A stretch of DNA of 64,000 nucleotides, taken from IMG/VR virus record IMGVR_UViG_3300010885_015027, positions 12,733 through 76,732 of that record; one strand, written 5' to 3'. A program made the position numbers and the translations under genes. Shown in pieces: positions 1 through 64,000 of this stretch. Origin of the DNA: a virus. The number at the start of each line of letters is the position of its first letter. Position 1 is the stretch's first letter. The notes under the pieces were generated by a model. That model had not been told where the DNA came from. It was given only the letters and a program-made list of their open reading frames with translations, and did no database searches.

Positions 1-1204
1 TGAAGAGATAGCAGATGCATTTATTAAATCGAATAAGATTCATTCTGCCGATGGTTTCGAGATCGAATTGCGTGATTATCAAATAGATTCTATAAAACAT
101 GGAATCCGTAACAACAGATCTATTACTGTCTCGGTTACAGGTTCTGGTAAATCTGCCATAATCGCTTCTCTAATTCGTTTCTATCACGAAAATACAGAAG
201 GAAAGTGTCTTCTTATTTGTCCAACGACTAGTCTTGTTGAACAATTATATTCTGATATAGGTGAATATTTCCCAGACTGGGATCACTCCACTAAAATTAC
301 TAGAATCTATTCTGGTATGGAAAGAGAAGACAAAAGAATTATCATAAGCACTTGGCAAAGTTTATATGATAAACCGACTTCTTATTTTGATGACATCGAA
401 GTTCTCCTTGGCGATGAGTGCCATTTATATTCTGCCAAAGAAGTTTCAAAGTTATTTGAAAAATGCGTTAATGCTATTTACAGACACGGTTTCACAGGAA
501 CATTATCTGGTGAGAAGATTCATCAATTACAGTTAGAAGGAATATTTGGTAAATCAAGAATTCTTACAACAACTTCAGAGTTAATCAAAAAATCTCAATT
601 ATCGGATTTTAAGATTAATGCTCTTGTCCTTTCTTATTCTGATGCTTCCAGGAAAGCTTCCAAAGATATCACATATGAAGAAGAAGTGAAATTTCTTATT
701 GGTAATGACAAGAGGAATCGGTTCATTGCCAAATTAGCTGCAAGTACGAAAGGAAATACTCTCGTGTTATTCTCTAGAGTAGAAACTCATGGAGAACTTA
801 TCTATAACCTTATTCAGAAGTATACTGATAGACCAGTTTATTTCGTTTATGGTGGAACTGATGTGGATATTCGAGAAGATGTAAGAAAACAAATTAATGA
901 TATTAACGATGGAATTATCGTAGCTTCTTCACAGATATTCTCTACAGGAATTAATATTCCTTCACTTCAGAATATCATATTCACACATCCTTCGAAATCT
1001 AAAATAAGAGTTCTACAATCAATCGGAAGAGTGCTTAGATTATCTGCGAACAAAGTCGGACCAGCAATTCTGTTCGATATCGTTGACGATCTACAATTTA
1101 GGAATAAGAAGAATTTCTCCATGAAACACTTTCTGGAGAGGGCCAAGATTTATGTGCAAGAGAATTTCAATTACAAAATAATTAATGTAGATTTGGAGAA
1201 ATAA
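1..1204 (+). CDS. uvsW: UvsW-like SF2 DNA helicase (5'-truncated by window edge)
   Basis: LRDYQ Q-motif, TGSGKS Walker A, DECH, GFTGT, QSIGRVLR motif VI; frame is open back to position 2. Confidence 0.92.
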   Translation, partial: EEIADAFIKSNKIHSADGFEIELRDYQIDSIKHGIRNNRSITVSVTGSGKSAIIASLIRFYHENTEGKCLLICPTTSLVEQLYSDIGEYFPDWDHSTKITRIYSGMEREDKRIIISTWQSLYDKPTSYFDDIEVLLGDECHLYSAKEVSKLFEKCVNAIYRHGFTGTLSGEKIHQLQLEGIFGKSRILTTTSELIKKSQLSDFKINALVLSYSDASRKASKDITYEEEVKFLIGNDKRNRFIAKLAASTKGNTLVLFSRVETHGELIYNLIQKYTDRPVYFVYGGTDVDIREDVRKQINDINDGIIVASSQIFSTGINIPSLQNIIFTHPSKSKIRVLQSIGRVLRLSANKVGPAILFDIVDDLQFRNKKNFSMKHFLERAKIYVQENFNYKIINVDLEK

Positions 1205-1206
1205 AT

Positions 1207-1413
1207 ATGGAAATAATCAAAATGCCAAAAGCGTCATATGAAAGAATCATTCCGACTTCACTAGAAGGAGCGATGACAGAATTAGACAGACGAATTATGA
1301 TTACTGCGAGAGAAAATCTTGGGCAAGTTCAGGCTCGTGTCATCTTCAGAGAATTGCTGCAAGATTTCATGCAAGGACTAGAATCCAAGTCCTCGTATAT
1401 AATTCGTCCGTAA
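1207..1413 (+). CDS. hypothetical protein
   Basis: ORF directly after uvsW with GGAG SD. Confidence 0.6.
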   Translation: MEIIKMPKASYERIIPTSLEGAMTELDRRIMITARENLGQVQARVIFRELLQDFMQGLESKSSYIIRP

Positions 1414-1429
1414 CAGTAATATCTATTAC

Positions 1430-1477
1430 TTAAAACTGGTACATACCTATTGTAGCTTAGAAAGTCAAGGTAGTCAA
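1430..1477 (-). promoter_or_regulatory. leftward sigma70-type promoter, copy of the 44688-44735 promoter
   Basis: TTGACT-N17-TACAAT on minus strand; 27-bp block identical to 44688-44714. Confidence 0.65.
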
Positions 1478-1547
1478 ATTCTTTTATTTGTTATCTCTTA
1501 AACACAGAATTTGACTATTCGTGAAATATATTGTATAATAGTTCTAT

Positions 1548-1835
1548 ATGATGTTAATAAATATTTCGATGACTGACGAGAACGAGCTATTACCAAGCAT
1601 AGAAGATATTCTCATTAAACCTGAAGATCTTTTGCGTGATATCAAAGCTCTAGTTTTGAATAATAGAATGAATTATTTGGAAGCTGTTGTTTATTATTGT
1701 CAGAAGAATAATTATGATATTGAAGCTGTTGCAAAGACGATTCCACAATCACTCAGAACTCTAGTAGAGGACTCTGCAAAGAAGCTGAAATTATTCAAGA
1801 AAATCCATAATAATAGCAAATCGTTACCAATCTAG
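1548..1835 (+). CDS. 33: late transcription co-activator gp33
   Basis: MNYLEAVVYYC...SLPI pattern; 33-59-32 synteny. Confidence 0.8.
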   Translation: MMLINISMTDENELLPSIEDILIKPEDLLRDIKALVLNNRMNYLEAVVYYCQKNNYDIEAVAKTIPQSLRTLVEDSAKKLKLFKKIHNNSKSLPI

Positions 1836-1841
1836 ATATCC

Positions 1842-2474
1842 ATGGATATGATCGAAACATTTTCTGGATACGATGCATACGTTACTTATCTTGCATTTAA
1901 GTTGCATTTTTCGAGTAACACATACGATTTTTTTAAATTTAATGGAAAAACAAAAGCTAATCCATCATCATTTAATTCTAGAAAAGACAAATATCATTTT
2001 GAAAAGATAGCTGCTAAAATATCTAGAGAATCATTTATTGAGAGGATGTTAATCGAATATCTAGAAAACTCCAATTTTTGGATTAAGGATATCTTAACAG
2101 CAGATAACAAAGCAAGACATCTCGTTTGGAGGGGATATGTGGAAAGTTTTCCATATTCTTTCCGCTCAGAATTAGGTAAGATAAAAGAATATTGTCTTCT
2201 AAACGAAATAAGTTATGCAGAACTGTTTAAGACAAAGGGAATAACTCACCCTCTAATTTTCAAGATGTATATTAGAAAAACGATTCGTCTTGAAACATTT
2301 ATTTGCATAGATAGTTTGATTAAGATTTCGGATAAGATGTCTTCTCCAGATTCTCCTCGTGATCCTGTTTGGGATGAAGTTCAAACACTCATGTCTCATT
2401 ATTTTTCTTTCGTGCAAAAATTTCTACCAGAAAGAAATATACTTAAGAAAATATTTTTAGAAATTTTCAATTGA
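1842..2474 (+). CDS. 59: helicase loader gp59
   Basis: YLAFKLHF..YDFFKFNGK..F..RKDKYHFEK motif. Confidence 0.9.
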   Translation: MDMIETFSGYDAYVTYLAFKLHFSSNTYDFFKFNGKTKANPSSFNSRKDKYHFEKIAAKISRESFIERMLIEYLENSNFWIKDILTADNKARHLVWRGYVESFPYSFRSELGKIKEYCLLNEISYAELFKTKGITHPLIFKMYIRKTIRLETFICIDSLIKISDKMSSPDSPRDPVWDEVQTLMSHYFSFVQKFLPERNILKKIFLEIFN

Positions 2475-2515
2475 CATAATAATGAAAATAGGTTATAATA
2501 AAATTGAGGTGAAAT

Positions 2516-2827
2516 ATGGATGAAGATGAAGTAATTAATTTTGATCCTGAGGAAGAGGATGCTCCTGAAGATGAAGAATTCGACAGTGTATTTGACATAG
2601 AAGATTTTAATGATGAATCAATTGAAGTTTTAATTGATAATGTTTCTGAATCTATTAATACTCTTGAAAGTATTATGTTGAACATGTATTATTCGTATCA
2701 TAGATTGAAAGAAGAAACTGATGAACACATAAATAATTTAGTAACAGAAAATGAGAATTATTGTGAAACAATTACCAAGCTCTATCAACAATTAGCAACT
2801 ATTAGCAACCAAGAAAAAGAGGAATAA
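2516..2827 (+). CDS. acidic coiled-coil hypothetical protein
   Basis: GAGGTG SD; TTGACA-N17-TATAAT upstream. Confidence 0.65.
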   Translation: MDEDEVINFDPEEEDAPEDEEFDSVFDIEDFNDESIEVLIDNVSESINTLESIMLNMYYSYHRLKEETDEHINNLVTENENYCETITKLYQQLATISNQEKEE

Positions 2828-2831
2828 TTAA

Positions 2832-3728
2832 ATGAATTTCGCAGATCTAAAGAAGAAGACAAAGAATAATCTAGATAATCTAGTAGCCGAATTAGAAAAG
2901 ATGTCTACAGGTACTAACAAGTATCAAGACAATCGATTTTGGTCGGTTCCGATGGACGAAAAGACAGGAAATGGCACTGCTCTAATCCGATTACTTCCGG
3001 CGGGACGAAACGATAAATTGCCTTGGGTTTCAGTTTATTCGCATGCATTCCAAGGACCTGGTGGTTGGTATATTGAGAATTCTTTAACCACAATTGGTAA
3101 GCAAGATCCGATTGGTGAGACCAACCAAGAACTTTGGGCCACTGGTATCGAAGCGAATAAAGAAATCGTTCGCAAGCGTAAACGAAAGCAACAATATATT
3201 TCTAACATTTATGTGATTTCGGATCCTAAGAATCCACAGAATGAAGGAAAGGTGATGTTGTTTAAGTATGGCAAGAAGATCTTTGAGAAGATTCAAGAAT
3301 CAATGAAGCCTGTTTTTGAAGGTGACACTGCGATTGATCCTTTTGATTTTTGGCAAGGAGCTAACTTCCGTCTAAAGATTAAGAAAGTTGAGGGATATCC
3401 GAATTACGATAATTCTTCTTTTGAAGCACAAACTGCTTTATTCGATGGTAATGATGAGAAGCTAGAGAAGGTTTGGGATTCTCTATACACTTTGGGTGAA
3501 TTTACAGATCCTAAGAATTTCAAGTCTTATGAAGAATTAAAGGTTCGTCTTGATAAGGTTCTTGGATCTAAGCCTGCCGCTAAGAAGATTGAAGAACCAT
3601 TACCTTCTAAACCTGCACCGAAGATGGATACCAAGAAAGTAGTCGAAGATGATACTCCTTGGAAGTCTGACGAAGATGAAGGTGAAGATGATTCACTAGA
3701 ATTCTTTAGGAAGCTTGCAGAAGAATAA
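2832..3728 (+). CDS. 32: single-stranded DNA-binding protein gp32
   Basis: D.RFW, HAFQGPGGWYIENSLTT, GANFRLKI, acidic tail. Confidence 0.96.
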   Translation: MNFADLKKKTKNNLDNLVAELEKMSTGTNKYQDNRFWSVPMDEKTGNGTALIRLLPAGRNDKLPWVSVYSHAFQGPGGWYIENSLTTIGKQDPIGETNQELWATGIEANKEIVRKRKRKQQYISNIYVISDPKNPQNEGKVMLFKYGKKIFEKIQESMKPVFEGDTAIDPFDFWQGANFRLKIKKVEGYPNYDNSSFEAQTALFDGNDEKLEKVWDSLYTLGEFTDPKNFKSYEELKVRLDKVLGSKPAAKKIEEPLPSKPAPKMDTKKVVEDDTPWKSDEDEGEDDSLEFFRKLAEE

Positions 3729-3735
3729 CTAATAA

Positions 3736-3781
3736 GATTCCCTTCAGAAGATATGTTCACTTTTGAAGGGAATCCTCTTTT
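3736..3781 (+). terminator. hairpin terminator after gene 32
   Basis: GATTCCCTTCA...TGAAGGGAATC stem followed by T-rich tract. Confidence 0.6.
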
Positions 3782-3792
3782 GGAAATAACTT

Positions 3793-3978
3793 ATGAATTG
3801 TGCAAAAGCCAAACTGATTCTCAAAGAATCAACTAATTATTCAGACAAAGAACTTGCATGTTGTGAACCCTGTCACGAAGATGCTGAAGAAGGTTGTAAT
3901 GATAATCTAGATAACGGAACGGAACCATGTTGCAATTTGATCGCATTACTGGTTAATTCAGGACTACTGGATCCATAG
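3793..3978 (+). CDS. small Cys-rich hypothetical protein
   Basis: 61-aa ORF with CCEPC and CC. Confidence 0.55.
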   Translation: MNCAKAKLILKESTNYSDKELACCEPCHEDAEEGCNDNLDNGTEPCCNLIALLVNSGLLDP

Positions 3979-4071
3979 AGGCCTCTGAAGAGTAACAACG
4001 AATAAAATATAGGTCTTTTATTTTCAGTAAAAATTGATTTGAGTGTTCCAAATAAGGTATAATGATTCTAT

Positions 4072-4515
4072 ATGACATTTGAAGATTTAAAAACTGCTTT
4101 TCCTGACGCTACTCTTGATACATGGCACGTTCATCCTAGAGGAGGAGGTTGGGTCGAGAATACTGCTACCGTCGCTGAGACTGCCGACGTTGGTCCTGAC
4201 GCATTGGTCTATGGGAACGCAGTGGTCTCTGGGAACGCTGAGGTCTCTGGGAGATCTCGGGTCTTTGGGTACGCTTGGATCGATGGTGACGCTACGATCA
4301 CCGAGGACGCTCAGATCTATGGTGACGCTACGATCGCCGGGTTCGCTCAGGTCTACGGCGACGCTTGGGTCTACGGCGGCGCTCGGGTATTTGGGAGATC
4401 TCAGATCTCTGGGAGATCTCGGGTCTTCGGATCCGCTCGGATATCTGGGAGATCTCTGGTCTTTGGAGACACGGTAGTCTCTGGGGACCAAATTATTGGT
4501 GAAGTGGCCAATTAA
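4072..4515 (+). CDS. left-handed beta-helix (hexapeptide repeat) protein, copy 1
   Basis: FPDATL.TWH.HP.GGGWV head plus (V/I)xGxA hexapeptides; TATAAT 8 nt before ATG. Confidence 0.85.
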   Translation: MTFEDLKTAFPDATLDTWHVHPRGGGWVENTATVAETADVGPDALVYGNAVVSGNAEVSGRSRVFGYAWIDGDATITEDAQIYGDATIAGFAQVYGDAWVYGGARVFGRSQISGRSRVFGSARISGRSLVFGDTVVSGDQIIGEVAN

Positions 4516-4529
4516 ATTTGATTTGAACT

Positions 4530-4795
4530 ATATCTCCTTCTGAATCAGTCACTTGCAGAATACTGTTGAAAACAAAGGAAATATTCTTTCAAGATCACTG
4601 TGTGCCACTGTGTGGGACGATTTCTGGACATCCAGCGGACCCTGGGTACTCCAAAGCCAACCGATTCGTTGCAGCTCATCTGGAGGATCGTATGAGGATC
4701 GATACTGATGATCATCCGCTTGATTGGTGTTGGGAAAACTATATCTCCTTCTGAATCAGTCACTTGCAGAATACTGTTGAAAACAAAGGAGATAT
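4530..4795. repeat. paired 55-bp palindromes (4530-4584, 4741-4795) flanking a ~155-bp spacer
   Basis: ATATCTCCTTCTGAATCAGTCACTTGCA...GTTGAAAACAAAGGARATAT; the two copies differ by 1 nt. Confidence 0.9.
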
Positions 4796-4810
4796 TCTTT
4801 CGAGGCCTCC

Positions 4811-4839
4811 TTGCTATATGGGTTCCAATAAGGTATAAT
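4811..4839 (+). promoter_or_regulatory. early sigma70-type promoter giving a leaderless mRNA
   Basis: TTGCTA-N17-TATAAT, ATG 6 nt downstream. Confidence 0.8.
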
Positions 4840-4845
4840 GGTTCT

Positions 4846-5403
4846 ATGGCTATTTTGAATACCACCTCGTCTCTTGAATATGTTCCGCTTGGCGCTGTCA
4901 ACCTCCGGGATATTTCTGACAAATATCGTCAATCGGATTTCCCTGAAAACTGGAAATTATACATCTACGAGACGCACAATGGTCTCTGCTTGCACGATTA
5001 CGAACGTAATTATTATGACGATTCAGACTTCATGATGACAGTCTGGAATCTTGAAAAGAATGAACCGGAAGATATCTGCTTCGCTACGACTCGTGGTTGG
5101 TCATATCCTTCTTATGGTTCCAAACCTGACGCAACTCCTGAGATTCAGGAAAAGTATGCTGCTTGGAAGGAAGTCAAGCGGATCGAGGCTCGGATCGAGG
5201 CTCTGGCTGCTGCCGAAGCCAAAGAGGCTGTTACCCCACGGAAAGGCAAGACGATCCGTGTCGTTCGTGGTCGCAAGGTTCCGATCGGAACTGTCGGTGT
5301 GGTGTTCTGGGTCGGATCGAATCGCTTTGGTGTCGCCGTCGGAATCAAAGACGAGACTGGTACAGCGATGTTTACTTCTATCAAAAATGTTGAGGTTGTT
5401 TAA
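4846..5403 (+). CDS. hypothetical early protein with C-terminal KOW/SH3-like segment (start revised from 4708)
   Basis: the upstream ORF extension is translated repeat and promoter; VRGRKVPIGTVGVVFWVG segment. Confidence 0.75.
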   Translation: MAILNTTSSLEYVPLGAVNLRDISDKYRQSDFPENWKLYIYETHNGLCLHDYERNYYDDSDFMMTVWNLEKNEPEDICFATTRGWSYPSYGSKPDATPEIQEKYAAWKEVKRIEARIEALAAAEAKEAVTPRKGKTIRVVRGRKVPIGTVGVVFWVGSNRFGVAVGIKDETGTAMFTSIKNVEVV

Positions 5404-5412
5404 GGAAATAAT

Positions 5413-6018
5413 ATGGCTTCTATTCTAACAGATAATTCTAAGAAAAGCAATAAGCTGATTAACGAAGCTCTGTCTCCGTATATCGCAAAGGTCGAAAATA
5501 TCGACAGAAATTCTCCAGATTATGAGAAATTTAAAAACTATCGTATCACCCAGATTGAGAATGGTATTTTAGATATTGGATCTCTTGCAGAAGTTTGTAT
5601 GGAATCGCAGAACCCCGAAACACTGAAACGAGTTAAGGGTGCTCAGAACGGTTGGGATTTTGAAGATAACAGTGATGCTAAGACGAGCTCATTCGGTAGA
5701 TACGACCATATGGTCGGCCATTTAGTATACGACCGTTATGAATGTAGCATTGTAAAGAAAAACAAAACAGGACTATTGAGGTGTATTATTGGAAACCCAT
5801 TTAATGATACAGTCGTTTTCTTTCTGATTCCACATTCTGTGTATAGTCAGTTTAAACACAACAGCTTCAAAATCCGTTATAATCCATCTAAAAATGCTTA
5901 TGGTAAATTTGAAGAATATCGTGTCGACACCTTTGAAGAATTATGTTCTGATTATGTTGCTCCGGTTTCTCGATATCAACAACACTCTCGGCCAGTTATT
6001 AATTGGAGCTTGACTTAA
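5413..6018 (+). CDS. hypothetical protein, possibly PD-(D/E)xK nuclease-like
   Basis: AAGGA SD; weak WDFEDNSDAK motif. Confidence 0.5.
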   Translation: MASILTDNSKKSNKLINEALSPYIAKVENIDRNSPDYEKFKNYRITQIENGILDIGSLAEVCMESQNPETLKRVKGAQNGWDFEDNSDAKTSSFGRYDHMVGHLVYDRYECSIVKKNKTGLLRCIIGNPFNDTVVFFLIPHSVYSQFKHNSFKIRYNPSKNAYGKFEEYRVDTFEELCSDYVAPVSRYQQHSRPVINWSLT

Positions 6019-6044
6019 TTTAGACAATACGGTATACTATTAAT

Positions 6045-7013
6045 ATGAATGTGAATAAAGATGTTTCGCCACTATATTCTCAGATGAAAGCGTATATTAC
6101 AATTGGACTTCCTGCGTCTGGTAAGTCGACTTGGGCAAAAGAATTCTGTGACACTAACTCGATTACTCGAGTTAATAACGACGAAATTCGCAATCATCTA
6201 TATCTACAACAAGGCCATAGAAATTGGTCTCGAAAATTAGAGTCGGTCGTTCATTCAACCCGAGAAATCATGATCGCCGATCTTGCTATTACTTGTGCTG
6301 ATGTGGTGATTGATAATACACATCTGAATCCAAAAACACTGAATGAAACGATCTCCTTCTGTGAGAGTGTGGGTTATAGTGTCGAATTAATTGATTTTAG
6401 ACATGTTTCTCTTGAGGAATGTCTTAGACGTGATGCCTTGCGTGAAGGACACACTCAGGTTGGCGAGAAAGTTATTCTTGATATGTTCAATAAATTTTTG
6501 AAGACCCCAGCAGATCGTGATCTACCAGCTTGGGTTCCATCAAATCTTCCAGATTGTATTATCGTGGATATCGACGGAACTCTTGCGAAGATGAAAGATC
6601 GTGGGCCGTACGAAGAGGCTAAGGTCTATCAAGACGATGTCCGGAAACATGTTTTGTTCACGATTCTATCTATGATGAATTCGAATCCAGAATTGAAAGT
6701 ATTTGTCTTTTCTGGAAGATCCGAGAAAGCTGTAAGCCCAACAGTAAAATGGCTCAATGATAAGTGCGGACTTGGTGTTGTAAATCATAAGAATTCCGAT
6801 TTTATCTTTGATAATGAAATCGAATTGCATATGCGCAAAGAAGGCGACCGTCGTCGGGATTCTATTATCAAAAAAGAACTGTTTGACTTATATGTGAAAG
6901 AACGGTATAATATACTTGCGGTCTTTGACGATAGGCCACAAGTGATTCGCGAATGTTGGAAAGCACTCAATCTTCCCATTTTCATGTGTGGGATGATAGA
7001 TGTTGAATTTTAA
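6045..7013 (+). CDS. pseT: polynucleotide 5'-kinase/3'-phosphatase
   Basis: GLPASGKST P-loop plus HAD motifs DIDGTLA and FDDRPQV. Confidence 0.93.
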   Translation: MNVNKDVSPLYSQMKAYITIGLPASGKSTWAKEFCDTNSITRVNNDEIRNHLYLQQGHRNWSRKLESVVHSTREIMIADLAITCADVVIDNTHLNPKTLNETISFCESVGYSVELIDFRHVSLEECLRRDALREGHTQVGEKVILDMFNKFLKTPADRDLPAWVPSNLPDCIIVDIDGTLAKMKDRGPYEEAKVYQDDVRKHVLFTILSMMNSNPELKVFVFSGRSEKAVSPTVKWLNDKCGLGVVNHKNSDFIFDNEIELHMRKEGDRRRDSIIKKELFDLYVKERYNILAVFDDRPQVIRECWKALNLPIFMCGMIDVEF

Positions 7014-7035
7014 TTAAAATGAGGATAACTAATAA

Positions 7036-7260
7036 ATGACAAAGATGACACTAAATGAAATGACGCAGAAAGAACGAGTATTGCATATTCTAACTCGCCA
7101 AAATCGACAGAATACTCTGACTGTCCGTCAAGCAAGGAAGGACCATAATATTGCTAATGTTCGAGCAGTAGTTTCTAGTTTGCGACGGGATGGTTTCGAA
7201 ATCCAAACCCGATTTAAGACTAATCGAGATGGTGCCGTAGAATTATTCTACGCACTATAA
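7036..7260 (+). CDS. winged-HTH DNA-binding protein
   Basis: QKERVL..L...LTVRQA...NVRAVVSSLRRDGFEI. Confidence 0.65.
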   Translation: MTKMTLNEMTQKERVLHILTRQNRQNTLTVRQARKDHNIANVRAVVSSLRRDGFEIQTRFKTNRDGAVELFYAL

Positions 7261-7270
7261 ATAAAAACTG

Positions 7271-7292
7271 ATGGGGCGAAAGCCCCATTTTT
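7271..7292 (+). terminator. rho-independent terminator
   Basis: ATGGGGC-GAAA-GCCCCAT-TTTT. Confidence 0.8.
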
Positions 7293-7307
7293 ACATTAAA
7301 TTAATAT

Positions 7308-7715
7308 ATGCTATTGAAAACCATAATGAATTCCAAAATTTCAGATACAATGATTAATCAGATCATTCTAGATCCGAAAGGAATCGCGATGATGATGAAT
7401 ATTTCATTTTTAATCAATATCTTCATGTTCGTTGTTTCGATTTTATCAGTATCATATCTGTGTGTTGTCCGCCCGGAAAATCCTCTTTTCTATTTCTTGC
7501 CGGCATTTCTAGTTGTTTTCTATTTCAAAACAATCTTCGCATACAGAGAATATTTCGTGGTATTCATTGATGCATTTAATTTGCAATATGATATCTTAAA
7601 AAAGATTTCTACTATGAGTGATGAAGAACAAGAATCGTTTTTCTTTGGAATAGATAAAGATATAAAGAACAAATTTCTTTCGTATAAAAAGGAGACTTCT
7701 GATGAAGAAAACTGA
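7308..7715 (+). CDS. membrane protein (2 TM)
   Basis: two hydrophobic segments. Confidence 0.6.
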   Translation: MLLKTIMNSKISDTMINQIILDPKGIAMMMNISFLINIFMFVVSILSVSYLCVVRPENPLFYFLPAFLVVFYFKTIFAYREYFVVFIDAFNLQYDILKKISTMSDEEQESFFFGIDKDIKNKFLSYKKETSDEEN

Positions 7716-7977
7716 TTTAAAACTTCTCATCGAGAATCAGAGAAAGATTGTAGTCTCATTAGAGTATTACTTCCTAGCATCTGGTTATCTTCCTTCTAAA
7801 GACGAACCTCTACAACATCATTTACATAATCTCTGGGCGATAACAGAATTAATTGGCGAATCTTTCGATTTAGATTTAATCAGTTTACCAGAAATTATTA
7901 AAGAAGGGCAACTCCAGAATGGTATAAATAATATGCATCGGATGGGAAAACATGATGACAAAAATACAATTAACTGA
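7702..7977 (+). CDS. hypothetical protein
   Basis: AGGAG SD, operon context. Confidence 0.6.
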   Translation: MKKTDLKLLIENQRKIVVSLEYYFLASGYLPSKDEPLQHHLHNLWAITELIGESFDLDLISLPEIIKEGQLQNGINNMHRMGKHDDKNTIN

Positions 7978-8242
7978 TTGCGCAAAATTCAAGGATACTA
8001 ATGTCTTTTGCATCCTGGTCTTTGGTGACACAACTTCTGTTTTGACAAAGACACTTTTTACATTGATGACTTCTTTCGAAGTTCCAGTTCGTGTTATCGA
8101 TACTGAAGAAAATCTTCTTACATATTCTGAATTCAGAATTAGAACCACACCTTCCGTCCACATTTATAAGAATTCTGAAATTGTTGGTAATTTTTCTCTT
8201 CCTATAGATATTGAAGGAGTGAAACAATGTTTGAAAACTTAA
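7952..8242 (+). CDS. thioredoxin-fold-like protein lacking CxxC
   Basis: FRIRTTPSVHIYKN resembles the Trx cis-Pro region. Confidence 0.45.
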   Translation: MMTKIQLTDCAKFKDTNVFCILVFGDTTSVLTKTLFTLMTSFEVPVRVIDTEENLLTYSEFRIRTTPSVHIYKNSEIVGNFSLPIDIEGVKQCLKT

Positions 8243-8937
8243 ACAAGATCTCGGTAATATTAAAGAATTTAAGTATTGTCGCATTCTTTTGCGCTAGTAT
8301 CTTCTTATTGGTGAAAATTTCTGCCACAGTCAACACTGTTGAAAATGAATTCTTACAAACTAATAATATGATTCGAACGGAAATTCCCATACTCCGTGAA
8401 GAATTGATGCAGACTGCAAATAATACCATTACTAAGATTGATAAACGTATCTACTCAGTAGAGAAAGCTCTATTTTCAAGAATCGATGTTATCGAAAATA
8501 AAACTTTTAAATCTATCGATCGATTACAATCGAATATAGATAATTTAACAGAAGAATCTATCGCTCTGTCAAAAGATTACAGAACTATTCCTGTAAGTCT
8601 TAATACATTTATGACACCCATTAATTCTAAGATGTCTTGTAAATTTAATGATTCGTGTTGGCCTAATCTATTCACTGATGTGTTAATAGATACAAGGAAT
8701 ACAGCAAGAACTGCTTCCAGTTCTTTTATTTTGTTTAACAGAGAAATTCCTAAGATTACTTCTGACATCAATAAATTATCCACATCGTTTTCAGTTGGAC
8801 TTCCAACTATTATAGACAATACATCAAAAGTCACAGACAACATTAACAGACTAACGAAACCAAAATGGTACGATCGTCTCATCGGCGCAGGTGTGAACGG
8901 ATCCATGATATGGTTCAATATCAATCGCGCAAAATAA
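8227..8937 (+). CDS. N-terminally membrane-anchored coiled-coil protein (possible lysis/spanin-like)
   Basis: TM near N-terminus, heptad pattern, next to small membrane proteins. Confidence 0.5.
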   Translation: MFENLNKISVILKNLSIVAFFCASIFLLVKISATVNTVENEFLQTNNMIRTEIPILREELMQTANNTITKIDKRIYSVEKALFSRIDVIENKTFKSIDRLQSNIDNLTEESIALSKDYRTIPVSLNTFMTPINSKMSCKFNDSCWPNLFTDVLIDTRNTARTASSSFILFNREIPKITSDINKLSTSFSVGLPTIIDNTSKVTDNINRLTKPKWYDRLIGAGVNGSMIWFNINRAK

Positions 8938-8968
8938 ATATAAATATTAACAGGAGATATTTAAAAAT

Positions 8969-9337
8969 ATGAAATGGATAAAGAATGTATTCAATTCTGC
9001 AAGCAGTTTTTTTGGAAAGCTTTTCGATACCGATTCGGACGGATTTCTAGTTCTAATCGAAAAGATTTCGCCACTCGTGAATAAAGCGTATCCAATTGTG
9101 AAGAAGATTGCAGCACTGACCCCAAATAAAACAGATGATGCTATTCTAGCTGCATATGAATCAATGGGATTTATTGGTGTATTTGAAGCAGGATCAGACA
9201 AGAGTCTGGCTCTTCGCGATCTAGCTAAGAAGGCACTCACTGCTGCGCATCCCGATCCAGTTGCTGATTATTTAGCACATGCTGCTATTGAATTAGCTTA
9301 TTCCAAATTTAAAGAAACTTCGAAAAAGAATGAATAA
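8969..9337 (+). CDS. late hypothetical protein
   Basis: TATAAATA at 8939-8946 and AGGAG SD. Confidence 0.65.
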   Translation: MKWIKNVFNSASSFFGKLFDTDSDGFLVLIEKISPLVNKAYPIVKKIAALTPNKTDDAILAAYESMGFIGVFEAGSDKSLALRDLAKKALTAAHPDPVADYLAHAAIELAYSKFKETSKKNE

Positions 9338-9569
9338 TTGGACTAAATTTCTGCGGTCCATAGAAAGTGAAGGAGGATCTGTATTAATATTGATCCTCCT
9401 GATCATTATCTTTGCTGCATTTGTGAAATTAGGATTCAAGGATGTAGAGTCGCAGCTGTATTTTATTCTAGGTGCACTTGTTGGAATGTTGAAATCGCGA
9501 GGAATGCATGCAGCGGATAAAGATCCCAAAGAACCAATCATTGATCCTGATTCTTCCAAGAAACCTTAG
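9330..9569 (+). CDS. holin-like two-TM protein
   Basis: two TM segments, charged C-terminus, late operon. Confidence 0.45.
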   Translation: MNNWTKFLRSIESEGGSVLILILLIIIFAAFVKLGFKDVESQLYFILGALVGMLKSRGMHAADKDPKEPIIDPDSSKKP

Positions 9570-9646
9570 TTAAATTTCCATCCAAAATTCGATATTGACT
9601 TTTTTTGTTGGAATACGGTATAATAGATGTGTAGGGAGAATTAATT

Positions 9647-10150
9647 ATGAGTGCATTGCAATATTATAAAATATACGATGATGTCGTTGATCCGAATTAT
9701 GCGACAGAATCATCTGCTTGTTTTGATATCAGGTCTTATCTGAAAAATGGTAATAGGGTCCGATGTTACACTCCATCAAACAGAGAAATTTCGGTCGCAG
9801 TTACGGAGAATGCAGTCACGATCAAGCCAGGTGACAGAATGTTGATTCCAACAGGTCTAATCTTCGATATTCCGAAGGATTATTCTGTTAGGATTCATAT
9901 TCGCTCTTCCGTGGCATTAAAACAAGGTTTATTTCTTGCCAATTCAGAAGGAATAGTTGATTCTGATTATTTCCATGAAACATTTGTAATCTTAGCGAAT
10001 AAGAGTAATAATACAGTTTCGATTAAAGATGGTGAGAGAATTGCGCAAGGTGAACTTGTTAAGATAGAGTCATCCCTGTTAACTCGAACTTTAGTGAAAC
10101 CAGAACAGTCAACCGACAGAGTCGGTGGAATTGGTTCTACAGGTAAATAA
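9647..10150 (+). CDS. dut: dUTPase (trimeric)
   Basis: ACFDI, RSS, GIVDSDY, RIAQ, RVGGIGSTG motifs. Confidence 0.95.
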   Translation: MSALQYYKIYDDVVDPNYATESSACFDIRSYLKNGNRVRCYTPSNREISVAVTENAVTIKPGDRMLIPTGLIFDIPKDYSVRIHIRSSVALKQGLFLANSEGIVDSDYFHETFVILANKSNNTVSIKDGERIAQGELVKIESSLLTRTLVKPEQSTDRVGGIGSTGK

Positions 10151-10152
10151 TA

Positions 10153-11154
10153 ATGATTTTAAATCGTGATGAATGTTTAGATTTTGATGATGTTATGATC
10201 GAACCCAAGATTACTCAGATCTCTTCAAGATCTGAAGTGGATCTTGAATATGTCTATGTTAGACCTTATGATGATAAAAAGATTTCCTGGAAAGGAATCC
10301 CTATCATTACGGCAAATATGGATAAAATTGGGACACTTAAAGTTTCACGAGTCTTATCAGAATATAAGATTTTGACTTTTTTACATAAATATCACACTGT
10401 AGATGATTTGAGAGGAAATGATTATGATTCTGAATATATTGGCATTTCTGCTGGGATTTCTCCTAGTGAATTTGAGAATGTTACACAAATATTAGCTTAC
10501 AATCCAAACATTAAATTTATTTGTTTAGATGTTGCTAATGGATATATGTCTACCTTCCATGAAGTAGTTAAGAAGTATGCAATCAGCTTTCCGGATGTCT
10601 TCATAGTTGCAGGTAATGTTGTCGAACATTACGGTTCCGAAGCTCTGAAGCGATCAGGTGCAGACTTAATTAAATGTGGTATTGGATCTGGTGCTGTGTG
10701 CACAACAAGAGCAAAAACTGGAGTCGGTTTACCACAGTTTTCTTGTATCGAAAAATGCACCAAACATATGGGCAGTTATCCATTCCGCATGGATATTATT
10801 TCTGATGGTGGTTGCAAGACACCGGGAGATATCGCGAAAGCTTTCGGAGCTGGAGCTAAGTTTGTTATGATCGGTGGAATGCTTGCCGGACATGATGAAA
10901 CTGGAACTGAATTTTATGGTATGTCTTCTGATGAAGCAATGAAGGCATATTCCGATGGGCCGAGTTCGTATAGAACATCAGAAGGAAAGAGAGTTAATAT
11001 AGAATCAAAAGGACCTCTTGTAAATACAATTAAAGATATTCTCGGTGGTCTCAGATCTGCTCTTTCGTATACAAATTCCAAAACTATGGCAGATTTCATT
11101 GGAAAACAGACATTTAATGTAGTTCGACGACAGATGAATAATTTATTTGATTAA
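10153..11154 (+). CDS. guaC: GMP reductase
   Basis: ANMD, DVANGY, GIGSGAVCTTR, SDGGC, FYGMSS, YRTSEG. Confidence 0.9.
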   Translation: MILNRDECLDFDDVMIEPKITQISSRSEVDLEYVYVRPYDDKKISWKGIPIITANMDKIGTLKVSRVLSEYKILTFLHKYHTVDDLRGNDYDSEYIGISAGISPSEFENVTQILAYNPNIKFICLDVANGYMSTFHEVVKKYAISFPDVFIVAGNVVEHYGSEALKRSGADLIKCGIGSGAVCTTRAKTGVGLPQFSCIEKCTKHMGSYPFRMDIISDGGCKTPGDIAKAFGAGAKFVMIGGMLAGHDETGTEFYGMSSDEAMKAYSDGPSSYRTSEGKRVNIESKGPLVNTIKDILGGLRSALSYTNSKTMADFIGKQTFNVVRRQMNNLFD

Positions 11155-11156
11155 TT

Positions 11157-11555
11157 ATGAAAAAGATCTTCAATGACTTAGTATCATGGGCTTTTAACGA
11201 ATACGATATTGAAGTTCAGATTGACTCCACATATTATGAGTTTGCACAAACGAAAGAAGAAGATAGAATTGTAAATGGTATTGCAGGTGCCGATGGTTAT
11301 ATTACTCTCTATGTAGATCGAAAAAACATAGAGGCCTCTTGGGACAAATTAACTTCTATGTTAATACACGAAATAGGTCATGTTATTCTATTTCAAGAAG
11401 ATAAATGTTGGCATACAGAAAAACAAGCTTGGATTTGTGGAATACAAACAGTTCCAAAGAAATTTCACCCGAAAGATCTGGGCATCCATTGTCAGGAATG
11501 TCTGGAAACTTACAATTATGTCCGATTTGGTTGGATTTCTAAGGCAATACTTTGA
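11157..11555 (+). CDS. HEXXH zinc metallopeptidase-like protein (paralog of 24743-25180)
   Basis: LIHEIGH...HTEKQAW. Confidence 0.65.
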   Translation: MKKIFNDLVSWAFNEYDIEVQIDSTYYEFAQTKEEDRIVNGIAGADGYITLYVDRKNIEASWDKLTSMLIHEIGHVILFQEDKCWHTEKQAWICGIQTVPKKFHPKDLGIHCQECLETYNYVRFGWISKAIL

Positions 11556-11623
11556 ATATCTGTATTTTATAAATAGATATATATCCTACAATTATAGCTA
11601 TAGGGATCAAGGAGAAATATCAC

Positions 11624-12355
11624 ATGCCACTATGGGGAAATAAAGAAGTAAAATTTCTATCAGGAACATCAGTTAACACAATCGGTGCAACAGGTGTAAC
11701 TTTAATCGGCTCAACAGGCGCATTATTTTTATCAGAAGTCAGATCTGGAGATCTATTCGTACAAGGGCCAACTTCGCAGAAAGCTGAAGTCCTTACTGTA
11801 AATTCTAATTTTTCTATTACATTGGCCAGTGCAATATATCTAGCAGCCGGTTCAACTGGATTTTTCGTTTCTGAGATGCCAAAATATCTTTCTGAAACAG
11901 AAAAGAAGACACAAACATTCGGTGTAGATACAAAAGAAATGGGCGCAACTGGACCCACAGGTACCAAAATCAATCCAGGTCCAGGACATGCTGGATGGGT
12001 TAAAGTTGTTCAACAATCAGGATATGTTTCATCAGTTTCGTTAAACACAACTGGTGCTACTGGATATAATCCAGCTGTTCTTCCAAATGTTAGTTTTTCT
12101 GGAACAGGTGGTGCTTCTGGTGTTGCTGTTGTTTCTTCTGCTGGGGCTGTTACATCGGTTACAGTAACAAATGCTGGTTCTTACACAACTACTGCGCCAA
12201 CTGTTACAATCGGTTCTACCGGGGCAACTGGTGTAGTCGGAACAGTTATCATGGGTGGAAGATTTAATCGTAAGATTCATGAAACTTTAGTTGCTTTGCG
12301 TGTTCCTGCGGCGACAATGGGTGACGCTGAAGATACGATCTTCCCAGACGCATAA
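11624..12355 (+). CDS. virion structural/decoration protein, G(A/S)TG-rich
   Basis: MPLWG N-terminus, HAGWV, ETLVA...DAED..FPD C-terminus; late-type TATAAATA upstream. Confidence 0.65.
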   Translation: MPLWGNKEVKFLSGTSVNTIGATGVTLIGSTGALFLSEVRSGDLFVQGPTSQKAEVLTVNSNFSITLASAIYLAAGSTGFFVSEMPKYLSETEKKTQTFGVDTKEMGATGPTGTKINPGPGHAGWVKVVQQSGYVSSVSLNTTGATGYNPAVLPNVSFSGTGGASGVAVVSSAGAVTSVTVTNAGSYTTTAPTVTIGSTGATGVVGTVIMGGRFNRKIHETLVALRVPAATMGDAEDTIFPDA

Positions 12356-12364
12356 TTGATAACC

Positions 12365-12390
12365 AAGGGGAACTTCACGGTTCCCCTTTT
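12365..12390 (+). terminator. rho-independent terminator
   Basis: AAGGGGAAC...GTTCCCCTTTT. Confidence 0.8.
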
Positions 12391-12403
12391 ATTAGGATAA
12401 TTT

Positions 12404-12499
12404 ATGATTGAAATATGTAAAATTCTATTTATGTTGATAATTGTTTGGATTGTAGCATACGTTCTTGATTTAATTGGAAAACGAACGAATCTATTTTAA
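12404..12499 (+). CDS. small membrane peptide (31 aa, not in ORF track)
   Basis: MIEICKILFMLIIVWIVAYVLDLIGKRTNLF with AGGA SD. Confidence 0.4.
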   Translation: MIEICKILFMLIIVWIVAYVLDLIGKRTNLF

Positions 12500-12591
12500 A
12501 TGCTTGCTAATTTATTGTAAATAAGGTATAATAAATATATGTGGAATGCCTAATTGGATTCCATAATATAACTCGCTTTAAATAGGAGACA

Positions 12592-13038
12592 ATGATGACA
12601 ATCAGACGAATTAACTTAGATAATTTAGACGCAACACTTCCACCACCCCTCTTTTCTTATAATGATGTAACTTCCTTCTGGACTCAGGAAGCCAAATTAA
12701 ATGGTTCATTTCCACCATATAATCTTTCAAAGAATTCAGATTCAACAGCCTTCAATCTTAAATTAGCGATTGCCGGATTCGGTCCAGAAGACATTTCTGT
12801 ATCCGTTGAAGATAATCATCTAATTATCAAAGGGGATGCTGAGACTCTGACTCTTGATACAGGCAATACTTATGTTCATAAGGGAATTGCTGAGAGATCG
12901 TTTACAAGATCTTTCACATTAGGGGATTATGTTGAGGTGAAAGATGTATCTTATAAAAATGGTATTCTAGATGTCTATATGGAACTAGTCTTACCAGAAC
13001 ATAAGAAACCGAAACAGTTTCAAATTACAAATAAGTAA
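12592..13038 (+). CDS. hsp20: small heat-shock protein Hsp20
   Basis: FPPYN, AIAGF, HKGIAERSFTRSF, NGIL, PEHKKP. Confidence 0.93.
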   Translation: MMTIRRINLDNLDATLPPPLFSYNDVTSFWTQEAKLNGSFPPYNLSKNSDSTAFNLKLAIAGFGPEDISVSVEDNHLIIKGDAETLTLDTGNTYVHKGIAERSFTRSFTLGDYVEVKDVSYKNGILDVYMELVLPEHKKPKQFQITNK

Positions 13039-13043
13039 AAAAA

Positions 13044-13063
13044 TGGGGAACTCCGGTTCCCCA
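13044..13063. terminator. hairpin terminator
   Basis: TGGGGAAC-TCCG-GTTCCCCA flanked by A tracts. Confidence 0.6.
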
Positions 13064-13091
13064 AAATTAATCTATAACAGGTATTGAATAC

Positions 13092-13358
13092 ATGAAAATT
13101 TTGAAATTTGGCGCCGAATGGTGTGCCGCTTGTAAAGCTCTAGAACCCATTATTACTGATTTAATCACTCAAAATTTGGATCATGAATTTATTTCAATCG
13201 ATGTTGATGATCCTGACTCTTCGGAAATAACACAACAATATAAGATTAAATCGATTCCAACAACCATTTTTGCGAATCGTCGTGACGAAGAATTGTTCAG
13301 ATTTACTGGTGTAAAGAAGAAGAATCAGATCCAGGAATATATTGACGAGCTGTCGTAA
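13092..13358 (+). CDS. trxA: thioredoxin
   Basis: WCAACK, IKSIPT. Confidence 0.88.
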   Translation: MKILKFGAEWCAACKALEPIITDLITQNLDHEFISIDVDDPDSSEITQQYKIKSIPTTIFANRRDEELFRFTGVKKKNQIQEYIDELS

Positions 13359-13585
13359 ATGACTGACAAGGAAAAAAAATATACAAATATGAAGAACTTC
13401 TACATACGATACAAATGTATGCAGAAGTAAATATGGATAACGAGAAATTATCTAATATTATAAGTAATATTTGTAGATGGTCGTACGTTCACAGAATAGG
13501 CAACGGCGAATTAAGTGAGGAACAGCAAAATGATTACATTAGAAAAGCTTTCGACAAATTACTCGAAATTAAAAGAAAAAATTGA
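13359..13585 (+). pseudogene. small gene split by a frameshift in an A8 run (13372-13379)
   Basis: MTDKEKK then -1 frame IYKYEELLHTIQMYAEV...WSYVHRIGNGELSEEQQ...KRKN*. Confidence 0.55.
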
Positions 13586-14153
13586 AGACATTATTTTAGA
13601 TGTTATTGCTGAGTACAAGAACATAGCTGACTGGTGTGCATACAGGACTGTGCGAAAATATCACATTGTTGATACGAAATTGAAACCTGGTTATCATGAA
13701 TCTGATACACTTATCATGCACTCAGTTTTTTCGATTCTAGTAGATTTTGTAGAGATGCAAAAAGCTTGGATGCATGTAATCTGTGATGATGATTTATATT
13801 GCAAATTATCATGGTTTGAAAGAAAATTTCGATATCAAAATTTCCGTTCTGCCCAATATGGTATTGCTTATCTAAACTGGGAAATAACCGAAACTAATGC
13901 AAGACAATCGGAAGCTGCACAAGAAATCTTAGATCTATACACTTGGTGGACAGTAACACGTCCACAAAGAGTAGATCCTGCCGTCTTATGTGGTTATAAT
14001 GATGTGTTTACTGATAGTCTAACATCTGCAGAGAGGTTAACTAAATTATCACCAATACTTAGAAATATGAACAAGATTGAAGATAAGTATGAAAAGGAAG
14101 ACGAGAAGATGATGATTCGTCTGATTAAAGTGAGGATATCACTGTGGACGTAA
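13515..14153 (+). CDS. conserved phage hypothetical protein
   Basis: LKPGYHE, LVDFVE, EILDLYTWWT..RP.R.DP, EDEKMMIRLIKVR..LWT. Confidence 0.7.
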   Translation: MRNSKMITLEKLSTNYSKLKEKIEDIILDVIAEYKNIADWCAYRTVRKYHIVDTKLKPGYHESDTLIMHSVFSILVDFVEMQKAWMHVICDDDLYCKLSWFERKFRYQNFRSAQYGIAYLNWEITETNARQSEAAQEILDLYTWWTVTRPQRVDPAVLCGYNDVFTDSLTSAERLTKLSPILRNMNKIEDKYEKEDEKMMIRLIKVRISLWT

Positions 14154-14398
14154 CTAATTTAGAAGAATCCATTTATGAGAGACCGCTGTCTGTAAGCGGA
14201 GATCTATTAGTTGGGACAACATATTTAAAGGTCAACAATAATTCCCATTGTGAATGGGCCAGATTAAAGGATGATTTCAAAACCTTGATCATTAATCCTG
14301 ATAATATGTCTTCAGATATTAATATAATTATTCAGATCAGAGAAAAAGAATATTCGATTACCCGAGAACAAATTAAGTCCCTTGTGGATAAAATATGA
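14144..14398 (+). CDS. hypothetical protein
   Basis: overlapping-operon ORF. Confidence 0.5.
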   Translation: MDVTNLEESIYERPLSVSGDLLVGTTYLKVNNNSHCEWARLKDDFKTLIINPDNMSSDINIIIQIREKEYSITREQIKSLVDKI

Positions 14399-15015
14399 CA
14401 AAAGAATTAATGGATCCAATTTTAAAAGCTTTCGTTACTTGCGGAATAGATAATATCTATCTACAGAAAGCTATCCTTGCTAATATAGAAAAAGAGTGTG
14501 GAGGAATTCCTTCTGCGGAAAATCTAAATTATTCTAAAACTTCTAATACAAGAATTAGATCTATTTTTGGTTCCAGAGTTGCGTCTTTTTCTGAAGAAGA
14601 ACTTAATAATGTAAAGAAAACACCAGAATCATTTGCAGAAGTTGTTTATGGTGCCAAGACTACTGTTGGACGATCGATGGGTAATCTGGAACCTGGTGAT
14701 GGATGGAAATATCGTGGGAGAGGATATATCCAATTAACTGGAAAGGCTAATTATTCATCAAATGGAAAAGCTAATGGTTTCGATTTAATCAATAATCCAG
14801 ATATTCTGGTTAATGATAGAATATCTTCTGCTATTGTTTCTGTTAACTTTGTTAAGCGAGGATTGGCTAAAGTAATCACTTTTGATTCACAAGAATCAGC
14901 TAATCGAGCTGTCACACAAGTAATCGGTGGACGAGGATTAAATCTCGATTCGGGGTACGGCGCAGAATTGCTCGCAAAAGTAGACAAGTTTGCGACAGAT
15001 ATAAACTTTTCATGA
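14395..15015 (+). CDS. GH19 (chitinase-like) endolysin/lysozyme
   Basis: KECGG..AENLNY, GN..PGDGWKYRGRGYIQLTGKANY. Confidence 0.88.
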   Translation: MTKELMDPILKAFVTCGIDNIYLQKAILANIEKECGGIPSAENLNYSKTSNTRIRSIFGSRVASFSEEELNNVKKTPESFAEVVYGAKTTVGRSMGNLEPGDGWKYRGRGYIQLTGKANYSSNGKANGFDLINNPDILVNDRISSAIVSVNFVKRGLAKVITFDSQESANRAVTQVIGGRGLNLDSGYGAELLAKVDKFATDINFS

Positions 15016-15761
15016 AATATTGCGTCAATGCGTTGATTATGTCAGATCTGCATTTGGGTACACATGCATGCAATGCAGATCTGATTATTTCTGTACTTAA
15101 ATATTTTGATGCCAAGATTATAATCTTAAATGGCGACGTCATAGATTTCTGGCAACTTAGTAACACAAGATCATGGAAAAAAGAACATAATGATATCTTA
15201 AGGATACTATTTAAAATAGCCAGAGATGGAAAAACCATAATATATTGTACTGGTAATCATGACGAAATCTTAAGAGATTTCAGTCCATTTTCTTTAGACA
15301 ATATTCACGTTGTTGATCGATATGAATATATTTCAGAAGTCAATAGAATACTGATCGTGCATGGTGACGCATTCGATTTTGTTATCAAATCTAATAAATG
15401 GTTGGCCAAAATTGGATCCATTGCATACGATTTTCTGATTATTGTTAATAGATATTTCAATAAGTTTAGAAAAGCCATTGGATTAGATTATTGGTCTCTT
15501 TCAAAATATCTCAAAACAGAAACCAAAAAGAGAATTGGGATCCTACATCAATTCGATAAATTAGTTGTGGCTTATGCAAAAGAAGAAGGTTTCGATAAGG
15601 TATGTGTTGGCCACATACACATACCAGAATCCAGGATGATCGAAGGTGTGCAATACATAAACACTGGAGATATGTGTGAAACAGGTTCGTTTTTAATTGA
15701 AACACTTGACGGTCGCTTGCAATTGATAACGGATTTCGAACAGTTTAAACGTAAATTGTAA
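15012..15761 (+). CDS. LpxH-like metallophosphoesterase (UDP-2,3-diacylglucosamine hydrolase family)
   Basis: SDLHLG, NGDVID, GNHD, HGDAFD, GHIH, NTGD. Confidence 0.82.
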   Translation: MKYCVNALIMSDLHLGTHACNADLIISVLKYFDAKIIILNGDVIDFWQLSNTRSWKKEHNDILRILFKIARDGKTIIYCTGNHDEILRDFSPFSLDNIHVVDRYEYISEVNRILIVHGDAFDFVIKSNKWLAKIGSIAYDFLIIVNRYFNKFRKAIGLDYWSLSKYLKTETKKRIGILHQFDKLVVAYAKEEGFDKVCVGHIHIPESRMIEGVQYINTGDMCETGSFLIETLDGRLQLITDFEQFKRKL

Positions 15762-15800
15762 GAGTTGCTTTTTTTGTTACGATAAGGTATAATAGTTACT

Positions 15801-18317
15801 ATGGATAAAATTTATACGAATATTCAGTCCTGGGGAAATACGCTGTATGTTCGATATCTTGAGAATGGTAAAAAATCACAAGAACGGATAACCGATTTTC
15901 ATCCTCGTGTCTGGATTCCTGCGTCGACAGTATCAACGCAGACGGATTATAAGAATCTACAAGATTATCCTGTAATCGAGTTTGATGCAGGGAATATTAA
16001 AGAAACTCGTGATTTCATCGAACGAAACAGGGGTGTAGGAAATTTTGCTGTGTATGGCAATATACAACCTCAATATCAGTGGATTTCACAAAATTGTACT
16101 GGGTCTATTCCTTGGAAGACATCAGATATTGTAGTTGCTTATATCGATATTGAATGTACTTGTGAGAATGGGTTTCCTTCTATCTCTGATGCGGCTGAAG
16201 AGATTAATGCCATCACTATTAAGTTCTCTAATCTAGAAAAAAAGATCGTTCTTGGCTTTGATCATTTTTCTGGTGAGATTGACAATGCAATCTATATTCC
16301 TTGTGAGACAGAAGAAATTCTTCTAGATAAATTCTTGAAGGTTTGGAAATCTAATTATCCCGATATTGTTTCCGGATGGCACGTTAAATTCTTCGATATT
16401 CCTTATCTAATTAATAGAATTAGCCGTGTATTTGGTGAATCGAAAACAAAATGTATTTCTCCTTGGAATATTCTTCGTGAAGAAACCATCGAGATAATGG
16501 GTAAGAAAGTTCAGACATATGATATGTTTGGTATCGCAATTCTAGATTATTTAGATCTATACAAGAAATTCACTTATTCTGCGCAAGAGAGTTACAAATT
16601 AGATTACATTGCTTCTGTTGAATTGGGTGAGAAGAAGCTAGATTATTCGGAACACGGTTCTCTTCATCTCCTGTATAAAGAAGATTATAATAAATTCATC
16701 CAATACAATGCGAAAGACGTAGATCTTGTTGTCTCGCTCGAGAATAAGATGAAATTAATTGAATTAGCCATGACAATGGCTTATGATGCTAAAGTTAATT
16801 TCGATGATGTTTTCTCTCAGGTAAGAATGTGGGATGTGATTATCTATAATCATCTCTTATCAAAAGGATACGTTATCCCTGATAGGCAGGAATCTAGAAA
16901 GGAAGAAATTGAAGGAGCTTATGTAAAAGAACCGAAACCTGGATTCTATAACTGGGTCGTGTCATTCGATTTACAATCTCTATATCCCCATTTAATCATG
17001 GGTGGTAATTTCTCTCCTGATACTATCGTAGATAAAATTATTCCTGGTGTATCTGTTGATCGCTTATTGACAAAATCTGTAGATCTCACTAATCTGACAG
17101 AAAACAATTATTCTATGTCGGCCACTGGCCAGTTATATACACGTGATAAATATGGCTTCCTTGCCGAGCTTATGTCATGGATGTTCGAACAACGAAAAAT
17201 CTATAAAACTAAGATGATTCAAGCAGAGAAAGATCTGGAAGAAGCAAAGAAGACTGGCCAGGATACATCACAAATTATTAATGATATTTCTAAGTATAAG
17301 AATCTTCAGATGGCCAAGAAGATTGCGTTGAATTCAGCTTATGGAGCAATTTGCAATCGCTACTGTAGATATTCTGATAAAAGAATAGCAGAATCGATTA
17401 CTATTACTGGTCAACTAGCTATCCGTTGGATTTCAAATAGATTAAATGAGTATTTACAGAATCTATTGAAAACTAGAAAGGATTATGTGATAGCTGCTGA
17501 TACAGACTCGTGTATTTTAAATCTTGAAGATGTTGTTACTAAATTCTTCCCAAATAAAACAAAAGAACAGATTATTGATCTGATTGATGAGACTTGTCAA
17601 GTTAAATTGCAAAAAGTAATTAATGATTCATACGAAGATCTAGCAGTTTATTTAAATTCATATTCACAAAAAATGATTATGAAAAGAGAAGCTATCGCCG
17701 ATCGTGGTATCTGGACTGCAAAGAAGAGATATATCTTATCTGTATATGATTCTGAAGGAGTTAGATATACAGAACCGAAATTAAAGATTATGGGTATTGA
17801 AGCGATTAAATCATCAACTCCCAAATTTTGTCGAGATAAGATTAAAGAAGCAATTAAGATTATCATGACTGGTAATCAAAAAGATTTACATAATTATATG
17901 GATAAAATCAAGGAGATGTTTTTAACACTTCCTCCCGAAGATATCGCATTTCCTAGAGGAGTTAATAATCTATCAACATACTCTTCTAATATTTCAATAT
18001 ACACAAAAGGAACTCCAATTCATGTAAGAGGGTCGCTTCTATTCAATAATCTATTGAAGAAAAATGATCTACTTAAATCTTATACACAAATTCATGAAGG
18101 TGAGAAGATTAAGTTTTTGTATCTGAAAGAACCGAATCCTATTCGTGAGAATGTTATTTCTTTTAATTCAATTTTACCACATGAGTTTGGATTACACAAA
18201 TACATAGATTATAATCTTCAATTTCAGAAAACTTTCGTAGAACCAATTTCTACAATTTTAGAAGCTATTTCTTGGTCATCGGAAACGAAATCTACTCTAG
18301 ATTCCTTCTTTGACTAA
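15801..18317 (+). CDS. 43: family B DNA polymerase gp43
   Basis: DIE exonuclease, SFDLQSLYP, KIALNSAYG, DTDS, KKRY, SLDSFFD-type clamp tail. Confidence 0.97.
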   Translation: MDKIYTNIQSWGNTLYVRYLENGKKSQERITDFHPRVWIPASTVSTQTDYKNLQDYPVIEFDAGNIKETRDFIERNRGVGNFAVYGNIQPQYQWISQNCTGSIPWKTSDIVVAYIDIECTCENGFPSISDAAEEINAITIKFSNLEKKIVLGFDHFSGEIDNAIYIPCETEEILLDKFLKVWKSNYPDIVSGWHVKFFDIPYLINRISRVFGESKTKCISPWNILREETIEIMGKKVQTYDMFGIAILDYLDLYKKFTYSAQESYKLDYIASVELGEKKLDYSEHGSLHLLYKEDYNKFIQYNAKDVDLVVSLENKMKLIELAMTMAYDAKVNFDDVFSQVRMWDVIIYNHLLSKGYVIPDRQESRKEEIEGAYVKEPKPGFYNWVVSFDLQSLYPHLIMGGNFSPDTIVDKIIPGVSVDRLLTKSVDLTNLTENNYSMSATGQLYTRDKYGFLAELMSWMFEQRKIYKTKMIQAEKDLEEAKKTGQDTSQIINDISKYKNLQMAKKIALNSAYGAICNRYCRYSDKRIAESITITGQLAIRWISNRLNEYLQNLLKTRKDYVIAADTDSCILNLEDVVTKFFPNKTKEQIIDLIDETCQVKLQKVINDSYEDLAVYLNSYSQKMIMKREAIADRGIWTAKKRYILSVYDSEGVRYTEPKLKIMGIEAIKSSTPKFCRDKIKEAIKIIMTGNQKDLHNYMDKIKEMFLTLPPEDIAFPRGVNNLSTYSSNISIYTKGTPIHVRGSLLFNNLLKKNDLLKSYTQIHEGEKIKFLYLKEPNPIRENVISFNSILPHEFGLHKYIDYNLQFQKTFVEPISTILEAISWSSETKSTLDSFFD

Positions 18318-18367
18318 ATATTATAAACAGGTAGCTCCTGTATCAAACAGCAAAAGGTAAACAACAA

Positions 18368-19402
18368 ATGAATAAACTATTAGACAAGCTTCAGAAAGCT
18401 GGTTCGATTAAAAATGCAGAGATTCTTTCTGAATCTTCTTTCTTTAATGTGAAAGATTGCATTAGTACCGAACTACCGATTCTCAATATTGCATTTTCCG
18501 GAGAAATTGGTGGTGGATTAATTCCTGGGTTAACTGTGATTGCAGGACAATCTAAATCATACAAAACCCTATTATCTCTGTATTGTATGAAAGCTTATTT
18601 CGATAAGTACAAAGATTCAGTTGCGCTTCTTTATGATTCAGAATTTGGCATTACTCCTGAATATCTTACTATGAATGGGATTGACGCTTCTAGAATTATT
18701 CATATTCCAATCGAACATATCGAACAACTTAAATTTGATATTGTAAAGAGATTAAATGAAATTGTACGTGGTGATAAAGTATTCATCATGATCGATTCAA
18801 TCGGATCGCTTTCTTCTAAAAAAGAAGTAGACGATGCCACTGATGAGAAGTCAGTAGCCGATATGACTCGTGCTAAATCTATCAGATCATTACTAAGAAT
18901 TATTACACCACATCTTACGATGAAAGATATTCCGTGTCTTGCAGTGAATCACGTCTACCAGACAATGGAAATGTACAGTAAAGCAATTGTGGGTGGTGGT
19001 ACTGCTGTTACATATTCCGCAAATCAAATCTTTATCGTCACAAGATCACAAGAAAAAGATGGAACTGACTTAGTTGGTTACAACTTCACAATCAACATCG
19101 AAAAATCTAGATTCGTTAAAGAAAAGAGTAAATTAACATTCAATGTAAAATTTGATGATGGGATCAACAAATACTCTGGCTTAATGGATATTGCTCTAGA
19201 ATCAGGACATGTCATTAAACCGAAAGTTGGTTGGTATCAGAAACTAGGGGAAGAGAAGAATTATAGATTAGATAAAACTAACACTGCAGAATTTTGGAAT
19301 CCTTTATTGGAAGATAGCTCGTTTAAAGATTTCGTTATCTATAAATTCAAACTAACTAGTAAAATTTTAGTTGAGGAAGAAGAATTTGTGGTAGAAGATT
19401 AG
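18368..19402 (+). CDS. uvsX: RecA-like recombinase UvsX
   Basis: YDSEFG, IDSIG..SKKE, DMTRAK, GGG...YSA. Confidence 0.95.
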   Translation: MNKLLDKLQKAGSIKNAEILSESSFFNVKDCISTELPILNIAFSGEIGGGLIPGLTVIAGQSKSYKTLLSLYCMKAYFDKYKDSVALLYDSEFGITPEYLTMNGIDASRIIHIPIEHIEQLKFDIVKRLNEIVRGDKVFIMIDSIGSLSSKKEVDDATDEKSVADMTRAKSIRSLLRIITPHLTMKDIPCLAVNHVYQTMEMYSKAIVGGGTAVTYSANQIFIVTRSQEKDGTDLVGYNFTINIEKSRFVKEKSKLTFNVKFDDGINKYSGLMDIALESGHVIKPKVGWYQKLGEEKNYRLDKTNTAEFWNPLLEDSSFKDFVIYKFKLTSKILVEEEEFVVED

Positions 19403-19413
19403 AGGTAACTTGA

Positions 19414-19761
19414 ATGGCCAAGAAAAAAAGCATTAATGAAGAAAAGAATAAATCTTCGGATAACATTAAAGTAACATTTTTAATCACCGATCAGAAAAAC
19501 GAACAATCAGATAAAATAGTATTTAAAATTGATGATGGCCCCTTTTCTGGATGTATTGTCAATATACAAGATTTTAAATTTTCAGATGAGAATTCTACAA
19601 TAATGTTGTTTAATTATAATCTCGTTCATATTCCAGATGGAATCACGATTAACGATAAAAAAATCCAAAGCTTTATCAAGAAAGCTGTTGGAAATATATT
19701 ACGGCATGCTGTAAGAAACAATTTTGAAGAAACATCAAATTGCGTTTATGTTGAAGAATAA
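19414..19761 (+). CDS. hypothetical protein at the gp40 position
   Basis: between uvsX and 41; synteny only. Confidence 0.5.
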   Translation: MAKKKSINEEKNKSSDNIKVTFLITDQKNEQSDKIVFKIDDGPFSGCIVNIQDFKFSDENSTIMLFNYNLVHIPDGITINDKKIQSFIKKAVGNILRHAVRNNFEETSNCVYVEE

Positions 19762-19799
19762 ATTTTGACTATTACAATGAATTAAGGTATAATATATAT

Positions 19800-21203
19800 A
19801 TGAATGTTGAACACCTGGTTTTAAAAAATCTATTACATAATGAAGAATTTGTACGATCTGTATTGCCATTCATAAAACAAGAATATTTTTCTGATTCTAA
19901 TGATCGGGCAATATTTAATTTTATCAAAACATTCGTTAATGAATACAATAAACAAGCTACTCCAGAAGCCATTAAAATTTTGGCTTCTGAATCCAAAAAG
20001 ATTAGGATTGAAGATGCAGAAGTAATCTCTAATTTATTGGATTCTTGGCATACTTCTGAATCCACAGAATTAGCTTTCTTGATTAATCAGACAGAAATCT
20101 TTTGTAAAGATAAAGCTCTGCATAATGCGATCTTAGATTCTATCAAAATCATCACTGATGTTAAAGACACTAGAGAAAAAGGATCAATTCCTGAGATCTT
20201 AAAAGAAGCACTTGCTATTACTTTTGATCCTTCAGTTGGCCATGATTTAGTTTGTGATGCTGAAACGAGATACGATTTCTATCATAAGAAAGAAGAAAGA
20301 ATTCGTTTTGATATTCAGAATTTAAATTATATTACCGGAGGAGGAATCCCTCGTAAAACACTTAACATTATTGTAGCTGGTGTGAATGTTGGAAAATCAC
20401 TTGCAATGTGTCATATGGCTTCTGCTAATATGATTAATGGCAAGAATGTGTTGTATATTACATGTGAAATGGCTGAAGAAAGAATTGCTGAAAGAATCGA
20501 TGCCAATCTTCTAGATCTTTCGTTAGATACTTTGCGACAAGTAACAAAGAAACAATTTATGTCATTGATTGACAATCTAAAGAATAGAACTACTGGTAAA
20601 TTGGTTATCAAGGAATACCCTACTGGTTCTGCGAACGTATCGCATTTTAGATATCTTCTACATGAACTTGCCATTAAGAAGAATTTTATCCCAGATATTA
20701 TCTATATTGATTATTTGAATATCTGTTCTTCGTCAAGAATTAAAAATAACGGACTAGCTAATTCTTATACATTAGTTAAATCTATTGCTGAAGAAGTTCG
20801 TGGATTAGCTGTTGAGGCGAATCTACCAATTGTTACAGCAACACAATTTACAAGATCTGGCGCTTCTGATTCTGATGCTGATATGTCTGATATTGCAGAA
20901 AGTTTCGGAGTTGCCGCCACTGCCGATTTAGCAATTGCTCTGATTAATACTGAAGAATTAGAAACTCTTGGTCAATTAATGATTAAACAATTGAAGAATA
21001 GATATAATGATGTGACCAAGAATAAGAAATTCTTAGTTGGGATTGACAGAAGCAAGATGAGGCTTTTTGATATTGGGGATATTCAAATTGATGATAGTGA
21101 TAGCGGTTTACATGATCCTTATAAAGATCATTCGTATGGTAAAACGCAGAGCTCTTCAGGTGGGTCTTCTTATAAGAAGAATTTTGACGGGTTTAAATTC
21201 TGA
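19800..21203 (+). CDS. 41: replicative helicase gp41
   Basis: AGVNVGKS, EMAEERIAERIDAN, IKEYPT, DYLNIC, QLKNRY. Confidence 0.96.
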   Translation: MNVEHLVLKNLLHNEEFVRSVLPFIKQEYFSDSNDRAIFNFIKTFVNEYNKQATPEAIKILASESKKIRIEDAEVISNLLDSWHTSESTELAFLINQTEIFCKDKALHNAILDSIKIITDVKDTREKGSIPEILKEALAITFDPSVGHDLVCDAETRYDFYHKKEERIRFDIQNLNYITGGGIPRKTLNIIVAGVNVGKSLAMCHMASANMINGKNVLYITCEMAEERIAERIDANLLDLSLDTLRQVTKKQFMSLIDNLKNRTTGKLVIKEYPTGSANVSHFRYLLHELAIKKNFIPDIIYIDYLNICSSSRIKNNGLANSYTLVKSIAEEVRGLAVEANLPIVTATQFTRSGASDSDADMSDIAESFGVAATADLAIALINTEELETLGQLMIKQLKNRYNDVTKNKKFLVGIDRSKMRLFDIGDIQIDDSDSGLHDPYKDHSYGKTQSSSGGSSYKKNFDGFKF

Positions 21204-21212
21204 TAAAATGAA

Positions 21213-21232
21213 AGGGAACCTTACGGTTCCCT
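21213..21232. terminator. hairpin between convergent genes 41 and rnlA
   Basis: AGGGAACC-TTAC-GGTTCCCT. Confidence 0.65.
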
Positions 21233-22357
21233 GTAATTTAAACGTTCTACGAGAATATCTAAAACTTTTTCCGGTTGCATAATAGACAACCAATCTACTG
21301 CCGTATTAATCTTTCCAGATCTTCTCATATAGAAATATGAGTGTATTTGTAGATTGAAAGTTTTCTGAACAAAAAGAGCGAATTCTTTCTGAGTCTTATC
21401 AAGCCACTTTTCTTCTACGATATCAGAATCCCATTCAGCATCCAGGAGTTCCGCAGTCCTATCCAAATATATTTTAATATCATCGAATCTAATTTTAAGA
21501 TCAGGAAAATAAGCAAATAATTCAGAATCTTCCCCAGTACGGATTAGCTCAATAATCCGGATATCATTGAGACAATTCTTAGAGTGATGAATTAAAACAT
21601 ATTTCTCAGATTTAACTTTGATCCGATTAAAGTTCTTATCAACAAGAACAAATCCTTCTTGTTGCGAAGGATCCAATTCTTTCGCCGCAATCAAGATCTC
21701 TTCGATGGTTGTCATGGGAAATGACCGGACAACATCAAAACACTCACGATATAAATTAACTGGAAACTCGACACCAGTTTCGTTATCACGAACACCGATA
21801 AGAGTTAATTTTCCATTATTGGATAACTGGGAGGTAACGATGCGATTATATTTTGATGTTAATTCGAATAGATAAGTGTTCCTAGGATCCAGATTTGCAG
21901 TTGCGGAATAAGCCTGCTTATGGAAAGTTTCCCAGAATAGCTCGGCGAAAGTGAATGGATGATCTCCCACAGTTCCATTGGCAGCAGGAGATCCTTTGGT
22001 GGCAACATTCCACTTACCAACATAATGATACAAGATCATTAATGATCCATCAATCTTCTCCTGCGCAACAAATGCGGACCAATCAAACGTGCCGCCATCA
22101 ATGACGTCCTCACCCCAATTAAAGAAACGATCAAATGGGCGAGAGATTACTTTCCAGTCATTAGCACGATCAAGAATGATTCCACGAGATTCCCGAACCA
22201 TCGGATGATCTTTAATTTTCGAAGAACTAATTTGATCATATGTGAATTGGTATAGATCTGGATAATCATTATGTTGTTTTGAGAAGATACCATATTCCGA
22301 TGATAACTTCAACCGATCACCGTGATTATCTAACAGAAATTTCTGCAGTGTTAACAT
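21221..22357 (-). CDS. rnlA: RNA ligase 1
   Basis: ESRGII, RFFNWGE, EKIDGSL (motif I), EGFVL, KVKS. Confidence 0.9.
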   Translation of the reverse strand: MLTLQKFLLDNHGDRLKLSSEYGIFSKQHNDYPDLYQFTYDQISSSKIKDHPMVRESRGIILDRANDWKVISRPFDRFFNWGEDVIDGGTFDWSAFVAQEKIDGSLMILYHYVGKWNVATKGSPAANGTVGDHPFTFAELFWETFHKQAYSATANLDPRNTYLFELTSKYNRIVTSQLSNNGKLTLIGVRDNETGVEFPVNLYRECFDVVRSFPMTTIEEILIAAKELDPSQQEGFVLVDKNFNRIKVKSEKYVLIHHSKNCLNDIRIIELIRTGEDSELFAYFPDLKIRFDDIKIYLDRTAELLDAEWDSDIVEEKWLDKTQKEFALFVQKTFNLQIHSYFYMRRSGKINTAVDWLSIMQPEKVLDILVERLNYREP

Positions 22358-22386
22358 ATTAATGTCCTAAAATTTTATTTAGTTTG

Positions 22387-22665
22387 TCAAAACATATCTA
22401 CGAAAATTGTATTCTTATTATTTCTCATTTCTTCGACCCAGGTCAAAAATTCATAGATTGCGGATTGATTGTAATACCGATTTTCTGATCCGAAACGTAC
22501 TGCGAGACTTTCCATTTCATCTACACATTGTTGAATCGGATCTGGTGAATTGATAATGCGTGAGGAGGTAGCCCAATTAAATTGAGGAATCGGAGCTTCT
22601 TCGATCATTTCTCCGAAGATAAGATCATTATCTGTCTGCGTGAAAAACTTAACATTCATGCTCAT
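22387..22665 (-). CDS. hypothetical early protein
   Basis: ORF in leftward early operon. Confidence 0.55.
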   Translation of the reverse strand: MSMNVKFFTQTDNDLIFGEMIEEAPIPQFNWATSSRIINSPDPIQQCVDEMESLAVRFGSENRYYNQSAIYEFLTWVEEMRNNKNTIFVDMF

Positions 22666-22675
22666 AATAGTAGTT

Positions 22676-22957
22676 CTAGAAAAGGCAACCGTTGAGTTCC
22701 CATTGATCTAATGTTTCTTCGATTTCAGAATCAGAATCAGAGTCGTCGTAATAAATTCCAAATAGATCATCTGGAAGATCTAAATCGATTAACTCGTTTT
22801 CGTGTTGATCACGATAATGTCTAGCCCAACGTTGCAGTCGGCGACATTCAAAACGCATAAAGAAATCGCCTCCGTCATATTTCTTGATCAATAGTACATT
22901 TACTGCATCGTCAATCGCCATCAAAAAAAGTTCACGATGATTTGTTGGATATTTCAT
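22676..22957 (-). CDS. hypothetical early protein
   Basis: ORF in leftward early operon. Confidence 0.55.
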   Translation of the reverse strand: MKYPTNHRELFLMAIDDAVNVLLIKKYDGGDFFMRFECRRLQRWARHYRDQHENELIDLDLPDDLFGIYYDDSDSDSEIEETLDQWELNGCLF

Positions 22958-23018
22958 ATTAAAAATTTAGATCCTCTAGTTAATTCTTCTAGACAAAACA
23001 CATGTTCAAATCGAATAT

Positions 23019-23345
23019 TTAACATTCAAATATAGCTTCAAGAAAATCGTCAGCAAGGGCAAGATCCGGATACTTCTCAATTAACATCATTTTAATATCA
23101 TAGTCGCCAGCGGAAAATTCATTCAGATCTTCAATACTGAGAAGAGCTAATGTCTTTTCAATTTTCTCAATCTGATCAAGATCGAACGATCTAGAAACTT
23201 CACGATTCTCCGCATCAGACCAAACCTTATAGGACTTCTTGACAGTTTGGGACTTCGTTTGACGGAGGTCTTCATCCGCACGAAGAAAATTAATCGCAGC
23301 GAGAAGAACGGGGCAATTCATTTTAGTGATAATAATCTTTTCCAT
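23019..23345 (-). CDS. early protein sharing a helical domain with the 49037-50923 family (start revised from 23375)
   Basis: TTGCTT-N17-TACAAT-N6-ATG; FDLDQIE...EFSAGD...KYPDLALADDFL. Confidence 0.7.
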   Translation of the reverse strand: MEKIIITKMNCPVLLAAINFLRADEDLRQTKSQTVKKSYKVWSDAENREVSRSFDLDQIEKIEKTLALLSIEDLNEFSAGDYDIKMMLIEKYPDLALADDFLEAIFEC

Positions 23346-23395
23346 AGAACCATTGTACCTTATTGGAACACCCAAAGCAAGGGAATCTCGAAACT

Positions 23396-23646
23396 ATATT
23401 CTATTTAGTTTCAATCACTTGCACCAAGTCGTTGAAAACAAAGGAGATATAGTTTTGTGATCTCTGTGGACGATTTATTGCGATCCAACGTACCCTAGGA
23501 CCTCCAAAGCCCACCGATTCGTTGCAGCTCATCTGGAGGATCGTGAGAGGATCGTGAGAACGATCAAGACCAAATTAACCAAGAATAAACTGTATCTCCT
23601 TCTGAATCAGTCACTTGCAAGGAGTCACTGAAAACAAAGGAGATAT
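23396..23646. repeat. paired 55-bp palindromes (23396-23450, 23592-23646) flanking a ~140-bp spacer, between divergent early promoters
   Basis: same arms as 4530-4795; spacer shares CCAAAGC..ACCGATTCGTTGCAGCTCATCTGGAGGATCGT. Confidence 0.9.
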
Positions 23647-23698
23647 TCTTTCGAGGCCTCCTTGCTATTGATGTTCCACTAAGGTATAATGGTTCTAT

Positions 23699-24451
23699 AT
23701 GAAAAAGTTAACTGCTGACGAATATCGCCAACTTTCTCGTGGTCAGATTCAAGAGCGTGAGGATTCGTTCGATCGATGCGACACCGATGGATTTCTCTCT
23801 CAATGGGCTTCGGGTATCAATTCAAATCTGAATCTGAGATTAGCCGAATTGGCTGAAGCTGGATGGGTTTCTGAATTTCCTGGTCTTTTCGACATCAAAA
23901 CTGGTGAGCGTGTTCAAGCAAAGATTATCTATGTCAAAGATCGGTTCTCTTATAATGGTGCTCTGAAGTCACTTTGGGCGATTATCGATCCCAAAACTGA
24001 AAAGTTCACTGGCGTCTTTCTTCCTGAAGGCGAAAATTCTCGAAAGCAGAAGAAACTAGGATTCTTTCAGAAGAAAGAAATCGCCCCTGCTTATGCCAAA
24101 ATCGACGGCGTTGGTCGTGGTCTTTCCGGTTCGGTTTGGATTTCTGTGTATCGCACAGATGGTGGTTATCCCAAGGAGATGCGATCGGCGGTCACGACAC
24201 GTGAAGAAGTTGTTGAATATATCATCCAGAATAAAACGGATAATCTTGAGTTGATTTCAACCTCGAATAAAGTTTCTTCCAACGGAAAGGACTATATTCA
24301 GATATCCTTCAAAAATGGAAATTGTGGGATTTTGCTCGATGTTTATGGGCCGAAGTTTATTCTTGGTAAACAAACCATCGATCGTTCTGCTCGACCCACA
24401 TTTAATTCTATCGATGATACTCTTGAGTATATTAATCGGACCCGTGAATAG
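23699..24451 (+). CDS. hypothetical early protein
   Basis: TTGCTA-N17-TATAAT 8 nt before ATG; SFDRCDTDGFLSQWASG motif. Confidence 0.75.
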   Translation: MKKLTADEYRQLSRGQIQEREDSFDRCDTDGFLSQWASGINSNLNLRLAELAEAGWVSEFPGLFDIKTGERVQAKIIYVKDRFSYNGALKSLWAIIDPKTEKFTGVFLPEGENSRKQKKLGFFQKKEIAPAYAKIDGVGRGLSGSVWISVYRTDGGYPKEMRSAVTTREEVVEYIIQNKTDNLELISTSNKVSSNGKDYIQISFKNGNCGILLDVYGPKFILGKQTIDRSARPTFNSIDDTLEYINRTRE

Positions 24452-24482
24452 TCTTGCTTGATTAAACGAAAATGGAGTTATT

Positions 24483-24734
24483 ATGTCTAATCTTAGTATC
24501 CCATACAGAATAATTAGATGGGCGATTTTTCGCCTGGAAATTTTATTACATCACACACCAGAAGATCGTGCTCTTGTAGAAGTTAGGGCAAATATCCAAG
24601 ACAGAAAAGGGTGTGTCGACACACACCGTGCTGTAGTGAGTAATCTATTCGGAGAGTATTCTCAAGAACTGAGAGATATTAATACACTCATACGATTTCA
24701 AGAGTTTAAGAACAAGAGAAAAGATGGCCTGTAA
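24483..24734 (+). CDS. hypothetical protein
   Basis: GGAG SD. Confidence 0.55.
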   Translation: MSNLSIPYRIIRWAIFRLEILLHHTPEDRALVEVRANIQDRKGCVDTHRAVVSNLFGEYSQELRDINTLIRFQEFKNKRKDGL

Positions 24735-24742
24735 CAAAGATC

Positions 24743-25180
24743 ATGATTACAACCGACCAGGGAATCAACAATCTAGAAATTCTGATGGATTTCATCCAAC
24801 AAACTCTGTCCACAGAAATAAATTTTTTCCCATTCGGTGAGGATAATAACGAATTTCCTGTAGACGCTTGTGTGTTTCTGTGTGAAGGTTCACATGTTAT
24901 TGACATTTATGTTGATGATATATCCTCTAATCTTGAGGCTATAATATCTTGTCTAATACATGAGATGGGTCATATTCTGTGTTATGAACAAGTTGGAAAT
25001 AATCACACTGAACAGGACGCTTGGGACGCCGCAGTACTGGGTCTTCCGAAAGAATTAATCCCAGAAACATTCGAAGGAATTAAGGAATATTCTCTTTCAG
25101 AATATGATGAAATAGAAGAGGATAGTAATCGACATCCCAATTTATTCAATATTTTATATAATTTCCTGAATTATAAATAA
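24743..25180 (+). CDS. HEXXH zinc metallopeptidase-like protein (paralog of 11157-11555)
   Basis: LIHEMGH...HTEQDAW. Confidence 0.65.
   Translation: MITTDQGINNLEILMDFIQQTLSTEINFFPFGEDNNEFPVDACVFLCEGSHVIDIYVDDISSNLEAIISCLIHEMGHILCYEQVGNNHTEQDAWDAAVLGLPKELIPETFEGIKEYSLSEYDEIEEDSNRHPNLFNILYNFLNYK
25172..25179 (+). promoter_or_regulatory. T4-type late promoter upstream of the tmRNA
   Basis: TATAAATA. Confidence 0.7.
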
Positions 25181-25184
25181 TATT

Positions 25185-25450
25185 TGTTGAGTGATGATCT
25201 AGACTGAAAGCTTCTTGGACGGGAGTTCGACTCTCCCCTCATCCACCAAAAGTACATTCGATACGAGAGTGTATTTTTGATGGGTGAGCAATTGGTTTCG
25301 ACAGGATGAACTAGGAACAGGGAATTCAACCAGTAGACGACTACTGTAACAAGCGTAAACTATAACTGTCAATACAAATGTAATGGCAATGAGTGCCGCA
25401 GCTTAGGCTGTAACACTCGGGGGAATTATCCCTTGCAACAGAAAATAATT
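25185..25450 (+). ncRNA. ssrA: circularly permuted (two-piece) tmRNA; tag reading frame 25368-25406
   Basis: T-arm GGGAG-TTCGACT-CTCCC plus CTCATCC-A-CCA (25221-25248) lies before the 5' strand GGGTGAG...TTCGAC (from 25282); 7-bp acceptor stem with G3:U70; pk1; tag VNTNVMAMSAAA-TAG. Confidence 0.92.
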
Positions 25451-25452
25451 GA

Positions 25453-25482
25453 AAAATGGAGGGACCCAAATCCCTCCATTTT
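25453..25482 (+). terminator. terminator after tmRNA
   Basis: AAAATGGAGGGA...TCCCTCCATTTT. Confidence 0.8.
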
Positions 25483-25565
25483 CACATTTGAAATACAAGA
25501 CTGATTATAGTAGCAATTTAAAGCTAAATATATGTGTTCTTATGTAATTTAAAGAGACGTGAACC

Positions 25566-26678
25566 ATGAAACCCACCCCACTAATATTAATCGCACATAA
25601 AGATTCAAAAGTACACCACCCAAATGCTTGTCATATTGGTTTAGGTGTAACAGCCAATAACACAGCCAATTTCTTAAACAAATATAACATTCCAGCGATA
25701 GCAGTATCTGTAATTGATGGATATGATCTTAGGGATGGATTGATAGATAATAGATGGGGAAACGTGACACATGTTGTTATGTGTGCGCCATTTTTTGATA
25801 CACAATTCTTACATAATTTATGTTTAAAATTTCCAGATATAAGATTTACAATAACATATCACTCTAATGCTGGATTTCTTGGTGTTGATCAATGGGCAAT
25901 GGGTGTTATCGGGGAACAGATAACAGAACAATCATTATGCTCAAATTTTAATGTTTCCGTTAACAGTAAGAAATTCGCTAATGTCTTGAATAAGATATAC
26001 GACACTCAACCTATAAATGTATTGCCCAATTTGTATACATTAAATTCAAATACCATTTATCCTGTTAAGAAGAAGTGGACGAATAGAAAGATTCTTAAGA
26101 TTGGTACTTTTTGTGCAATCAGATCTCTTAAAAATATTCCAACAGCAGCATTTGCGGCCGCAATATTATGTAAGAAATATGGAATTACAGTAGAATTTTG
26201 TATTATGAAAGGAAGAGAAGAAGACATATTAGCAGAAAAGATTGTCAACGGAATAGAGAGATTATTTTCTCATATTCCTAATCTAAGATTGGTACAATAC
26301 GGGTGGCGTGAATGGAATGCATTTAGGGATGAAGTTGTGTCTGAGATGGATATTCTAATTCAGACTTCTTTCACAGAAAGTTTTAATATTGTGACAGCTG
26401 ATGGTATTTATTGTGGTATTCCTTCTGTTGTTGGTGAAGCTATTGATTGGATTCCAAATTATTGGAAAGCAAATGTTGATGATGCAGCTGATGTTGCGAG
26501 AGTAGCAGAAAAATTAATGTTTACTGATTCTACATCAGACGACGGGTATGCGAAATTAGTCGATCATAATAATGAAGCATTAGAATTATGGAAGGCTTGG
26601 ATTACACCTCCTCACCCAGAAAAGAAGAATTGTTATATTAAGAAATTCTTTGGAAAGCTTAAAAATATATTTTCATGA
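25566..26678 (+). CDS. GT-B (GT4-like) glycosyltransferase
   Basis: RSLKN and MDILIQTSFTESFNIVTADG...GIPSV signature. Confidence 0.72.
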   Translation: MKPTPLILIAHKDSKVHHPNACHIGLGVTANNTANFLNKYNIPAIAVSVIDGYDLRDGLIDNRWGNVTHVVMCAPFFDTQFLHNLCLKFPDIRFTITYHSNAGFLGVDQWAMGVIGEQITEQSLCSNFNVSVNSKKFANVLNKIYDTQPINVLPNLYTLNSNTIYPVKKKWTNRKILKIGTFCAIRSLKNIPTAAFAAAILCKKYGITVEFCIMKGREEDILAEKIVNGIERLFSHIPNLRLVQYGWREWNAFRDEVVSEMDILIQTSFTESFNIVTADGIYCGIPSVVGEAIDWIPNYWKANVDDAADVARVAEKLMFTDSTSDDGYAKLVDHNNEALELWKAWITPPHPEKKNCYIKKFFGKLKNIFS

Positions 26679-26765
26679 ATCATCCATTGTCCAGAAGACT
26701 TACTAAGAATTATATACAGAAGTTCTGATTAGAAGAGCATTACTCTTAGCAACAGAAAATAATTG

Positions 26766-26789
26766 ATGGTGTCGCTTCGGTGACACCAT
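26766..26789 (+). terminator. hairpin with TTCG loop
   Basis: ATGGTGTCGC-TTCG-GTGACACCAT. Confidence 0.55.
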
Positions 26790-26831
26790 TCACGCATTAA
26801 TACAATAAATAAATTTAGGAGGAATAATTAC

Positions 26832-27851
26832 ATGATCCTAAATTCTAAAAATCTTTCCGGAAAAGCAAAAGAACTGCAAGATCGCTTGAATTCTGTTGTT
26901 GTAGGTCAAGAAGAAGCTGTTAAAGAATTAGCAATTACTACACAAAAATTCTTCCATGGTCTATCTGATCCTAAGAAACCAATTACATCATTATTCTTTG
27001 CGGGAAAAACTGGTTGCGGTAAAACCAAAGTTGCAGAAGAATTGGCAAAGTTTTTTGGTATAACTAAATTCATGAAAGTTAATTGTGGTGAATTCCAACA
27101 ATCTCATGAGATCGCCAAATTGATAGGTTCTCCTCCTGGTTATATTGGACACTCAGAAACTAAAGCTTTCTTCAATAAGAAAGATGTAGAAGGACATTCA
27201 CCAAATATAATATTATTTGATGAAGTCGAAAAGGCTACAGATTCTCTGTTCCATTTACTCCTCTCTATCTTAGATAAGGGTGAGATTAAATTAGGAAATA
27301 ATGATGTAGTAGATTTTAAAAATTGTTTTATTATCTTCACTTCAAATATTGGTGTAGAAGAAACAAAAAATAGATCTAAGAGAATAGGTTTCTTAGATAA
27401 TAAGATTGGTGAAGGTGAAGAAGACCTCCTATTGAATAAATCTATGAAATCTAAATTTCGTCCAGAATTTATCAATAGAATCGATTCTACCATACGTTTT
27501 AACACTCTATCAAAAGATCATATGAAGAAAATTCTTGAGTTAGAATTATCCAAAATTCAATATAGAATTATGTCTTCTAAAATTATTAAAAAGAAGATCT
27601 ATTTTGTTATGAATGCAGAAACGAAAAACTGGATAATCGATGAAGGATTTTCAGAAGAATTTGGTGCTAGAAATCTTAAGAGGATTATATCTAAGGCAAT
27701 AGAAATACCTCTCTCATGTGTCCTCGGAGACGGACAACTTGAATCGGGAGATGTTATTGAGATTAAAAAAATAGAAGGTGAAGAAGACCTTGTCTTCGAG
27801 AAAGCTCTGTTCAAGCGTTCCAATAATAAAATTCTATCATTAGAATACTAA
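26832..27851 (+). CDS. stand-alone ClpA/B/C-type AAA+ ATPase (NBD2 only) with IGF loop
   Basis: VVGQEEA, GKTGCGKT, GSPPGYIG pore loop, LFDEVEK, RIGFL, FRPEFINRID, FGARNLKR. Confidence 0.88.
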   Translation: MILNSKNLSGKAKELQDRLNSVVVGQEEAVKELAITTQKFFHGLSDPKKPITSLFFAGKTGCGKTKVAEELAKFFGITKFMKVNCGEFQQSHEIAKLIGSPPGYIGHSETKAFFNKKDVEGHSPNIILFDEVEKATDSLFHLLLSILDKGEIKLGNNDVVDFKNCFIIFTSNIGVEETKNRSKRIGFLDNKIGEGEEDLLLNKSMKSKFRPEFINRIDSTIRFNTLSKDHMKKILELELSKIQYRIMSSKIIKKKIYFVMNAETKNWIIDEGFSEEFGARNLKRIISKAIEIPLSCVLGDGQLESGDVIEIKKIEGEEDLVFEKALFKRSNNKILSLEY

Positions 27852-29566
27852 TCCACAGTTATTTTTGTGAAACCAGCGACTTTCGTGAATCTCAATATTC
27901 TGTCAAACTTATCTGTTATGTCCATTTTATGAGAAATAACGAAAGTGTTGGTTTCATCTTTACTAGATGTCAAGATTTTCAAGAATTCGTCTATTCCCAA
28001 TGAATCCAGTGATGAATCAAGAATCTCATCCAGGAGCAACAGATTAGTATTTGCTGCATTCTTCATCTTAGAAATTTCTCTCCAAGTAAACAGGATTGCA
28101 AGATCAATTCTCAGCTTCTCCCCTTCAGAAAATGAATGATACGTGAACGATTCCTTAGTTTTATTCTTAATCACTTCATCGAAATTTTCATCTAATGTGA
28201 AACTAACATAGAATTCCATTAATTGTAGATACTTGTTGATAATCTTATTCATTACAGGAAGATAATGGCGAATAATCTTAGTCTTGATTCCATCATCTTT
28301 CAATAGAATTGAAGCTATGGACTGTAGATGTTGTTTAGACAAACAAACATTGCGCTCTTCAGTTAGATTATCTAGTTCCTTCTTGATTAGAGAAGAATCT
28401 TCTTGAATCTTTCGCAAATCTTCTTGTTTCTTATTATGAAGATCTTTTATTTGCTTTGATAATTTTTTAATATATGCGTTGATAGAAGTCGTCTCGAATT
28501 CTTTCTGGGCAATTTCAATTTTTCTTGTTTTAACAACTTCTAGACTTTCATTAATAACATCTATTTCCCTAGAGATAATAGACATTTCAGTAGTACAAGA
28601 ATCTAATGTTTTGGTATACTTTAATAGATCTGTATTATGATTCTGAAGACTTTCTTGTTTAAAAGATTCTGGGATAGATTGTGTACACGTTGGACAATTA
28701 TCATTAAGGTTAAAGAACCGAATCTCTTTATTCAAGTTCTTCATCTTTTCTTTAAATGTTGCCGAGTATTGTGATAATTGTGATATCTTCTCAGTAAGTT
28801 TAGATAATTTAGAATCATTAATAATGATCTCTTGTATCTGATTCTGTAGGTCTTTAATCGATTCTTCTTTTGAAGATAATTGTAAGGTATTCCGTTGTAT
28901 TTCTTTTTCGATTTCTAAGATTTGATTATCTAGATTTGACGAAGAATCTGTTAACAGATTCGTGTGAATCTTAATCTTCTCTTTTGTGAGATCTAAACGA
29001 TATGATGCGTGTGTCAGATCTTCTTTTGTTTTCGATATCTTTGACTTGAGAATAACATTCATCTTAGAGAAAATATCAATGTCCAAAAGATTCTCTACAA
29101 TATTCCTTCTGTCGAATGGTGATAACTTCATGAACGGCATGTAAGTTGAACTTCCAATAACAATAATTTGTGTGAATGTTTTGTAATTCATCTTCAAGAT
29201 ATTTGTTTCAAGGAACTCTTGATAGTCTTTAGACATAGCATCTTGATTTAATAATTTCTTATTCTCAAAGATCTCAAAGATATTCGGTTTCATACCACGT
29301 CTGACTAGATATGAATCCGAATTGATTGTGAAAGTAATCTCAATTAAAAGATCAGAATTATTAGTTGAGTTAATGAGCTGCGGTTTATTAATTTTTCTGA
29401 ACGGTTTACCATAGAGAACAAATGTCAGGGCATCAAGGATAGAACTTTTACCTTCCCCATTTTTTCCAATGCAGATATTAGTTTTAGAAGAATTCAAAAC
29501 AACTTCGTTGAATGTATTACCAGTAGATAAGATATTCTTGTATTTAATTTTTTCAAAGACGATCAT
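27848..29566 (-). CDS. 46: recombination exonuclease ATPase subunit gp46 (Rad50-like)
   Basis: GKNGEGKS, CPTC hook, FSEGE, LLDE. Confidence 0.96.
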   Translation of the reverse strand: MIVFEKIKYKNILSTGNTFNEVVLNSSKTNICIGKNGEGKSSILDALTFVLYGKPFRKINKPQLINSTNNSDLLIEITFTINSDSYLVRRGMKPNIFEIFENKKLLNQDAMSKDYQEFLETNILKMNYKTFTQIIVIGSSTYMPFMKLSPFDRRNIVENLLDIDIFSKMNVILKSKISKTKEDLTHASYRLDLTKEKIKIHTNLLTDSSSNLDNQILEIEKEIQRNTLQLSSKEESIKDLQNQIQEIIINDSKLSKLTEKISQLSQYSATFKEKMKNLNKEIRFFNLNDNCPTCTQSIPESFKQESLQNHNTDLLKYTKTLDSCTTEMSIISREIDVINESLEVVKTRKIEIAQKEFETTSINAYIKKLSKQIKDLHNKKQEDLRKIQEDSSLIKKELDNLTEERNVCLSKQHLQSIASILLKDDGIKTKIIRHYLPVMNKIINKYLQLMEFYVSFTLDENFDEVIKNKTKESFTYHSFSEGEKLRIDLAILFTWREISKMKNAANTNLLLLDEILDSSLDSLGIDEFLKILTSSKDETNTFVISHKMDITDKFDRILRFTKVAGFTKITVD

Positions 29567-30621
29567 GATTTAACAGCCTCGATATATAGATCTGATAAGA
29601 GTATCTCTAGCTCTTTAATTTTATCTTCATCTGGAATCAAATCTGTGTAATCAGATATAGAATTCTTCAATAGAGTTAATGTATCTTCAGATAAATCTGC
29701 AACTTCTTCAGAAGATTCAATTTCTAGATATTGTTCTGCATAGATAACTGATTGTGGATTAGATTCTGTTAATCTATCACAATATCTATCGAAAAATAAT
29801 GGATTCGTTTTCGATTTAATCAAGACTTTTACGAATGTCTTTTCATATGACTTATAGCGAGTATCAGAGTACAGAACATCTTGAAGCTTCTGCGCAGAAG
29901 AATCATCATAATATAATTTATAGAATAATTTATAAGGGTTCTCAATAAAAGTCAACTCAGTTGTTTCTGTATCTAAGATATGAAATCCTTTCACATCATC
30001 AACATCATTGAACATTAAATCCCAAGGACACCCTAGATAATAGATATTAGAAGAATTGTTTTTTGCATGAAAGTGACCAGATAAGACTAGATCATAATTA
30101 TAGAAGATATCTGAAGAGAGACCATGATCGCAGACAGCTCCCTTGAACATGGTGTATCCTTTAACTTCAAGATGACCAAGAAGGATATTTGCTTTCGATT
30201 TAGATATCGTCTCTAGAACTTCTTTCTGTCTATCTTCTGTAATCCATGGAACATAGATTAGATTATCTTCTTCATAAACATCGTCGAAAATTCGAATATT
30301 GTCATAATCACTTAATAGAAGATCAGGGGAATTAATGTCATTTGTATTCTTGAAATAAGTATCATGATTGCCTATGATAATATCCATAGTCGCAACTTCT
30401 GCAATTCTATCGAAGAATGAAGACCTGGCCCAAGTCAAGGTGTTGAAGTTTACGAATTTCCTGCGATCAAACGTGTCACCAAGATGGATAATCTTGTCAA
30501 TTCCTTTTTGTTTCAATGTTGGAAAGAAAATATTATCTAAGAAGCGATCGAAATATTCGTAGAACAGAGGCGAATCATTTTTAATACCAAAATGTGTGTC
30601 CGTGATCAAAGCTACTAACAT
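29563..30621 (-). CDS. 47: recombination endonuclease subunit gp47 (Mre11-like)
   Basis: TDTHFG, GDTFDRRK, GNHD, SGHFH. Confidence 0.96.
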   Translation of the reverse strand: MLVALITDTHFGIKNDSPLFYEYFDRFLDNIFFPTLKQKGIDKIIHLGDTFDRRKFVNFNTLTWARSSFFDRIAEVATMDIIIGNHDTYFKNTNDINSPDLLLSDYDNIRIFDDVYEEDNLIYVPWITEDRQKEVLETISKSKANILLGHLEVKGYTMFKGAVCDHGLSSDIFYNYDLVLSGHFHAKNNSSNIYYLGCPWDLMFNDVDDVKGFHILDTETTELTFIENPYKLFYKLYYDDSSAQKLQDVLYSDTRYKSYEKTFVKVLIKSKTNPLFFDRYCDRLTESNPQSVIYAEQYLEIESSEEVADLSEDTLTLLKNSISDYTDLIPDEDKIKELEILLSDLYIEAVKS

Positions 30622-31176
30622 TTATTCCATGAACTCCTCTAACTTTGTTAGATTCTGAATCACTTCTTTGATTTTCTTTCTTCTTAATTGCCTTTCTTCA
30701 TATTTCTGGATAATATGATGAGTATTCTCATTTAAAACTGATTTATTGAGATTAACGAATTTCTTTGATTCCATCTTATGATCTGTGAACAGAGGAGAAG
30801 CTTCTAAAGACTTAAATTTAACGTATGTCTCAGTGGACTCCTGTTCAATTCTTCGTAAGAAGGCATACCAAATAATCTTAGAGAAATATCCGAATGGATT
30901 CTTTGAAAGCTTCTCATTAAAGTTATGAAGATAAAGAAGGCAATTCTGAATTGCGTCACCTATCATATCTTCTTTAAAAGTGTATCCAGAAAAATTCGGT
31001 CTCTTTGCAATATTCTCTGTTATCTTAAGAAGACACTCACCAATGTATTCAGGAACTCGTGGTTTTGGTGATTCTGATCTTAGAGCTTCAGCAATTTCAA
31101 TTTTATAAGATATAAGTGCTTCTAAAAATTCTATATTATTTACATAATCTCGTGACATTATATGATTCTCCAGCAC
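30622..31176 (-). CDS. 55: late sigma factor gp55
   Basis: YVNN.EF, YIGEC, PNFSGYTFKEDMIGDA, NPFGYF...AFLRRI. Confidence 0.95.
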   Translation of the reverse strand: MLENHIMSRDYVNNIEFLEALISYKIEIAEALRSESPKPRVPEYIGECLLKITENIAKRPNFSGYTFKEDMIGDAIQNCLLYLHNFNEKLSKNPFGYFSKIIWYAFLRRIEQESTETYVKFKSLEASPLFTDHKMESKKFVNLNKSVLNENTHHIIQKYEERQLRRKKIKEVIQNLTKLEEFME

Positions 31177-31240
31177 ATACAGTATATTTATATTATAGCT
31201 GTTTTACGCAAAAATGTCAAGATCGTGTTTTCATATTTCT

Positions 31241-31759
31241 CTACACCGCAATGTTATTTTTGAATATAATGTATTTACTATTATCTCTGATAGATGTCTT
31301 GTCAAATTGTCCGCTTTTACCATCTATATAGAAACCACTAGGATCGAGTATCTCATTTCTCAAGATCTCCACCCAACTGTGTGGAATTAATTTGAATTCA
31401 TTCTCTAATCCATTATCTTGAACCCATAGCTTAATTGATTCCACGGAATCAGGATCGAACCCAGAATCTATCATTTTTCTTCTGTCAGAATTAGTTAATG
31501 CGTCTGGGGTATATTCTGGCGAGTCAGATAGAAACCAACCATTTTGTTTAAATCCATTCTTATCAATATATCCAGTTTTGACTATCTCATTATTCATCTT
31601 CTTTCTATAGAGAAATTCGGAAAGATCTTTACTGGCTATTCCACAACCACCTCGTATAAAATAATCCTTGAGATAATCCTCATGCTCATTCCAAAAATCA
31701 ATTAGATTCTTATTAAATGCAGTATTTTCTTTGAGGAATTGTTTGAAAGATTTAGGCAT
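31241..31759 (-). CDS. putative internal head protein (leader MPKSFKQFLKE)
   Basis: capsid-targeting-like leader; GGCG...HSWVE..EILDP resembles a Cys-His-Asp papain/transglutaminase-like triad. Confidence 0.55.
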   Translation of the reverse strand: MPKSFKQFLKENTAFNKNLIDFWNEHEDYLKDYFIRGGCGIASKDLSEFLYRKKMNNEIVKTGYIDKNGFKQNGWFLSDSPEYTPDALTNSDRRKMIDSGFDPDSVESIKLWVQDNGLENEFKLIPHSWVEILRNEILDPSGFYIDGKSGQFDKTSIRDNSKYIIFKNNIAV

Positions 31760-31767
31760 ATAAATAT

Positions 31768-32163
31768 TCAGTTTTTCACAAAAGTAGAAAAGAGATTAAT
31801 CAATAGTGTTAAGAAAGATAAGCCACCGATGATCATCCACTTAGATTTTTCTAATTCAGTTATTCGTGTTTCAATTGTCGTCTTTTCGGATTGCATCTTA
31901 ATTTTTACTTCATCAATTTCTTCCCAAACATATCTAAAATTCGTTTCCGAATCTGTGATTTTTTGTTGATGTTGTGATGTGATTAATGTGATATTGTTTA
32001 TAAGTTCTTGGATCTTATCGTTTGTGGTGTCTAATTTATCGACTAATTTCTGAAATTGTTGAATATCTTTCTTTATTAATTCAACTTGAACTTTAATTTC
32101 TTGGATATCTTTTTCCATTTGTTCTAGACCTATATTCATTATACACCTACTTCGAAAATGCAA
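31768..32163 (-). CDS. coiled-coil protein with C-terminal TM segment
   Basis: heptads; RITELEKSKWMIIGG followed by TM; start probably the internal MNIG. Confidence 0.6.
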   Translation of the reverse strand: MHFRSRCIMNIGLEQMEKDIQEIKVQVELIKKDIQQFQKLVDKLDTTNDKIQELINNITLITSQHQQKITDSETNFRYVWEEIDEVKIKMQSEKTTIETRITELEKSKWMIIGGLSFLTLLINLFSTFVKN

Positions 32164-33145
32164 GTTTTCTTTTGAAGATTTTAAATGTTAGAGGTTTTGC
32201 GTAAGTGGCAATATTTGCTGTTGAATTCGCAGGGATATCTTCTGTTCGTACTGTCTTCTGATATTTTTCAATATCTTTTAACAGTTTTTCTATACTATCA
32301 CCATTTCTAATTAATTTATATTTAATATCTTTCTTATCTGATTTTCCCAAAAGATCATAGTTGAAATATTTAACATCATCTAATGATATAGAGTGGTTGA
32401 AAATTTTGTATATATCTAGAGACTTTGTCCTAATATAATTCTTAATATTGTCTACACCTTTCACAATTAAATCTTTATCAGTTAATGTAGTACATTGAAT
32501 ATTTAGCACTGCATGACCGTCTAATGAAAATTTTATATAGCCATCATCATAAGCTGCAAATTTCCCTCCACTTGTTTTTGAATATTTGTTATAGAGGGAA
32601 TCATGATTATACCACTCACCATATGCTATTCTCATAGTTTCATCTGGGAGCAACAAAGCACCGTTCGGTTTAATCCATCCCCAAAATTTATACCAATCAC
32701 TCATTTCAAATCGTTCTCTAAGTGGTTCGACTTCTTCATGAGACAGAATTAGATTAAAATTTGGTGGGAACAACAGAGGTAGGATATTTTCATTTGCTTC
32801 GGCATTATATGAAATTGTTATGTGTGGTTTGTAAGTATCATAGTCATAAGAAGCACCAGCATCTAATGCTGATTTATGTATTTCTTCTAATTCGTCTGAA
32901 GTCACTTCTAGAACTAAAGCACGACCATAAGTTGCAATAGAAAACTCTTTATAATCTAATATAATATTAGTCTTGTTTGATGGTAATATTTCTCGTTTAG
33001 GATCAACTTTGGAATAAGTAGTTGTTATGTGTAAATCTTTTGTATCTATCGGTTCGATAATTTCAGAATCAATTATCCATTCAGCCACCATCTCTGCCGA
33101 TGCCTGAGTTAATTTGAAACTGCCATAAACGCCTTCTAGTATCAT
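32147..33145 (-). CDS. acb1: Acb1/gp57B-like 2H phosphoesterase fused to a WGWI domain
   Basis: two HxT motifs (LHITTTYS, YKPHITISY), ALVL...H...GASYDY. Confidence 0.78.
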   Translation of the reverse strand: MILEGVYGSFKLTQASAEMVAEWIIDSEIIEPIDTKDLHITTTYSKVDPKREILPSNKTNIILDYKEFSIATYGRALVLEVTSDELEEIHKSALDAGASYDYDTYKPHITISYNAEANENILPLLFPPNFNLILSHEEVEPLRERFEMSDWYKFWGWIKPNGALLLPDETMRIAYGEWYNHDSLYNKYSKTSGGKFAAYDDGYIKFSLDGHAVLNIQCTTLTDKDLIVKGVDNIKNYIRTKSLDIYKIFNHSISLDDVKYFNYDLLGKSDKKDIKYKLIRNGDSIEKLLKDIEKYQKTVRTEDIPANSTANIATYAKPLTFKIFKRKLAFSK

Positions 33146-33531
33146 TACATTTCCTTTAATTTTTCTAATAAATTGTTATCTATCGATATTGATGATGGTG
33201 TTATTGTTCTACCATTTATTCCTATTATTTCATGTGGCATCAATGATAGATATAATAATATAGTTGCTAATGCATTCCACGAAGAATCGGAAAATTCGGT
33301 GAATAGAATCTTGGAAGTCGCTTCTCCAGGAAAAACATTATGGATGCATATTATATGATTTATCAGAATACGAATATTAATTTTCTTGTTATTTAAGTAT
33401 TTATATAACAGTGTCTTTAGGTATTTGATTCTAAGATAATCTTCTTCGAATTCTAAAAACGAAGCGCAGCCAGGATTTCGGTAAACACTGGCTGCGTATA
33501 ATTTAACATTATCTTTTGTAAGATTGATCAT
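33145..33531 (-). CDS. conserved T4-like hypothetical protein
   Basis: Y.NP.C....EF.ED..RIKYLK.L..KY, LINHII...NVF pattern. Confidence 0.7.
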   Translation of the reverse strand: MINLTKDNVKLYAASVYRNPGCASFLEFEEDYLRIKYLKTLLYKYLNNKKINIRILINHIICIHNVFPGEATSKILFTEFSDSSWNALATILLYLSLMPHEIIGINGRTITPSSISIDNNLLEKLKEM

Positions 33532-33562
33532 TATTAGAGACTAGGATTGTTAATGACTATCA

Positions 33563-34759
33563 TTACGATTTCTCTAAAGATTTAAACATATCATCATATC
33601 TATCTTTATAATACGATGTTCGATTAATCATTTGTTCTCCTGCCGGAAATCTTGATTTGATGATTTCTGTAGCATAATAGAATGCAGCGAAACCATATTG
33701 TGCAATTATTGGTTCTGCTTCAGGAAAAGGTTCTTGTGATATATATTGAATATAAGTTATGATATAAGCAATGTCATTGGATTTAACTAGTTCTGATTCA
33801 ACGGTCTTTCTATATTGCGCAGAGAGAAAATAAGGTTTAATAAAATTGATAATTCTTATTGATGGATCGGAGTGCTCGTCACTTAAGACATATACAATCA
33901 ATCTGTCAATATTTGAAAGCATAAAATCGACACCATCTTTAAATACAATTCCATCTGGTAGCAATAGTTGATATGTAAGTATGTTTTCGATTCTTGTATC
34001 TACAGACATCGAATTCGTTAGTAAAAACTTTTGTAAAGTTTTATGTAATGAGATATCATCGTTATATTCTCGTTCAGTAATAGGGTTCCTTTGCCTTCGC
34101 ATAATAAATTTGAGGAATAATCGATCAGGAGATGAATCTTTAATCGCTTTAATTTTGTCTATGAACGGTTTATAACTTCGAATAATATCATCAAATTTCA
34201 GTTTAGTTTGAATTCCAAATTCGTATTCTGTTATTTGTTTATCTTTCTTATCAAAAAAATTAAGTAAGTCGTCCATATCACCAGGGGAAGTTGGTATTGT
34301 TATTGCCCATTTTTCTTTCTTATCATTTAAACAAAAAATTAGATTAATACCACCAGAATAAAAATATTGATTAAAATAATCGTGTTCTCTTTTTGAGACA
34401 CACCAGTCCGTCCCAGTTCCATGATAACAACTAGATTCTTTATCTAGAGGAATTATAATATTCCAACCAGCAGATCTTTGTTCGGGTGTTGTTATATCAA
34501 TCGATTTACCAGAATCTTTTTTTACGGAAGATTTAGTAACTTCGACCTGTTTTTTATCCACAAATTCTTTAAAATTAGAGAATGGTTTCTTGGCCCAAAA
34601 ATCAATATTCTTCTCTTCACCAGCTAATTTTTGTTTGTTAGAGAGTTCCTTGAACTTCTTAATATAATCATCAACTTGAGCCTTGTCGATTCCAGAAGCA
34701 ACGAATTTCAAGGCTGTTGTTTTGTAATCTTCATCGATAAAGGATTTAAATGATAGCAT
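33563..34759 (-). CDS. putative internal head protein (leader MLSFKSFIDE) with C-terminal PFPxxE repeats
   Basis: N-terminal ~200 aa paralogous to 34746-35939; C-terminal repeats like those in 62338-63165. Confidence 0.7.
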   Translation of the reverse strand: MLSFKSFIDEDYKTTALKFVASGIDKAQVDDYIKKFKELSNKQKLAGEEKNIDFWAKKPFSNFKEFVDKKQVEVTKSSVKKDSGKSIDITTPEQRSAGWNIIIPLDKESSCYHGTGTDWCVSKREHDYFNQYFYSGGINLIFCLNDKKEKWAITIPTSPGDMDDLLNFFDKKDKQITEYEFGIQTKLKFDDIIRSYKPFIDKIKAIKDSSPDRLFLKFIMRRQRNPITEREYNDDISLHKTLQKFLLTNSMSVDTRIENILTYQLLLPDGIVFKDGVDFMLSNIDRLIVYVLSDEHSDPSIRIINFIKPYFLSAQYRKTVESELVKSNDIAYIITYIQYISQEPFPEAEPIIAQYGFAAFYYATEIIKSRFPAGEQMINRTSYYKDRYDDMFKSLEKS

Positions 34760-35939
34760 TGTATTTCTCCAAAATTTCGTTGCCAGTTACCCTAGTATTC
34801 CCCGAGACCTCAGTATTCCCCGAGACCAATGCGTTGCCAGAGACCCGAGCGTTCCCAGAGACTTTAGAGTTCCCAGAGACTTTAGAGTTCCCAGAGACTC
34901 GAGCGTACCCAAAGACCTGAGCGTACCCAAAGACCTGAGCGTCATCAAGGACTATAGTGTATCCAAAGACCTTAGCCTTCCCAAAGACCTGAGATCTCCC
35001 AGCGACCCCAGCGGATCCAGAGACCTCTGCGTTCCCAGAGACCTCTGCGAGCCCATAGATCTCTGCGAACCCAAATACCTGAGAACTCCCAGAGACCAAT
35101 GAATTCCCAGAGACCCGAGGGTTCCCATAGACCTCAGCTTTCCCAGATACAATAGCGTAAGGACCAACGTAAGCAGTATCAGAAACCTTAGCAGTATTCT
35201 CGACCCAGCCTCCTCCGTTGGGATGACGGTGCCAAGTCTCAAGAGTAGCGTCAGGAAACTTAGTTTTCAACTCTTCTAACTTCGCAAGATTTATCTTGTT
35301 AAATTTAAGCGTTTTAATTTTGTCTATGTACGGTTTATAACTTCTAAAAATATCAGCGAATTCCAGCTCAGTTTGTTTTTCGAATTCTAATTCTGATATT
35401 TGTTTATCATTAATATCATAAAAAATAATTGTTTTTTCGTTAGATTGTATTTCTATTGCCCATTTTTCTTTCTTTTTCTTGTCATTCAAACAAAAAATTA
35501 AATTAGAATTATACTCATAAAAATATTGATTAAAGTAATCATATTTTCTTTTAGCAACACACCAATCTGACATACAGTCTAAGTTTCCATAATAAACACT
35601 TGCTTTTTTATCTAGTGGAATTATAATATTCCAACCAGCAGATCTTTGTTCGGGTGTTGTTATATTAAATGAAGTACCTTGATCTTTCTTCTCAACTTTC
35701 TTGTTCGCAACAACAGCAACTTCTTTTTCTTTTGTATCTACGAATTCTTCAAATTCAGAGAACGTCTTCTTAGCCCAAAAATCAATATTCTTCTCTTCAC
35801 CAGCTAGTTTTTGTTTGTTAGAAAGTTCCTTGAACTTCTTAATATAATCATCAACTTGGCCTTTATCAATACCAGAAGCAACGAATTTCAAGGCTGTTGT
35901 TTTATAATCTTCATCGATAAAGGATTTAAATGATAGCAT
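34746..35939 (-). CDS. putative internal head protein fused to a left-handed beta-helix module
   Basis: MLSFKSFIDE leader; C-terminal FPDATLETWHRHPNGGGWV plus hexapeptides. Confidence 0.75.
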   Translation of the reverse strand: MLSFKSFIDEDYKTTALKFVASGIDKGQVDDYIKKFKELSNKQKLAGEEKNIDFWAKKTFSEFEEFVDTKEKEVAVVANKKVEKKDQGTSFNITTPEQRSAGWNIIIPLDKKASVYYGNLDCMSDWCVAKRKYDYFNQYFYEYNSNLIFCLNDKKKKEKWAIEIQSNEKTIIFYDINDKQISELEFEKQTELEFADIFRSYKPYIDKIKTLKFNKINLAKLEELKTKFPDATLETWHRHPNGGGWVENTAKVSDTAYVGPYAIVSGKAEVYGNPRVSGNSLVSGSSQVFGFAEIYGLAEVSGNAEVSGSAGVAGRSQVFGKAKVFGYTIVLDDAQVFGYAQVFGYARVSGNSKVSGNSKVSGNARVSGNALVSGNTEVSGNTRVTGNEILEKYNAII

Positions 35940-35974
35940 TATTGATTTTTCTCCATTTATATTTTCCGGACAGA

Positions 35975-37981
35975 TTAATACTGTGTAGTATCTGTTACTT
36001 CAATTGGATTAATCGAGTGAACAACATACATCGGCATTTCTAAAGCAACAATTTCTTGTACTTCTTCAATCGATTCTGCATGAATAATAGAAGATAAAAA
36101 TCTTCTGGTTGATGGTTTGAATAAGATTACATTGAATACTTTACCTGATTCGAATTCTTCATCAAGACCTTCCATTTCGTCTTCCATCACATCAGGTTCT
36201 TCTTCGTTATCTTCTGCTCCCACTTCAAAATCAACATCAGTCAAAGCAACAGATTCTCCGTCTTCGAAATAAACCATAATCTCAGCAGAAACAGTTACTC
36301 CAGTTTCTCCTTCTGAAATTGAAGTCTTCATAAACATATCGCCTTCTAATTTCTCTTCAACAGTTTCGTCTGCAGAAAATACTGATAAGACTGCATTTCC
36401 ACCTTCGATAGAATCTAACGGAATATCACCATCAGTTAATTTGTCAAAACTTAATCCAATAGTTGAAAGAAGAGTTTTAATCTCAGTCTCGGCTTCTTCT
36501 AGAGTAGCAAATGGATTAGATGATAAGACTTCTAGACCATTAACAACATCAGTAATTGTACTAATTTCAGATAAATTTACCGACTCATTAAATTCTTTAA
36601 ATGTTTTCATTTCTTCCTCATTTGCTATGGTTGTAATTCCATCCCAAGAATCGTAACCTTGTAACCAGGCTTCCTTGGTAAAATAATGGTTAGAATATTC
36701 TTCTGGAACTTCTCGTTTCATCTCTGTTTCAGCAGATTTTTTTCCGGCATAAGTAGCTTCTCGGATCGCTTTTGCCGCTGGTAACATTCCTTTCATTTCT
36801 TTCATGACATTGATTCTGATTCTATTGTATAGAGTAGGATCTTTCTTGATATAAGAGATTAATCTATCTAATAAATCAAATAAGAGATTTCTCAGATAAG
36901 GAACTGTTCCGGCTACTTTCTTATTGGTCAAGGCTTTCTTTGCTCTACTGTAGAGCTTCTGATCAACTAAACCTAGTTTCAAAAGCATATCCAACTTAAC
37001 ATCAATAATTTCGTCAGAAGTAGCTTTCTTTTTAGAATTCTTAGGAGCTTTTGCTTCTGAGATAATCGATTCGGAAACCGATGTTACTGTGGCATTTTTA
37101 GAAACTAGTGATGCTAAATTTCTATTGTTAACAATACTATTCATTAAATCTAATAGAAAATCAATTAATGCTCTTTGATCTAATTCGCCTGTTGCTTGAT
37201 TTTCGTCCGAACCAGTTTTAATGTAATTAGTTAGGGTGTTCATAATTCTGGTTGTATCTGCAGGAGAATTAGAAAACGGGACGATTAATCTAGGTCTAAT
37301 AACAGATTTCAAAACTGCCAATTTCTTTTTGATCGTCGGATCAGTAACAGGTTCTTCGGTTTCTTCTGAATCTGAACTAACTGCTTTAGAGATTATCTCT
37401 GCTAGAGTTTCTAAATCATAAGCTTTATCATCAATTGCAACGGAAGTTTTATTGACAGATACTTTCACAGATCCTGTTTCAGAATTCCAATCGATAGATA
37501 AGGTATCACCATCAACATCGATCTCTTTTCTGGTTAATTTTTTTGTATCTGCAGGAATAGCTTTAATTGCGGTGGAAACAGAATCTTGTGTTAACTCTTC
37601 TGAAATATAATCCTGAAGAATTGCTTCAACAGCACCACGCAAAGCTTCCGGATTAGTCGCAACACCTTTGATTTCTGTATCATTCACTTTAACAGAAGAC
37701 TCATAACCATTCCAATTAATGATTATTTTATTGTCCTCTGTTCCGATTTCATAATCAGTTAACTTTTCAACATCTAATGGAATAGAATTTGTAATCTTTT
37801 CAATATCTGTGTCGGAAATTTGTTTTTTTGTGATTAACGAAGCTAGAATTAAATTCTTAGATAAAATATCTATTGATTCAATTAAATGGTTATCTGCCAC
37901 ACCAAATACTTTAGATTCTTCAGTCAATAAAGACTTATTGTGGATATTGATTTCTTTTAAAATGTTCGAAAATGTTTGCAT
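35975..37981 (-). CDS. large acidic putative internal head (poly)protein
   Basis: MQTFSNILKE leader, internal MKTFKEFNE, many (I/L)xE junctions. Confidence 0.65.
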   Translation of the reverse strand: MQTFSNILKEINIHNKSLLTEESKVFGVADNHLIESIDILSKNLILASLITKKQISDTDIEKITNSIPLDVEKLTDYEIGTEDNKIIINWNGYESSVKVNDTEIKGVATNPEALRGAVEAILQDYISEELTQDSVSTAIKAIPADTKKLTRKEIDVDGDTLSIDWNSETGSVKVSVNKTSVAIDDKAYDLETLAEIISKAVSSDSEETEEPVTDPTIKKKLAVLKSVIRPRLIVPFSNSPADTTRIMNTLTNYIKTGSDENQATGELDQRALIDFLLDLMNSIVNNRNLASLVSKNATVTSVSESIISEAKAPKNSKKKATSDEIIDVKLDMLLKLGLVDQKLYSRAKKALTNKKVAGTVPYLRNLLFDLLDRLISYIKKDPTLYNRIRINVMKEMKGMLPAAKAIREATYAGKKSAETEMKREVPEEYSNHYFTKEAWLQGYDSWDGITTIANEEEMKTFKEFNESVNLSEISTITDVVNGLEVLSSNPFATLEEAETEIKTLLSTIGLSFDKLTDGDIPLDSIEGGNAVLSVFSADETVEEKLEGDMFMKTSISEGETGVTVSAEIMVYFEDGESVALTDVDFEVGAEDNEEEPDVMEDEMEGLDEEFESGKVFNVILFKPSTRRFLSSIIHAESIEEVQEIVALEMPMYVVHSINPIEVTDTTQY

Positions 37982-38009
37982 CGTGTTTCCTTTAATCTAT
38001 TTATTAATT

Positions 38010-41000
38010 TTATACAGACAAAAGTCTAATATTCGTTATCTTACAACCACTGGCAAGTTTCTTGCCTTTATTGGAGAACACGAAACAGATTTTCTTACCG
38101 TCTTTCTTACTATAAGTTGTCGTCTCAGAAATAATTTTAATCGATTCTTCTAGTTTAGATCCAGGAGTTTTATTGAAAATCGATTCGTTAATTCCATATT
38201 CCTCAATATAAGGAGCAATTCTTTTCATAATATCGGCAGAAACATTAGGAACATCTTTTCCAAAAATTTTCAATAATTCTTGAGTTTCTGGAACATAATT
38301 TGCTAATTTTTTTGGAGAAAAACCATCTATATCTTTTACATTATCTAGACGATCCAAAGCTTTTATATTCTTAACAGAAATTGGAGCAGCCTTCAAATTA
38401 GTAAAATATGTATCGTGATCAACTTTTACTTTATCAGGAGAGTCAGTATGTTCACTAAATGCCTTCGATAATATCTTGACAGTTGTTGCAGTTTCTTTTC
38501 CAAATTCTTTGCTTAATGATTTAAATGTAATAGAAGCTGGTCCGTCTTCCATAACGTCATGCAATATTGCTGCTAAAAGAGTTGGTTCATCTGTGAAACC
38601 ATAATTCATAGCAGTATCAAATACTTCCATTGGATGTATGATGTATTTCGATCCAGTTGATTTTCTGAATTGCCCCTCGTGAGCCATATCAGCTAATTTA
38701 TATGCAGCTTCAATTTTTGGATATAACTTAGGGAATTTCTGTTTTGCTCTTTCTAAAATCGTTTTGATGGTAGAATCAACATCAGTTTTTTCACGAATAC
38801 TGTCAGAAATAATTTTAATCGATTCTTGAATCGGATCTTCTGAATAATTGTAATAATCGAATATTGCTTCTGCATTATGAGTAGAAACTGAGACCTTATC
38901 TTGAATCCAAGCAGGTAGTTCAGTCTTATTCTGGATAATATCCAAAGTCTTCATAGATAAATCTGCAATCTTTTTTAATTGTCCAGTGATCATCTCGATT
39001 TCGTAATCATCTTCTTCGTTCAAAAGCTTTCTCCTTGTAGCACTAAGTTTTAATATGAAAGCACCTGGATCTGTTACTTCTATGCTTTCGTTGTTTCCAG
39101 ATTTTCCACGCCATTCAAAAGAATATTCTACCGCAGAAAGATGTTTGTTGACTATGCTTCCAATCGCTTTTTGTAAATTAATATCATTTACGTTCCACTT
39201 GATAGTATTAAATCTTAATTCGTTGAATTGTTTATCTAGTAACCAACGGACCCAACCTTTCTTAGTAGCATCAGTTTCTGTCGGTTTTCTACCCAATGAT
39301 GTATTAGGATTCATTTCTGCTATTCTTCTGAGTATAGAAGTATGAGTATTATCTAGTTCGTTTGGTCTTATGGATTCCCCTTGTGGTGTAATCCAACCCC
39401 CGTCTGTGTATCCGAACATATGCGCTTCTGCCAGATATTTTCTGGCTTTCTTTGCAAGATCAGCATCTGTGCTATACCATGTCTTTCCTTTTGTTAAGAA
39501 AGAATTTACTCTTGCAAAAGCCCAAGCTGATTGCGGTGCACCTGGTCTGTGGCCAGTTACCCATGCAGCCATTCCACGATTATAGACTTGTTTTAAGATA
39601 GAATAAGGAACACCGGAGGCTTTTGACTTCTTCTGCAAAGCAGTTATAGATCTTTTCTTTTCTTCATCTAACATAAGATTTCTGAACAGTTTTTTAATTG
39701 CAGAAGGCTCTTTAAGAGAATTTCTGAGACGTCTAAGAGAGTTGTCTATTTTTACTGTTTCTCTTCTATTTTGTTTGTTATCTTTTGTTTTACTTCTCAA
39801 ATCCCAAGTTATTTCTTCCGGAAGGCGTATATTCTCGCCAAAAACATCTTTTTTAGTTCCACGAACTATACTGTTAATAATATTTTCCACGCCCATCACA
39901 ATACGATCTTCACTATTCGGAAGATACCCATATATATCTAATTTTTTGGGGGTTTTAGATTCTATAAAAAATTTTAACCATCCAGCATTTAATGCTTGAT
40001 ATTCGTACAATTTTCCGGGGAGAATATTCGCATGCGAATATTCATCTTCTTTACTATCTTTTTGTTTTTTTGTCGGGAAAACTAAGTTTCCTTCTAGATC
40101 TATCCAACCCCAATATTCATAATATTTTCCCATCTCAAAAGATTCTTTTGTTACAAATTTTGCCCTGTATTTCTTGTTATATTTAGATGGTCTAGTCGCT
40201 TTCGAATCACCAGGAACTTTATCTGCCTTTTTATATTCATCTTTTGTGAAAGGATAAGTTCCTAAGCCCTTCCAGAAAGAAGATCTTTTCTTAGAAGTTG
40301 ATTTAGATAATTTTGCGAAATATTTCTTAGGTTCGGCATCTTCGTCCATATAGTTCTGAAGATAGCTCTTCACTAAATCAAAATACTTAATCTTCTTACC
40401 ACCAACAGTTATCAATAAATCAGCAGGAATTCCTGCTGCATCTGAGAAGCTATCTTTATCGTCAGCTTTAACAGCAGATCGCAAATCTGATGCAGAAGAT
40501 AATCTTTCTGTAGGTCTCAGAATAATATTTGAGAAGATATATCTCTTTCCATCTTTTAATTCTTTATCATTATAATCTTTCAATAGTTGCAATACATATT
40601 GTTCATCAGTATAACAGATAAGTGTTATATCATCTTTCTTGTATTTTTCGTAAACATATGTTGCTAGAGTTAACCAAGTTTGTTCGAAAACAAAATGATC
40701 CTTGATGTTTGGATATAGAGTATTAATGACGATTTCTTTAACATCAGAAGGGAGCGGATCTTTTTTACCTATCGTACTTTTATTTGTTCCAACATACCAA
40801 GCATCTAGATCGGAATCAGCAGCCATCTGTTTCCAAGCTGCAATATGACCCTTATGTGGAGGATTGAATCTACCAAACATTACACCAACAGCGAAAGATC
40901 CTTCTAGATCTTCTGTTATGGATTCTGTTTTTGCAAAATTACCTTGCAAACCTGATATAATGAATTTTCCAGTTATTTTTAGGATCTCGCCATTCTCTCT

Positions 41001-41975
41001 TTTAATCATCAATCCTTCTTGATCGGATCCCTTTCCTAATTTGGATCCAACGGAATTCATGATGTATGTCCCAAGAGTAATTGTTGCGTAATACAGAATG
41101 TAATCCCTAATTTGATCTGGTGTTAAACCTGTCTTATCACCAGCATCTATCTCTTGATAGACTTTCTTAGTGAAGATAACTGCCCTATCATTTTTCTTTG
41201 GGATTTGATCTATGTCTAAAATCCAATTTTTAAGAGATTTGGATACACCATTCAGAGTCAAATTTGTATCTAATGTTGGAGTAAAATTAAGATTTGCAGT
41301 CTTCTTAACTTCTGGATTACCTAACACAACAAAGTCGTCTTCGTTGTTCTTTTTCTTTAATAGAACTGTTAAGGCTTTTGCATATGCATTAATAACATCT
41401 ACATTGTAAGGATAATCTGATATTTCTCTTTTCTTATTACCAGTTTTTTTAACAATTTCGTCTGAATATTTAATGATTCTTAGACCATGTATGGCAATAA
41501 AATTCTTGATGTTATATGTTATCTGGTTGGATTTGCCATTTTCAACAAATTCTACATTTAAGATAAGATTGGGATTCTTCGTCAAACCTAATTTATCTAA
41601 ACTCTTCATAGTGGAATCTATTGTCGGATTCAATAAATTGAGAAGAATTGACGCACTCCTTTGTAGTTCAGGCCTCAGTCGACTTGCGTCTAAGTTATCG
41701 ACAGTGATTCCTGTAAAATCTTCATCTGCTTGGGTTCCACGATCCAAAGCAAATTCATATTTTCCAGCGGCATTCTTTACTAATCTCACGGATAGATTTA
41801 TTCCATCCAACTTCACCCAAGCAGATCCAGGTTTACCAGCAGAACCCTTTTCAATATATTTTTTGACTTCGTCGAATAAATTTAGAAATTCTCGGCCATT
41901 ATTGGCGACATCAAATGGGTGGAGAACATGGCCTCCTGCACCACCTTCTGTTAAAAAAGATTTAAAAGATATCAT
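38010..41975 (-). CDS. 1321-aa multidomain head polyprotein: conserved N-domain, HIGH nucleotidyltransferase, two WG(W)I domains, RelA/SpoT/Mesh1-type HD domain
   Basis: MISFKSFLTE leader; FGRFNPPHKGH; AHEGQFRK..G..YIIHP, AAILHDVMED, KALDRLDN. Confidence 0.8.
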   Translation of the reverse strand: MISFKSFLTEGGAGGHVLHPFDVANNGREFLNLFDEVKKYIEKGSAGKPGSAWVKLDGINLSVRLVKNAAGKYEFALDRGTQADEDFTGITVDNLDASRLRPELQRSASILLNLLNPTIDSTMKSLDKLGLTKNPNLILNVEFVENGKSNQITYNIKNFIAIHGLRIIKYSDEIVKKTGNKKREISDYPYNVDVINAYAKALTVLLKKKNNEDDFVVLGNPEVKKTANLNFTPTLDTNLTLNGVSKSLKNWILDIDQIPKKNDRAVIFTKKVYQEIDAGDKTGLTPDQIRDYILYYATITLGTYIMNSVGSKLGKGSDQEGLMIKRENGEILKITGKFIISGLQGNFAKTESITEDLEGSFAVGVMFGRFNPPHKGHIAAWKQMAADSDLDAWYVGTNKSTIGKKDPLPSDVKEIVINTLYPNIKDHFVFEQTWLTLATYVYEKYKKDDITLICYTDEQYVLQLLKDYNDKELKDGKRYIFSNIILRPTERLSSASDLRSAVKADDKDSFSDAAGIPADLLITVGGKKIKYFDLVKSYLQNYMDEDAEPKKYFAKLSKSTSKKRSSFWKGLGTYPFTKDEYKKADKVPGDSKATRPSKYNKKYRAKFVTKESFEMGKYYEYWGWIDLEGNLVFPTKKQKDSKEDEYSHANILPGKLYEYQALNAGWLKFFIESKTPKKLDIYGYLPNSEDRIVMGVENIINSIVRGTKKDVFGENIRLPEEITWDLRSKTKDNKQNRRETVKIDNSLRRLRNSLKEPSAIKKLFRNLMLDEEKKRSITALQKKSKASGVPYSILKQVYNRGMAAWVTGHRPGAPQSAWAFARVNSFLTKGKTWYSTDADLAKKARKYLAEAHMFGYTDGGWITPQGESIRPNELDNTHTSILRRIAEMNPNTSLGRKPTETDATKKGWVRWLLDKQFNELRFNTIKWNVNDINLQKAIGSIVNKHLSAVEYSFEWRGKSGNNESIEVTDPGAFILKLSATRRKLLNEEDDYEIEMITGQLKKIADLSMKTLDIIQNKTELPAWIQDKVSVSTHNAEAIFDYYNYSEDPIQESIKIISDSIREKTDVDSTIKTILERAKQKFPKLYPKIEAAYKLADMAHEGQFRKSTGSKYIIHPMEVFDTAMNYGFTDEPTLLAAILHDVMEDGPASITFKSLSKEFGKETATTVKILSKAFSEHTDSPDKVKVDHDTYFTNLKAAPISVKNIKALDRLDNVKDIDGFSPKKLANYVPETQELLKIFGKDVPNVSADIMKRIAPYIEEYGINESIFNKTPGSKLEESIKIISETTTYSKKDGKKICFVFSNKGKKLASGCKITNIRLLSV
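38125..38827. repeat. 25-bp direct repeat (38125-38149, 38803-38827) bracketing the HD domain
   Basis: TCAGAAATAATTTTAATCGATTCTT twice, 678 bp apart (in frame). Confidence 0.9.
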
Positions 41976-41980
41976 TACTT

Positions 41981-42130
41981 TTACTTTTTCACCAATGTAA
42001 TCTTCAAAATATATTCAGATTCATCTTTTTTGGACTTGTCTATTCCTTGCTTGATCAATTTCTTGATCTCGTCCATATAATATTTGTATAGAGTTAAATC
42101 GTTTGATTTGGTTGCTAGATTGATTGTCAT
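41981..42130 (-). CDS. small late protein (49 aa, not in ORF track)
   Basis: GGAG SD and AATAAATA upstream; MTINLATKSN...KITLVKK. Confidence 0.5.
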   Translation of the reverse strand: MTINLATKSNDLTLYKYYMDEIKKLIKQGIDKSKKDESEYILKITLVKK

Positions 42131-42164
42131 GATAATCTCCAAAAGTATTTATTAAAACAGGAAA

Positions 42165-42182
42165 TGGGGACCGAAGTCCCCA
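42165..42182 (-). terminator. terminator with TTCG loop
   Basis: TGGGGAC-TTCG-GTCCCCA-TTT on minus strand. Confidence 0.7.
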
Positions 42183-42222
42183 AATTTAAATTACATGCGT
42201 TAATGTCTATTTCACACGATCG

Positions 42223-42582
42223 TCAATCATTGTGAATATCATTTACAAAGTTATTTCTGATAAAAAGATATTTTACATATTCCTCAAAATCCTGGATTGA
42301 ATCAAAATCTTCTAAAGATAGAGTAATGCGAATACTTCGATTATGATTGTCATAGAAAACCATCTCAAACGAAATTCGTATTTCTCCTACCAAAGTATTA
42401 TATTTCGAAAAATCGTAAATATATGCATTAATGAAGTATTGTGTTATACCTTCAAGAGTTCTTACTCTTTTTTGAAAGAACTTATCACAATTCTTATAAT
42501 CTAGAGAAGAAGAATCGTCAAATTCAAATTCTCGATAATTATTGCTGAGTAATTTAGTAATTGTGTTTTCCATGGTGTTCAT
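42223..42582 (-). CDS. hypothetical protein
   Basis: ORF in leftward operon. Confidence 0.6.
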   Translation of the reverse strand: MNTMENTITKLLSNNYREFEFDDSSSLDYKNCDKFFQKRVRTLEGITQYFINAYIYDFSKYNTLVGEIRISFEMVFYDNHNRSIRITLSLEDFDSIQDFEEYVKYLFIRNNFVNDIHND

Positions 42583-42583
42583 A

Positions 42584-43351
42584 TTAAATTATTGTGAGGA
42601 TTTGGGAGGAATTAAGATCAGGTGTTGATTTACAGTCTACTACATACCATGCATTCGTGTCAAGATGGATCTTTAGATAATGATTCAGAGCGGTATCGAT
42701 GTTAATGTTACGAGCGTGCATTTCAGTACCCATCCACAGCGGGACAGTATGTTGTGTATGTCCGACAACCTGAAAAAGTCCTTCGATCAATTCTAGATTG
42801 GTCCAATCTATCCAAAGAAATCCACCGTGTTTCTGACGGCCACCACGATCCTGACCAGCATGAAGCAGCGGATGGTTCGAGTCGATGTCGACGTCTAGTG
42901 AATCAAAAAAATCTACTAGCGAATCGTGCTTGGTCGCATCAGTAAATACGGTAAAATGACTAGGATGAATACCAGCATGAGAAAAGAGAACAGACTTTCC
43001 AGCAATCTTTTGTAATTCATAGAGTTTAATTTTTTTTCGAAATTCCTTTGAAAGATTCTTTTTGATATATTCGTGATTGTTACTAGAGTATCCAGAACAA
43101 AGATTATCTTTGTTTGTTGACAGATAATGGATATCATGATTGCCCATCAAGAAGGTATAGCGAGGATTATCTGCATTCTCATTCAAGAAGGCGACGGTAT
43201 ATTTAAATTGATCTTGATGATAAAATGAATCAAAATAATCACCAAGAAAAATCACTTCTTCGGCAGTTTTGATATCTTCCCGGTCTAGAAGAATATCTAA
43301 CTTAAAAATCTGTTGGTGGATATCTGGTATAACAATCTTATGAGTGGACAT
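42584..43351 (-). CDS. calcineurin-like metallophosphoesterase
   Basis: PDIH, GDYFD, GNHD, SHAG, GHT. Confidence 0.85.
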   Translation of the reverse strand: MSTHKIVIPDIHQQIFKLDILLDREDIKTAEEVIFLGDYFDSFYHQDQFKYTVAFLNENADNPRYTFLMGNHDIHYLSTNKDNLCSGYSSNNHEYIKKNLSKEFRKKIKLYELQKIAGKSVLFSHAGIHPSHFTVFTDATKHDSLVDFFDSLDVDIDSNHPLLHAGQDRGGRQKHGGFLWIDWTNLELIEGLFQVVGHTQHTVPLWMGTEMHARNINIDTALNHYLKIHLDTNAWYVVDCKSTPDLNSSQILTII

Positions 43352-43357
43352 AATAAT

Positions 43358-43564
43358 TTATTCATGAAATTCATCTATTTCCAATTGTTCTATTTCTAAT
43401 AGTGTGAACAATTTAAAACTTTTACATTCTCTGCATCTTCCAACATATTGTTCTGCGAATTCTCTAGTAGAGAATGCCCCCAGATTGTAAGTGATCATTG
43501 TGTCATTATAATCATCCCAATCGATTTCTTGTCTGGTTTCTTTTACTAAGAAGATAGTAGTCAT
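43358..43564 (-). CDS. hypothetical protein
   Basis: GAFSTRE.AE motif typical of small phage ORFs. Confidence 0.55.
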   Translation of the reverse strand: MTTIFLVKETRQEIDWDDYNDTMITYNLGAFSTREFAEQYVGRCRECKSFKLFTLLEIEQLEIDEFHE

Positions 43565-43583
43565 AATTTTAAATTAATTTATA

Positions 43584-43719
43584 TAGAGGGAAACTACAAA
43601 GTGAACCATCCAATATTTCAGAATGGCAGCAGCTCATCTTGACTTGCTCTCGGTTCTGCTTTTCACCCTATTCTCTCTTTGTTTGGTTTCTGCCAGGCTG
43701 TTAATCCGTTTCCCTCTAC
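43584..43719 (-). ncRNA. candidate structured ncRNA (~135 nt)
   Basis: TTGACA-N17-TATAAT (43754-43726) fires at an 11-bp terminal stem TAGAGGGAAAC/GTTTCCCTCTA; internal stems; no ORF. Confidence 0.55.
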
Positions 43720-43737
43720 TATTTAATTATATACTAT

Positions 43738-44151
43738 TTACTTCCTGGTGTCAAGATCTATTTTAGGAGAAGTCTTCATAAAAATATCATGACAGATATC
43801 ACAATTAGTTTTGATCCATGATCGACCGTCTTTCAACGTCCGAAGCTTGGCCCCATCAGCCCCACAAACTTCGCAGACCGTCTCAGAAAGTTTTTCGTAT
43901 CTGAAAACGATTTCATAGAGTTCATCATAACCAGTATATTCTTCATCTAACCACCTTAGATAGACTCGGAGTGTACCGAACTTTTCTTTGACTTGTGCAA
44001 TCCCACCATCCCAACCAGCCTCAGATAATTCTTGAAATAATTTACGAAGGATTCCATCCCAACCTCTATCACATTGGGCATATCTAAGATTTAAAAAATC
44101 CTCCACTGAACATGTATTTTTACCGCCACGTCGTTCGATTGACAACATCAT
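43738..44151 (-). CDS. conserved phage protein (QVKEKFGTLR family, C-terminal Zn ribbon)
   Basis: GW, QVKEKFGTLRVY, CEVCG...CDIC. Confidence 0.75.
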   Translation of the reverse strand: MMLSIERRGGKNTCSVEDFLNLRYAQCDRGWDGILRKLFQELSEAGWDGGIAQVKEKFGTLRVYLRWLDEEYTGYDELYEIVFRYEKLSETVCEVCGADGAKLRTLKDGRSWIKTNCDICHDIFMKTSPKIDLDTRK

Positions 44152-44423
44152 CGAAGACCTCCACCAGATTCACGTTCATTTTCGCAAACTTTATAACGAG
44201 TCAACAGCGAGTATTTAATCAAAAAACAGATCCTTGAATTATCGGTATCTTTACCGAATTCGCCTAGATAAGTGAATCCTTCATAATTACCAGTGTCATG
44301 AAGAATATTGCCCGCAATGCTGATATAGGCATTTCGTTCACAAACCGAGTGATCCGGGGAATTCTTCAAAAACCAATTCGTCTTTTCCAGAAGATCCGCC
44401 ACTTCAAAAGTCTTTCGTGTCAT
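44148..44423 (-). CDS. hypothetical early protein (leaderless)
   Basis: TTGACA-N17-TATAAT-N6-ATG; LHDTGNYEGF. Confidence 0.7.
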   Translation of the reverse strand: MTRKTFEVADLLEKTNWFLKNSPDHSVCERNAYISIAGNILHDTGNYEGFTYLGEFGKDTDNSRICFLIKYSLLTRYKVCENERESGGGLR

Positions 44424-44458
44424 ATAATTATTATATATCTTCCTATTCTAAATGTCAA

Positions 44459-44674
44459 CTACGAAGTGAAAGAAAATCTAACATTCATTGTCCGTCGATT
44501 CATCGCGATCAAATATATTTCATTATACATAGCAACGAAAGAAATATTCAGAGGCTGGTCGACGCAAGGATGCAATGCTCGATAATGTTCAAGAACTTGA
44601 ATACCATTCATCTTTCCTTTTGGATTCAGGTCAAAGAATTCTTGGAGGTTGCTGATTCGTTGTTTAATACTCAT
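44459..44674 (-). CDS. hypothetical early protein
   Basis: promoter TTGACA-N17-TACAAT at 44735-44707. Confidence 0.55.
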   Translation of the reverse strand: MSIKQRISNLQEFFDLNPKGKMNGIQVLEHYRALHPCVDQPLNISFVAMYNEIYLIAMNRRTMNVRFSFTS

Positions 44675-44749
44675 ATAGACTATCCCTTTAAAACTGGTAC
44701 ATACCTATTGTAGCGTGAGAAGTCAAGGATGTCAAGTCTTTTTAAAAGA

Positions 44750-45009
44750 ATATCTCCTTTGTTTTCAACGACTTGGTGCAAGTGATTGATTCAGAACGAG
44801 ATATTCTTTTTGAGATCGCTACAGAGATCTCGAGAGACCAGGTATACCTATGGACCACCTGAATCCAGAGATCGCTTGTGTGCGTCCCTGGGACGATCCA
44901 TGCAGGCAATAACACAGGTGGGTATAGATGGAACCTCCATGGATTTCGAAAAGAATATCTCCTTTGTTTTCAACGGCTCCTTGCAAGTGATTGAAAACAA
45001 AGGAAATTT
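44750..45009. repeat. paired 55-bp palindromes (44750-44804, 44955-45009) flanking a ~150-bp spacer, between divergent promoters
   Basis: same arm sequences; diverged GATC-rich spacer. Confidence 0.88.
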
Positions 45010-45059
45010 AAATTTAGAATTTCCTTGCTAAACTCCCCGCTCTATTATATAATGGATGT

Positions 45060-45293
45060 ATGGTTATCAAAGGAACAGTTCCTGAATGCGACATTACTGG
45101 GAAGAAGTATAATCCTCCCGTTTTTGGTGGTCACTGCGTTGTCGCTGGTGCGACTGGTCGTCACTGTGTTGTGATGCTTATTGGTCCGGAAGTGATTGAA
45201 CGGGCGAACTTTAAAGTTCTCGACTTCGAAGAGACGATGGATTATCGGGAAGAGATTGCTGACAAGTTTGGTTGGGGAAACGTCGATTTCTAG
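45060..45293 (+). CDS. hypothetical early protein (leaderless)
   Basis: TTGCTA-N17-TATAAT-N6-ATG. Confidence 0.7.
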   Translation: MVIKGTVPECDITGKKYNPPVFGGHCVVAGATGRHCVVMLIGPEVIERANFKVLDFEETMDYREEIADKFGWGNVDF

Positions 45294-45300
45294 GAAAAGA

Positions 45301-45399
45301 ATATCTCCTTTGTTTTCAGTAGTTTAGTGCAAGTGATTGATTCAGAAGGAGATATTCTTTCGAGGCCTCCTTGCTATTCCTGGATGGATAAGGTATAAT
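45301..45399 (+). promoter_or_regulatory. 55-bp palindrome (45301-45355) plus early promoter cassette
   Basis: palindrome-TCTTTCGAGGCCTCC-TTGCTA-N17-TATAAT. Confidence 0.85.
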
Positions 45400-45407
45400 G
45401 GTTCTAT

Positions 45408-45911
45408 ATGACATTCGAAGATTTGAAATCTACTTTTCCTGACGCTACTCTTGAGACGTGGCATGTTCATACTAACGGAGGAGGCTGGGTTCAGAATACT
45501 GCTACGGTCACTGATAGTGCCTACGTTGGTCCTGACGCAGTGGTCTCTGGGAACGCTCAGGTCTCTGGGAACGCTCAGGTCTCTGGAGACGCTAAGGTTT
45601 TTGGGGACGCAGAGGTCTCTGAGAACGCATTGGTCTATGGGAAAGCAATGGTCTTTGAGAACGCATTGGTCTTTGAGAACGCTATGGTCTTTGAGAACGC
45701 TATGGTCTTTGAGAACGCAATGGTCTCTGGGAATGCTCGGGTCTTTGGGGACGCTGATGTCTGTGGGAACGCAGTGGTTTATGGGAACGCAGTGGTTTAT
45801 GGGAGATCTCGGGTCGCTGGGAACGCATTGGTCTCAGGATTCGCTCAGGTCTCTGGGAACGCAGTGGTCTCTGGGAGATCTCGTGTCTGTGGGAACGAAA
45901 TTATTAATTGA
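45408..45911 (+). CDS. left-handed beta-helix (hexapeptide repeat) protein, copy 2
   Basis: paralog of 4072-4515; 18-nt tandem units (VFENAM)n. Confidence 0.85.
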   Translation: MTFEDLKSTFPDATLETWHVHTNGGGWVQNTATVTDSAYVGPDAVVSGNAQVSGNAQVSGDAKVFGDAEVSENALVYGKAMVFENALVFENAMVFENAMVFENAMVSGNARVFGDADVCGNAVVYGNAVVYGRSRVAGNALVSGFAQVSGNAVVSGRSRVCGNEIIN

Positions 45912-45914
45912 TCT

Positions 45915-46013
45915 ATATCTCCTTTGTTTTCAACGGCTCCTTGCAAGTGACTGATTCAGAAGGAGATATTCTTTCGAGGCCTCCTTGCTATTGATGTTCC
46001 ACTAAGGTATAAT
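45915..46013 (+). promoter_or_regulatory. 55-bp palindrome (45915-45969) plus early promoter cassette
   Basis: 45961-46021 identical to 23638-23698. Confidence 0.85.
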
Positions 46014-46019
46014 GGTTCT

Positions 46020-46280
46020 ATGAGTATGAATGACGTATTAATTCCCAAAACTTTCACGATGACTTCTGGTTTGGGCGGCGATCGTGACAATATGTTGAAT
46101 TTTATCTGTTTCAACATCGATGGAGAGTTGGCAATGAGTTGGTATTCGGACGATGATGCGTTGTATATCTTTCTCGATAAAGATGGTACGACTAGAATCG
46201 ATGCTGTTAAAATTAAAAATGTGAAAAGTTCTATTGGGGCGATTCGATATTTCACCAAATATTTCAAAAATATTCTCTAG
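46020..46280 (+). CDS. hypothetical early protein (leaderless)
   Basis: ATG 6 nt after TATAAT. Confidence 0.7.
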   Translation: MSMNDVLIPKTFTMTSGLGGDRDNMLNFICFNIDGELAMSWYSDDDALYIFLDKDGTTRIDAVKIKNVKSSIGAIRYFTKYFKNIL

Positions 46281-46345
46281 TCAGTCAAAGATTGATTTGA
46301 CTTATAAAATATTCACGATACAATCATAATTAGGAGAATGGATTT

Positions 46346-46477
46346 ATGTTGCTATTTAAGACCAAGACGGTAGCTGTAGACGATCTCGCCGAGATTACTT
46401 TTCTTCTGGAGAGCGGATGGGATCTTGACGTCGAGAATTCTGATGAGACTGTAGTTTTGTTCTCACGGGAGATGTAA
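46346..46477 (+). CDS. small hypothetical protein (43 aa, not in ORF track)
   Basis: AGGAG upstream; MLLFKTKTVAVDDLAEITFLLESGW... Confidence 0.45.
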   Translation: MLLFKTKTVAVDDLAEITFLLESGWDLDVENSDETVVLFSREM

Positions 46478-46528
46478 TTCGGCTGAAATGTAGTTGACAA
46501 AATTTCCTGGATAGGCTATAATGACTAT

Positions 46529-46663
46529 ATGATGACTTTCAAAGATATGAAGATTATGGACAAGATGAAACCAGAACAATTGGATCGAGTGATCTGCGAT
46601 GATATCGAAGAAGAATATTCTCAAGATCAATACGATGATTATTATTGGAAACCACCTCGCTAA
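46529..46663 (+). CDS. small acidic protein (44 aa, leaderless, not in ORF track)
   Basis: TTGACA-N17-TATAAT-N6-ATG. Confidence 0.5.
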   Translation: MMTFKDMKIMDKMKPEQLDRVICDDIEEEYSQDQYDDYYWKPPR

Positions 46664-46737
46664 CTGATTTTTGGGTTCCAAATTGATTTTCTGAAAATGT
46701 ATTTGACATTTACCTTGCGATAAGGTATAATAGTATT

Positions 46738-47157
46738 ATGAGTGATCTGAAAATAAACAGGATTTTCGACATTTTACGAGAAGTGGCAATTGCCACTCCT
46801 AAAGTTGCTGGTGCCAGGGTATCGGCTGCTATTGTTATCAAAAACAAAATTATTTCTATTGGTGTAAATTCTCTAAAATCGTCTCCCTTACAGGCAAAAT
46901 ATGCAGCTAATAAAAATTTATCTATTTTCCTTCATGCTGAAATTGCAGCAATTAAAAATGCGCTACGCAAATTGGATGTAGAAGACTTTTCTAAATCTTC
47001 TCTTTATATCTGTCGTATGAAAAAAGATATATACGATAATCGAATGATTCATGGACTTGCGAAACCTTGTCCTGGTTGCCGTCGAGCAATCGCAGAATTT
47101 AATATTAAGAGATCTTTCTATTCTCTAGATAATTATGGATGGGAGGAAGTGGCGTGA
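46738..47157 (+). CDS. CMP/dCMP-type zinc deaminase
   Basis: HAEIAAI and KPCPGC. Confidence 0.82.
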   Translation: MSDLKINRIFDILREVAIATPKVAGARVSAAIVIKNKIISIGVNSLKSSPLQAKYAANKNLSIFLHAEIAAIKNALRKLDVEDFSKSSLYICRMKKDIYDNRMIHGLAKPCPGCRRAIAEFNIKRSFYSLDNYGWEEVA

Positions 47158-48071
47158 TCTATCCTGGATATTGTTGTATGAATCTGACTTTACAGAATTC
47201 TTTGTCCATCATGACTAATCGGACTATGCGACGAGCCACCCTCTTAGAGAAAGGTATCCGATACGCATCTGATCTTATTGTTGAGAATGTTTCAGATCTT
47301 GTGAGAATTGTTGATTGGAACGGTCAAAATAATATTAAGAATTTCCGAATGTCTTCTAATATGTTTCCTTGGGCTTCCGAGTACAAACTAGAAGATCTCC
47401 CTAAATGGGATAAGATCAAAAATACTCTTCTAGAAATCGGATCTCTTGCGAAAGAATATGATATGCGATTATCTTTCCATCCTGGTCCATTTGTGAAGCT
47501 AGCTTCTGCGAAAGAAACAGTTGTCCATAATTCCATCAAAGAATTAGAGATCCATGATTCCATTATGAATCATATGGGTCTCCAAGCAAGTGATTTTTAT
47601 CCTATCAATATACATGTAGGAATGTCCTATTCAGAAAAAGTCTCTGATAGATTTTGCGCAGCTTATCTTCGTTTATCTGATACTATGCAGAAGAGATTGG
47701 TTGTAGAAAATGATGACAAGCCAGCATCATATTCAATATCTGATCTATTTCTAGATATCCATTCGAAAATTAATATTCCTGTTACGTTTGATTTTTTTCA
47801 CCATTCCTTATATAATGGTCGTGACGATTGGAGATTAACTGAAGAAGAAGCTTTTTCTATGGCTGGTTCGACTTGGAAATCTATTCCTCTGTTTCATTAT
47901 TCTGAATCGAAAGCCCTACACGAAAGTATTAACTGTAATCGTACTGCACATTCGGATTATATAAATACACTGCCTACAGATTATGGTGAAGATATCTATC
48001 TAGATATAGAAGCAAAAGCAAAAGAATTAGCTCTAATAAAGGTTTTACAGGAGAATATGCAATGCAAGTAA
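47139..48071 (+). CDS. uvsE: UV damage endonuclease UvsE (start probably GTG 47154)
   Basis: GYCC.N, FRMSS, SFHPG.F..L, INIHVG, ENDD, FDFFHH, HYSES, AHSDY, IEAKAKE. Confidence 0.92.
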   Translation: MGGSGVIYPGYCCMNLTLQNSLSIMTNRTMRRATLLEKGIRYASDLIVENVSDLVRIVDWNGQNNIKNFRMSSNMFPWASEYKLEDLPKWDKIKNTLLEIGSLAKEYDMRLSFHPGPFVKLASAKETVVHNSIKELEIHDSIMNHMGLQASDFYPINIHVGMSYSEKVSDRFCAAYLRLSDTMQKRLVVENDDKPASYSISDLFLDIHSKINIPVTFDFFHHSLYNGRDDWRLTEEEAFSMAGSTWKSIPLFHYSESKALHESINCNRTAHSDYINTLPTDYGEDIYLDIEAKAKELALIKVLQENMQCK

Positions 48072-48292
48072 CTTATTCTGATAATTATTTCTCGATCTAC
48101 ACGAAAGAGTCTCTTTCGGTCAGGATCAAGACTAACGAAACGACTTTTGACGAGATTCTATCATTATTCTTACCCACATCTCAAACTGAAGGGAAGAAGA
48201 AATCGAACAAGATTAGATTCTATTAAGATCTTCCGTCTTTAATCCACTTATTGCTATAAATATTTCTGTTAGAGTTCGAGTCCACAAATTAA

Positions 48293-48883
48293 ATGAGGAT
48301 ACTAATGGAAAATAATAATTCACAATCAGACATTCCTAAGATTTATATTTCATTTGAAGGTGCGGGATATTATTTACTTTCGGGTGAGATAGAAAACGAA
48401 AATACTTCTGATGCAATTAAATATATTGTAGAAAGAAATTTCAATTTTCGTGTTCTTAAAGAATCTACTGAAATTCGAATGATGATTAATTCGATTGGCG
48501 GAGATCTGTGCTCCGGATTCGCTTTAATTGATGTGATGAAATCTTCTGAAATCGATATAGCAACTTTCGGTCTTGGAACAATTGCTTCTGCGGGACTCAC
48601 GATTTTTATGGCAGGTAAGAAAGGAAAGAGATTTGTTACTCAGAATACATCTATTCTCTCACACCAATTCTCCTGGGGATCGTATGGAAAAGAACATGAA
48701 TTGTATGCAAGAAATAAGGAGTTTGAATTAACTACTAGCAGAATGCTTAATCATTATAAGAAGTGCACAGGAATGAATGAAAAGAAGATCAGAGAAATTC
48801 TGCTTCCCCCGCATGATGTTTGGTTATCCGCAGAAGAAGCAGTAAAGTATGGAATTGCCGATAAGATCGTAGATTGGTACTAA
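48293..48883 (+). CDS. clpP: ClpP-family serine protease
   Basis: INSIGG, IASAG (Ser), SHQ (His), HDVWLSAEEAVKYGIAD (Asp); TATAAATA at 48255-48262. Confidence 0.9.
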   Translation: MRILMENNNSQSDIPKIYISFEGAGYYLLSGEIENENTSDAIKYIVERNFNFRVLKESTEIRMMINSIGGDLCSGFALIDVMKSSEIDIATFGLGTIASAGLTIFMAGKKGKRFVTQNTSILSHQFSWGSYGKEHELYARNKEFELTTSRMLNHYKKCTGMNEKKIREILLPPHDVWLSAEEAVKYGIADKIVDWY

Positions 48884-48888
48884 AAGAC

Positions 48889-48911
48889 TGAGAAGCTCCC
48901 GGAGCTTCTCA
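48889..48911. terminator. hairpin at convergent junction
   Basis: TGAGAAGCTCC-C-GGAGCTTCTCA. Confidence 0.6.
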
Positions 48912-49036
48912 TCATACTTATAGATTTAATCTAATCATAATTTAAAGTGTAGTAATCGTCTTTTGGAGCAAATTTTGATGCGCCCAATTTGACGGTTTGT
49001 TTTTTAAAATCTTACCAATGAGGTAAGACACCATCT

Positions 49037-49513
49037 TCATATATTTTTAATACTATTCTGTTTTTTTCCGAAAGCGCCTCTGAAGCTGCTTGTTTTTAAC
49101 CAGTTAAGAAAATCGTTCACCATCTGAAGATCTTGTTTGAATGGTGTACCATCTTTATATTTATCAATAATCTTGGATCGATCCATCGCTCCACCTAGTC
49201 CACCGGCACCGACTGGCACGCCGTGAATGAAGTCAAAATAATCGTCATTAGACAGCTTGTTTTCAATACGCTCCGCCGCAGCGCTAACCTTTTTATAATC
49301 AGAATATGATTTGTTCCGAGGAATACTCGATGGATGAGGTACATACCCTCCTGTCCTTTCGATCATGTCTTCAATACTTGAGTTACCATCGTCATCGTCA
49401 TCTTCTTCTTTCATAACTTCTTCAACAATCGATCTGATATAAGCTTTGAGATCTGTATCGGTCGATTCTGTGATTACCTTGAGATAATCTTTTCTGAAAT
49501 TTTCTAGGTTCAT
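49037..49513 (-). CDS. putative internal head protein, MNLENFRKDYLKVITE family
   Basis: shared leader and C-terminal helical domain. Confidence 0.7.
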   Translation of the reverse strand: MNLENFRKDYLKVITESTDTDLKAYIRSIVEEVMKEEDDDDDGNSSIEDMIERTGGYVPHPSSIPRNKSYSDYKKVSAAAERIENKLSNDDYFDFIHGVPVGAGGLGGAMDRSKIIDKYKDGTPFKQDLQMVNDFLNWLKTSSFRGAFGKKQNSIKNI

Positions 49514-49522
49514 ATAGGATGC

Positions 49523-50389
49523 CTAAGTGTTGACTGCCCAATTCAAGAATTTGCTTGCGTCATCAAGATTAGTAATTGATTTATAGTCGAAAAGTATTTG
49601 TTCCTGATCATCTTCATCGCCGTCAATGAAGTCATTATATTTTTCCTTAGATATCTTGTTACTAAGAGTCTTTAATGCAACTTCAATCTCGTCAAGATTG
49701 AAGTCCATCATTTCCTCCGACGATCCTCCAATCATGTCAAGAATGTTGACATCATTTGAGTCATAGCCTGTCACCTTTTCGAGAGCGGCTATAGTGAACG
49801 GGATCGGCCCTGGATAAGTATCTGCAAAAAGATCGCCATCATGTGCTTCAGTGAGTCTCGATCTCAACTTAGATAAGACGGTCTCATCTTTAGGATTTTT
49901 TTCTAGAGCATTTTCCATTCTATCTAGATCGGATTCTTTCGCGGACATCTTTAGTGATAACTTGTTTTTTCCTGATAGTGTATTTACTGCTTTAAGAATA
50001 AAAGGATAATTTCCAGCACTAATAGTATGTTTCTCAGAAACATTATAATTTTTAGACTGTACTCCTTCTCCAAGTGTGTCTTTAGTGAGTTTTTTCAAGT
50101 TATCTAAGACTTTCTGTAGAGCATTTTCCATTCTATCTAGATCGGATTCTTTCGCGGACATATTTATTGATAACTTCTTTTTTCCTGATTGTGTATTTAC
50201 TGCGTTAAGAATAAGAGGATAATTTCCAGCATGAATATTATGTTTCTTAGAAACATTATAATCTTTAGACTTTACTCCTTCTGTAAGTGTGTCTTCTACG
50301 ACTGATCTGACATATTTTCTAAGATTCGCATCAACTGTCGATTCTGTGATTACCTTGAGATAATCTTTTCTGAAATTTTCTAGGTTCAT
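49523..50389 (-). CDS. putative internal head polyprotein, MNLENF family, with internal ~70-aa duplication
   Basis: two EGV.SK.YNVS...DRMENAL units. Confidence 0.72.
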   Translation of the reverse strand: MNLENFRKDYLKVITESTVDANLRKYVRSVVEDTLTEGVKSKDYNVSKKHNIHAGNYPLILNAVNTQSGKKKLSINMSAKESDLDRMENALQKVLDNLKKLTKDTLGEGVQSKNYNVSEKHTISAGNYPFILKAVNTLSGKNKLSLKMSAKESDLDRMENALEKNPKDETVLSKLRSRLTEAHDGDLFADTYPGPIPFTIAALEKVTGYDSNDVNILDMIGGSSEEMMDFNLDEIEVALKTLSNKISKEKYNDFIDGDEDDQEQILFDYKSITNLDDASKFLNWAVNT

Positions 50390-50518
50390 ATATACTCCTG
50401 TTATTTTTTATTTTTTTTAAACTTCACTATCAAAAACTATTTTATAAGTTTTTTGTTGGAAACCAGCTTTTTCTGCATCAACTGGTATTACTAGGATGCT
50501 TGTGTGATGTGAAATTGT

Positions 50519-50923
50519 CTAGTTATCCATTAAATAATTTAAGAAATCGTTTGCTAGGTTAAGATTGTCAATATTATTATATTTTGAAAGTAATTTTTTC
50601 TGGGCCTGATATTGCATGCCGCCAATGAATTCCTTATATTCATCCTTCATCTCTTTTTTAGCAGCTTTCAATGCGGCTTCAATCTTGACGAGATCATATT
50701 CCGTAGGAATCATAGAGACGTTAATAAATGCACCTGGCATCATAACATCGACAGCGGCAGCAGTTTCTTTACCTATCTTTGCGTATCCTGGTTTATCGGC
50801 CGCATGCATACGACCTTCTCTCATTACTTCTTCAACAATCGATCTGATATAAGCTTTGAGATCTGTATCGGTCGATTCTGTGATTACCTTGAGATAATCT
50901 TTTCTGAAATTTTCTAGGTTCAT
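50519..50923 (-). CDS. putative internal head protein, MNLENF family
   Basis: first ~98 nt identical to the 49513 copy. Confidence 0.7.
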   Translation of the reverse strand: MNLENFRKDYLKVITESTDTDLKAYIRSIVEEVMREGRMHAADKPGYAKIGKETAAAVDVMMPGAFINVSMIPTEYDLVKIEAALKAAKKEMKDEYKEFIGGMQYQAQKKLLSKYNNIDNLNLANDFLNYLMDN

Positions 50924-50947
50924 AAATTTTTATATTTTCTCCTATTC

Positions 50948-51586
50948 TTATTTAGGTATTTTCAGAATTCTACCAGGAAAGAATCCTGGTGGACTGTCAT
51001 TTGGAAGGCACCTGATAGTCACTAGAGTTATGGGATTATGGAACCAGCGGGTGCCGATAGCAGATTTAACGAATGAGTTTTTTTGTTTTTGGGAACGATT
51101 AATATTATATTCTGCTATTTTTCGTTTAGTTTCTTCAGAATGCGATTTCCCTCTAAAATTTCCAGGACCAGGTTTACCTTTCTTTGATTCAGAAATTTTC
51201 TTTCTCGCGTCTTCTGAGTGCGTTTTACCGTAGAAATGATTGTTGTCACCAGATTTCTTTTCAGACATAATCTTCTTAGTGTTTTCCGAATGAATCATAC
51301 CACTAACACCTTCACCACCATTTGTCAGATTAGTTAGTATTCCAGTTCTTAGATCTTTTCTTCCATACTTAAATATTTCTTGGATTTCTAGATCTTTTGC
51401 CTGCTCTTCAGATAGATTCTCATGTAGAAAGATAATATTAGATCTATCTTTCGGTACTGGGATTCTATGTTTATTGTATACTCTTTGGCCTTTACCATAA
51501 CCAATATAATATGGAGTTCCTGCGGAGGCAGTTTGGGAATCGTTTGAACGCAAATATGCGTAGACGTAATAAATAGTTTTAGACAT
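50948..51586 (-). CDS. GIY-YIG-like homing endonuclease with NUMOD3 repeats
   Basis: YYVYAY...PYYIG, NLTNGGEG, three HSE.T/ARKK repeats; free-standing next to gene 23. Confidence 0.82.
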   Translation of the reverse strand: MSKTIYYVYAYLRSNDSQTASAGTPYYIGYGKGQRVYNKHRIPVPKDRSNIIFLHENLSEEQAKDLEIQEIFKYGRKDLRTGILTNLTNGGEGVSGMIHSENTKKIMSEKKSGDNNHFYGKTHSEDARKKISESKKGKPGPGNFRGKSHSEETKRKIAEYNINRSQKQKNSFVKSAIGTRWFHNPITLVTIRCLPNDSPPGFFPGRILKIPK

Positions 51587-51683
51587 ATAATCTATTCCTC
51601 GTAGTTTGTGTGTTTAGAGGGTATTGGATGTTAGTTGCATCTAGTATCCTCATTCTTATTTAGTGAAATAACAATTTCTAGAC

Positions 51684-51710
51684 AAAAAAAGGGAACCCGA
51701 AGGTTCCCTT
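51684..51710 (-). terminator. terminator after gene 23
   Basis: AAGGGAACC-TTCG-GGTTCCCTT-TTTTT. Confidence 0.85.
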
Positions 51711-51731
51711 AGTTTATTGCTATCCTCTAAT

Positions 51732-52991
51732 TTAGAGAATATTTTTAATTTTGACGAGTCTATAATAATCGTTGGAAGCTGCAGCCAACGTGCTACCGTC
51801 ACCAGATAGAGGATTCGCGACCATGCCATATCGTGTTTTAAATCCGATTTTTGGCTGGAATGTATCAGGATCGACCGCACGAACCATTTGTAGAGGTACA
51901 TATGGGCAATAGAATAAACCAGCGTCATAAGCATTGGAACCCTTGTATCCAACTACCATAACGTCAGAGAATGACCCACCAGAAGCAACCGAGAAGTACG
52001 GATCGACATAGACCTTGTACTTATTGTTTAGAATACCAGCAAAGGTGTTGCCAGTGTCATCAACAGTTAGATCGGTAGAAAGAGCTGGCGAATAATCTAG
52101 CTTACCAGCCATGGCTAGAGCAGAAGCAACGTCTGAAGAGCAGATAATGATATTACCCTTTCCTCTACGTGTCGCACGAGCGATTTGGTTCGCTTCTCTT
52201 TCAGCATGGAACATTAGACCCTTGAATCTCTCAACTGACCAACGTCCGTCAGAGTCGGTATCAAGGTCGAAGAACCCAGCTGTGGTTGTACCAGAAGCAG
52301 CACCAGCCTTAGCAATCTTATATAGGGTTCTGATAACTTCACGATTAATTTCAGCCATAATTTCGGTTGAAAGAATGTTCGCGAGTTCAGATTCCGCATC
52401 TAGATTGTGCATAGCCTTTAAATCTTGAGCTAGTTCTAGTGAATACTCAGCCTTCAATGCACGAGTTTGAGCTGTTACGGTAACCTTCTCGATAGAGAAG
52501 CCCATGTTTAGTGGGGAGAAACCTTCGCCAGAAACAGTGCTTAGACCAGTACCGAATGTATTTAGAACATTTCCAGAAGTGAAGGTATCAGCAACGTGAG
52601 TACCAGTTCCGGCGAAGTCGGTGTCGGCTTCGTTGAATAGAGCTTCGGTTGAAGTTAGAGGACCAGTTGCGCCGGAACCATACTTTGACTTCATGGCGAA
52701 GATAAGACCTGTTGGCATGTTCATTGGTTGAACGCCACAGATATCATAAGCCATTAGGTTTGGCATGGATCTGCGAACTAGAGAAATTAGAATTGGATCG
52801 AATTTGTCAACTCCGCCAGAAACGTTGGCTGGTACGCCAGCTTCGGTAATTAGCTTTCGTGTTTCTGATAGAGCCTTTTCTTGGTTTTCTAATAGAATAG
52901 CAGTAACTTGCTTCTTGTAAGCGTCTTTGATTGGGGCGACTTCTGGGTGTTCTAGAATTGCCTTCCATTTGGTTTGTAGATTGTTTGACAT
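51732..52991 (-). CDS. 23: major capsid protein gp23
   Basis: LLENQ, FDPILISLVRR, GVQPM..PTG, RALKAEY, FYCPYVPL, QPKIGFKTRY; probable cleavage LITE/A. Confidence 0.98.
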   Translation of the reverse strand: MSNNLQTKWKAILEHPEVAPIKDAYKKQVTAILLENQEKALSETRKLITEAGVPANVSGGVDKFDPILISLVRRSMPNLMAYDICGVQPMNMPTGLIFAMKSKYGSGATGPLTSTEALFNEADTDFAGTGTHVADTFTSGNVLNTFGTGLSTVSGEGFSPLNMGFSIEKVTVTAQTRALKAEYSLELAQDLKAMHNLDAESELANILSTEIMAEINREVIRTLYKIAKAGAASGTTTAGFFDLDTDSDGRWSVERFKGLMFHAEREANQIARATRRGKGNIIICSSDVASALAMAGKLDYSPALSTDLTVDDTGNTFAGILNNKYKVYVDPYFSVASGGSFSDVMVVGYKGSNAYDAGLFYCPYVPLQMVRAVDPDTFQPKIGFKTRYGMVANPLSGDGSTLAAASNDYYRLVKIKNIL

Positions 52992-53035
52992 ATTTCTCCT
53001 TTAAGAAATGAATTTATATTAGTATTTATTAAAAA

Positions 53036-54307
53036 TTAAAACTTGAGATTATTCGAAATTGCTTGCGAATAAAGATTAATAATAGGATCGTCGGCGATAA
53101 TTTGTGTATCATCAGAGACACTAATCATAGAATCTTCAGTTAATTTCTTCTTTGTTCTTGCAGACTCGAAGGCATTTCTTACGATATCTTTTAATTTTTC
53201 TTCGTAGGACTTCTTTGATTCATAAGTCACAGATTCTGTTAACTTTGCGAATCTTTCTTTTTGTGTTAGAGTAAGTTCTTTCGAAACCGTTTCAAAGATA
53301 GCTTTCTTTGTTGATTCTTCAGCTCTATTCTTGTAAACGATTGATTTATTAATCTCTGTATTTAACTTCTCTTCGAATTTTTGTTTTTGTTCGGTTAACT
53401 CAACAACGAAAGCTGTTTTTTCTTCAGAAATTGTAGATTGCAAATCGACAATTTTTCTTTCAAGAACGTCAACAACATCAGTTTCCGCAGGAATAGCTAT
53501 ATTATGTTCGACAAACATAGTCTTTAAACCAGACCAGAAAGATTCCATAATTTCAATCTTCAGGCCTTGTTCAACAGCCAATGTATTATCTTCTAACCAC
53601 GATTCGGCAACATAAGTTAGATACTTATCTACTGATGCAATAACATTCTCGTAGACTTCGAGTTCAGCATTTTCAGCATTAACTTGTTTCATGTTATCAG
53701 CTGGCGCAGCCGCCGCTGGCTCTTCTGAGCTTTTCTCAGTTTCAATATCTTTCAAAGCTTTCGCTAATTTTGCTGCAACAATAGAATCATCAGCAATAGC
53801 AGATAAGATTGAAATCATTACATTGAATGAATCATCGGCAATGGTGTTTGTTTCAACATCTTTGATGGAACTTAGAAGAGAAACTGCGAATTGCTGAGGA
53901 GTTATCTTAAGAGCTGTTAGGATCTTTCTGATATCAGGATCCTTCGCAAGTTCTTGTGGATCTAGCTCTACTTCGTCTACTTCGGTAACCATTTCATCTT
54001 CATCTTCCATTTCCATTTCGTGTTCGGCTTCTTTTATTCCTGATGTTTTCATGATTCCCTTCGCAATGTCATGCGCTTTTCTAATAGTTTTCTTTGAGAG
54101 AGGTGGTGCGTCACCAGTTTGCTTCATTGCAGCACTCATACCAATCGCATAAGCTTCTGGTGGAGTATCAACAGGACCTAATTTTGTTGCTTCTTGTACT
54201 TTTTGAGCCACTACTGAGTCGAATGCTGTCTTCAACTTAGCAGTAAAATCTTCCGGAAGATCGATGCCTTCGAAGATTGAATCAAATGGATCTTGTTTGT
54301 TTTCCAT
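53036..54307 (-). CDS. 22: prohead scaffold protein gp22 (enlarged)
   Basis: VDKYLTYVAESWLEDN.LAVE.GLK, F.EHNI; position between 21 and 23. Confidence 0.88.
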   Translation of the reverse strand: MENKQDPFDSIFEGIDLPEDFTAKLKTAFDSVVAQKVQEATKLGPVDTPPEAYAIGMSAAMKQTGDAPPLSKKTIRKAHDIAKGIMKTSGIKEAEHEMEMEDEDEMVTEVDEVELDPQELAKDPDIRKILTALKITPQQFAVSLLSSIKDVETNTIADDSFNVMISILSAIADDSIVAAKLAKALKDIETEKSSEEPAAAAPADNMKQVNAENAELEVYENVIASVDKYLTYVAESWLEDNTLAVEQGLKIEIMESFWSGLKTMFVEHNIAIPAETDVVDVLERKIVDLQSTISEEKTAFVVELTEQKQKFEEKLNTEINKSIVYKNRAEESTKKAIFETVSKELTLTQKERFAKLTESVTYESKKSYEEKLKDIVRNAFESARTKKKLTEDSMISVSDDTQIIADDPIINLYSQAISNNLKF

Positions 54308-54344
54308 TAATTATTCTCCTATATTCTTAATTTATTTATTAAAT

Positions 54345-54986
54345 TTACAATCTCGAAAGAAAGTCTGTAAAAATGGCAATCTTATCTTCTTGTAATCTTT
54401 TTGATGTGGTTAGCTTCTTCTTATATGAATCAATAGTTACTTCTTTTACTGCACCATTATTCCAGACCCATTCTTTTGATTCCATAACAGCTTCAACGAA
54501 AGCTTCATGAGCAGAAGGATCCGCAACGATATCTGCCGCAGTCATAATTTTGTAATCTGGTTGAACGACTGAATATTGACCATCTTGTTTTAAAGAACCT
54601 AATCCTCTTGTTGATACACCTAACATACATCCACCGTCGATAAATGCTTTAACAATCTTCCCATTAGGAGTATCTAAAATCTTGGCTCTACCTACATATG
54701 TTGTACCTTTTTGGTCTAATGATGTAATCAGATGCGAAACTCTATCTAAATTAATTGTAGGATTTTCTGGATGACCTAATTCGCCAAAAGCTCTGTTCTT
54801 ATTAACATATTCGGTAACATATCTGTCTACTTCTGGTTGCATATATTCCATCATATATTTTCTCGAATTTCTATTTGGTTCTTCACACTGAATAAAAATT
54901 CCTTCGATGAAATAATTGTTTGGTCTACCTTCGACACATTCTGAAACAATTTCGATAAGTTCAGTTACTTCTGTTAATAGTTTCAT
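54345..54986 (-). CDS. 21: prohead protease gp21
   Basis: NRN.R.Y, GELGHP, RVSH, GVSTRGLGS, DIVADPS. Confidence 0.95.
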   Translation of the reverse strand: MKLLTEVTELIEIVSECVEGRPNNYFIEGIFIQCEEPNRNSRKYMMEYMQPEVDRYVTEYVNKNRAFGELGHPENPTINLDRVSHLITSLDQKGTTYVGRAKILDTPNGKIVKAFIDGGCMLGVSTRGLGSLKQDGQYSVVQPDYKIMTAADIVADPSAHEAFVEAVMESKEWVWNNGAVKEVTIDSYKKKLTTSKRLQEDKIAIFTDFLSRL

Positions 54987-55252
54987 TTGTATAATCCTGC
55001 TCTTGTACCTTTTTTAATTGAAATCTTTCTTTTCTTTAAGATTGATGATAGTTTTGCTGCTCTTTTTCTTGAAGCTTTTTTGGCTGATCTAGCTCTATTT
55101 CTTTTCTCTGATGGTGTTATTCTTACTAGTTTCTTACCGGAAATCTTATACCCAGCTTTAGCAGATCGGAACTTTTTACGTTGAATCTTACCGCCACGAA
55201 CTCTATCGTAGCGGATTTTTTGTCCAATCTTTAAAGTTTTCTCTAAGAGCAT
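54983..55252 (-). CDS. basic prohead core protein (gp68-like)
   Basis: RVRGGKIQRKK; very basic; position before 21. Confidence 0.6.
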   Translation of the reverse strand: MLLEKTLKIGQKIRYDRVRGGKIQRKKFRSAKAGYKISGKKLVRITPSEKRNRARSAKKASRKRAAKLSSILKKRKISIKKGTRAGLYK

Positions 55253-55671
55253 TAAGAATATTGTCCAACCTTGACGAATCCGGATGTTTTTTCTAATCTC
55301 ATAACAAGAGTGTACGGATCAGTTGTTGTAGAAGTTAATAGGATAGTCGAATCTGCCCCAGCAGCAACATTAGTAATCTTAGATTGATAATCTTTACTAT
55401 AATTGATTCCACCATTTCCACTATAGTGACCAATTAATTGATCTGTAGATCCATTAAAATGTAATGAGATCTTATTAGTTCCTGTAATAGACCAGTCAAG
55501 TTTGTCTACAGATACAATAGCAACTCCGGTTGATCCAGCAAAACCGGTGGCTCCGATCGGACCTGTTGCGCCGCCTGGGTGTAAAACAAACGCAAGAGTC
55601 TCTATCCCCGCCCCGGAAATAGTAACAACTGCCGAATTTTCGTCTTGTCTTAAAATAGTAGTAGTTGCCAT
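55252..55671 (-). CDS. virion protein with GATG repeats
   Basis: head operon; GGATGPIGATGFAGSTG. Confidence 0.6.
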   Translation of the reverse strand: MATTTILRQDENSAVVTISGAGIETLAFVLHPGGATGPIGATGFAGSTGVAIVSVDKLDWSITGTNKISLHFNGSTDQLIGHYSGNGGINYSKDYQSKITNVAAGADSTILLTSTTTDPYTLVMRLEKTSGFVKVGQYS

Positions 55672-55786
55672 TTATTATACCTTAATAGAATTTGGTTTAT
55701 TATCTTTCGATAGAGAAATAATCTTCTCAATAATTTTGTTTGTGTATTTAGTAGGTGTGATCACACCTCCTAATCTATCTTTTCAA

Positions 55787-56325
55787 TATAACTCTTTTGT
55801 AATTTGTTATTTAATCCAAGAGTTGTAATTTCGTTTAATTTTTGGTAATAGTTCTTTCATATCTTTTGTACTAAGAATTCTTTCAGAAGAGTCAACATCT
55901 TCACCATAAAATTCAACACCAAAAATTGTATATTCTTTTGTGTAGTCGTTATAAGTTACTTCGATTCCAGTATTGTCTTCTCCCATAACTCCAGATTCGC
56001 CTCTCAATATAAAACCAGTTTTTGCATGTCTGTCAATAATTGTTTGTAAAGTTTTATCTGATGGTTTCAAACCAAGTTTAAAAACTTTTGATTTTTTTGA
56101 CATACCATACATTTTTTCGTGCTTTTCTGGATTAATTCCATAAAATTCATTATCATTTATTCCATCTTCATTCTTTTCAACCAAAATTTCTTCGACAATT
56201 GTTCTGATATATTTTCTTAGATTTCTTAGATCTGAATCGTCTGTGGATTCGGTGATTATCTTTGTATATACTTCTTTAAAATTTTGTAGGTTCATATTTT
56301 CCTTATAACTCTTTTGTAATTTGTT
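55787..56325. repeat. 22-bp direct repeat (55787-55808, 56304-56325) flanking an inserted gene
   Basis: TATAACTCTTTTGTAATTTGTT twice. Confidence 0.88.
55807..56295 (-). CDS. putative internal head protein, MNLQNF family (start revised from 56364)
   Basis: AAGGA SD; MNLQNFKEVYTKIITE/STDD leader. Confidence 0.72.
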   Translation of the reverse strand: MNLQNFKEVYTKIITESTDDSDLRNLRKYIRTIVEEILVEKNEDGINDNEFYGINPEKHEKMYGMSKKSKVFKLGLKPSDKTLQTIIDRHAKTGFILRGESGVMGEDNTGIEVTYNDYTKEYTIFGVEFYGEDVDSSERILSTKDMKELLPKIKRNYNSWIK

Positions 56326-56458
56326 CTCGTTTAACAGCCAAAAGATCAGAAATTTTATTGGCAATTAACATATTTACAATAGGTTTAATGCCTTGTGGAT
56401 TTCCTTCTTTAGAATATCTAATTATAGTTTCGATTTTAGCTCTTTCGGTTTGTGTCAT
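56303..56458 (-). CDS. small prohead core protein (gp67-like, 51 aa, not in ORF track)
   Basis: GAGGA SD after the portal gene; ...KISDLLAVKREQITKEL. Confidence 0.55.
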   Translation of the reverse strand: MTQTERAKIETIIRYSKEGNPQGIKPIVNMLIANKISDLLAVKREQITKEL

Positions 56459-56474
56459 ATGGTCCTCTAATTAT

Positions 56475-58067
56475 TTATACCTGCGGAAGATTTTCGTTTT
56501 CTGGAGTTTCAGATGGTATCACATCTTGAGAAATTTCTGCTGGTGAGTCAACTGGAACTGGACTCTGGAATTCTTGTGCTGTTGGATCGATAATTCCAGC
56601 ATCAGCCGCAGCAGCTTCTGGTTCTTCTGGGGAGATTTCGATCTTATCTATTTCTATATCTTTAATTTCTTCGTCAGTTAATTTCAAGAAATTTTTCTTG
56701 ATATATTGGTTAGAAAAGAAAGATTCTCCTAATCCCAATGCAGAAGAAGCTAGTTCAATTCTTCTTGACATAATTTCCGCTTCATTATATTCAGCGAAAT
56801 GTGAATCTTTTCTGAAGTCGTAAAAAATATTATTTTTAATAATTGAGTCCCAGTCATCACTTGTAATAATGTTTTTAAGGATTAACTGAGTTCTTAACAG
56901 ATCCGTGAATATGGAAGAGAATCTTGTTCTTAATCTTTTGATGAATTTGTTAAATTTAACTTCTTCTCTATCTATTTCTGCAGATCTTCCTGTATTAAAT
57001 GAAGATCCTGCCGTAATTCTGGTTATTGGAACGTGTAATGCATTATATAACTTCTTTCTGAAATATTCCACATCGGCCATTTCGCCCAGATTAGTCCCAC
57101 CAGGAAGAGTAGAGATATCTGTAGACTTTCCATCTTCACCAACTGGAATCCAAAAATCTTCTAGAACAGATAAAGTTCTTGAATCGTCTCTTAGTTCACC
57201 GGTAGATTGATCATATACAATCTTATTCCTGAACTTATTCATGAGCCCATTTACATATTGTTCAGCTTTAATTTTTGGTAATCCACCAGTTCCGATTTTA
57301 AATACTCTTCTTTCTGGTGCTCTTGCTAATCTGTAGATTACAGTGGCGTCTTCTAACATTCGCAATTGATTGTATGGTTTAATAGATTTATGTAAATAAG
57401 AAATTATTGTCGACTTATTTCTATAATCAATTAATCCTGAATTACAATATGCCACCGAATCTGCTGGTAATTTAACATCACTCTTGTAAATATAATATTC
57501 TTGAACTGTTTTTTGTAATTTAACACCACGTTTCGAAAATTCTTCTTTAACTTCTCTGATCTTTTCTATTTCTCGTGGGTCAATGTATCGTAATTCTTGT
57601 ATTCCGTCTTTTGTATTCTTTGTGTCGATAACAACAGAAAAGAATAACCTTCCGTCTATATACCATCTTTTGAAAATCTCGTATGCATTTTCATTGAAAT
57701 CTAATAGACTTAAAATCGCTTCAAATTCTTCTTGTATTACTTCTTTGATATCATCGCCGAATGGTAGTTTATCTAAAATAATTCCCACAGGAGATTCTGG
57801 ATCCCCTGTGATAATTGCTTCGTTGATAATTTCATCTATGGCAGATTCGATTTCTGGCATTAAAGAAAGATCTCTATATTTGTTTATCAGAATCTTCTTA
57901 TCAGAAGTAGAAAAATCAGTCGCATATGATGTGTTAATGAACCCACCACTATTATTTACAATAGTAGCGTCATCATCTAACTGTGGTGGAACAGGAGAAA
58001 GTAATTCTCTCTCCTGTTCTGGACCTTTTCTTTTAATAGAGAATCCAAAAAAATCAAATAGTGCCAT
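56475..58067 (-). CDS. 20: portal protein gp20
   Basis: WYIDGR, YLHK..KP.NQLRMLED, YRLARAPERRVF, EDFW, TLPGG.NLG. Confidence 0.97.
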   Translation of the reverse strand: MALFDFFGFSIKRKGPEQERELLSPVPPQLDDDATIVNNSGGFINTSYATDFSTSDKKILINKYRDLSLMPEIESAIDEIINEAIITGDPESPVGIILDKLPFGDDIKEVIQEEFEAILSLLDFNENAYEIFKRWYIDGRLFFSVVIDTKNTKDGIQELRYIDPREIEKIREVKEEFSKRGVKLQKTVQEYYIYKSDVKLPADSVAYCNSGLIDYRNKSTIISYLHKSIKPYNQLRMLEDATVIYRLARAPERRVFKIGTGGLPKIKAEQYVNGLMNKFRNKIVYDQSTGELRDDSRTLSVLEDFWIPVGEDGKSTDISTLPGGTNLGEMADVEYFRKKLYNALHVPITRITAGSSFNTGRSAEIDREEVKFNKFIKRLRTRFSSIFTDLLRTQLILKNIITSDDWDSIIKNNIFYDFRKDSHFAEYNEAEIMSRRIELASSALGLGESFFSNQYIKKNFLKLTDEEIKDIEIDKIEISPEEPEAAAADAGIIDPTAQEFQSPVPVDSPAEISQDVIPSETPENENLPQV

Positions 58068-58080
58068 TATTTATCCTTAT

Positions 58081-58599
58081 TTAGAAATCAGTAGTACCAG
58101 CTGACTCCCACCAATCATATTGTAGAGTCGCTGTGAATTCTTCAATCTGATCATTAGACCCCCAATCGACGTCAATTGCAGCAATATCAGAACACCACAT
58201 TCCTTGGAAAGTATATTCTTTAACTGGATTACCATCTTTGCCGAATTGTGTCACACTAGCAAGTGGTGTTTTATATCCTGAGTCTATTTTAGTATTTGCA
58301 TTGTGTTGATTGATGGTACTCATCCATAGTTCGAAAGAATTTCTCACACTAAAGTTTTCTTCATTAAGTACAGTTACAGTCCATTCGGCGAAAGTTAGAT
58401 CGCCATGTACTTTAATCTTTCTACCAAAATAAGGAACTTCGATCATACCTAAAGTTTTACCAGGTAATTGCGCAGCCTTACAGTGAAACGTAAATTCTCT
58501 ATTTGCAAACGGCAGACCGAAGATAGTTGCTTCGAATAGAGTTGGTCTTGCACCTTCTAAACCGAAAGCTCCTTTGAATCTATTTATGTCAAATGGCAT
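58081..58599 (-). CDS. 19: tail tube protein gp19
   Basis: GARPTLFE, LPG, PYFGRKIK..GD.TF..W, IEEF..T..YDWW. Confidence 0.93.
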   Translation of the reverse strand: MPFDINRFKGAFGLEGARPTLFEATIFGLPFANREFTFHCKAAQLPGKTLGMIEVPYFGRKIKVHGDLTFAEWTVTVLNEENFSVRNSFELWMSTINQHNANTKIDSGYKTPLASVTQFGKDGNPVKEYTFQGMWCSDIAAIDVDWGSNDQIEEFTATLQYDWWESAGTTDF

Positions 58600-58638
58600 A
58601 TTTTTATTAAATCCTTTATTTTTATTTATTCGTTAGAA

Positions 58639-58659
58639 ATGGGAGGAAAATCCTCCCAT
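58639..58659 (-). terminator. hairpin between genes 18 and 19
   Basis: ATGGGAGGA/TCCTCCCAT. Confidence 0.55.
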
Positions 58660-58663
58660 CATG

Positions 58664-60607
58664 TTAGAATTGTCCAATAATCTCGCTAAATTCAACACCA
58701 GTTCTGACAGCCACGAAATTTAATTGAATAAACGAAATAGATCTTGCTGGTTTAATATAGATATCGCCAACGAACGAATTAGAATCGATTACTTGTGGGG
58801 TATTGTTAGTTTCGTCACAAACCACCTTGAAATCGACAATTCCTCGTCTGCCTTGAACATCTCTTAAGAATGGTTCAACTGTTGCAACGAATTGACCTCT
58901 TGTAAATGTGTCGTTAAGTTCAAACAGAGAATACTTAGAAGATTGGGAAATAGATTTCTTCAGAACATTGAATAATCTACGGACATTAATTCTATCAAAA
59001 GCGGATGGCTTTGAAAGTATTGTCTTGTCTCCAAATAACACAGTTCCTTGTCCTGGGAAAGTAACAACTGGATTAGCACCAATCTTAAATAGATCGTCTC
59101 TATTAGCCTTATTTGGATTGAATGCCAATTTAACAACGTTCTTGAGATTTCCTCTATTGAAACCAGCTGGCGAGAACCATGGGTCGTTTGTTTGATCAGT
59201 TCTAGCACACAGACCAGCAATGTCTCCATTTAGAGGAACCCAACGGAAAACGTCACTGTACTTATCGTATTGATATTTCCAACCAGAATCAAGAACAGCA
59301 TAAGAAGAAGACGGTAGAGCATTTCTGAAAGCTGTGATATCTGTTACTTCTTGTCCTTTATTGTCGACAACTGAAGCAAAAGGTGGTGACACGAAAGCAA
59401 CAGCATCTCCTCTATTCTCAACAATCGTTTGTATAATATATGTACCAACCGTACTGTCAGCTGAACCAGTTATAAATAGATTCACGTCAATTGTATCAGC
59501 ATCAGCGAATAGATCATATGCCAGTTGCTTTTGCCCGTTAGTCAGAGTGTCAGCAGAAACACCAGCAGTCAGAGAATTAGTGATAACTGATATAGTATCA
59601 AATGCCCCAGCAGCAGAAGCTGTGGTTCCCCAATCTGCAGTTGTTCTTGGATGATTGGTCCACCAAATATAACCTGATTTTGCGTTAATTACATTTGCGT
59701 AATAATTAGATTCTCCAGATTCCGTCTTAGCATCCGACGCTTTTGAAACGAATGAGTATTTTTCGAGAACTGTATTTTGTGATCCTGAAAATTTACCATC
59801 TTCGTCAATAACGATGATATGTAATTCGTCTAGTGAACCACCATTGGCAGCAGCATATGTGGAAGTTCCTGGTGCTACGTTAAATGCAGAAGCATAAACC
59901 CAACCAGAAAAACCAGTCGAGTCGCACATAGATACCTTTAACGAATTACCTAATTCGCCTGGATATCTTCCTGTCCATATTCCAGCGGCAGATGCGACGC
60001 CGGCAATATAATTAGCTTCGTAATCGTCTTCGTTCTTGATTACTACAGTATTTGCAGTTGAAGGTGTGATTACTGGGGCGGCACCAAAAGCGAAACCTGT
60101 GGCGCCAGTTAATGTTACTGTTGGAAGAGTAGTGTATCCTGTTCCTGAATTGGTTAGAGATACTGCAGTAACCACAACTCCAGTTGCGCCGCTATATGCT
60201 AGTGTTGCTGTTCCTACTGCACCAGATCCCCCACCGCCAGTGAAAGTTAAGGCAACAGTTGATGGAGCAAAACTATTAGAAACACCAGCAGTCGTAATGG
60301 TTAATCCTGAAATACCAGAAGCTCCATTAGTCGAGTTTCTAGCTGTAGTTCCTACGTTTCTAACTACTCGTAAAGAGTTAGAATAAGACAAGAAGTTTGC
60401 TGCTGAAAAGAAAGTGTCAGCAACAGTGTTATTTGGTTTTTGGAAAGTATCTACTAAATCTACTTCCGAAGAAATAGTTCTAACCTCAAGAACTGGTCCC
60501 CACTGAAAAGACCCAGCAATTGCTCCGATCGATGTTGCGACTCCAGGTACGGTAGTTGTCAAATCAATCTCAGATACATTCACTCCTGGTGATAATTGAA
60601 TAGCCAT
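58664..60607 (-). CDS. 18: tail sheath protein gp18
   Basis: LSPGV...EIDLT, YPGELGN, WFSPAGFNRG, FDRINVRRLF, IKPARSI. Confidence 0.97.
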   Translation of the reverse strand: MAIQLSPGVNVSEIDLTTTVPGVATSIGAIAGSFQWGPVLEVRTISSEVDLVDTFQKPNNTVADTFFSAANFLSYSNSLRVVRNVGTTARNSTNGASGISGLTITTAGVSNSFAPSTVALTFTGGGGSGAVGTATLAYSGATGVVVTAVSLTNSGTGYTTLPTVTLTGATGFAFGAAPVITPSTANTVVIKNEDDYEANYIAGVASAAGIWTGRYPGELGNSLKVSMCDSTGFSGWVYASAFNVAPGTSTYAAANGGSLDELHIIVIDEDGKFSGSQNTVLEKYSFVSKASDAKTESGESNYYANVINAKSGYIWWTNHPRTTADWGTTASAAGAFDTISVITNSLTAGVSADTLTNGQKQLAYDLFADADTIDVNLFITGSADSTVGTYIIQTIVENRGDAVAFVSPPFASVVDNKGQEVTDITAFRNALPSSSYAVLDSGWKYQYDKYSDVFRWVPLNGDIAGLCARTDQTNDPWFSPAGFNRGNLKNVVKLAFNPNKANRDDLFKIGANPVVTFPGQGTVLFGDKTILSKPSAFDRINVRRLFNVLKKSISQSSKYSLFELNDTFTRGQFVATVEPFLRDVQGRRGIVDFKVVCDETNNTPQVIDSNSFVGDIYIKPARSISFIQLNFVAVRTGVEFSEIIGQF

Positions 60608-60691
60608 GTTATTTTTCTCCTAACTAATGTTAATTTATTCTAACGAATATAAAATTCTAATTATATTTATTAAAAACGAAATCTCAACCAA

Positions 60692-62272
60692 TCAGAATAA
60701 CCAAGAGATATCTTCCGTTTCCGTCTCAGAACCATCGGTTATTCCCGCAAAAGAATAAATTTCGTCCTGACTTTGTTCTTGTTTTTCTAAAAAAGATCTT
60801 CTGAGATCTGAATTAGTTATTTCTTTGAAAAAAGGCTCTCGTGTTGCCCAAGAAAATAGAAGCAAAGCCATCACTAGATCATCATGTTTTCCTGATTCAC
60901 CACCCCAAGATCCAGATTTATTTATAAAAGAATACAATTCGTCGACTATATCTTCTGTAAAAGATACCAATTTGTGCTCTTCAACAAGAGTTTTTAGTAT
61001 AGAAGCTCCTAATCTCTTGACACCAGTAGTCATCTCAACACCAATTTTATTCGATTTTGTAAACGAATTTCTCAATTCTTGTCCACTGTTTCCTGTAATT
61101 GTGGTGAATATATTCTCATATTCTAAATCCCAATAACAGGATTCGGCTACAGTTTGACCTACAGTATTTCTTTCTATTAAGAGAAATGCATTATTGTATT
61201 TCTTTGCAAGATCAACAATAATATTAGGAAGCATTATTGGTCTTGTTGTGTTATCTTTAAATCTAGCAACAATTGTGTAAGGAATACTGGTGGTGTCTAT
61301 TACTACAGCAACAGAATAATCGGCCTCTACTCCTCTAGATGAATCTACAGAAATCACATAATTATGGGCGTTTTTTGGTTCTTCTAAGACGAGATAAGAA
61401 GCATTTTCTTTAATCGGTTTCACCCAAGTTAAGGATTGTAATGTGTGCCCTGAGATAAGAGTATTAGAAGATCCCAAAAATTCGTTCCCATATTCTTGAC
61501 GGAAACCTTGTTCACCTACAATTTCTAATTGGGTTTTCTTCCAAATTTCGTCTCTGCCAGGGACCATATTCCATGTAATTTCAAATGGAACGAATTCATT
61601 TTTTCCGTCTGCAGCATCCTTCCATAATTTATGATAATGATTTAATCCATTTGGAGTAGAAGATACTATAAATTTGGAATCTGTCCCTGATGAAATTGTT
61701 GGGAATGTTGATTTAAAAAAATCTTCGGCATTATCTATGAATCCATATTCATCACAATACACACAATTTGGCGATGTTCCACGGATTGAATCTGTAGAAG
61801 TTGCAGCTGTTATGATTTTTGAATTATTCCCGAATTCTAAAGAACCTTTATTTAAGACATCCACACCTGGTTGGAGAAAAAATGGAAGATGTTCAAGAGC
61901 AAGAGTTACTCTTGAAAGAATTTCTCTTGCTGTTGCAGCTTTATTGGCAAGAATAGCAACTGTTTTGTCACTATTAAAAATAGCATACCAGAGAAGAAAA
62001 GTTGCGACTGTAGTCGTTTTCGCAGCTTGCCTCGCTGCTAAAATAATCGAAAATCTATTCTCCATTAATGAGATAATCAGATCTTTTTGATAATCTCTTA
62101 ATATCAGAGGAATTAATCCTCGATCCAAAGATACAATCTTAACCCATGTTTCTATGAAATAGATAGGATCTTTAGAACACTTAATATATTCAGTAAATTC
62201 ATCTTGTGTATAGTTTTCAATTAAGTTTGTTCGTTTTATTTTGGGATTAAGATAATATGTTTTATCACTCAT
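60692..62272 (-). CDS. 17: terminase large subunit gp17
   Basis: LRDYQ, RQAAKTT, ILANK, CDE, SSTPNG.NH, HDDLVM. Confidence 0.96.
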   Translation of the reverse strand: MSDKTYYLNPKIKRTNLIENYTQDEFTEYIKCSKDPIYFIETWVKIVSLDRGLIPLILRDYQKDLIISLMENRFSIILAARQAAKTTTVATFLLWYAIFNSDKTVAILANKAATAREILSRVTLALEHLPFFLQPGVDVLNKGSLEFGNNSKIITAATSTDSIRGTSPNCVYCDEYGFIDNAEDFFKSTFPTISSGTDSKFIVSSTPNGLNHYHKLWKDAADGKNEFVPFEITWNMVPGRDEIWKKTQLEIVGEQGFRQEYGNEFLGSSNTLISGHTLQSLTWVKPIKENASYLVLEEPKNAHNYVISVDSSRGVEADYSVAVVIDTTSIPYTIVARFKDNTTRPIMLPNIIVDLAKKYNNAFLLIERNTVGQTVAESCYWDLEYENIFTTITGNSGQELRNSFTKSNKIGVEMTTGVKRLGASILKTLVEEHKLVSFTEDIVDELYSFINKSGSWGGESGKHDDLVMALLLFSWATREPFFKEITNSDLRRSFLEKQEQSQDEIYSFAGITDGSETETEDISWLF

Positions 62273-63298
62273 TGAGTATCTATTATGTATTTCCTTTCAA
62301 AAACTTCTGTAATTCAGCAGTTGATTATAAGTTAATATCATTTTGCTATTGTTACACCATTTAAAATGAATGGACCTTTGAGAACTTTACTTGCATAATC
62401 TCTTGCACTGAATGGGTCTTTTGCTATTGCTGCTTCTCCAGCTGGGAAAGGACCTTTGAGAATATCTAAAGCATATGAATATGCGGAGTAATGGTCTTTT
62501 GCTATTGCAGCTTCTCCAGCTGGGAAAGGACTTTTTTTGAGGACATTAAATGCATATTTATATGCATAGATTGCTTCTTTTGCTATTACTGCTTCTCCAG
62601 CTGGCCAAGGATCTTTAAGAACGACATGGGCATAATCATATGCATATTTTGCATTTCCAGAATCAATAATTGTCTGTTCGATTTGTTTATCTGGATATTT
62701 TAGATTTTTTAAAATAGATCTTAAATCCGATTTCTTAGATGTTTCTCTTTGTTTTTCTATCTCTGGATTCAATCCAAAAACTTGTTTAATCAGTTTATCT
62801 ATATCCAGAGATGTCTTTTTAGATAGTTGTTGTTTTGACATGTCTTCATATTTCGAATTAAAGAATTCTCTATATGATTTATGCAATGCCATGGCATACT
62901 TTTCTTTTGGTTTTTCCTTATCAATTAAATAAACTAGAATAGCATTATTATCATAGAAATCCTTCTCAAAACGTTCCTGGTCAGACCAGTTGGTTCCTAA
63001 CCCATGAAAACTAGATGCTGCCTTGTCTGTTGGAATGATGATGTTCCAATTATTATCAGGAATTGATAGAAATTTTCCAGTATCTACACCAGAAGAAACG
63101 AATTTTGAGGCGGTTGTTTTGACATCTTCATAGATGACATGTTTGAATTGTTTGAATGATAGCATATTAGTATTTATAGAAAATGTAATTTAATTTAGTA
63201 ATAAATTGTTTCCTTCAATTTTGGGATTAAGATAATATGTTTTATCACTCATATATTATGTATTTCCTTTCAAAAACTTCTGTAATTCAGCAGTTGAT
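62238..63298. repeat. duplicated gene 16/17 junction flanking an inserted gene
   Basis: 35-bp block 62238-62272 = 63218-63252 and 45-bp block 62281-62325 = 63254-63298. Confidence 0.92.
62338..63165 (-). CDS. putative internal head protein with PFPAGEAAIAK repeats
   Basis: MLSFKQF leader; own TATAAATA; N-domain related to 33563 and 34746. Confidence 0.72.
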   Translation of the reverse strand: MLSFKQFKHVIYEDVKTTASKFVSSGVDTGKFLSIPDNNWNIIIPTDKAASSFHGLGTNWSDQERFEKDFYDNNAILVYLIDKEKPKEKYAMALHKSYREFFNSKYEDMSKQQLSKKTSLDIDKLIKQVFGLNPEIEKQRETSKKSDLRSILKNLKYPDKQIEQTIIDSGNAKYAYDYAHVVLKDPWPAGEAVIAKEAIYAYKYAFNVLKKSPFPAGEAAIAKDHYSAYSYALDILKGPFPAGEAAIAKDPFSARDYASKVLKGPFILNGVTIAK

Positions 63299-63615
63299 CC
63301 TAGAAATAAATTATTCTGTGTATTATTCTGAACTTCTGGTTTCGTTTTTGTTTCTCTCATTACAATATCCGACAGAGATTTTGCAACATCTGCTGTTGTT
63401 TTAATGAGATTAGAAACAACTTCGTATGCTCGTGGTGATTCTGATGCCTTGGCGAATTCCAATAGATTATCTAAGGCATCTTGAGATTTATCAAGAAGCT
63501 CGTGATGGACTTTCTTGATTCTCTCGATATCTTTAGATATATCTTCCTGTACTAGAATTTCCGGCTTTTCTACAGAATCTATATCGAATATTTCGTTTAA
63601 CTTATCGTCCACCAC
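63256..63615 (-). CDS. 16: terminase small subunit gp16
   Basis: SESPRAYEV..LIK, NNLFLGSTAELQK. Confidence 0.92.
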   Translation of the reverse strand: MVDDKLNEIFDIDSVEKPEILVQEDISKDIERIKKVHHELLDKSQDALDNLLEFAKASESPRAYEVVSNLIKTTADVAKSLSDIVMRETKTKPEVQNNTQNNLFLGSTAELQKFLKGNT

Positions 63616-63616
63616 T

Positions 63617-64000
63617 TCAGACCACAGGAGCTGTCACAGATCCAGTAGCACCAGTAGAACTAGAAGATGTACCTGTTGCACCAGTAGCACCAGTCACAGG
63701 AGCAACAACGACTACTTCCCAAGGAGCACCTTTAATTACTTCGGTCGGTGACTTAAGATCCTTCATTTGATTGGCTAATGATGCGTCATATCTGTCAACA
63801 GTTTCTTCTGTTAGAGTATCGACGGTCCATCTTGCGAAATCTTCTTTAGTTAAATCTTCATATTTTGTGAAATTCTCTGGATCTGGATTCTGTAAAGAAA
63901 GAGAACCATATGTATCTACATAAAATGTACCGTCTTGTAATCCTCTTCTCCATTCGTAAGAGATTACTGCGTCTTTGAGGGAATTTTCTGTTAATGTTCT
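63617..64000 (-). CDS. 5'-truncated phage protein with a GATG-rich tail (not in ORF track)
   Basis: open frame ...FTKYEDLTKEDFARW...APW...TGATGATGTSSSSTGATGS..*. Confidence 0.65.
   Translation of the reverse strand, partial: RTLTENSLKDAVISYEWRRGLQDGTFYVDTYGSLSLQNPDPENFTKYEDLTKEDFARWTVDTLTEETVDRYDASLANQMKDLKSPTEVIKGAPWEVVVVAPVTGATGATGTSSSSTGATGSVTAPVV

Follow-up and report, generated by a model that had tools for sequence, protein, structure and literature searches.

An uncultured T4-like myophage that is widespread in lakes very probably carries a functional, phage-encoded tmRNA gene of the two-piece kind, judging from its sequence and that of its relatives. The gene lies in the window, by which we mean the whole 64,000-nucleotide stretch of DNA analysed here, a fragment of a T4-like phage genome. 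The initial annotation had proposed a phage-encoded, circularly permuted tmRNA at this place, and the proposal is borne out: each of the features that it listed was found on inspection of the sequence, and the gene looks complete. Phage two-piece tmRNAs are already published as a class (PMC9004378). New is a group of phage tmRNAs with acid-free tags and variable resume codons, all of them preceded by a conserved, predicted late-promoter motif and nearly all of them paired with a predicted single-ring ATPase that resembles the D2 module of ClpA/ClpC. The features of the window that bear on these findings are collected in Table 1.

Table 1. Features of the tmRNA locus and of related genes in the window (positions in the window; motif letters for the RNA are given as RNA)
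Feature	Position	Strand	Basis or remark
T4-type late promoter motif TATAAATA	25172-25179	+	6 nt before modelled RNA 5′ end
Acceptor piece: P2 5′ strands, T-arm, acceptor 3′ strand, discriminator A, encoded CCA	25186-25248	+	Rfam alignments, ARAGORN, group covariation
T-arm GGGAG / UUCGACU / CUCCC	25221-25237	+	Sequence
Acceptor 3′ strand CUCAUCC	25238-25244	+	Sequence; discriminator A 25245, CCA 25246-25248
Intervening segment, 33 nt, presumed removed on maturation	25249-25281	+	Fold, beta_tmRNA spacer consensus
Coding piece	25282-25484	+	Sequence, ARAGORN, Rfam, fold
Acceptor 5′ strand GGGUGAG	25282-25288	+	7/7 pairing including G3:U70
UGGUUUCGAC motif in coding piece	25293-25302	+	
P2 3′ strands	within 25282-25484	+	
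pk1 stem 1, CAGUAG with CUACUG	25331-25336 with 25341-25346	+	Sequence
pk1 stem 2, ACG with CGU	25337-25339 with 25354-25356	+	Sequence
Tag frame: resume codon GUC (25368-25370), peptide VNTNVMAMSAAA, stop UAG	25368-25406	+	ARAGORN, shared register
Stop-codon hairpin GCAGC / GCUGU, UAG in loop	25398-25402 / 25407-25411	+	
3′ pseudoknot	25419-25450	+	
Terminator-like hairpin, then UUUU	25457-25478, to 25482	+	Fold, Rfam model
370-aa ORF, weak GT4-like glycosyltransferase match, between tmRNA and Clp ATPase	25566-26678	+	PF20706 16.8 bits, below cut-off
Second copy of tmRNA 3′ pseudoknot with own terminator hairpin	26733-26790	+	Repeat search, fold
Late-promoter-like motif AATAAATA upstream of Clp ATPase gene	26804-26811	+	
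Predicted single-ring Clp/Hsp100 ATPase, 339 aa, D2 module only, ClpP-docking IGF loop	26832-27851	+	
TATAAATA motif (48255-48262) and ClpP homologue, 196 aa (48293-48883)	48255-48883	+	PF00574, alignment
gp21-type prohead protease	~54474-54923	-	PF03420 110.8 bits

The detectors that the initial annotation had named agree on the gene. ARAGORN returned a permuted tmRNA at 25156-25497 with a tag identical to that read from the sequence, and, independently of it, two permuted covariance models of Rfam matched above their curated cut-offs over their whole length: RF04321 (tmRNA_permuted) at 94.1 bits (cut-off 47; model positions 1-213 of 213) and RF01850 (beta_tmRNA) at 102.5 bits (cut-off 84), the corresponding alpha and cyano models reaching 36.7 and 34.1 bits. 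The gene order is that of a permuted tmRNA, with the CCA end followed by the spacer and then by G1. The elements of a tRNA-Ala-like identity are all found, namely seven of seven acceptor pairs, G3:U70 (G25284:U25242), A73, the encoded CCA, a canonical T-loop, and UGGUUUCGAC, and pk1 lies upstream of a tag frame whose peptide ends in AAA and whose UAG is in the loop of a hairpin. Together with the flanking acceptor strands, the spacer is predicted to fold into a long hairpin (-27.2 kcal/mol, z = -8.55) that none of 200 shuffles equalled; in related tmRNAs the spacer is 7 to 99 nt long. A simple terminator scan passed over this + strand site because the U tail is only four long, but the terminator hairpin itself is strongly predicted by folding and is also part of the Rfam model.

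The tmRNA signal is far above chance, and 11 related phage tmRNAs retain its helices through compensatory changes. In these relatives the acceptor stem is paired at seven of seven positions with G3:U70, in seven different sequences, and compensatory changes were found in P2a (4 of 5 pairs), the T-stem (4 of 5), pk1 stem 1 (3 of 6), pk1 stem 2 (2 of 3), and stem 2 of the 3′ pseudoknot (5 of 6). Most members of the group are missed by ARAGORN because their T-loops are unusual, and counts of phage tmRNAs that rest on this program alone are therefore too low. Used as a DNA query, the window tmRNA had no match in the phage isolate collection. An acceptor-specific pattern gave only chance matches, both in genome contigs (120 matches listed, none a tmRNA by ARAGORN or BLAST) and in viral contigs (8 matches).

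The gene resembles the two-piece tmRNA of betaproteobacteria, reportedly described by Sharkady and Williams in 2004 (cited through PMC9004378). The spacer hairpin, UGGUUUCGAC, pk1, the stop-codon hairpin, the 3′ pseudoknot, and the terminator all align with RF01850, whereas the bacterial tag is of the ANDExxALAA type and read from GCN, not from GUC, and bacteria have a sigma-70 -10 box where the window has a late-promoter motif. The initial annotation had suggested that the permutation might be independent, that is, that a one-piece tmRNA was circularly permuted within a phage. This suggestion is not supported, and we consider it most improbable: the gene fits existing permuted models at full length, its break point and gene order are as in the beta type, its spacer agrees with the betaproteobacterial consensus AAG..CAUUC..GAGAGUG..UUU.GAU of the Rfam alignment, and its 3′ pseudoknot loop (GCAACAGAA / GGAAACAGAA) is also found in beta-type tmRNAs of bacteria and in two-piece tmRNAs of other phages. 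The top bacterial BLAST matches are also two-piece tmRNAs (75% over 104 nt) and come from an order-level sample of Burkholderiales, which matches the window tmRNA better than a sample of Pelagibacterales does. It is in favor of a phage-born permutation that the group fits neither bacterial subtype neatly. Among the syntenic genes, Rfam types those of the window, L282, L293, and L300 as beta and those of L283-L287, L296, and L301 as alpha, and membership of the beta subtype is therefore not firm; in a quick tree, the group falls outside the beta-type set of bacteria and nearer to alpha-typed phage tmRNAs, with weak support (59%).

A further reading is that the gene was recently captured from a host and is now a neutral or decaying passenger. 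Although tmRNA genes are frequent sites of integration and capture (PMC9004378), we give this reading very little credence. No close bacterial match was found (at most 75% identity; one marginal match, in genome G522, carries no weight here), a phage late motif now occupies the position of the bacterial -10 box, compensatory substitutions are seen in the helices, and the gene keeps its locus across phages whose neighbour proteins share only 34-50% identity.

The tag VNTNVMAMSAAA and its UAG are read from a GUC codon 11 nt past pk1, a distance similar to that in E. coli tmRNA. The register, AUAAAY followed by GNN, is common to the window, its relatives, and bacterial beta-type tmRNAs. The description of the tag as non-canonical in the initial annotation stands in part. 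A valine resume codon is indeed rare, the window tmRNA being the only one with it among 40 well-predicted viral permuted tmRNAs, but the term is overstated, as SsrA of H. pylori resumes at GUA, also a valine codon (PMC2862035), and the sister locus L284 has nearly the same tag, ANTNVLVMSAAA, behind a normal GCA codon. The likeness to H. pylori SsrA, which is a one-piece tmRNA from an unrelated bacterial lineage, is confined to the resume codon and hence to the first templated residue. Both GUA and GUC function as resume codons in E. coli, where those of the GUA type are less efficient than GCA (PMC2862035), which counts against function of the window tmRNA. Across the 11 related tmRNAs the tags are acid-free, frequently end in MSAAA, and follow GCN, GUC, GGC, or GAC resume codons; the tag frame is retained in all 11, with small hydrophobic residues at its end. 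A back-translated tag pattern had no matches in viral contigs, and L269 was rejected as a chance coding match.

No SmpB gene was found in the window-phage fragment, which is 42% complete, or in five related fragments, and function therefore depends on host SmpB accepting the phage RNA. The RNA would thus have to compete for host SmpB, and it could in principle act mainly as a decoy that displaces or inhibits the host tmRNA-SmpB complex without tagging anything itself. The tmRNA database paper (PMC11915505) cites a possible precedent, the CDS-less tmRNA of mycobacteriophage DS6A, which is reported to inhibit the endogenous tmRNA. We nevertheless regard a decoy role as improbable: the tag frame, the resume context, pk1, and the stop-codon hairpin are retained in 11 divergent relatives and would be needless for a pure decoy. 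A tmRNA that tags remains our preferred reading.

Late expression, which the initial annotation had also put forward, is plausible on the evidence of the upstream DNA. The window phage encodes the late sigma factor gp55, and in all 12 related loci TATAAATA, AATAAATA, or at least TAAATA stands 4-8 nt 5′ of the tmRNA start, the upstream DNA of these loci being otherwise dissimilar. The phage itself is widespread: at least 14 freshwater DNA runs, belonging to 14 studies, contain its DNA, and another metagenome (L279) has a near-identical copy of the tmRNA (99.7%). One lake RNA library yielded a 175-nt contig equal to 25199-25373 with zero differences. This contig spans the spacer and therefore represents either a precursor or carried-over DNA. 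RNA libraries were read as assembled contigs, which are uninformative on RNA ends, strand, and level, and the two of four RNA runs with no contig on the tmRNA (X15 and X17) are evidence neither of silence nor of expression.

Two-piece tmRNAs have been reported from marine T4-like myophages, namely Melnitz, a phage of OM43, Mosig, a Pelagibacter phage, and related contigs (Buchholz et al. 2022, PMC9004378). The same study counted 53 such genes, of which 50 were aquatic, in a set of 18,146 phage genomes, and proposed roles in the upkeep of the translation machinery and in protein tagging. The window gene is like that of Melnitz in being circularly permuted, detected by ARAGORN, and carried by an aquatic T4-like myophage, and similar roles can be proposed for it. 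The two differ in that the promoter motif of the window is late-type, whereas an early promoter is reported for Melnitz, and in that the 3′ part of the Melnitz tmRNA is reported to contain a glutamine riboswitch (PMC9004378), of which Rfam found no trace in the window tmRNA even at E ≤ 5. ClpP, which becomes relevant below, has no occurrence in that paper.

The neighborhood of the gene sets the group apart. Directly 3′ of the tmRNA, in 12 of 13 testable loci (L270, L282-L287, L293, L295, L296, L300, and L301), lies the gene of a mini-Clp ATPase, and this linkage persists across loci whose ATPases are 40-96% and whose gp46 proteins are 34-79% identical. The window ATPase matches Pfam AAA_2 and ClpB_D2-small and positions 446-733 of 734 of the NCBIfam ClpA model, and it aligns with the D2 and D2-small modules of ClpC (as in S. 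aureus, PDB 6em9) and of ClpA (as in E. coli ClpAP, PDB 6uqe) at E = 1e-56. It has the sequence hallmarks of a ClpP-docking Clp/Hsp100 unfoldase, with the Walker A and B motifs of D2 (GKTGCGKT, ILFDEVEKA), a GYIG pore loop (PPGYIGH), sensor motifs (TSNIG, GARNLKR), and IGF at the position of the AGF/IGL docking loop, where KRIGF is the aligned counterpart of RFAGF in S. aureus ClpC D2; among 13 homologues, G186 is nearly invariant and F187 invariant. Unlike ClpA and ClpC, it is predicted to form a single ring, with neither N-domain nor D1, and it is encoded by a phage beside a tmRNA gene. Among isolate phages, no homologue exceeds 38% identity.

In the window, the two genes are separated by a 370-aa ORF, whose homologue in L293 (59% identity) is placed upstream of the tmRNA; the ORF is a rearranged or inserted gene outside the tmRNA-ATPase module. 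Behind it, an exact 18-nt repeat (26749-26766, equal to 25435-25452) belongs to a second copy of the 3′ pseudoknot with its own compensated stem, and this junction is similar in sequence to the stretch between tmRNA and ATPase in L282 and L284. By sequence, the copy marks the likely ancestral junction between tmRNA and ATPase. All 10 related loci have a late-promoter-like motif before the start codon of the ATPase gene.

The window phage also encodes a ClpP homologue (PF00574, 114 bits; cut-off 20.2), in which alignment to solved ClpP structures places the catalytic residues Ser, His, and Asp in IASAG, SHQ, and HDVW, respectively. We rejected its PHROG label, head maturation protease, because the record has a separate gp21-type protease and the ClpP gene lies among genes of nucleotide metabolism. 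The records of L282 and L286 also contain a ClpP whose triad is intact; none was found in the fragments of L293, L295, and L301, which are only 20-50% complete.

These observations allow us to propose how the RNA would work. Transcription would be driven by gp55 from TATAAATA, begin at about 25185-25186, and stop at the hairpin and U-tract near 25482. By analogy with the two-piece tmRNA of the Caulobacter type, host RNase P would cut before G25282, the upstream piece would be trimmed to the CCA at 25248, and the 33-nt spacer hairpin would be discarded. The two pieces would be held together by the 7-bp acceptor stem and the P2 helices, whose pairing and covariation are observed. Host AlaRS would recognize G3:U70 and charge the RNA, which with host SmpB and EF-Tu would enter ribosomes stalled on broken mRNAs; translation would resume at GUC, add A-VNTNVMAMSAAA, and stop at UAG. 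The pay-off would be the recycling of ribosomes late in infection and the marking of truncated products for proteolysis.

Proteins with an ssrA tag are classically degraded by ClpAP and ClpXP. Since the tmRNA of this group is paired with a ClpP-docking ATPase and the phage has a ClpP of its own, tagged products may go to a phage-made protease instead. In an extension of the mechanism above, which it does not replace, the acid-free tag (ending in MSAAA and the like) would be a phage-specific degron; the adjacent Clp ATPase would recognize it and deliver the tagged fragments to phage ClpP, independently of host ClpXP/SspB. We offer this tentatively. Besides the linkage, the ATPase motifs, and the intact ClpP, which is distinct from the prohead protease, it draws on the late-promoter motifs before all three genes and on the absence of such ATPases from 39 other viral tmRNA loci with tags of the ANDE..ALAA type; L280, the one group member with no ATPase in its record, has the most host-like tag end, ALLAA. 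Against it, every linked case comes from a single phage lineage and the adjacency falls inside a generally syntenic region (RnlA ... gp46/gp47), so that common descent alone could explain the pairing. A terminator stands between the tmRNA and ATPase genes, the incomplete fragments mentioned above yielded no ClpP, the mini-Clp family has no tmRNA within 3 kb in 34 of 40 phage loci scanned, and a C-terminal AA may well be acceptable to ClpXP or ClpAP of the host.

With a tmRNA, a minimal ClpP-docking unfoldase, a phage ClpP, and late-promoter motifs, the locus is a concrete and testable handle on the role of phage tmRNAs. The tag family of the group has drifted from the host-type ANDE..ALAA degron, and it is conceivable, although we would not yet favor it, that these freshwater T4-like phages have a late rescue-and-destroy pathway of their own, built on a phage degron whose first templated residue varies freely, by which truncated proteins would be removed and their amino acids recycled with no reliance on, or competition for, host ClpXP/SspB. 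If tag and unfoldase were matched, this would be the first virus to supply both the tagging and the degrading halves of trans-translation, and the two would make a compact, orthogonal degron-protease pair.

In the whole window, ARAGORN found one RNA gene, a permuted tmRNA at 25156-25497 with the tag VNTNVMAMSAAA, and two Rfam covariance models detect it above their curated cut-offs: beta_tmRNA (RF01850; 102.5 bits, cut-off 84, model positions 1-331 of 331) and tmRNA_permuted (RF04321; 94.1 bits, cut-off 47, model positions 1-213 of 213). The alpha and cyano models score 36.7 and 34.1 bits, each below its own cut-off. All the elements that the initial annotation had read from the sequence, including the flanking terminator, are present where it had placed them. 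The fold of the spacer with the acceptor strands is much more stable than the folds of shuffled sequences (z = -8.55), as is that of the 3' region of the tmRNA (z = -4.75). The element is a real phage two-piece tmRNA and apparently a functional one.

Features of the tmRNA gene and of the genes discussed with it
Feature	Position	Basis
Small-gene segment (276 nt)	24456-24731	
83-aa ORF	24483-24734	
Promoter motif TATAAATA	25172-25179	sequence
T-arm	25221-25237	sequence
Acceptor 3' strand, discriminator and CCA (CUCAUCC-A-CCA)	ends 25248	sequence
Spacer, 33 nt	25249-25281	sequence
Acceptor 5' strand GGGUGAG, 7/7 paired including G3:U70	25282-25288	sequence
pk1, CAGUAG/CUACUG and ACG/CGU	25331-25356	sequence
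Resume codon GUC	25368, 11 nt past pk1	sequence
Stop UAG, inside the loop of GCAGC/GCUGU	25404-25406	sequence
3' pseudoknot repeat, 18 nt, two copies	25435-25452 and 26749-26766	exact repeat
Terminator-like hairpin and UUUU	ends 25482	sequence
370-aa ORF	25566-26678	sub-threshold GT4 match
Mini-Clp ATPase, 339 aa	26832-27851	Pfam, NCBIfam
ClpP, 196 aa	48293-48883	PF00574, 114 bits
gp21-type prohead protease	about 54474-54923(-)	PF03420, 110.8 bits

As a kind, phage two-piece tmRNAs are already known. One was described in the OM43 myophage Melnitz by Buchholz et al. 2022, and 53, of which 50 were aquatic, were counted in 18,146 phage genomes (PMC9004378); a 2025 tmRNA database paper, which introduced RF04321, lists 79 phage tmRNAs (PMC11915505). 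Our pattern scan of IMG/VR yielded 39 further viral loci with a permuted tmRNA confirmed by ARAGORN. A copy 99.7% identical to the window tmRNA lies on L279, a contig of another metagenome; the IMG/VR relative L280 was reached via a contig in a lake RNA library, and the loci L270, L282-L287, L293, L295, L296, L300 and L301 turned up in pattern scans or when the neighbouring protein served as query. ARAGORN is blind to the tmRNAs of L282-L287, L295, L296 and L301, all of which Rfam detects.

Selection on the RNA is visible in the group of 11 related phage tmRNAs. A direct search, which is the valid test for the acceptor helix because MAFFT misplaces its 5' strand, found the stem paired 7/7 with G3:U70 and discriminator A in 11/11 members, in seven different stem sequences. 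With the group aligned after spacer removal and double changes scored per helix, compensatory changes were counted in 4/5 pairs of P2a, 2/3 of P2d, 4/5 of the T-stem, 3/6 and 2/3 of pk1 stems 1 and 2, and 5/6 of stem 2 of the 3' pseudoknot.

T-loops are non-canonical in 7/11 of these tmRNAs (for example AGGCAGAG, GGCGGAA and UGCAAUG, versus UUCGANU; sites L282:5700-5725, L284:5690-5715, L295:2710-2735, L296:2730-2755 and L301:2205-2235, to be compared with the window's T-arm), and the UGGUUUCGAC motif of these RNAs has AG or GA in place of its GG. The joint change looks like tertiary covariation of the kind linking tRNA G18/G19 to positions 55/56. Genes with such loops escape ARAGORN and are recovered by Rfam. 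The 99-nt spacers of the L283 and L300 tmRNAs (L283:5660-5765, L300:2175-2280) are identical at 97/102 positions, whereas ATPase identity to the window's protein is just 79% and 40% at these loci. A transfer of a mobile insert of ~75 nt, located within the spacer hairpin, seems to have taken place between divergent phages. CCA is encoded by every group member except L295, where the acceptor piece ends ...CACCUCC-A and AAU follows (L295:2725-2745).

The possibility of an independent permutation, raised initially, is not supported. The alignment to the beta model runs from promoter to terminator, the spacer fits the beta consensus AAG..CAUUC..GAGAGUG..UUU.GAU, and the 3' pseudoknot loop GCAACAGAA is shared with bacterial beta-type genes of the Burkholderiales sample and with further phage tmRNAs. 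BLAST against 401 genomes of the order Burkholderiales matched two-piece tmRNAs (best 75% over 104 nt, E = 2e-13); 301 Pelagibacterales-order genomes gave marginal 19-41-nt matches only. Rfam typing of 16 of the 39 further viral loci gave 12 of beta type and two of alpha type. The beta subtype of the window tmRNA is not firm: syntenic sister genes are typed alpha by Rfam, and in a quick maximum-likelihood tree the group lies, with weak support, nearer to alpha-typed phage tmRNAs.

Tags were compared in the common register AUAAAY|GNN.

Tags and resume codons of the window tmRNA and its relatives
Locus	Tag	Resume codon
Window	VNTNVMAMSAAA	GUC
L293	VTAKAKTMSAAA	GUC
L284-6	ANTNVLVMSAAA	GCA
L300	ANTNVLAMSAAA	GCA
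L282/3/7	GNAKAMSMSA	GGC
L270	GKAKVMSMAVAA	GGC
L295	ANNNVAYAYAA	GCC
L296	AKSNKMKSFAASA	GCC
L301	ADTKVFAMAA	GCC
L280	DNSNVFALLAA	GAC

Tags of the group are nearly acid-free. To call the window's tag non-canonical, as the initial annotation did, is an overstatement: a valine resume codon has precedent (GUA in H. pylori; GUA and GUC work in E. coli, less well; PMC2862035), and the window's nearest sisters combine the same tag body with GCA. From the tag table, we read the valine codon as one of several alternatives at a first position that varies within the group.

About 1.3 kb downstream of the tmRNA lies a gene for a protein corresponding to the second AAA+ ring of Clp/Hsp100 only (mini-Clp). 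It matches Pfam AAA_2 and ClpB_D2-small and positions 446-733 of 734 of the NCBIfam ClpA model, and contains both Walker motifs (A and B) as well as a GYIG pore loop; in the alignment with S. aureus ClpC its KRIGF, with G and F conserved in 13 homologues, falls on the ClpP-docking RFAGF. Six relatives from IMG/VR, with ATPases 74-79% identical, have a permuted tmRNA that ends 40-90 nt ahead of the ATPase start codon. A wider protein-alignment search, which yielded 80 viral loci (ARAGORN on all 80, Rfam on 40), added five loci with ATPases 40-44% identical, each immediately preceded by a tmRNA of the same orientation; in L270 the ATPase starts 18 nt past the tmRNA. No tmRNA was found within 3 kb in the other 34 Rfam-scanned ATPase loci (35 minus L294, left out for too little upstream DNA), most of which match the ATPase more poorly or not from its first residues. 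The sole group member in which no mini-Clp was found is L280 (24-kb record), whose tag end is the most host-like in the group. As a control, 0/39 other viral tmRNA loci had an ATPase match, and no homologue above 38% identity was found among isolate phages. The whole region is syntenic across loci (RnlA ... tmRNA - ATPase - gp46 - gp47; gp46 34-79% identical), so common descent contributes to the adjacency. A distant mini-Clp homologue occurs on L311, a 300-kb IMG/VR contig in which a full-length bacterial RNase P RNA (L311:144-519; RF00010, 255 bits) adjoins a tRNA gene; either L311 comes from a jumbo phage that itself encodes an RNase P RNA, or the record contains host DNA.

In the window, the 370-aa ORF separates tmRNA and ATPase. 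Past it lies a second 3' pseudoknot copy with its own compensated stem, followed by its own terminator, and the sequence beyond resembles the relatives' tmRNA-ATPase junction; in L293 the ORF's homologue is upstream of the tmRNA instead. Together these features indicate that the ancestral order was tmRNA-ATPase, with a local rearrangement in this phage. The GT4-like ORF is flanked on both sides by pseudoknot and terminator copies (25566-26795), and in strain variants 26 nt are deleted at 26691, immediately ahead of the second pseudoknot copy.

The 15 occurrences of TATAAATA in the window, against 8.2 expected, are weak evidence alone. [T/A]ATAAATA or TAAATA is, however, kept 4-8 nt ahead of the modelled RNA start in 12/12 tmRNA loci amid otherwise differing upstream DNA, which is stronger evidence and makes the late promoter of the initial annotation plausible; when aligned by Rfam, the motif falls where bacteria have the -10 box. 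The Melnitz tmRNA, in contrast, is reported behind an early promoter (PMC9004378). The RNA-library evidence consists of assembled contigs only, with DNA carry-over possible: in the lake run X18 one 175-nt contig matches 25199-25373 at every position, the spacer included, a contig of an L280-type relative comes from X16, and the genes flanking the tmRNA are covered in 4/4 runs. These contigs show presence in RNA libraries, not processing.

The IMG/VR virus record to which the window belongs is 76.7 kb long and an estimated 42% complete. T4-like genes surround the tmRNA (gp41-type helicase, RNA ligase RnlA, gp46/gp47 nuclease, gp55 late sigma factor), and G+C content is 31-40%. The phage is widespread in lakes, since at least 14 freshwater/lake metagenome runs, drawn from 14 studies, contain its DNA. 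The segment with the 83-aa ORF, which lies two genes upstream of the tmRNA, is swapped for 23 other letters in contigs of the lake RNA-library runs X15 and X17; a small gene is thus present in some variants and absent from others.

The phage also encodes a ClpP with Ser, His and Asp at the catalytic positions; its start is preceded, at a distance of 30 nt, by TATAAATA, and its neighbours are nucleotide-metabolism genes. A role of this homologue as prohead protease is ruled out by the separate gp21-type protease in the record. ClpP is also present in the records of L282 and L286 and was not found in three other fragments (20-50% complete); SmpB was found in none of the six phage fragments searched. 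No description of the pairing of tmRNA and mini-Clp was found in the literature searched, and a functional link between tag and unfoldase is a tentative, rather doubtful proposition. This variant of the phage two-piece tmRNA is set apart by control from a putative late promoter, by tags of an acid-free family whose resume codon varies, by conserved pairing with a putatively ClpP-docking single-ring unfoldase, and by a ClpP in the same phage.
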